Shown here: in pieces, positions 1 through 16,722 of the stretch
How the letters are laid out: each line of letters opens with the position of its first letter
Position numbering within the stretch: position 1 is the stretch's first letter
Assembly (NCBI GenBank): GCA_028700905.1
Contig: JAQVRT010000009.1
Span: 1 to 16,722 of the forward strand
From: Candidatus Iainarchaeum sp.
GTDB taxonomy: Archaea > Iainarchaeota > Iainarchaeia > Iainarchaeales > CSSED10-239
Direction of reading: 5' to 3'
Length of the DNA: 16,722 nt
The notes under the pieces: generated by a model
What the model saw: the letters and a program-made list of their open reading frames with translations, nothing else
Database searches by the model: none
What the model was told of the DNA's origin: nothing
Made by a program: the position numbers and the translations under genes

Positions 1-420
1 ATCAATATATTTCCCTCTTAACAATTCTTTTCCTTCTTGGGTTAATATTTTTTCATAGTTGTCCACTTGATATCCTGTAACACTTAATTGTCTTTCTTCT
101 TTTGAAAATTTAGATATTGTTTGTGAATTTAAATATCCTGTTGCAAAATCAACTTCTCCAATTCTTTCAATTTCTTTAACATCATCTAAAGTTAATCCTT
201 TATTTGAACCTTGTCCCATCATAGAATATTTTGATGAAATTGTTATTTTTTGTGCACCAGTTTTTGAGAATTCTTCAGTTATCCCTGATTTTAAACCTTC
301 TGAAAGAGACATTAATGAAACTATTGCAATTACACCTACAATTATACCAATGATTGTTAAATAACTTCTAAGTTTTCTTCTTCTTAGGTTCATTATTACA
401 AAAGGTATTATTTTTTTCAT
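1..420 (-). CDS. ABC transporter permease, MacB/FtsX-like; N-terminal 140 codons only (gene runs off the window start)
   Basis: This gene is not in the ORF track because it is truncated by the window edge. A reverse-strand ATG at 420-418 opens a stop-free frame down to position 1. It translates as MKKIIPFVIMNLRRRKLRSYLTIIGIIVGVIAIVSLMSLSEGLKSGITEEFSKTGAQKITISSKYSMMGQGSNKGLTLDDVKEIERIGEVDFATGYLNSQ... The basic N-terminus, the LRS-x-LT-x-x-GI-x-x-GV-x-A TM1 signature and the soluble extracytoplasmic segment that follows are typical of MacB-type permeases. The start lies 21 nt downstream of the stop of the ABC ATPase gene on the same strand. Confidence 0.7.
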   Translation of the reverse strand, partial: MKKIIPFVIMNLRRRKLRSYLTIIGIIVGVIAIVSLMSLSEGLKSGITEEFSKTGAQKITISSKYSMMGQGSNKGLTLDDVKEIERIGEVDFATGYLNSQTISKFSKEERQLSVTGYQVDNYEKILTQEGKELLRGKYID

Positions 421-441
421 GTTTTATCTTTTATTTTTTTT

Positions 442-1146
442 CTATTCTGGTTTGTTTTTTTTATCTTCTATTATTTTACCATCTTTTAAAGTAATTATTC
501 TCTTTGCATTTTTTGCAACATTTAAATCATGTGTAATAATTATTATTGTTTTTCCAATATTATTTAATTTTTTAAAAAGATTAATTATTTCTTTTGAAGA
601 TTTAGAATCAAGTGCACCTGTAGGTTCATCTCCTAAAATTATTTCAGGATCATTTGCTAGAGCTCTTGCAATTGCAACTCTTTGTTGTTGACCTCCAGAA
701 AGCTCTGTTTGTTTGTGATTTATTCTATCTTGAAGTCCTACAATTTCAAGCAAATTTATACATCTTTTATTATATTCTTCTTCAGTTTCATCGTTTTCTT
801 GAAAAAGAATAGGTAATCTTACATTTTCAAAAGCAGTTAATGTTGAGATTAAATAAAAATCTTGAAAAACAAAACCAATTGTTTTTCCTCTAAGATTTGA
901 AAGTTGATTTTCTGAAAATTTATTTAATTTTTGTTTTTTAATATAAATTTCTCCTTTTGATGGAAGATCAAGAGCTCCAATTAAATGCATCATTGTTGAT
1001 TTTCCTGAACCTGACGCGCCCATAATTGCAACAAATTCTTTTGGATATATTTCTAATGAGACATCATTTACAGCTTTAACTTCAACATCTCCCATCTTGT
1101 ATATTTTAGATACATTCTTAAGTTCTACAATTGGTTTATCTTTCAT
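442..1146 (-). CDS. ABC transporter ATP-binding subunit (MacB/LolD-type)
   Basis: 234-aa ORF with Walker A GASGSGKST, Q-loop FVFQDF, ABC signature LSGGQQQRVAIARAL, Walker B IILGDEPTGALD and H-loop ITHD. It is followed on the same strand by a MacB-like permease gene. Confidence 0.93.
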   Translation of the reverse strand: MKDKPIVELKNVSKIYKMGDVEVKAVNDVSLEIYPKEFVAIMGASGSGKSTMMHLIGALDLPSKGEIYIKKQKLNKFSENQLSNLRGKTIGFVFQDFYLISTLTAFENVRLPILFQENDETEEEYNKRCINLLEIVGLQDRINHKQTELSGGQQQRVAIARALANDPEIILGDEPTGALDSKSSKEIINLFKKLNNIGKTIIIITHDLNVAKNAKRIITLKDGKIIEDKKNKPE

Positions 1147-1258
1147 GTTTATTCTTTCTTTTAAGTATAAAAATAGTATATATTATATGTATCTATATCA
1201 TTATAAATATTTTGGTACTTAATTATTAAGTAAGAATTTTTAAAGGTGAAATGATATT

Positions 1259-2314
1259 ATGTTAGATCAAATTTTTTTAGGAAATACAGTTAAAGATTAT
1301 TTATGGTTTTTGTTTTTTATATTGTTAGGGTTTATTGTAAGTGGAATAATAGTCTTTATAAGTAAACGTTTTTTAACAAGATTATCAAACTTTACAAAAA
1401 ATAAAGTTGATGATATTATTTCAAGAATATTATCAAAACCTTTACCTTTTAAGATTGTTATTTTAACAATATTTTTTAATATTGGTTTTGCAAGATTATC
1501 TGTTTCTGCATGGTGGGATACTGCAATTAAGCAAGTATCTTTTTTAATCTATGTTTTAGCAGTTACTTTATTTTTAATAAAATTTTTCATAGGTCTTATT
1601 GAAGAATATTTTGAAACTTATGCTGAAAAAACAGATTCTAAATATGATGATCAATTAATCCCTTTATTAAAATCTTTAATAAAAATATTTTTGTTTATTA
1701 TAGCAGTTCTTTTAGTTTTATCAAATTTTGGATATAATATAAGTGCTTTACTTGCAGGTCTTGGAATTGGTGGTCTTGCACTTGCAATGGCATCTAAAGA
1801 TATTGTTGAAAATTTCTTAGCGGGAATTGTTATATTTATTGAAAAACCATTTAAGATAGATGATGTATTAACTACAAAAGATGGAGCTGGTACTGTTGAA
1901 GAAATTGGTATCAGATCAACAAAGGTAAGAACTTTTGATAATACATTAATTGTGGTTCCAAATAGAGAATTATCTTCTTTTGCTGTTGAAAATATTTCTC
2001 AAAGAAGAGCAAGAAAAGAAAATTTTACTCTTGGTTTAACTTACGGTACTTCTTTAAAGAAAATGGAAGAGGGTAAGAAAATTGTTACAAACATTTTAAA
2101 TAAAAATAAAAATGTTGAAAAAGATTCTTTTTATGTAACTTTTGAGTCTTTTGGAGATTTTTCATTAAATATAAGAGTTATTTACTGGATTCCTGGAAAT
2201 TATGATGTTTATATGAAAACAAAAGATGAAGTAAATACTGCAATTAAAAAAGAATTTGAAAAAGCAAAAATTGACTTTGCATTACCAACACAAACAATTG
2301 AGCTTAAAAAATAA
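1259..2314 (+). CDS. MscS-family small-conductance mechanosensitive channel
   Basis: 351-aa ORF with N-terminal TM helices. The characteristic pore-helix/beta-domain region is present: GLGIGGLALAMASKDIVENFLAGIVIFIEKPFKIDDVLTTKDGAGTVEEIGIRSTKVRTFDNTLIVVPNRELSS. A Shine-Dalgarno-like AGGTGA at 1245-1250 lies 8 nt before the ATG. Confidence 0.85.
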   Translation: MLDQIFLGNTVKDYLWFLFFILLGFIVSGIIVFISKRFLTRLSNFTKNKVDDIISRILSKPLPFKIVILTIFFNIGFARLSVSAWWDTAIKQVSFLIYVLAVTLFLIKFFIGLIEEYFETYAEKTDSKYDDQLIPLLKSLIKIFLFIIAVLLVLSNFGYNISALLAGLGIGGLALAMASKDIVENFLAGIVIFIEKPFKIDDVLTTKDGAGTVEEIGIRSTKVRTFDNTLIVVPNRELSSFAVENISQRRARKENFTLGLTYGTSLKKMEEGKKIVTNILNKNKNVEKDSFYVTFESFGDFSLNIRVIYWIPGNYDVYMKTKDEVNTAIKKEFEKAKIDFALPTQTIELKK

Positions 2315-2318
2315 ATTT

Positions 2319-2936
2319 ATGAGCTTTAAAATAGAGGTTCCTGAAAAAACTTTTCAGGACCCTAATGATTTCTATACTGAAGATGAATCAAATAGATATA
2401 ATCAAAGCAGTGGAATGAAAAAAACACAAGAAGAGTTAACTGAAATTGCACTATCTTTATCTTCTCCTTTCTCAAATAACCTCTCTTTATCTGTTTTAGA
2501 CATAGGGTGTGGAACTGGTTTTTCTTTAGAATATTTAAAAACTAAAGGTTATTTGTCTTTAAAAGGAATTGATCCTTCAAGAGAAATGATTAAAATTGCA
2601 AAATCTAAAAAATTAGATGTAAAGATTGGTGGGTTTCAAGATTTATCTAAAATTTATGAAAAATATGACTTAATTCTTTCAATTTCTGCACTTCAGTGGG
2701 TAATTTCAAATAAATCTGAAATTGAAATTAAAAATATTATTAAAAAAATTGCAAAAGATCTTAAAAAAATATTAAAAGAAGATGGAATTTCTATTTTTCA
2801 ATTTTATCCTGATTCTGAATTTGTTTTTCAGACTGTTTTTAATGCTTTTAAAAGGTTATTTATAAATACTGAGATGTTCATTTATAATTCTGATTCTTTA
2901 AAAAAAAGAAAATTTTTTCTAATTATTAAATCATAA
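2319..2936 (+). CDS. Class I SAM-dependent methyltransferase, Bud23/WBSCR22-like (candidate small-subunit rRNA methyltransferase)
   Basis: I chose the ATG at 2319 (MSFKIEVPEK...) because the track ORF start at 2256 would overlap the MscS gene by 59 nt. Motif I is VLDIGCGTGFS. The protein is collinear with yeast Bud23 as I recall it: FY-x-x-x-E-x-x-x-Y near the N-terminus, LSISALQWV versus ISISAIQWL, ISIFQFYP versus FVAQFYP, and a C-terminal KKRKFFLII versus KKNKKYYLVL. It lacks the long Lys-rich eukaryotic C-terminal tail. Confidence 0.72.
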   Translation: MSFKIEVPEKTFQDPNDFYTEDESNRYNQSSGMKKTQEELTEIALSLSSPFSNNLSLSVLDIGCGTGFSLEYLKTKGYLSLKGIDPSREMIKIAKSKKLDVKIGGFQDLSKIYEKYDLILSISALQWVISNKSEIEIKNIIKKIAKDLKKILKEDGISIFQFYPDSEFVFQTVFNAFKRLFINTEMFIYNSDSLKKRKFFLIIKS

Positions 2937-2937
2937 G

Positions 2938-2953
2938 TTTTTTTTGTTTTTTT
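2938..2953 (+). terminator. Oligo-T tract (T8-G-T7), candidate archaeal-type intrinsic terminator for the MscS/methyltransferase unit
   Basis: TTTTTTTTGTTTTTTT starts 2 nt after the TAA stop at 2934-2936. Archaeal RNA polymerase is known to terminate at oligo-T runs. The tract stands out even against this AT-rich background. Confidence 0.4.
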
Positions 2954-3107
2954 AAAAAGAAATGTTTATAAATATAATATACAACATATAATAGTAAATT
3001 TAGTATTTAAATTTAAGAAATTTTTACAAATCAACACAGTTATTTCCTAAACTTTTCAAAATTTCTTTAAAATTATTAAATAATTGTATATGAGGTTAAG
3101 AATAATT

Positions 3108-5684
3108 ATGACAGAAAAGAAAAAAAGAAATAGATACTTGAAACTAAGTATTTTAGGTGTTCTATTAATTGCTATTGCTTTTTTAGCAACTGCATATGTT
3201 AGTGGTAAAACTGTTGTTGAAGATGAGATTTATTTCCAATGGGTATCTCACACAGAATATTGGAGAGAAGATTATGGTTCAACTATTGTAAGATTATCAG
3301 ACTATAAAGGTAATCCTTATCCAATAGATGAATGTAGAGTAACAATTTTATACCCAGACAAATCTGTTTTTATTGATGATCAGCCAATGTATGAATCAAA
3401 TATCGCAGGTAACTGGTATAGAACAGATTATTTAGGTGGTGCTCCTTTAGGTACTTATGAACAAGAAGTAACTTGTAGAAGTGGAGCAACAATTGTTAAA
3501 AGTTCACAATCTTTCCACTTAAATCCTGCACTTGAACAAGTAAGTGTATTAACAGAAAAATCAGATAATTTAGATTTAAGACTTGCAGATGTTAATGTTT
3601 CTGTTTCTGGTCAAATTTCTGAAACTGGAGAATACATTACAACAAATTTAACAAACATGAATACTTCTTTAAATGATTTACTTGCAGATGTTAATGGAAC
3701 TCTTGCAAATCAATTACAAGAAGGAATTGTAACATTACAAACTGATCTTTCAGGTGTTGATCTTTCTTTAACAGGTACAATTTCATCAACTGGTAAAGAA
3801 ATTCAAACAAGTTTAACAAATGTTAATACAAATTTAAAAAGTCTTTTAACAAATGTTAATTCTGATATTTTAGATCAAATGGATACAAATTTTGATTCTT
3901 TAAATGCAAATTTAAATAATGTTAATTTAAATTTAACAGGTACAATTGCATCTACTGGTGAAGAAATAAATACAAATATTGATGCAACTAACACAAATTT
4001 AACTAATCTTTTAAATTCAGTTAATTCTGGTCTTTTAGATCAAATGGATTCTGATTTTAATTCATTAAATGAAAACTTAAATGATGTTAGTTTAAATTTA
4101 ACTGGAACTGTTCTTTTAACAGGAGAAGAAATTAATACAAATATTGATACTACAAACACAAATTTAACAAATCTTTTAAATTCAGTTAATTCTGGTCTTT
4201 TAGATCAAATGGAATTTGATTATAATTCTTTAACTGCAAATTTAAATGATGTTAGTTTAAATTTAACAGGTACAGTTACAGGTACAGGAGAAGAAATTAA
4301 TACAAATATTAATACTTCTACAACAAATATTTTAGATTTATTAAATGCAGTAAATAATAATTTATTAAATCAATTAGAAGAAGATTTTAATACTTCTCAA
4401 AATAATTTAGAAAATGTAAATTTAAGTTTAACTGCAAATTTAGAAGAAACTGGTGAAGAGATTAATACAAATTTAACAAATGTTTCAACTTCTTTAACTG
4501 GTCTTTTAAATACAGTTAATACAGATCTTTCAGATAAGATTGATTTAAAGTTTGCAGAATTGTCAGATCAACTTACAAATGTAAGTTTAAGTTTAAATGC
4601 AAATTTAGATGAGACTGGAGAAGAGATTAATACAAATATTTCTCTTTCAACAACTACTCTTTCAAATCTTTTAAACACAGTTAATACAGATCTTTCAGAT
4701 AAGATTGATTTAAGATTTAATCAATTGTCTGAGCAACTTACAAATGTAAGTTTAAGTTTAAATGCAAATTTAGAAGAAACTGGAGAAGAGATTAATACAA
4801 ATATTTCTCTTTCAACAACTACTCTTTCAAATCTTTTAAACACAGTTAATACAGATCTTTCAGATAAGATTGACTTAAGATTTGCAGAATTATCAAGTCA
4901 ACTTGAAAATGTTAATTTATCATTAACTGCAACTGTTACAGAAACAGGTGAAGAAATAAATACAAATTTAACAAATGTTTCAACTTCTTTAACTGATCTT
5001 TTAAATGCTGTTAATGTTAATTTATCTACTGAAATTACAGATCAATTTAATAATACAAATGCATTAATTGCACAAAAGTTTTCAGATTCAAATGATTTCC
5101 TTTCAACAAGACTTGATAATTTAGAGATTTCTGTAAATGGAACTGTTGTTTCAACAGGTCAAACTTTACAAACACAGATTACAGATGTAAATGATTCTCT
5201 TTCAAGTTTAATGACAGATTTAGTTGTAAATAATATAAATGTTCAACTAGATTTAATGCTTGAAGATTTAACAAATCAATTAACATCAATTAAACAAGAT
5301 ACTAATTGGCTTGTTTCAAATTCAATTAATCAAGAAGACATGGATGAAATTAGAAACAGATTTTCATCAGTTGATGATAATCTTGCATTAGTTGAAAATT
5401 TCTGTGGAAATCAAGATACTAACAACAGCCCATTATGTCAAGAAGTTTATAATATTAAAACAGCTGTTGAAATAATGGATCAAACACAAGCACAAAAGTT
5501 AGAAGAAATTAATCAAACTACTTTAAGTACATGGAATCTTTTAAGTGGTGAGATTAGAACAAATATTGATTCTATCTTAACTGATGTTGGTATTATTAAA
5601 GCACAAACAACTGATATCAATGCAACTGTTCATCAAATATTAGAAAATCAAGAATCAGAAATTAATATAAGAATTATTTCTTAG
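3108..5684 (+). CDS. Large N-terminally membrane-anchored repeat protein (predicted cell-surface fibrous protein); family not recognised
   Basis: I prefer the ATG at 3108 (MTEKKKRNRYLKLSILGVLLIAIAFLATAYV...), preceded by GAGGT at 3092-3096, over the track TTG start at 3084. The protein has four parts. First, a basic N-terminus and one TM helix. Second, a ~100-aa module (nt ~3234-3533) with two Cys. Third, about ten 55-aa repeats. Fourth, a ~130-aa non-repeat C-terminal region containing a C-x11-C loop (5403-5438). The repeat region is rich in Asn/Thr/Leu/Ser/Asp/Glu and carries many N-x-S/T sequons. Confidence 0.85.
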   Translation: MTEKKKRNRYLKLSILGVLLIAIAFLATAYVSGKTVVEDEIYFQWVSHTEYWREDYGSTIVRLSDYKGNPYPIDECRVTILYPDKSVFIDDQPMYESNIAGNWYRTDYLGGAPLGTYEQEVTCRSGATIVKSSQSFHLNPALEQVSVLTEKSDNLDLRLADVNVSVSGQISETGEYITTNLTNMNTSLNDLLADVNGTLANQLQEGIVTLQTDLSGVDLSLTGTISSTGKEIQTSLTNVNTNLKSLLTNVNSDILDQMDTNFDSLNANLNNVNLNLTGTIASTGEEINTNIDATNTNLTNLLNSVNSGLLDQMDSDFNSLNENLNDVSLNLTGTVLLTGEEINTNIDTTNTNLTNLLNSVNSGLLDQMEFDYNSLTANLNDVSLNLTGTVTGTGEEINTNINTSTTNILDLLNAVNNNLLNQLEEDFNTSQNNLENVNLSLTANLEETGEEINTNLTNVSTSLTGLLNTVNTDLSDKIDLKFAELSDQLTNVSLSLNANLDETGEEINTNISLSTTTLSNLLNTVNTDLSDKIDLRFNQLSEQLTNVSLSLNANLEETGEEINTNISLSTTTLSNLLNTVNTDLSDKIDLRFAELSSQLENVNLSLTATVTETGEEINTNLTNVSTSLTDLLNAVNVNLSTEITDQFNNTNALIAQKFSDSNDFLSTRLDNLEISVNGTVVSTGQTLQTQITDVNDSLSSLMTDLVVNNINVQLDLMLEDLTNQLTSIKQDTNWLVSNSINQEDMDEIRNRFSSVDDNLALVENFCGNQDTNNSPLCQEVYNIKTAVEIMDQTQAQKLEEINQTTLSTWNLLSGEIRTNIDSILTDVGIIKAQTTDINATVHQILENQESEINIRIIS
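3597..5291 (+). repeat. In-frame tandem array of ~10 units of 165 bp (55 aa); unit 9 is 210 bp
   Basis: Unit boundaries fall at 3597, 3762, 3927, 4092, 4257, 4422, 4587, 4752, 4917 and 5127. The consensus is L-S/N-L-T-G/A-T/N-x-x-x-TGEEINTN-x-x-x-x-T-x-L-x-x-LLN-x-VN-x-x-L-x-D-x-x-D-x-x-F-x-x-L-x-x-x-L-x-NV-S/N. The period is verified by ACAGATCTTT recurring at 4521, 4686 and 4851. Units 7 and 8 share a 95-nt exact match (4614-4708 versus 4779-4873). The first and last units are degenerate. Confidence 0.92.
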
Positions 5685-5771
5685 AGATTCTGTTTTCTTT
5701 TAAATAAAATTATAGGTTTTGTGAAAACAAAACTTATTTTTTTTATTTTTTTTAATAAAAACGATCATAAA

Positions 5772-6554
5772 ATGGAAAAAGGATTTAGGCATCATAATTT
5801 TAGACATTTAAATAGTTCTAATAAAAAAATTGTTTTTTATATAGTCATAGGTATTTTAGTTATTGGTTTAATTTTATTTTTAATTTTAAGTTATAGTCAA
5901 AAAAGTGCAGAACCAGGTATTAAAATGGTATCTGGAACTGAATATATTTCAGGTGAACAAGGACAAGTAATTGTTCGTCTTGAAGATACAAGAAACATAC
6001 CAATAGAAGATGCAGATTGTATTCTTTCTCTTTTATATCCAGATAAATCTTATTTTTTAATTGATGTTCCTATGCTTCCAACCTCAGTTCCAGGGAATTA
6101 TTATCATGCTTTTACAACTCCTCAAACACCTGGTATATACGAAGAACACATTAGATGTACTGTTGTAAGAAACGATACTCCAAGAACATTAAATATTTCT
6201 TATTCTTTCCACGTATCTCCTGGACTTAATTTAATTGTTGAAATGTCTCAATCTCAAAGAGAACAATATAATGATTTAGTTGCAAAAATTAATGCCTTAG
6301 ACTCAAATGTTAGAGCTCAGATTAATTCTGTAGATATGAGATTGTATGGTATGCAAGAATATATTGATAATAATGTTATGGGTGAAATTAATACTTTAAA
6401 TCAAGATGTTCAAGATATTAATATTTCTTTAAATGATTCTGTTACTGGAATTGAAGGAAGATTAAATGATACAATGCTTAATAATTTTGAAGAACTTTAC
6501 AATAAGTTTAGAGCAAGTTATGATGCTATGGCAAACATCTTTGGTGGAGAATGA
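5772..6554 (+). CDS. Short paralogue of the repeat surface protein: N-terminal membrane anchor, shared Cys-pair module and a short helical-repeat tail
   Basis: I prefer the ATG at 5772 (MEKGFRHHNFRHLNSSNKKIVFYIVIGILVIGLILFLILSY...). The track GTG start at 5721 adds only an F/K-rich low-complexity leader. The module at nt ~5919-6227 aligns with 3234-3533 of the upstream gene. Shared elements are VS-x-TEY, IVRL-x-D, a conserved Cys, LYPDKS-x-F, PM, GN-x-Y, G-x-YE-x-x-x-x-C and S-x-SFH-x-x-P-x-L. The tail, INALDSNVRAQINSVDMRLYGMQEYIDNNVMGEINTLNQDVQDINISLNDSVTGIEGRLND, resembles the repeat chemistry of the large protein. Confidence 0.8.
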   Translation: MEKGFRHHNFRHLNSSNKKIVFYIVIGILVIGLILFLILSYSQKSAEPGIKMVSGTEYISGEQGQVIVRLEDTRNIPIEDADCILSLLYPDKSYFLIDVPMLPTSVPGNYYHAFTTPQTPGIYEEHIRCTVVRNDTPRTLNISYSFHVSPGLNLIVEMSQSQREQYNDLVAKINALDSNVRAQINSVDMRLYGMQEYIDNNVMGEINTLNQDVQDINISLNDSVTGIEGRLNDTMLNNFEELYNKFRASYDAMANIFGGE

Positions 6555-6576
6555 TTATTTTTAAAATTTTTTAGAT

Positions 6577-7377
6577 ATGAAAAAAAAATTAACAAGTAAT
6601 CAAAAATTAAAAAAAAAGAAAGAAATCTCTAATGGTATGGTATCTCTTCAAAGAGATCTAATTTCTAAAAAATTAAAAGATAAAGAAGTTTATCAAAGAC
6701 TTAAAAAATCTACTGAAAATTTAAAAATAAATGATAAGTCTGGAAGATATTTTTTAAATAGAAAATTTAAAGATTATAATTTAATATTTAGTAAAATTTT
6801 AAATAATGAAATTTTTAATACTTCATCTGTTCTTAAACAAGACATTATTTCTACTTTGAGTGCTTTGGAAAGAAAATATAAAAAAAAAGAAATCAATGTT
6901 TTAGATGATGGTGCTGGAAAAGGTTATTTTTTATCAGAGCTTAAAGAAAAATGGAATTCTTTAAAAGAAAAAAAATTAGTCTCAGCAGATTTAAAAACAA
7001 CCGCTGTTTCTTTAACTAAAACTTTTGATGTAAAAAACATTGATTTTAAAAAAATAGGGGATGTTCTAAATTTTATTCCTAAAAGAAAATATGATTTAAT
7101 TATTTCTGTATATGGTGGTTTTCATTATACACAAGCAATCTTAAAAAAAGAAGTTCTCTTAAAATATCTTTATTCTTTAAACAAAGGAGGGGTTGCAATT
7201 TTTAGTTTTAATCCTATATTGCTTCGTTCTAATCTAGATAAAGAACATAGAGCTCAAGTTTTAATTGCATTAAAAAAAAGAGGTTTTAAAGCAGATTTTT
7301 CATATCTTCCAACTTATTTAAATAAAACTATACCTGATCTTCCTCAAGTTTATTTATTTGTTGAAAGAGTCAAATAG
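6577..7377 (+). CDS. Class I SAM-dependent methyltransferase with a Lys-rich N-terminal extension; substrate unknown
   Basis: 266-aa ORF with motif I-like VLDDGAGKGYFLSEL, DLIISVYGGFHYT and GGVAIFSF downstream. The ~100-aa N-terminus is very basic (KKKLTSNQKLKKKKE..., KKLKDKEVYQRLKK). The gene starts 22 nt after the stop of the preceding surface-protein paralogue. Confidence 0.65.
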   Translation: MKKKLTSNQKLKKKKEISNGMVSLQRDLISKKLKDKEVYQRLKKSTENLKINDKSGRYFLNRKFKDYNLIFSKILNNEIFNTSSVLKQDIISTLSALERKYKKKEINVLDDGAGKGYFLSELKEKWNSLKEKKLVSADLKTTAVSLTKTFDVKNIDFKKIGDVLNFIPKRKYDLIISVYGGFHYTQAILKKEVLLKYLYSLNKGGVAIFSFNPILLRSNLDKEHRAQVLIALKKRGFKADFSYLPTYLNKTIPDLPQVYLFVERVK

Positions 7378-7443
7378 TTCTTTTTTAAGTTTATTGAGTT
7401 TTTATAAACATTTCTATACTTATAATATATATTAAATAATATA

Positions 7444-7453
7444 TTTTAAATAA
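7444..7453 (+). promoter_or_regulatory. TATA-box-like element (TTTTAAATAA) positioned for a leaderless or near-leaderless leuS transcript
   Basis: The element is centred about 23-26 nt upstream of the leuS ATG at 7472, and no Shine-Dalgarno-like purine run lies in between. Archaeal TATA boxes sit about 26 nt upstream of the transcription start. The whole spacer is AT-rich, so specificity is low. Confidence 0.3.
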
Positions 7454-7471
7454 TTAATTAATCGAGAATAC

Positions 7472-10339
7472 ATGTATAACTATAATGACTTTGAAAAAAA
7501 ATGGCAAAATAAATGGAAAGAAGAAAATATAGGTGTTTCAAATAGAGATGAGACAAAACCTAAATTTTTTTTAATATGGGCATACTTAACTGTATCTGGT
7601 TTCCATCATGTAGGGCATATGAGAGGATATTCTTATGCTGATGCAGTTTGTAGATTTAAAAGAATGCAAGGATATAATGTTTTACTTTCAGCAGGTGGAC
7701 ATGCTTCTGGAAATGGTGCTGTTTCAAAGGCTTTAAAAGTTAAAGAAAATGATTCTGATACAATTGATTATTATAAAAGTAAAGGATTAACAAAAGAAAA
7801 TTTAGATCAAATTTCAACACCTGAAGGTTTTGTTGATTATTTTTCTCAAATGTATGTTAAAGATTATATTTCTTATGGTTATTTAGTGGATGATAGAAGA
7901 TTTACTGTAACTACTTATCCTGATTATCAAAAATTTATTGAATGGCAATTTAAAAAATTAAAAGAAAAAGATTTACTTGTACAAAAACCATATTTTGCAA
8001 CTGCTTGTGTTAAATGCGGTCCTGTTGCAGTTGATCCATCTGAGATGGATTTATCAAAAGGTGGAAATGCAGAAAAACAAGAATTTACAATTATTAAACT
8101 TAAGTTTGAAAAAGAGAATCAATTTATTTTAGTTGCAACCTTAAGACCAGAAACTGTTTATGGTCAAACAAACATTTGGCTTTCTCCAGAAGAAGAATAT
8201 GTTAAAATAAAATCAGGAAATGAATTTTGGATAGCATCTAAAGATTTTTATGAAAAAATTAAATATCAAGTAGATAATCTTGAACTTTCTGGTCAATCTT
8301 TTAAAGGAAGTGAGCTTTTAGGTAAATATGTAACCCCTCCTATAATTAATAGAGAGATAATTATCTTACCTTCTTCTTTTTGTGATCCTAAGATAGGAAC
8401 TGGTATTGTAACTTCTGTTCCTTCTGATGCACCTGCTGATTGGATGGGTCTTTATGACTTACAAAGATCAAAAGAAGAATGTGACAAATATAATTTAGAT
8501 TTTGAAACTATTAAAAATATTAAACTAATACCAATAATTAAATCTAAAGATTTTGGAGATTTTCCTGCAGTTGAAATTTGTGAAAATATGAAAATTAATT
8601 CTCAAAAAGATACTGAAAAGTTAGAAATTGCAAAAAAAGAAGTTTACAAAAAAGGATATCATACAGGAGTTATGAGTGATACTTGTGATGAATATGCAGG
8701 CCTTAAAGTAGAAGTTGCAAAAGATAAAATTAAACAAAAAATGATTGATGATAATAATGCTTTTATTTTTTATGATTTATCAGAAGAAGTTCTTTGTAGA
8801 TGTTCTTCTCCAGTTGTTATAAAAAGAATAGATGATCAATGGTTTATTAAATATTCAGATAAACAATTAACTGAAAAAACAATTGAATATATTAAAGAAA
8901 TGTCTATTTTACCAGACTCTTTTAAAAAGAATTTGCCAAATGTTTTAAATTGGTTTGATGATAGAGCTTGTGCAAGACAAGGAACTTGGCTTGGAACAAA
9001 ACTTCCTTTTGATACTTCTTATACAGTTGAACCAATATCAGATAGTACTCTTTATCCTATCTATTATTTAGTTTCACTTTATGTAAATCAAGGAAAAATA
9101 AATGTTGAACAATTAACTGAAGAATTTTTTGACTTTGTGTTTTTAGGAAAAGGTAATTCTATTGAGGTTGCAAAAAATATTTCAATGGATATTAATCTTT
9201 TAGAAAATGTAAGAAAAGATGTACTTTATTGGTATCCATTAGATATTAATCTAGGTGGTAAAGAACATCAAACAGTTCATTTTCCAACATTTTTAATGAA
9301 CCATGTTGCTGTTTTTGAAAAAAATTTCTATCCTAAAGGAATTTTTGTAAATTGGTGGGTTGTTTCAAATGGTGGAAAAATTTCTAAATCTAAAGGTGGT
9401 GTTGGATCTATTGGTTCTGAAGCTGAAAAATATTCTGTAGATGCAATTAGACTTTTCTATGCAAATATTGCAAGTCCTTTTGTTGATATTACTTTTGAAG
9501 AAGAAGATTTAAAGACTTATAAACAAAGACTTGAAAGAATATTTGTGTTTATTGAAAATATAATTTCTTCAAGTGAGTTTAAAGAAGATTTAAAAGAAAC
9601 TGAACTTGATAGATGGTTTGAATCTAAATTTAATCTAAGACTTCAAACAATTATTGATTCTATGGACAAAATAGAATTTAAGGCAGCTACTGATGAAATT
9701 TATTTTAATTTTTATAATGACTTTTCTTGGTATCTTAAAAGAGGAGGAATTAATAAAAATGTTATTTTTTCAATTCTTAAAAAATGGATTTTAACAATGG
9801 GTCTTTTTACTCCTCATGTTTCTGAAGAACTAAATAGTCTTTTAGGTGAGAATTTTCTTGTTGTAAAACAAACATTCCCTGAGATTGAAATTGAAAAAAT
9901 TAATCTTTCTCTTGATGATAAAGAAAAAAATGTTGAAAAAATGATTAGTAACTTAAGAAATGTAATTAAATTATCTGGTCTTGAAAAAATAAATAAAATA
10001 TCTTTATTTGTATCTGAATCTTGGAAATATATTTTCTATTCAGAAGTAATTGCTGAACTTGAAATTACTAAAAATGTTGGACAAATTATTTCCAAATTTA
10101 TATCTAAATATCCTGATAATAAACAAGAAGTTTCAAAAGCAATTCCTAAATTATTAAAACAACCAATGTCTAAAGAAAATTTAAAAACTCAAGAAGAAGA
10201 CTATAATTTTTTAATATCTATTAAAGATTTTTTAGAATTGACTTTTAATACATCTATTGAAATTATAAAAGCAGAAGAAAGTGATAATGAAAAAGCAAAA
10301 AGTGCAACTCCTGGAAAAATAGGTTTTTTAGTTGAGTAG
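7472..10339 (+). CDS. leuS: Leucyl-tRNA synthetase, archaeal/eukaryal type, editing domain apparently intact
   Basis: 955-aa ORF with the HIGH motif as HHVGH (TVSGFHHVGHMRGY) and the KMSKS motif as KISKS (GGKISKSKGG). CP1 editing-domain signatures are TLRPETVYGQTN and GTGIVTSVPSDAPAD. The TLRPET form is archaeal/eukaryal, whereas bacteria have TTRPDT. Length and the C-terminal extension are also consistent with the archaeal type. Confidence 0.95.
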   Translation: MYNYNDFEKKWQNKWKEENIGVSNRDETKPKFFLIWAYLTVSGFHHVGHMRGYSYADAVCRFKRMQGYNVLLSAGGHASGNGAVSKALKVKENDSDTIDYYKSKGLTKENLDQISTPEGFVDYFSQMYVKDYISYGYLVDDRRFTVTTYPDYQKFIEWQFKKLKEKDLLVQKPYFATACVKCGPVAVDPSEMDLSKGGNAEKQEFTIIKLKFEKENQFILVATLRPETVYGQTNIWLSPEEEYVKIKSGNEFWIASKDFYEKIKYQVDNLELSGQSFKGSELLGKYVTPPIINREIIILPSSFCDPKIGTGIVTSVPSDAPADWMGLYDLQRSKEECDKYNLDFETIKNIKLIPIIKSKDFGDFPAVEICENMKINSQKDTEKLEIAKKEVYKKGYHTGVMSDTCDEYAGLKVEVAKDKIKQKMIDDNNAFIFYDLSEEVLCRCSSPVVIKRIDDQWFIKYSDKQLTEKTIEYIKEMSILPDSFKKNLPNVLNWFDDRACARQGTWLGTKLPFDTSYTVEPISDSTLYPIYYLVSLYVNQGKINVEQLTEEFFDFVFLGKGNSIEVAKNISMDINLLENVRKDVLYWYPLDINLGGKEHQTVHFPTFLMNHVAVFEKNFYPKGIFVNWWVVSNGGKISKSKGGVGSIGSEAEKYSVDAIRLFYANIASPFVDITFEEEDLKTYKQRLERIFVFIENIISSSEFKEDLKETELDRWFESKFNLRLQTIIDSMDKIEFKAATDEIYFNFYNDFSWYLKRGGINKNVIFSILKKWILTMGLFTPHVSEELNSLLGENFLVVKQTFPEIEIEKINLSLDDKEKNVEKMISNLRNVIKLSGLEKINKISLFVSESWKYIFYSEVIAELEITKNVGQIISKFISKYPDNKQEVSKAIPKLLKQPMSKENLKTQEEDYNFLISIKDFLELTFNTSIEIIKAEESDNEKAKSATPGKIGFLVE

Positions 10340-10382
10340 TATTTTTTAAACAAATAAATAAACCATACAGTAGAGAATTAAA

Positions 10383-11765
10383 ATGATTAAAAATAAATTT
10401 GTAAAAGAATATAAAGAATTAATTAAAGATTATACTTCAAATATTGAAAAATCATATGATTTAATTTTAGAAAATTATTCTAATAAATATATTTTTAAAA
10501 ATATCCCTTTAGTTGAATACTCTTTAGCTATTGCTAAAAAATTAAATGTGTATGATGAAAATATCATTATTTCTTCTGTTCTTTATAATCCTTATAAATA
10601 TAATTTAGATATTAAAAAGAAAGGTTTTCCTAAGATTATTAGAAAGATATCAAAAGATATTTATTTTATTAATTTTTATGAACTTATAAATAATTATTCT
10701 ATTTCTCCTATTAAAATAAAAAATATGATTGTTCAATCTTTTTTTAAGATTGAAGCAATAATAATCACTTTTGGTGAAGCTTTAGTTATTTTAGATTATT
10801 TTTCTGTAATTGAAGATGTTAAATTTAAAAACAGATTTTTAGAAATTATTGAAATTGCAATTTTTCCTTTAGCTTATCAGCTTGGTATGCAAAATTTTAA
10901 AGAAGAATTTTTAACTCAATTAATGAAATTAAAATATAAAGATAGTTTTAATAAAAATTATACTGAACTTAAAAAAAGATATCCTTTAGAAAAACTTAAT
11001 TCTTTAAAAGAAACTGTTATTAATCTATTAAAAAATTCAGGTCATAAGCCAATAACTTATAATTATAGATATAAAAGTCCTGGTAGTTTATTTCAGAAAA
11101 TATTTATTAGAAAAGAAAAGAAATGTATTGATGAAGTTTTAGATATTTATGCATTAAGATTAATTTATAATTCTAAGAAAGAATGTTATGCTGCTTTAAA
11201 GTTTATTAAAGATAATCTAGATGTTATTGAAAATAAAGATATAAAAGTAAGAGATTTTATTAAGCATCCTAAAGAAAATGGTTATCAATCTATTCACTTA
11301 AATATTATTTTAGATGGCTTTCCTTTAGAAATACAAATAAGAACTATAGACATGCATAACAATGCTGAGTTTGGTGTATCTGCTCATTTCCACTATAAAA
11401 ATATTGAATTTTCTGAAAAAGATAATCGTTTAATTAATATTTTAAAAGATAAAACATTAATTGAAAAACCAAAAGATATTTCATATGTTGATTACATTAG
11501 TGTATATACCCAGACAAATCAAGAGATTGTAATTCCTAAAAAATCAACTCTTCTAGATTTTGCATTTTCTCTTCATTCTGATTTTGCAAAATATTTTGAT
11601 TATGCAGAAATTAATGAAAAAATAATTAAAGATAAGTCTCATCTTCTTAAAAATGGAGATAAGATAAAGATTATTAAATCTAAGAAAGTGACTATTAAAG
11701 AAACTGACATAGATTATTTATTTAATAAAAGAAATAAAAAGAAGTTTAATCTTATTTTAAAATAA
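10383..11765 (+). CDS. RelA/SpoT homologue (RSH): degenerate HD (pseudo-hydrolase) domain, (p)ppGpp-synthetase domain and TGS domain, with no further C-terminal domains
   Basis: The synthetase motifs (nt ~11055-11402) are YRYKSPGSLFQKIFIRK, DIYALRLI, VRDFIKHPKENGYQSIHLNI and EIQIRTIDMHNNAEFGVSAHFHYK. The TGS domain (nt ~11493-11684) reads ISVYTQTNQEIVIPKKSTLLDFAFSLHSDFAKYFDYAEINEKIIKDKSHLLKNGDKIKII. The N-terminal ~200 aa keep the HD-domain scaffold: FPLAYQLGMQNFKEEF resembles APLA-x-RLG-x-x-x-K-x-ELE. The expected His reads PLVEYSLAIA, and the HD dyad reads VLYNP (Tyr-Asn codons at 10584-10589). Confidence 0.8.
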   Translation: MIKNKFVKEYKELIKDYTSNIEKSYDLILENYSNKYIFKNIPLVEYSLAIAKKLNVYDENIIISSVLYNPYKYNLDIKKKGFPKIIRKISKDIYFINFYELINNYSISPIKIKNMIVQSFFKIEAIIITFGEALVILDYFSVIEDVKFKNRFLEIIEIAIFPLAYQLGMQNFKEEFLTQLMKLKYKDSFNKNYTELKKRYPLEKLNSLKETVINLLKNSGHKPITYNYRYKSPGSLFQKIFIRKEKKCIDEVLDIYALRLIYNSKKECYAALKFIKDNLDVIENKDIKVRDFIKHPKENGYQSIHLNIILDGFPLEIQIRTIDMHNNAEFGVSAHFHYKNIEFSEKDNRLINILKDKTLIEKPKDISYVDYISVYTQTNQEIVIPKKSTLLDFAFSLHSDFAKYFDYAEINEKIIKDKSHLLKNGDKIKIIKSKKVTIKETDIDYLFNKRNKKKFNLILK

Positions 11766-11883
11766 TTATTTTTTAATAATTAATGGGAGAGAAAAATCTT
11801 CTGAAATCTTTATTGCTAGGTTTTCTCCTTCTTTAGAGAAAGGCCATACAAAAAGTGTTATTTTTGGTTTTATTTTCATAAAA

Positions 11884-13083
11884 TTATTTCCCAGAAACTA
11901 TTTCTATACAGTCATTATTTTTTAATGGATGGTCTTTACCTAGAAGCATTCTTGTCTTAACATCAATTGCTTTAATAAAGTTTTTACCAAAATCTGTATG
12001 TAGTTTAAAAGCAAAATCAATTGCTTTTGAGCCAGGTGGCATTAAGAAACAGTCAGGTAAGATATTTCCATCTTTATCCCCTAGTCCTTTTGTTCCTCCT
12101 GGATATACTGCAATATATTTTAAAACTTCAAAAACAGAAGTGTCTAATATCTTCTGAACACCAGTTTCTTGATATTTTTCTAAAATATTTGTTTTTATAA
12201 ATTCAAGAGCTTGTTTTTGTTTATCAGATAAATCTTCTTTCAATATTTTAAAGGAAGAATCTCCAGGAAGATATTCAATAATCTTTGCTTTTTCTGCAGC
12301 TTTTAGAGCATATTCTGATTCTGCAGAACATGGAATTATTGTAAGTTCAGGAAATTCTTCTTTCATTCTTTCAATATTTTCTTTTGCAAAAGGAAGATCT
12401 ATTTTGTTTGCAGCAATAACTATAGGTTTTGAAACTTTTCTAATCTCTTTTGTAAAAAATAAAAGTTCTTCATCTGTCCATTCTGCAATATTTTTATCAA
12501 CTAAATTACTTTTTTTAAGTGCTTGAAGTATTTCTTCTTCTTTTGAACCTAATGTTGCATAAAGGTATTCTTCTAAAACTCTTAAAGTTTTAATTTTTTG
12601 TACTCTTTGAACAGTTCCTATTTTTATGAAATTTCTTTTAAAAATATCAAATAACCATTTTTCAATTTCTTCAACTAAAAATTTAATTTCAAGAGATGGA
12701 TTGTAACTTCCAGCTTTAACAGGTTTTCCTTCTTCATCAGTGGAACCTGATGCATCAATTACTTGTATTAAAACATCTGCTTGGTTAAGGTCAGTTAAAA
12801 ACTTATTTCCAAGTCCTCTTCCTTCAGATGCGCCTGGAACTAAACCTGCAACATCAATAACATCTACTGGAAGATATCTTATGTGGTTTTTACAGTATCC
12901 TGTTCTTGGATTGCATTGTGTTTTAAAAAAAGAATCTACACAGTTATTTCTTACAAAACCAACTCCTTTATTAGGGTCAATTGTTGTGAATGGATAATTT
13001 GCAGATTCTGCATCCATTAATGTTAAAGCTCTAAAAAAAGTTGTTTTTCCTTTGTTAGGAGCACCCACAATACCTATAAGCAT
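11884..13083 (-). CDS. Obg-family (YchF/DRG-like) P-loop GTPase with a C-terminal TGS-like domain
   Basis: 399-aa ORF with G1 MLIGIVGAPNKGKTTFF, G3 DVAGLV and G4 AANKIDL (NKxD, so GTP-specific). The C-terminal beta-grasp/TGS-like segment reads ILPDCFLMPPGSKAIDFAFKLHTDFGKNFIKAIDVKTRMLLGKDHPLKNNDCIEIVS. Confidence 0.88.
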   Translation of the reverse strand: MLIGIVGAPNKGKTTFFRALTLMDAESANYPFTTIDPNKGVGFVRNNCVDSFFKTQCNPRTGYCKNHIRYLPVDVIDVAGLVPGASEGRGLGNKFLTDLNQADVLIQVIDASGSTDEEGKPVKAGSYNPSLEIKFLVEEIEKWLFDIFKRNFIKIGTVQRVQKIKTLRVLEEYLYATLGSKEEEILQALKKSNLVDKNIAEWTDEELLFFTKEIRKVSKPIVIAANKIDLPFAKENIERMKEEFPELTIIPCSAESEYALKAAEKAKIIEYLPGDSSFKILKEDLSDKQKQALEFIKTNILEKYQETGVQKILDTSVFEVLKYIAVYPGGTKGLGDKDGNILPDCFLMPPGSKAIDFAFKLHTDFGKNFIKAIDVKTRMLLGKDHPLKNNDCIEIVSGK

Positions 13084-13087
13084 ATAA

Positions 13088-14233
13088 TCACCTTAATCCA
13101 TATTTATAATTTTTAAATTTTTCAATTGATTTTATTTCAATTTTATTTTCTTTAATTAATTCTTTAATTAAATATCTTATTCCTTGTCTTGTTATTAAAA
13201 GTTTTTTAGATAATTCATTAATTGTTAAATTTGTTTTTAATAATTCATTTAATATAATTTTTTTATTACCTTTAACGTATCTTTTGGGTTTATTTACTCT
13301 CTTTATAAATTCTTCAATTTTATTTTGTTTATATCCTAAGTTTATTTCTGGATATTCTTTTATTAGTTTCAAGTAATCATTATAAAATTCATTTAAATTT
13401 ATTGAAAGAATATATAAACAAAACATTCCGTCTTTACCTGGTTTTATTGTTGTTTTATAATTTAATTGATTACAAATATTTTGTAAGTCTTTAATTAGAT
13501 TTTCATTTTTAAGACGTATTATAATTAAATTAGAGTCAATAGAACCTTCATCTATTATTATTCCAATTAAGAATGCTAATTTATGTTTCTTGTTTTTGTT
13601 AAAGATATCTTTAGGTATTCTTGCTATTTCTGATTTAAAACTATTTACATTTAAATTATATTGTTTAAATAATAAATTTGACACAACTACTGGGAAATAT
13701 ATTCTAGTTGTATTTTTATTATGAAAATATTTTTTTTTATATTTTAATTTTCCAAAAACCGATTCAATTTTTTTAATATATAGATTTCTATAATTTATAT
13801 TAAATTGTCTATATCCAAAATATGGTTGTCTTCCTTTTCCATTTATAACTGTTCCATCACCAATATGATGTGCAATTAACATATCAAATATAGGTGAAAT
13901 TTTAATTGGTAATTTTGGTTTTTCAATATAATTATATCCTCCTCTAATTTTATAGGCTATTATATTTTTTTGTAGTTTAAAAATAGATATTTTTAATAGT
14001 TTACATAAATTTAATAAAATTTCTAAATCAATAAAATATTTGTATCCTAATTTCATCTTAGCTTTAAATGTAGAGAAAGGAATTTTATAATTCATTATTA
14101 ATTTTTGGTGTATATTTTTTTTTGTACTATATTTTTTTTTAATTCTTTTATTTATATCATTTAAGAACAAAGTATCTACTTTAATATTTATTTTATCTCC
14201 TAATTCCCAAATATTTATTTCATTTCTATTCAT
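13088..14233 (-). CDS. Free-standing double-motif LAGLIDADG homing-endonuclease-like protein with HTH-like N- and C-terminal segments
   Basis: 381-aa ORF. Motif 1 is MLIAHHIGDG (nt 13853-13882) and motif 2 is LAFLIGIIIDEG (nt 13544-13579). The acidic residue preceding the final Gly is kept in both (D, then E). The N-terminal segment IPFSTFKAKMKLGYKYFIDLEILLNLCKLLKISIFKL looks XRE/Cro-like. The C-terminal segment LTINELSKKLLITRQGIRYLIKELIKENKIEI looks like a winged-helix/HTH. There are no intein splicing blocks, and the stop lies 4 nt before the GTPase start codon. Confidence 0.72.
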   Translation of the reverse strand: MNRNEINIWELGDKINIKVDTLFLNDINKRIKKKYSTKKNIHQKLIMNYKIPFSTFKAKMKLGYKYFIDLEILLNLCKLLKISIFKLQKNIIAYKIRGGYNYIEKPKLPIKISPIFDMLIAHHIGDGTVINGKGRQPYFGYRQFNINYRNLYIKKIESVFGKLKYKKKYFHNKNTTRIYFPVVVSNLLFKQYNLNVNSFKSEIARIPKDIFNKNKKHKLAFLIGIIIDEGSIDSNLIIIRLKNENLIKDLQNICNQLNYKTTIKPGKDGMFCLYILSINLNEFYNDYLKLIKEYPEINLGYKQNKIEEFIKRVNKPKRYVKGNKKIILNELLKTNLTINELSKKLLITRQGIRYLIKELIKENKIEIKSIEKFKNYKYGLR

Positions 14234-14291
14234 GATCTATCATTTAACATTAATTTACATTTTTCAACAACATCTATAAGCATAATTATTC

Positions 14292-14315
14292 ACTTATATA
14301 TTATAATATATAAGT
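14292..14315. repeat. Perfect 24-bp palindrome ACTTATATATTATAATATATAAGT; function unknown
   Basis: I verified base by base that the sequence equals its own reverse complement. It lies in the 86-nt spacer between the stop of the membrane-protein gene (14320) and the start of the LAGLIDADG gene (14233), 59-82 nt upstream of the latter. Confidence 0.6.
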
Positions 14316-14319
14316 CTTT

Positions 14320-15153
14320 TTATATCTTTTTAGTTTTTTCTATATATGTTTCAACAAAAGATATACAAAATAATATTAAAGGAATCCATCCTATAAAAAC
14401 TAAAACTGGTATATTGTATAGCATATAGTGCATAAATGGAATGTTTACATACATCCATTCAAAGGAAAAAATATTTGCAACTTCATGTGTTATTACTAAA
14501 AATAAAGAACTAAGTAATAATGTGTATATTATGTGTTTTGATTTTATAAGTCTTAATAAAATAGGGGTTTTGTATTCAAGCAAAAGTGAATCTGAAAATA
14601 ACCATATTGATAAAAATGGAAAAATCATTGTGTAATTAGTACCTATTTTTCCAAATATCATATAATTGATTAAAGGTATTATTAAAAAAATAAATGCTAT
14701 TATTTGTAGTTTCTCTCTTAATTTATGATTTGGTTTATATTTATTATATTTTGTGTCATCTAAGTATTTTTCAAAGATTTTATAAGTTCCATAAACTAAA
14801 AGTATAAAACAAAAATTAATTATTGTATAAAGTACTATCCAATTAACTAAAGTATAATTATTCCATGACCAAATTTCAAATAATAAAACTCCGTAAAAAT
14901 AATCAACAACTATTGCTGAAATTAAAGAACCTATTATGAAAAAATAGGTTGCTTTTATTTTTGATTTTTTAAACAAAAGATCAATTACTGATTCTTTTCT
15001 AAGTTTGTAATTAATAAAATCAATAATGATTAAATATCCTATACAAAAGAAAACATAAAATCTAGGTATTTTTAAAACTGTTGACATGTATATGCTACCA
15101 AATAATATAATTAATCCAATTATTGCTAAAATATTGTGATTTTTCTTTTCCAT
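14320..15153 (-). CDS. Polytopic integral membrane protein (about 8 predicted TM helices), family not recognised
   Basis: I prefer the ATG at 15153 (MEKKNHNILAIIGLIILFGS...) over the track start at 15201, which adds 16 low-complexity residues. The protein has repeated hydrophobic 20-aa stretches separated by short K/Y/N-rich loops. A possible polar motif sits in a late helix (ITHEVANIFSFEWMY). Confidence 0.65.
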   Translation of the reverse strand: MEKKNHNILAIIGLIILFGSIYMSTVLKIPRFYVFFCIGYLIIIDFINYKLRKESVIDLLFKKSKIKATYFFIIGSLISAIVVDYFYGVLLFEIWSWNNYTLVNWIVLYTIINFCFILLVYGTYKIFEKYLDDTKYNKYKPNHKLREKLQIIAFIFLIIPLINYMIFGKIGTNYTMIFPFLSIWLFSDSLLLEYKTPILLRLIKSKHIIYTLLLSSLFLVITHEVANIFSFEWMYVNIPFMHYMLYNIPVLVFIGWIPLILFCISFVETYIEKTKKI

Positions 15154-15264
15154 ATTTAATATATTTTTAATTTGTTTAAGATATATATTAAATAGAAACA
15201 TTTATATTTATTTAACCTCATATATAATTGTTTAATTATTAAACCATAAGGAGAAAAGATAATT

Positions 15265-15633
15265 TTGAAAATAAACTTTCTAAAAGCAAAAATTCCATTT
15301 TCAGTGTATATTATTGTTTTTTTACTTATACTTATAGCTGGTGTTTTAAATGTTATTTTTAATAAACCTTCTTCTTTTATGGAAAACAAAGATTTAGCAA
15401 TAGATAAATGTATTCAAGAATGTCTTCATGCAAACACTAAAGGAATAATTTTAACAGAAGGACCTTGTCTTTCAGAAGAAATTGTTAAAGGTTGGGCTTG
15501 TGATGTGGTTAATCAACCAAAAATAAGTATTGTTGATAATAATCCTAAAAACCAATGTAAAAGTTATATTGAAAAAAATATCTCTCATCAAGTAGTAATT
15601 TCTACAAAATGTGAATTAGTTTCTGCAAAATAA
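15265..15633 (+). CDS. Small exported or membrane-anchored Cys-rich protein (122 aa, 6 Cys), function unknown
   Basis: A TTG start at 15265 is preceded by a strong Shine-Dalgarno AAGGAG at 15248-15253 with an 11-nt spacer. The N-terminal hydrophobic anchor is FSVYIIVFLLILIAGVLNVIF. The mature part has six Cys: DKC-IQEC, GPC, WAC, NQC and TKC. Confidence 0.55.
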   Translation: MKINFLKAKIPFSVYIIVFLLILIAGVLNVIFNKPSSFMENKDLAIDKCIQECLHANTKGIILTEGPCLSEEIVKGWACDVVNQPKISIVDNNPKNQCKSYIEKNISHQVVISTKCELVSAK

Positions 15634-16003
15634 TTTTATGTATTAATATTTTTTTAAAATCTTAATTTTTTGAAAAATTCATCTAAGTGTTTTTATAAGT
15701 TAAGTTGTATTAAAAAACCTTTTAAAACCGTTCAAACTAAAATTAAGTAATTTTAATTGTTTTTTACTCTAAATAAAGTTTAATTTAACCTTCTTTTTTT
15801 TAATTTTAAAAAATCACTTAGGAAAAAAACAATACCTTTAAAAGCTTTGCTCTTCTAAAGATTATATTACCCACTAGGAGTTTTTTCTTAGTGAGTTAGA
15901 CCGTTTAATACTTAACAAATTTTACGGAATGAAAGAAGTAGGAAATAATGCCTAATAATAACAAAAGCAAGTTTATTTGGTTAAAAAAAATGATTCTTAA
16001 ATT

Positions 16004-16722
16004 TTAGCTAAACCAATTAGTGGATAACTTGGCTTGTGTACTGATGAAGGACGTGGCAAGCTGCGATAAGCTTGGGGTAGGTGCATGCAACCTTTGATCC
16101 CAAGATTTCCGAATTATTCACTTTATGTAAATAAGGTGAAGGGGTAACCCAGGGAATTGAAGCATCTTAGTACCTGGAGGAAAAGAAAACAATAGTGATT
16201 CTGTAAATAGAGTTGATCGAAAGCAGAAGAGAACAAACCGAATCTCTTATAGTAATATAAGAGACATGTGGGGTATGGCTTGGTTACTTCTTATATATTT
16301 AAGTTGAAGCGATCTGGAAAGATCTACCATAGAGGGTGATAGTCCCGTAAGCAGAAGATATCTGAGAAGATTTCCGATGTCCTAGAGTATTGCGCGTTGG
16401 ATATCGCGTAAGAACGTAGCTGGCATTTACAGCTAATTCTAAATATAACACAAGACCGATAGTGAACGAGTACTGCGAAGGAATGTTGAAAAGATCCCTT
16501 GACGGGGAGTAAAAAGCACTTGAAACTAATTGGTGACAGCGCGGGTGTGGCTTGAAAGGAATGAGAGTAATTTATAAGTGATAAAAGGTAACTTTTAAAG
16601 CGCAAATTACTTGATCAGGGTCACACTGTCCGTCACGAAGCACGGGCGAGGGAGTTAGTTTGTGTGGCAAGACTAAGCGATTAAGTCGTTGTGTCGTAGG
16701 GAAACCGATGTGCCGCAAGATT
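16004..16722 (+). rRNA. rrl: 23S (large-subunit) rRNA, 5' ~720 nt (domain I), archaeal type; continues beyond the window end
   Basis: Conserved LSU blocks are GTGGATAACTTGGC (16020), GATGAAGGACGTGGCAAGCTGCGATAAGC (16043-16071), TTGATCCCAAGATTTCCGAAT, GGGGTAACCCAGGGAATTGAAGCATCTTAGTACCTGGAGGAAAAGAAA, GACCGATAGTGAACGAGTACTGCGAAGGAA and GGGGAGTAAAAAGCACTTGAAAC. The CAAGCTGCG form is archaeal, whereas bacteria have CTAATCTGCG. The 5' end (about 16004, give or take 15 nt) is estimated by comparison with the Haloarcula marismortui 5' end as I remember it. GC content is visibly higher than in the flanking DNA. Confidence 0.93.

What the first reader, a model, noticed from the sequence alone, without database searches (positions are those of the whole stretch)
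3108..6554. Tandem pair of paralogous N-anchored surface proteins: a shared Cys-pair module fused to helical-repeat stalks of very different length
Seen in sequence:
- Two adjacent same-strand genes each encode a basic N-terminus, a single TM helix and then a ~100-aa module that aligns between them. Shared elements are VS-x-TEY, IVRL-x-D, Cys, LYPDKS-x-F, GN-x-Y, G-x-YE-x-x-x-x-Cys and S-x-SFH-x-x-P-x-L.
- After that module both continue into Asn/Thr/Leu/Asp-rich segments whose hydrophobic residues show 3-4 spacing.
- The first gene carries about 10 units of 55 aa followed by a distinct C-terminal domain. The second carries only ~100 aa of this material.

Inference:
- The module pattern (short strands, a conserved Cys pair, G-x-Y) looks like a beta-sandwich.
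- The repeats look like coiled-coil segments interrupted by Gly/Thr-rich TG-x-EI turns. Fibrous trimeric proteins such as phage fibritin and trimeric-autotransporter stalks have that layout.
- With an N-terminal anchor, the stalk would project the C-terminal domain away from the cell.
- In a small-genome, probably episymbiotic archaeon this is a plausible host-contact or S-layer-substitute apparatus.

I do not recognise either protein as a member of a characterised family.
Basis: partly seen in the sequence, partly recalled or inferred. Interest (0 to 1): 0.72.

Follow-up and report, generated by a model that had tools for sequence, protein, structure and literature searches.

The report
Conserved DPANN surface stalk protein pair
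Two neighbouring genes of a tiny symbiotic (DPANN) archaeon encode related, uncharacterised cell-surface proteins, each an antibody-like domain followed by a long rod-like helix. The pair is conserved across several DPANN lineages, so it is a good candidate for their unknown cell-envelope or host-contact machinery.

Summary
Gene A (3108-5684, 858 aa) and gene B (5772-6554, 260 aa) share a ~110-aa module (BLASTP E=3e-21; z=29 against shuffles). A carries about ten 55-aa units and a distinct C-terminal domain; B carries ~108 aa of similar helix.

- **Structure.** AlphaFold2 (pLDDT 85.5) models B as a TM helix, a 7-strand Ig-like sandwich (filamin/macroglobulin-like) and one 108-residue helix.
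- **Periodicity.** The stalks follow an 11/3 (hendecad) pattern, not heptads. Register positions 1 and 5 are 96-100% hydrophobic over 45 hendecads.
- **No known family.** Pfam, NCBIfam, PHROGs, PADLOC and PDB give no membership. Weak hits are all to other 11-mer-periodic helices (apolipoproteins, ZorA tail).
- **Source.** The window is a contig of a Ca. Forterrea-like archaeon (Iainarchaeota).
- **Conservation.** The A-then-B arrangement recurs in about 24 of 29 distinct related loci, labelled Iainarchaeota, Woese-, Pace-, Aenigmarchaeota and Nanoarchaeia.
- **Stalk length.** It changes in steps of ~110 aa: 30, 140, 250, 370, 485, 595 residues.
- **Module spread.** The module also occurs 2-4 times in larger surface proteins (1173 representative clusters).

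B has a true signal-anchor. A has a conserved AxA-like site and may be cleaved. The most likely reading is a two-component, glycosylated envelope stalk analogous to SlaB or tetrabrachion; the function is inferred, not shown.

The parts
3108..5684 (+). Gene A (858 aa): hydrophobic N-terminus, Ig-like module, hendecad stalk, conserved C-terminal head
   Evidence: ORF list. GAGGT lies 11 nt upstream of ATG 3108. Homologues share this architecture.
3108..3194 (+). A aa 1-29: basic n-region (MTEKKKRNRYLK) and hydrophobic segment ending FLATA; candidate signal-peptidase I site A29|Y30 (either a signal peptide or a signal-anchor)
   Evidence: About 20 of 22 A-type homologues end the hydrophobic run with small-x-Ala followed by Y-x-[NSD]-G-[KQ]; B-types lack this motif. 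No SignalP-type tool was available.
3222..3551 (+). A aa 39-148: Ig-like beta-sandwich module with conserved Cys76 and Cys123
   Evidence: Aligns to the B module at E=3e-21, z=28.9. Module HMM E=4.5e-42. Fold inferred from the B model.
3552..5297 (+). A aa 149-730: helical stalk with 11/3 (hendecad) periodicity, equal to five 110-aa double units; exact 55-aa units at aa 166-660 (nt 3603-5087); DNA tandem repeat at 3767-5015
   Evidence: TRF period 165/330 nt. Spectral peak at 3.67 with power 16.3, against 0.02 at 3.5. Register occupancy 0.96, 1.00 and 0.47 at positions 1, 5 and 8. Phase is constant from aa ~141 to ~650. Length is quantised across homologues.
5298..5681 (+). A aa 731-858: conserved C-terminal head (DTxWL, RFxxxD, Cys766-x10-Cys777 loop at nt 5403-5438, TTxxTW-LLSG, sequon N838 at nt 5619-5627, C-terminal I-x-I-x-I-I-S at nt 5661-5681)
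   Evidence: Across 25 species: C-x10-C in 25/25, IN-x-T sequon in 25/25, N802 sequon in 19/25, and a C-terminal [IVM][IV]S in 21 of 25 (the other 4 end SIA, MIA, AIA or TIS). AF2 predicts all-helical but at pLDDT 49, so this is unreliable.
5772..6554 (+). Gene B (260 aa; an alternative GTG start at 5721 would give 277 aa)
   Evidence: ORF list. Its 90%-identity cluster includes NCBI MDD4049668.1, a 260-aa 'hypothetical protein' carried on a 16722-bp contig. At least 167 homologous clusters of 190-280 aa exist.
5820..5897 (+). B transmembrane signal-anchor (26-residue helix), preceded by a K/R/H-rich n-region
   Evidence: AF2 helix 18-43, pLDDT 92-94. B-type homologues have 18-23-residue hydrophobic runs without an AxA site.
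5916..6215 (+). B Ig-like beta-sandwich module (7 strands) with the conserved Cys pair
   Evidence: AF2 strands within residues 50-149, pLDDT 86-97. Foldseek matches Lin-41 filamin, C5 MG4 (TMt 0.75, rmsd 2.9), alpha2-macroglobulin and CARDB.
6219..6542 (+). B stalk: a single 108-residue helix with hendecad periodicity (one 110-aa double unit)
   Evidence: AF2 helix 151-258, pLDDT 66-96. Periodicity 3.65; register occupancy 0.9 and 1.0 at two positions.

Best explanation
A and B are paralogous, extracytoplasmic, probably N-glycosylated proteins. They form a membrane-tethered stalk system of the DPANN cell envelope.

**B, the constant base.** It has an uncleaved N-in/C-out signal-anchor and an Ig-like sandwich that starts about 6 residues after the membrane helix. 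A ~16-nm (108-residue) hendecad helix follows.

**A, the variable partner.** It has the same Ig-like module. Its hendecad helix is built from n x 110-aa double units, with n=5 here. That is ~75-88 nm if the helix is a straight rod. The helix ends in a conserved, disulfide-stapled, sequon-bearing helical head with an I-x-I-x-I-I-S C-terminus.

**Assembly and role.** The narrow a/e(/h) hydrophobic stripe implies that the helices bury it by forming parallel, slightly right-handed or straight coiled coils, as homo- or A/B hetero-oligomers. The shared modules would pack side by side at the membrane. The assembly would then act like the SlaB or tetrabrachion stalks of other archaea. It would be a pillar or fibre that holds a distal element at a set distance from the membrane. 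That element could be A's own head, an outer layer made of the multi-module relatives, or a host surface.

**Shown:** paralogy, fold of the module, helicity and 11/3 periodicity, conservation of the pair, quantised stalk length, and absence from known families.

**Inferred:** outside topology, glycosylation, oligomerisation, A-B contact and function.
For: - **Paralogy.**
- **B model.** TM helix, 7-strand sandwich, single 108-residue helix; pLDDT 85.5. Ig-like fold matches.
- **Hendecad register.** In A, B and seven homologous stalks. 11/3 = 3.67 defines hendecad, slightly right-handed coiled coils (PMC4786415).
- **Outside topology.** K/R-rich n-regions precede the hydrophobic segment in all A and B types. 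Cys pairs are conserved in the module and in the C-x10-C loop, 25/25. The IN-x-T sequon is conserved 25/25. A has 3.3 sequons per 100 aa against 0-1.5 in the neighbouring, mostly cytoplasmic, proteins. A is acidic and Lys-poor: K+R 4%, D+E 14%.
- **Core role rather than accessory.** A-then-B adjacency is found in about 24 of 29 distinct related loci, carrying five DPANN lineage labels and set among housekeeping genes. A-B is the only universally conserved neighbourhood.
- **Constant B, variable A.** B is 190-290 aa throughout, while the A stalk varies.
- **Precedent.** Ig-like domains plus coiled-coil stalks, encoded by adjacent genes, are the known archaeal envelope toolkit: slaA/slaB, and the 70-nm 11-residue-repeat stalk of tetrabrachion (PMC5744192; bioRxiv 10.64898/2026.08.21.746120).
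- **Possible outer partners.** Multi-module relatives with signal peptides and either a C-terminal TM or the same helical tail ending in xIS.
Against: - No experimental or multimer-model evidence exists for oligomerisation or for A-B contact.
- The sequon count in A is no higher than a shuffle of its N/T/S-rich composition gives (28 observed against 26 +/- 4).
- A's N-terminus may be cleaved, which would change the geometry.
- The A stalk differs from ~20 to ~90 nm between close relatives (68-84% module identity). That is odd for a lattice pillar and fits an adhesin better.
- Four loci (L028, L029, L030, L032) have B but no A within 6 kb, so A is not obligatory.
- The only A-region model is unreliable (pLDDT 49) and breaks the helices at the TG motifs.
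- The 110-aa quantisation is unexplained.
Confidence: 0.5

Rival explanations
1. Inverted geometry. A is secreted: its signal peptide is cleaved at A29|Y30. It docks through its conserved C-terminal head and terminal beta-strand-like IIS tail onto the helix or Ig module of membrane-anchored B. The Ig-like module of A would then be the distal tip. Multi-module proteins with the same tail would dock in the same way.
For: About 20 of 22 A-types carry a conserved AxA-like site followed by Y-x-[NSD]-G-[KQ]; B-types do not. Signal-peptide-bearing multi-module proteins have no TM but end in a helical tail plus AVIS, RITS or QVIS, as A does. The alternating I-x-I-x-I-I-S C-terminus is conserved. B is invariant in length.
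Against: The hydrophobic segment (17-24 residues) is long enough to be an anchor. No signal-peptide predictor or N-terminal proteomics was available. No interface model exists.
Confidence: 0.2
2. Dedicated host-adhesion fibre. A is an adhesin whose head binds the host cell, its stalk length is tuned to the host envelope, and B is only a helper. It would play no role in the cell's own envelope structure.
For: Stalk length changes rapidly among close relatives, from 140 to 595 residues, as in bacterial fibrous adhesins. The organism is a predicted symbiont (PMC5905446). DPANN host-contact components are largely unknown.
Against: The head is highly conserved across lineages whose hosts must differ (40-58% identity), whereas adhesin tips usually diversify. 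Only one pair turned up per genome scanned, in housekeeping neighbourhoods. There is no experimental link.
Confidence: 0.15
3. Apolipoprotein-like lipid binding. The 11-mer amphipathic helices lie on, or sequester, lipids or other hydrophobic cargo, for example lipids scavenged from a host. They would not form a rigid coiled coil.
For: Repeated sub-threshold similarity to apolipoprotein A-I/A-IV/E and apolipophorin III. 11/3 periodicity is also typical of lipid-surface helices. Tetrabrachion's hendecad coil has cargo-binding cavities (PMC5744192).
Against: Pfam PF01442 scores 77.1 bits, below the 90-bit cutoff. The hydrophobic stripe is narrow: 2-3 of 11 positions. K+R is only 4% and Pro 0.8%, so the helices are neither class-A amphipathic nor Pro-punctuated 22-mers.
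Confidence: 0.07
4. Reversed topology. The helices are cytoplasmic scaffold or division proteins, as with EzrA or the ZorA tail, and only the N-terminus is in the membrane.
For: Weak ZorA-tail and EzrA-like hits.
Against: The positive-inside rule places the N-terminus in the cytoplasm. Conserved Cys pairs and sequons, and the acidic Lys-poor N/T/S-rich composition, point outside. ZorA hits cover only the tail, at 41 bits against a 190-bit cutoff.
Confidence: 0.04
5. A fibre acquired from a virus or other mobile element (tail-fibre or fibritin-like).
For: Fibrous repeat architecture; generic Ig-like matches to phage proteins in BFVD.
Against: There is no significant PHROG hit outside the repeats. 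No relative was confirmed among IMG/VR viral contigs in a scan with two degenerate peptide patterns. Chromosomal synteny is stable across lineages.
Confidence: 0.02

Closest known systems
SlaB/SlaA two-component S-layer of Sulfolobales (and SlaB homologues in other archaea)
   Same: Both are encoded by adjacent, co-oriented genes for glycosylated envelope proteins. Both have a membrane-anchored subunit built from Ig-like/beta-sandwich domain(s) plus an extended coiled-coil stalk (PMC5744192).
   Different: SlaB is anchored by a C-terminal TM, with the coiled coil next to the membrane and the sandwiches distal. Here the anchor is N-terminal and the sandwich is membrane-proximal. There is no detectable sequence homology. 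The partner A is a helical paralogue of B, not an Ig-rich lattice protein. The periodicity is hendecad.
Tetrabrachion stalk of Staphylothermus marinus (right-handed coiled coil, RHCC)
   Same: An archaeal surface glycoprotein with a ~70-nm stalk built from 11-residue repeats (PMC5744192). A shows an equally long, more regular 11/3 array.
   Different: No tetrabrachion chain appears in the PDB sequence searches. Tetrabrachion is C-terminally anchored, a single polypeptide with beta-rich arms, and a proven tetramer. The oligomeric state here is unknown.
Apolipoprotein A1/A4/E domain (Pfam PF01442) and the ZorA tail (Zorya)
   Same: Long helices with 11- or 22-residue periodicity; these are the only recurrent database similarities.
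   Different: All scores are below the curated cutoffs and cover the repeat region only. There are no class-A amphipathic features and no MotA/ExbB domain.
Filamin / macroglobulin (MG) / CARDB Ig-like (E-set) domains
   Same: Seven-strand beta-sandwich of ~100 aa. Foldseek E about 1e-4; TMt 0.65-0.75.
   Different: No Pfam Ig-like family matches at sequence level. The family has its own signature: [GH]TEY, YPDK, GNYY, GxYE...C, SFHV.
Trimeric autotransporter adhesins and phage T4 fibritin
   Same: Fibrous, repeat-number-variable helical stalks that carry a terminal domain.
   Different: There is no YadA-type beta-barrel anchor and no foldon. The pattern is hendecad, not heptad or pentadecad. 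The organism is an archaeon with a single membrane. The trimeric state is untested.

Membership tests
Pfam PF01442 Apolipoprotein A1/A4/E | Whole-protein score at or above the gathering threshold (90 bits) | tested here: not met
   A scores 77.1 bits; B has no hit.
Pfam PF01442 Apolipoprotein A1/A4/E | Class-A amphipathic, often Pro-punctuated 11/22-mers with Lys/Arg at the polar/non-polar interface (from general knowledge) | tested here: not met
   11-mer periodicity is present, but K+R is 4% and Pro 0.8%, and the hydrophobic stripe covers only 2-3 of 11 positions.
Tetrabrachion / RHCC right-handed coiled coil | 11-residue (undecad/hendecad) hydrophobic periodicity | tested here: met
   Peak at 3.67; register occupancy 0.96, 1.00 and 0.47 at positions a, e and h over 45 hendecads.
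Tetrabrachion / RHCC right-handed coiled coil | Sequence homology to tetrabrachion | tested here: not met
   PDB sequence searches with A, the B profile and the A head profile return no tetrabrachion chain.
Tetrabrachion / RHCC right-handed coiled coil | Parallel tetramer with right-handed supercoil and internal cavities | not testable with these tools
SlaB-type S-layer anchor | C-terminal transmembrane helix preceded by a coiled coil, with N-terminal beta-sandwich domains | tested here: not met
   The domain order is reversed: N-terminal TM, then sandwich, then helix; there is no C-terminal TM.
SlaB-type S-layer anchor | Adjacent gene for a lattice-forming partner (SlaA) | tested here: inconclusive
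   The adjacent partner is the helical paralogue A. Ig-rich multi-module relatives exist, but their genomic linkage and lattice formation are unknown.
Trimeric autotransporter adhesin | C-terminal YadA-like beta-barrel membrane anchor | tested here: not met
   No such Pfam or NCBIfam hit. The C-terminus is a helical head ending in IIS.
Phage T4 fibritin | Heptad coiled-coil segments plus a C-terminal foldon | tested here: not met
   Heptad register occupancy is flat (0.28-0.37). There is no fibritin or foldon hit in Pfam, PHROGs or PDB.
ZorA (Zorya anti-phage system) | MotA/ExbB-type multi-pass membrane domain, and a score above the NCBIfam cutoff (190 bits) | tested here: not met
   41.4 bits; the matches cover only the profile's tail region. 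Only one TM is present.
Ig-like (E-set) beta-sandwich fold | Seven-stranded two-sheet sandwich of ~100 residues | tested here: met
   AF2 pLDDT 86-97. Foldseek matches filamin, MG and CARDB at E 1e-4 to 1e-3, with TMt up to 0.75. This is fold-level only; no sequence family is matched.

The most novel reading that the evidence does not exclude
The A/B pair is the conserved core of the DPANN host-interaction apparatus. B anchors, and the hendecad coiled coil of A, up to ~90 nm long, bridges to the host. It would work either as a tetrabrachion-like hollow rod that ferries host lipids or other hydrophobic cargo to a cell assumed, as is generally reported for DPANN, to make few or none of its own lipids. 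Or it would work as a fusion-protein-like device, using the helix, disulfide loop, helix hairpin in its head to bring the two membranes together.
Probability: 0.07. Interest if true: 0.9.

Novelty: new variant of a known kind. Interest (0 to 1): 0.58.

Why it matters
DPANN archaea are abundant, mostly uncultured and dependent on hosts. The proteins that build their envelopes and contact sites are almost entirely 'hypothetical'; published surveys note that many DPANN-specific families are membrane-bound or extracellular and have no predicted function (PMC8204110).

This work defines one such family concretely:
- a syntenic two-gene cassette present in at least five named DPANN lineages;
- a previously unmodelled Ig-like domain family (1173 representative clusters);
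- a conserved disulfide-stapled head;
- one of the most regular and longest natural hendecad arrays, whose length changes in 16-nm quanta.

The family gives cryo-ET, metaproteomics and structural groups a specific, testable candidate for DPANN pillars or filaments. It also gives coiled-coil researchers a natural model for 11/3 fibres of tunable length.

Tried and rejected
- **Family libraries.** Pfam, NCBIfam, PHROGs and PADLOC scans of A, B, their parts and ten homologues gave only sub-threshold hits driven by helical repeats: Apolipoprotein, Baculo_PEP_C, ZorA tail, IcmG/DotF.
- **PDB sequence searches.** Module profile, head profile, full A and the B profile gave nothing for the module or head, and only apolipoprotein-type tails otherwise.
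- **AF2 model of the last 305 aa of A.** With a 9-sequence alignment it reached pLDDT 48.8. I judged it unreliable and did not use it for fold search or geometry.
- **Foldseek against BFVD.** Only generic Ig-like phage proteins.
- **IMG/VR scan.** No relative.
- **Exact look-ups.** The window's LeuRS and P0005 were not on record.
- **Sequon enrichment.** As stand-alone evidence for glycosylation it failed the shuffle control for A. I kept only the positionally conserved sequons.
- **Constant hendecad phase.** I first read it as proof of an unbroken rod. It is partly a trivial consequence of exact 55-aa repeats, so it is not decisive.
- **Link to T2SSE ATPases.** They lie next to B in only a few loci, mostly close relatives, so I did not adopt a functional link.
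- **Literature.** Six of ten searches found no description of this family.

Full report
**1. What the window is.** The 16,722-bp window has about 24% GC and ends in the 5' part of an archaeal 23S rRNA. The 90%-identity cluster of gene B's product includes NCBI MDD4049668.1, a 'hypothetical protein' of a MAG labelled Candidatus ainarchaeum sp., carried on a contig of exactly 16,722 bp. The closest complete genome is Ca. Forterrea multitransposorum CP045477. It is 95% identical over the A-type module, and 96% and 91% identical over the full A and B proteins. This is a DPANN archaeon of the Iainarchaeota, described as a predicted symbiont with minimal metabolism (PMC5905446). The neighbouring genes are housekeeping: an ABC ATPase, MscS, two SAM-methyltransferase-like genes, LeuRS, a RelA/SpoT-TGS protein and a YchF-like GTPase.

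**2.
- Gene A is 3108-5684 (858 aa; a GAGGT motif lies 11 nt upstream of the ATG). Gene B is 5772-6554 (260 aa).
- Both start with a K/R-rich stretch and one hydrophobic segment, followed by a ~110-aa module. The modules align at E=3e-21. The Smith-Waterman score is 166 against 26.6 +/- 4.8 for shuffles, z=28.9.
- A continues with 55-aa tandem units. TRF reports a 165-nt period over 3767-5015. Nine units sit in exact register at aa 166-660, and there are ten TG-motif units in all. A distinct C-terminal region follows.
- B continues with ~108 residues of similar material.
- The repeat array is not an assembly artefact, because the curated Forterrea genome has the same ORF with no gaps.

**3. 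Anatomy.**
- *B model.* AlphaFold2 with a 117-sequence alignment gives pLDDT 85.5. It shows a TM helix (18-43), a seven-strand beta-sandwich (50-149, pLDDT 86-97) and one uninterrupted helix (151-258).
- *Fold of the module.* Foldseek against the PDB matches the sandwich to filamin, complement C5 and alpha2-macroglobulin MG, and CARDB domains. E is about 1e-4 and TMt reaches 0.75. This is a generic Ig-like fold with no functional implication.
- *Periodicity of the stalks.* It is 11/3, not 7/2. In A aa 166-660, hydrophobic occupancy of the eleven register positions is 0.96, 0.11, 0.00, 0.22, 1.00, 0.02, 0.16, 0.47, 0.22, 0.22, 0.02. The heptad register is flat at 0.28-0.37. The spectral peak is at 3.67 with power 16.3, against 0.02 at 3.5.
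- *Generality.* Seven homologous stalks that lack near-identical repeats peak at 3.66-3.70, and the B tail peaks at 3.65. Hendecads (11/3 = 3.67) give slightly right-handed coiled coils (PMC4786415).
- *The TG-x-E motif.* It does not interrupt the register. In the confident B model the homologous SVTGIEG is helical. Only the unreliable A model (pLDDT 48.8) breaks helices there.
- *The C-terminal head of A (aa ~731-858).* It is conserved in 25 species. C-x10-C is invariant and the IN-x-T sequon is invariant. A second sequon is present in 19/25. The C-terminus is I-x-I-x-[IV]-I-S in nearly all.

**4. Topology.**
- The basic residues precede the hydrophobic segment in every A and B homologue, so the positive-inside rule predicts N-in/C-out.
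- Conserved Cys pairs, conserved sequons and an acidic, Lys-poor, N/T/S-rich composition fit an exposed archaeal glycoprotein. K+R is 4% in a 24%-GC genome.
- The raw sequon count of A equals the shuffle expectation, so only the positionally conserved sequons count as evidence.
- B-types have 18-23-residue hydrophobic runs with no cleavage motif, which makes them signal-anchors.
- A-types end the run with small-x-Ala followed by a conserved Y-x-[NSD]-G-[KQ] in about 20 of 22 cases. This looks like a signal-peptidase I site. Whether A stays N-anchored is therefore open.

**5. Distribution.**
- The word-indexed search found at least 167 B-type clusters, all 190-280 aa, all unnamed or 'hypothetical'. 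Their labels are Aenigmarchaeota, Nanoarchaeia, Woesearchaeota and ainarchaeum.
- An exhaustive HMM search of 1.84 billion representatives with the module profile found 1173 proteins at E<=1e-3 and 505 at E<=1e-10.
- Among the proteins retrieved, there were 138 of B-type architecture and 44 of A-type. About 60 carry 2-4 modules, are 250-2200 aa long, and have no Pfam domain. Many of these have a C-terminal TM, or a helical tail ending AVIS, RITS or QVIS.
- In GTDB species representatives, 26 loci were found, most of them carrying DPANN labels. The rest were labelled only 'archaeon', 'uncultured archaeon' or 'uncultured Methanosarcinales' in third-party assemblies.
- Among the 29 distinct related loci (26 from GTDB genomes plus the metagenomic contigs, duplicates removed), about 24 have an A-type gene immediately followed by a B-type gene. 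The exceptions are B-A order (L019), B alone (L028, L029, L030, L032) and a divergent multi-paralogue contig (L025, L031). One of the A-then-B loci, L018, carries a second A after B.
- Clustering of all neighbouring ORFs shows that A-B is the only universally conserved unit.
- No relative was confirmed among IMG/VR viral contigs.

**6. Quantised stalk.** I measured the distance from the end of the module to the head motif DTxW[LI].

| Residues | Where |
|---|---|
| 30-40 | P0127, P0128 |
| 139-140 | L002, L009 |
| 249-251 | L005, L006, L016, L020 |
| 362-375 | L004, L010, L011, L013, L026 |
| 485 | L008 |
| 595 | window, Forterrea |

The steps are about 110 aa, which is two 55-aa units, ten hendecads, or ~16 nm of straight helix. 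B's tail equals one such double unit. In several lineages the two halves of the 110-aa unit differ, so in-register unequal crossing-over may explain the quantum. A structural constraint is the alternative. This is unresolved (note).

**7. Comparison with what is known.**
- No curated family accepts either protein. Apolipoprotein PF01442 scores 77.1 bits against a 90-bit cutoff. ZorA scores 41 against 190 and matches the tail only. Nothing matches the module or the head.
- The nearest functional analogues are archaeal envelope stalks. SlaB has Ig-like domains, a coiled coil and a C-terminal TM, and is encoded next to slaA. Tetrabrachion has a 70-nm stalk with 11-residue repeats (PMC5744192).
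- The present family uses the same toolkit with reversed topology, a paralogous partner and its own Ig-like sequence family. I therefore class it as a new variant of a known kind.
- Published surveys mention many DPANN-specific membrane or extracellular families without function (PMC8204110). I found no paper describing this one.

**8. Mechanism and confidence.**
- *Best-supported reading (0.5).* A two-component, glycosylated, membrane-tethered hendecad coiled-coil stalk system. B is the constant ~16-nm base. A is a variable-length rod with a conserved head, and the shared Ig-like modules sit at the membrane.
- *Rivals.* A is secreted and docks on B by its head (0.2). A is a dedicated host adhesin (0.15). 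The helices bind lipid as apolipoproteins do (0.07). The helices are a cytoplasmic scaffold (0.04). The fibre is of viral origin (0.02).
- *Status of the evidence.* Paralogy, fold, periodicity, conservation and quantisation are shown. Localisation, oligomerisation, A-B contact and function are inferred.

Noticed in passing
A-type homologues in L002, L004-L011, L013, L016, L020, L026 and window 3552-5297: Stalk length is quantised in ~110-aa (10-hendecad) steps: 30-40, 140, 250, 362-375, 485 and 595 residues. An odd number of 55-aa units never occurs, even though the window's best DNA repeat period is a single unit (165 nt).
   Followed up: partly
P0143, P0145, P0149 and about 60 other proteins: The same Ig-like module occurs 2-4 times in proteins of 250-2200 aa that have no Pfam domain. 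Some have a C-terminal TM. Others have a signal peptide plus a short helical tail ending AVIS, RITS or QVIS, like the A head. These are possible outer-layer partners.
   Followed up: partly
L004 6860-8704, L013 5437-7308, L014 8810-10687 (also nearby in L009, L028): A ~620-aa T2SSE (type II/IV secretion/pilus) ATPase lies directly downstream of B in several relatives. In the one copy scanned here (L014) it has an N-terminal 4Fe-4S ferredoxin-like domain. Two unannotated ~225-250-aa ORFs follow it in L004 and L014 (one in L013, where the contig ends). It is absent from this position in the window.
   Followed up: partly
L005 5656-5925: In the Aenigmarchaeota locus, an 89-aa ORF with an N-terminal hydrophobic segment sits between A and B. 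It also ends in ...TIIS, the same C-terminal tripeptide as the A-type head.
   Followed up: no
L018, L019, L030, L028/L029/L032: The cassette has variants: A-B-A (L018), B-then-A order (L019), and B without A. L030 keeps the window's ABC-MscS-MTase-[B]-LeuRS synteny but lacks A.
   Followed up: partly
window 10383-11765 (+): A RelA/SpoT-domain plus TGS protein (460 aa) in a DPANN archaeon, conserved next to LeuRS in close relatives. Alarmone-synthetase-like genes are, to my knowledge, unusual in archaea.
   Followed up: no
window 13088-14233 (-) and 15996-16722 (+): A free-standing ORF with weak, sub-threshold LAGLIDADG-like and HTH matches lies ~1.7 kb upstream of a 23S rRNA gene cut by the contig end. 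No 16S gene or tRNA lies upstream within the window, which suggests an unlinked rRNA gene.
   Followed up: no
window 15265-15633 (+) and 14320-15201 (-): A small 122-aa protein with an N-terminal hydrophobic segment and 6 Cys, and a 293-aa multi-pass membrane protein. Neither has any Pfam match.
   Followed up: no
window 2319-2936 (+), 442-1146 (-): A SAM-methyltransferase directly upstream of A, and a divergent MacB-type ABC ATPase (with an FtsX/MacB permease in L004), are conserved next to the pair in 8-9 loci, most of them close relatives, but not in most distant lineages.
   Followed up: partly
L001 1127-2681, L012 265-2172, L014 5863-7800; P0004: A-type genes are often split into two ORFs in MAG contigs, by a frameshift or assembly error just after the module. 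P0004 is a chimera of an A-type N-terminus and a protein matching Pfam PF16906. Public gene calls for this family are unreliable.
   Followed up: partly
window 419-691 (+): This 90-aa ORF is antisense to the ABC ATPase gene and is almost certainly spurious.
   Followed up: no

Follow-up and report, generated by a model that had tools for sequence, protein, structure and literature searches.

Signalling by (p)ppGpp is considered a trait of bacteria and plastids, and the zinc-finger/RIS and ACT/RRM domains serve as the ribosome anchors of bacterial RSH enzymes. Among these enzymes, RelA[hS] is the monofunctional stringent factor found in gamma- and beta-proteobacteria, in which an inactive pseudo-HD domain stands beside an active synthetase (SYNTH) domain and is followed by a TGS domain with a CCA-reading histidine. 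The small alarmone synthetases (RelP, RelQ and toxSAS) share the SYNTH fold and its catalytic residues but consist of a single domain, and toxSAS have a bicistronic antitoxin partner. In addition, a truncated long RSH of Bacilli has been described, RshC[HS], which is cut within the helical domain and retains TGS (Atkinson et al., 2011, PMC3153485).

The classic RSH census contained no long RSHs in archaea (PMC3153485), and up to 2021 no archaeon had been found to contain (p)ppGpp (PMC8646023). More recent counts gave a RelA/SpoT prevalence of 69% in Diapherotrites, 41.7% in Woesearchaeota, 21.3% in Pacearchaeota and 19% in Nanoarchaeota (Li et al., 2021, PMC8407392). The genes counted presumably encode the DPANN archaeal long RSHs that are about 620-640 aa in length, such as P0135 and P0146, and that have archaeal 23S rRNA or RadA on the same contigs. 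With these counts and these contigs, the statement of an earlier, sequence-only reading that archaeal long RSHs are sporadic is outdated; that reading had held that widespread archaeal homologues would lower the novelty of the gene, and the novelty is indeed lowered because DPANN RelA/SpoT genes were already reported in 2021. Here, we describe a shorter RSH, encoded in a window of 16,722 nt (the whole stretch of DNA that was analysed), and compare it with these systems.

Domain architecture of the minimal RSH

The RSH gene starts with ATG and encodes a 460-aa product, in which an HD-like domain, a RelA_SpoT synthetase, a TGS domain and one more helix follow each other from the N to the C terminus (Table 1). 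The protein has the Rel/RelA/SpoT (long RSH) fold. Its AF2 model (pLDDT 83.6, pTM 0.81) retrieved with Foldseek B. subtilis Rel (6yxa, E 3e-22), ribosome-bound RelA (5iqr, 6e-21) and SpoT (7qpr), and the family profile aligned with B. subtilis Rel 6yxa, residues 9-461 on 15-483, at an E value of 1.1e-41 (146 bits). The whole-protein match to TIGR00691 (Rel/RelA/SpoT) scored 170.9 bits and fell below the cutoff, which is set at 499.2. The NCBI label of the protein is "TGS domain-containing protein" only.

Table 1. Features of the window discussed in the text
Feature	Coordinates	Strand	Basis
Archaeal-type leucyl-tRNA synthetase (LeuRS)	7472..10339	+	TIGR00395 leuS_arch, 782.8 bits vs 648.5 cutoff
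Minimal RSH gene (pseudo-HD, SYNTH, TGS, one helix)	10383..11765	+	stop codon included; ORF list, Pfam, TIGR00691, Foldseek, conserved family
Predicted pseudo-hydrolase domain, residues 1-200	10383..10982	+	HD-like helical fold; Y46, Y68, N69, K72, E132, I136 in catalytic positions
SYNTH domain, residues 201-340	10983..11402	+	PF04607 at 229-340; residues mapped to B. subtilis Rel
SYNTH-TGS linker, residues 341-371	11403..11495	+	poorly conserved, low-confidence
TGS domain, residues 372-432, invariant H398	11496..11678	+	Pfam PF02824; alignment to 6yxa
Basic C-terminal tail, residues 433-460	11679..11762	+	aligned to B. subtilis Rel 457-483
Obg-family GTPase, YchF-related (YGR210-type), carrying a TGS domain	11884..13083	-	NF007171, 512 bits vs 387 cutoff
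Archaeal 23S rRNA gene, 5' part, cut by window end	15996..16722	+	Rfam RF02540, 528 bits, model positions 1-740

All motifs that the sequence-only reading had quoted were located in the protein, namely YRYKSPGSLFQK (residues 228-239), DIYALRLI (254-261), HPKENGYQSIH (295-305), KVRD (288-291), EIQIRT...AEFGVSAHFHYK (316-339), PLVEYSL (42-48) and VLYNP (66-70). Its description of the gene as a domain-minimised long RSH of pseudo-HD, SYNTH and TGS with no hydrolase in cis was upheld by Pfam, Foldseek, profile alignment and residue conservation. A frameshift or truncation artefact was ruled out, as the protein is 455-467 aa long clade-wide and its gene is internal in all contigs, and only 118 bp separate it from the convergent next gene. 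The differences from a 98%-identical homologue cluster at residues 143-149, where they are in-frame substitutions with no compensating frameshifts.

The synthetase domain matched Pfam PF04607 (RelA_SpoT; residues 229-340) at an E value of 1.4e-29 (103.1 bits, cutoff 27). The residues R229, K231, D254, R259, D291, K297, N299, Y301, H305, E316 and Q318 are kept, corresponding to R241, K243, D264, R269, D298, K304, N306, Y308, H312, E324 and Q326 of B. subtilis Rel, and these 11 catalytic or substrate-binding residues do not vary within the family or among the 85 other RSHs compared, with two exceptions, both at N306. One of them, D254, is the equivalent of D264, and the D264G change in B. subtilis Rel abolishes synthesis (PMC7797070). 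SYNTH is also the best-conserved domain of the family (32% invariant columns), with its catalytic residues intact down to 45% identity. The presence of the hallmark synthetase motifs was therefore confirmed, and a loss of essential catalytic residues was looked for and none was found; on these alignments, the synthetase active site is predicted to be complete. The position equivalent to G240 is Tyr (Y228) family-wide, a concern that is weakened, though not removed, because this column varies in other RSHs (G in 53, S in 10, Y in 5 and W in 3). KVRD had been read as a basic, Rel/SAS-type version of the RxKD/ExDD region. It is basic in the 460-aa protein, but across the family only D291 is invariant, with K, T, L, R, S or Q at position 288 and R, T, S or N at position 290.

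The N-terminal part retains an HD fold. The profile alignment starts at query residue 9 (residue 15 of B. subtilis Rel), Foldseek aligned this part with Rel N-terminal fragments at TM 0.65-0.72 over about 340 columns, and the AF2 model has a pLDDT of about 90 for residues 21-200. No Pfam match to HD or HD_4 was found in the 460-aa protein, even at E<=1. In the profile alignment to 6yxa, whose posterior is about 0.8 in the HD motifs, other residues stand in for three of the four Mn-binding residues of B. subtilis Rel (Y46 for H53, and Y68/N69 for H77/D78), while D144 at the fourth metal-ligand column corresponds to E132. The Glu-Asp pair after the HD dyad is gone (E81 aligns with K72, and D82 is deleted), and two further changes are N148 to I136 and R44 to I37. 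Because the ligands and this pair are replaced and neither HD nor HD_4 is matched, the protein does not carry the functional HD motif needed for the [H] state. The substituted state at the listed positions is common to 16 family sequences, with N69 and I136 invariant, and the remaining HD positions show few alternative residues, among them a His at the H53 column in one member. Thus, the replacement of the metal-binding His and of the HD dyad, as claimed from the sequence, stands, since the alignment restores neither. The mean pairwise identity of the domain in the family alignment is 0.55 with 34 invariant columns (0.63 for SYNTH). The domain itself is thus conserved, although its hydrolase active site is predicted to be dead.

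The linker that joins SYNTH to TGS has a mean pairwise identity of 0.47, and the model has a pLDDT <50 for residues 333-364. The TGS domain itself matched Pfam PF02824 (residues 372-432) at an E value of 6.8e-11 (42.5 bits, cutoff 22.2), and the family shows no variation at H398 or in the DFA(F/Y)xxH motif around it. As the TGS histidine (H420/H432) stacks on the tRNA 3'-CCA end (PMC7797070), H398 is the predicted CCA-reading histidine, and it is kept. The tail, with helices predicted by AF2 at residues 440-445 and 449-459, matches the first helix of the Rel helical domain, and the chain stops there, 28 aa past TGS, in agreement with the approximately 25 aa estimated earlier. Because the chain ends after this first helix, the protein has neither the zinc-finger/RIS nor the ACT/RRM domain; no Pfam match to RIS or ACT was found in the 460-aa protein, unlike its bacterial and 630-aa archaeal homologues.

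Comparison with known RSH systems

The archaeal protein resembles RelA[hS] in its domain order, its predicted dead hydrolase site and its CCA-reading His. The likeness extends to the metal-ligand columns, where a bacterial RelA-type protein (P0153, with rlmD upstream) has Y-Y-P-E and the archaeal family has Y-Y-N-E. RelA, however, carries the full helical, ZFD/RIS and ACT/RRM region and usually ExDD, whereas the archaeal protein has one helix and KVRD, and the archaeal family forms a clade separate from RelA-like sequences in neighbour-joining (NJ) trees. Truncation after TGS had been taken as a departure from long RSHs, but RshC[HS] provides a bacterial example of it (PMC3153485); compared by its published description, RshC is classed [HS], whereas the hydrolase site of the archaeal protein is predicted to be dead. 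A 472-aa protein of Caldisericota (P0136) combines HD, SYNTH and TGS in a similarly short form and retains the His and HD residues (HP..., LLHD). Each architectural element therefore has a bacterial precedent, the TGS-only truncation in RshC and the pseudo-HD in RelA, known separately.

The approximately 630-aa archaeal RSHs are among the best-scoring non-family matches of the family profile, with about 29% identity across the whole window protein. They keep HD_4, RIS and ACT, whereas the window family is without RIS, ACT and a detectable HD signature. Their HD columns range, in a rough alignment, from full H/H/D/D to partly substituted, and were full in the one that was checked. Small alarmone synthetases are more distant from the three-domain archaeal protein, whose family profile matched long RSHs with 146 bits and small synthetases with about 50 bits.

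Archaeal host and conserved family

Host assignment was based on rRNA, marker genes and source names. The claim of an archaeal genome was borne out by the archaeal LSU rRNA in the window, a LeuRS above the leuS_arch cutoff and the YchF-related GTPase. The host is a DPANN archaeon with a tiny genome; its source names are "archaeon" and "Candidatus ainarchaeum sp.", and it probably belongs to the Iainarchaeota (Diapherotrites). Four independent assemblies are 98-99% identical with the same gene order, and a near-identical RSH protein, NCP71982.1, is also encoded on an 840-kb contig; with the 23S rRNA on the contig, the check for a chimera found none. The 23S rRNA gene lies at the same relative place in four further loci, full-length in L085, L086 and L088 and truncated at the end of the contig in L087.

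The family is a small conserved clade of proteins of 455-467 aa, with members down to 45% identity. It was monophyletic in 200/200 replicates, and its nearest sister was another minimal RSH (P0167); the resolving power of the NJ trees is limited to these two results. A scan of GTDB representative genomes with generic RSH-motif patterns gave, among the matches listed, Rel genes of bacteria and no member of the family. The pseudo-HD/SYNTH/TGS architecture is conserved through a monophyletic archaeal clade. Horizontal acquisition, as proposed by the sequence-only reading, was not borne out, since the gene GC of 19.5% lies inside the host range (17.7-29.3%) and the clade is old and monophyletic. 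A recent bacterial transfer of the gene is not indicated, and the gene may plausibly go back to a bacterial source deep within DPANN.

Gene neighbourhood

The LeuRS gene ends 43 bp upstream of the RSH start on the same strand. This co-directional adjacency is kept in all close-clade loci (L081-L088), and in L088 the last position of LeuRS is also the first of the RSH gene (coordinate 10001), so that the two genes are probably co-transcribed in the close clade. In the more distant L090, the adjacency is absent and the RSH gene is flanked by genes for a PF02784 decarboxylase and a PF00491 arginase-family protein. Adjacency as evidence for functional coupling was downgraded on this ground, because its absence in L090 means that it may be inherited synteny without functional coupling. 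The GTPase (Pfam YGR210-like_G4, MMR_HSR1 and TGS), which is convergent to the RSH gene, is syntenic within the close clade only and is regarded as context. A diadenylate cyclase is among the neighbours in L085, and a polyamine cluster is found in another sub-clade. A hydrolase candidate was looked for in the roughly 10 kb on either side of the gene, and none was present at any of the loci.

Predicted function and alternative explanations

We propose, with a probability of roughly 0.6, that the gene encodes a monofunctional (p)ppGpp synthetase gated by uncharged tRNA, a reduced long RSH of a DPANN archaeon; taken separately, the monofunctional synthetase is the most likely identity, and gating by uncharged tRNA is possible. 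The enzyme would transfer pyrophosphate from ATP onto the 3'-OH group of GDP or GTP, giving (p)ppGpp, with RelA-like synthesis only, and the pseudo-HD domain may be a structural or allosteric partner of SYNTH. Uncharged tRNA would gate the activity through TGS and the basic C-terminal helix, either bound off the ribosome or by a docking unlike the bacterial mode, and (p)ppGpp would be removed in trans by a separate enzyme. An isolated TGS-Helical fragment of Rel does bind deacylated tRNA specifically off the ribosome (PMC7797070). B. subtilis Rel without ZFD and RRM is compromised in synthesis and in activation by starved ribosomes (PMC7797070), and because of this effect the archaeal protein may be regulated quite differently or be weakly active. 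A more specific version, in which a ribosome-independent or differently docked tRNA sensor is wired to LeuRS expression and a non-RSH hydrolase, or exchange with the host cell, clears the alarmone, is tentative and on the doubtful side.

The absence of the ribosome-anchoring ZFD/RIS and ACT/RRM domains would also fit an active (p)ppGpp synthetase that is blind to tRNA, with either a low constitutive output or TGS and pseudo-HD domains that are autoinhibitory or bind partners, as SpoT-TGS does with ACP and DarB with Rel. The impaired ribosome-dependent synthesis of C-terminally truncated B. subtilis Rel (PMC7797070) points the same way, and the neighbours differ among sub-clades (LeuRS, the polyamine cluster and the L085 diadenylate cyclase), suggesting varied physiological couplings. 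Against this stand the invariant His398 and DFA(F/Y)xxH motif and the retained basic helix, the counterpart of the Rel segment that together with TGS binds deacylated tRNA specifically off the ribosome, and we consider a tRNA-blind enzyme unlikely. The missing cis hydrolase and a weak PADLOC match, at 45 bits and in the SYNTH region only, to the candidate defence family PDC-S33 might instead suggest another acceptor, with the protein acting as a (p)ppApp synthetase or, if TGS delivers tRNA to the active site, as a tRNA 3'-CCA pyrophosphokinase, a toxin or defence effector like toxic small alarmone synthetases. The guanine-side residues K297, N299, Y301 and H305 are, however, invariant as in Rel, long RSHs are matched far better (E 1e-41) than small synthetases, and there is no antitoxin-like bicistronic partner among housekeeping neighbours that are syntenic clade-wide. 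Given the weakness of the PADLOC match and the housekeeping context, the defence or toxin reading was rejected, and a different acceptor appears quite improbable.

Reductive DPANN genomes, a hydrolase site that has already decayed and the lack of detected archaeal (p)ppGpp as of 2021 (PMC8646023) could be taken to indicate a catalytically inert relic that serves as an RNA- or ribosome-binding scaffold, but SYNTH is the best-conserved domain with all catalytic residues intact, a pattern unexpected for an inert domain, which makes a relic very improbable. The classic long RSHs are those of bacteria (Atkinson et al., 2011, PMC3153485), and the closest solved structures are bacterial too, so that a bacterial contaminant or chimera, or misalignment of the HD site of a bifunctional enzyme, was also considered. 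Contamination conflicts with the archaeal 23S rRNA and LeuRS on the contig, the GC content, the near-identical protein on the 840-kb contig, and a gene order that is repeated in the four assemblies and in the four further family loci with archaeal 23S rRNA; misalignment conflicts with the Y, Y and N found at the H, H and D columns in nearly all members at the posterior given above. We regard both as refuted by rRNA, LeuRS, synteny, GC and profile alignment, with a negligible chance of being right.

Implications for archaeal alarmone signalling

Under the preferred reading, a monofunctional synthetase possibly gated by uncharged tRNA, the retained parts are only those predicted to be needed for alarmone synthesis and for reading the 3' end of tRNA, so that the protein represents a natural minimal construct. 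Such a construct bears on whether (p)ppGpp is in use in some archaea, as well as on whether TGS sensing of uncharged tRNA works without ribosome anchors. If the tRNA-sensor reading is true, there would be a real archaeal stringent-type alarmone response in DPANN.

Domain layout and active sites of the RSH protein

The RSH gene lies in very AT-rich DNA (window GC ~24%), and each of the motifs named in the sequence-only reading was found at the expected residues of its 460-aa product. Pfam assigned the RelA_SpoT synthetase domain (SYNTH) to residues 229-340 (E 1.4e-29) and the TGS domain to residues 372-432 (E 6.8e-11), and no Pfam match to HD or HD_4 was obtained in the protein even at E<=1. 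The NCBIfam RelA/SpoT model TIGR00691 aligned residues 111-456 to model positions 93-446 of 687, with a score below the cutoff (170.9 vs 499.2 bits). The C-terminus lies 28 residues past TGS, and in the family-profile alignment residues 433-460 match the first, basic helix of the Rel helical domain. As only 118 bp separate the stop codon from the convergent gene, there is no decayed C-terminal remnant downstream.

The AlphaFold2 model, built from the family alignment, reached a pLDDT of 83.6 and a pTM of 0.81, and was poor only at residues 1-5 and in the SYNTH-TGS linker (333-364). Foldseek comparison with the PDB retrieved Bacillus subtilis Rel (6yxa, E 3e-22), ribosome-bound Escherichia coli RelA (5iqr) and full-length SpoT (7qpr), with target-normalised TM scores of 0.65-0.72 over ~340 columns for Rel HD+SYNTH fragments; small alarmone synthetases ranked far lower than long RSHs. 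The family profile aligned with B. subtilis Rel as a single segment, from residue 9 to 461 (E 1.1e-41). In this alignment the hydrolase-site residues of B. subtilis Rel are replaced family-wide: R44 by I37, H53 by Y46, H77 by Y68, D78 by N69, E81 by K72, D144 by E132 and N148 by I136, with D82 deleted. The synthetase residues R241, K243, D264, R269, D298, K304, N306, Y308, H312, E324 and Q326 (B. subtilis numbering) are kept, and are invariant in the family and 85 other aligned RSHs with two exceptions, both at N306. The single unusual synthetase position is Y228 in place of G240, a column that also varies in other RSHs (G 53, S 10, Y 5, W 3). The TGS histidine H398, equivalent to H420 of B. 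subtilis Rel and H432 of E. coli RelA, is invariant. The initial observation of a truncated RSH with a dead hydrolase domain in an archaeal genome was confirmed in full.

Compared with contigs that match the window at 98-99% elsewhere, the codons for residues 141-147 of the pseudo-HD domain carry nine substitutions in 21 nt, all in frame, which alter a surface loop (SVIEDVK vs PKIKDPD). The loop may be hypervariable, or the difference may reflect a small patch of recombination.

Family, relatives and phylogeny

A word-indexed search recovered 15 clusters of 455-467 aa, 45-98% identical and annotated with RelA_SpoT and TGS only, below which scores fell sharply to bacterial long RSHs (715-740 aa, ~30% identity). 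Similarly, an exhaustive profile search of 1.84 billion representatives placed the close family at 405-662 bits, followed by a gap and a next match at 206 bits. Mean pairwise identity within the family (invariant columns in brackets) is 0.63 (45) for SYNTH, 0.62 (15) for TGS, 0.47 (2) for the SYNTH-TGS linker and 0.45 (2) for the C-terminal tail; the N-terminal domain, at 0.55 with 34 invariant columns, is thus constrained rather than decaying.

The best matches outside the family include proteins of ~620-640 aa with HD_4, RelA_SpoT, TGS, RIS and ACT domains. One homologue, P0135, has the full H/H/D/D signature and shares its contig with an archaeal 23S rRNA gene; another, P0146, in which HD is changed to HN, has an intein-containing RadA and genes of purine biosynthesis on its contig of 270 kb. 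Their presence on such contigs indicates that archaeal long RSHs exist, and a rough alignment shows HD columns that vary among these proteins from fully kept to partly substituted. The ~630-aa archaeal RSHs P0146 and P0139 have a common order of TIM-barrel gene, RSH and KaiC-like ATPase, and in locus L092 this set adjoins genes for GMP synthase, PurD-, PurF- and PurA-like proteins and a phosphoribosyltransferase. The contig of locus L089, which encodes an HD-intact 638-aa RSH, carries a group I intron (Rfam RF00028, 60.9 bits) within its archaeal 23S rRNA gene.

In a neighbour-joining (NJ) bootstrap analysis (200 replicates, 250 SYNTH+TGS columns), the family was monophyletic in all 200 replicates and the homologue P0167 was its sister in 159/200, the level to which resolution is limited. 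P0167 (loci L094 and L095; 452 aa) represents a distant second lineage of this minimal design, in which SYNTH, TGS and one helix follow a degenerate N-terminal domain; across SYNTH and TGS its identity to the window protein is 39%. Its contigs are short, and one ERZ accession is numerically near those of window-like contigs. Short HD-SYNTH-TGS proteins are found in bacteria as well, an example being a 472-aa Caldisericota protein in which the His and HD residues are retained. At the four ligand columns (window residues 46, 68, 69 and 132), bacterial RelA-type proteins show Y-Y-P-E or L-Y-P-E; P0153, with rlmD upstream, has Y-Y-P-E. The Y-Y-N-E of the window family is close to these, and the HD sites look as if they had decayed convergently to similar residues.

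Host and gene neighbourhood

The check for a chimeric assembly supported an archaeal host. The window includes an archaeal 23S rRNA that covers model positions 1-740 (528 bits), the LeuRS gene directly upstream of the RSH gene is of the archaeal type (TIGR00395, 782.8 bits vs cutoff 648.5), and the convergent gene downstream encodes a YchF-related, YGR210-type GTPase. Four independent assemblies, two from ENA, one from JGI and one from Logan, encode a 98%-identical protein in the same gene order, and their DNA is 98-99% identical to the window. Cluster-mates of this protein, encoded on contigs of 364 and 840 kb, have the source names 'TGS domain-containing protein [archaeon]' or '[Candidatus ainarchaeum sp.]' and the IMG name '(p)ppGpp synthase/HD superfamily hydrolase'. 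The GC content of the RSH gene (19.5%) falls within the range of its neighbours (17.7-29.3%). Taken together, the rRNA, LeuRS, four assemblies, long contigs and GC content leave chimerism, contamination and recent transfer excluded or unsupported. In the window and three related loci, 3-4 kb separate the 23S rRNA gene from RSH. Rfam detected no 16S or 5S rRNA in the window or in the related loci of ~21 kb, which suggests that this lineage has unlinked rRNA genes.

Coordinates of features in the window and related loci
Feature	Region	Position	Strand
RSH ORF (ATG start)	window	10383-11765	+
Substituted patch in RSH	window	10803-10823	
Coiled-coil protein gene	window	3084-5684	+
DNA self-matches	window	3767-5015	
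ORF, 381 aa, 17.7% GC	window	13088-14233	-
ORF, 293 aa, 20% GC	window	14320-15201	-
23S rRNA	window	15996-16722	+
23S rRNA	L085	15601-18582	
23S rRNA	L086	14825-17797	
23S rRNA	L088	14437-17419	
Diadenylate cyclase	L085	11458-12153	+
Group I intron	L089	20212-20453	-
RSH with PF02784 and PF00491 neighbours	L090	8913-12288	
TIM-barrel/RSH/KaiC-like order (P0139)	L091	4777-8220	
TIM-barrel/RSH/KaiC-like order (P0146)	L092	9267-20600	
P0167 gene	L094	1929-3287	

LeuRS is immediately upstream of RSH on the same strand in every close-clade locus, with gaps of 33-111 bp; in L088, LeuRS ends at the same coordinate at which RSH starts. P0280 (L090, GCA_964468895.1), the most distant member of the family, has a different setting: its gene is flanked on one side by a gene for a PF02784 decarboxylase (ornithine/arginine type) and on the other by a PF00491 arginase-family gene, an arrangement that looks like a polyamine cluster rather than a LeuRS context. 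Inherited synteny may therefore account for the LeuRS link. The relative at L085 (GCA_037441475.1), which is 76% identical, has a diadenylate cyclase gene (DAC, PF02457) 57 bp downstream of RSH on the same strand, placing two genes for synthases of nucleotide second messengers side by side; at the matching position the window lacks a gene. No HD, Nudix or GppA-type genes were found within ~10 kb of RSH in any locus, and L090 has a HIT-family hydrolase gene 2.6 kb downstream.

Elsewhere in the window, a predicted coiled-coil protein of 866 aa (858, 803, 746 and 636 aa in close relatives) shows weak similarity to the ZorA coiled-coil tail, and its DNA self-matches are 73-79% identical. Two ORFs have no family assignment: that of 381 aa gave only sub-threshold LAGLIDADG_3 and MarR matches, and that of 293 aa, replaced by a called 105-aa gene in near-identical contigs, may be spurious or a pseudogene.

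Discussion

Long RSHs were reported to be absent from archaea, with a few small synthetases or hydrolases in euryarchaea (Atkinson et al., 2011). More recently, RelA/SpoT was found in 69% of Diapherotrites, 41.7% of Woesearchaeota, 21.3% of Pacearchaeota and 19% of Nanoarchaeota, and the DPANN genes were predicted to originate from Bacteria (Li et al., 2021). The earlier interpretation is partly supported: it holds for a domain-minimised, hydrolase-dead long-RSH derivative in a real archaeon, but the rarity it assumed is outdated, and a recent horizontal acquisition is not indicated. Our literature search found no paper on the architecture, pseudo-HD state or activity of these archaeal RSHs.

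Every element of the architecture has a bacterial precedent. Bacterial RshC[HS] proteins are 'truncated within the helical domain', keeping TGS and missing CC and ACT (Atkinson et al., 2011), and RelA has the same working plan (pseudo-HD, active SYNTH, TGS), the activity of the window protein being predicted from its sequence. Membership tests nevertheless placed the window protein outside RelA, canonical long RSHs and small alarmone synthetases.

In Rel, D264G abolishes synthesis, the 3'-CCA end of deacylated tRNA is the stacking partner of H420/H432, and loss of ZFD and RRM compromises ribosome-dependent synthesis; the isolated TGS-Helical fragment is specific for deacylated tRNA off the ribosome, whereas the full-length protein is not (Takada et al., PMC7797070). 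The window protein is similar in layout to a pseudo-HD/SYNTH core joined to a minimal tRNA reader of TGS plus one helix. On the basis of this likeness we favour a mechanism in which it would act as a monofunctional (p)ppGpp synthetase, and in which uncharged tRNA would control its output in the absence of the ribosome anchors found in bacteria. As a natural minimal construct, the protein lends itself to two questions: whether (p)ppGpp is made by some archaea, and whether TGS can sense uncharged tRNA without ribosome anchoring.
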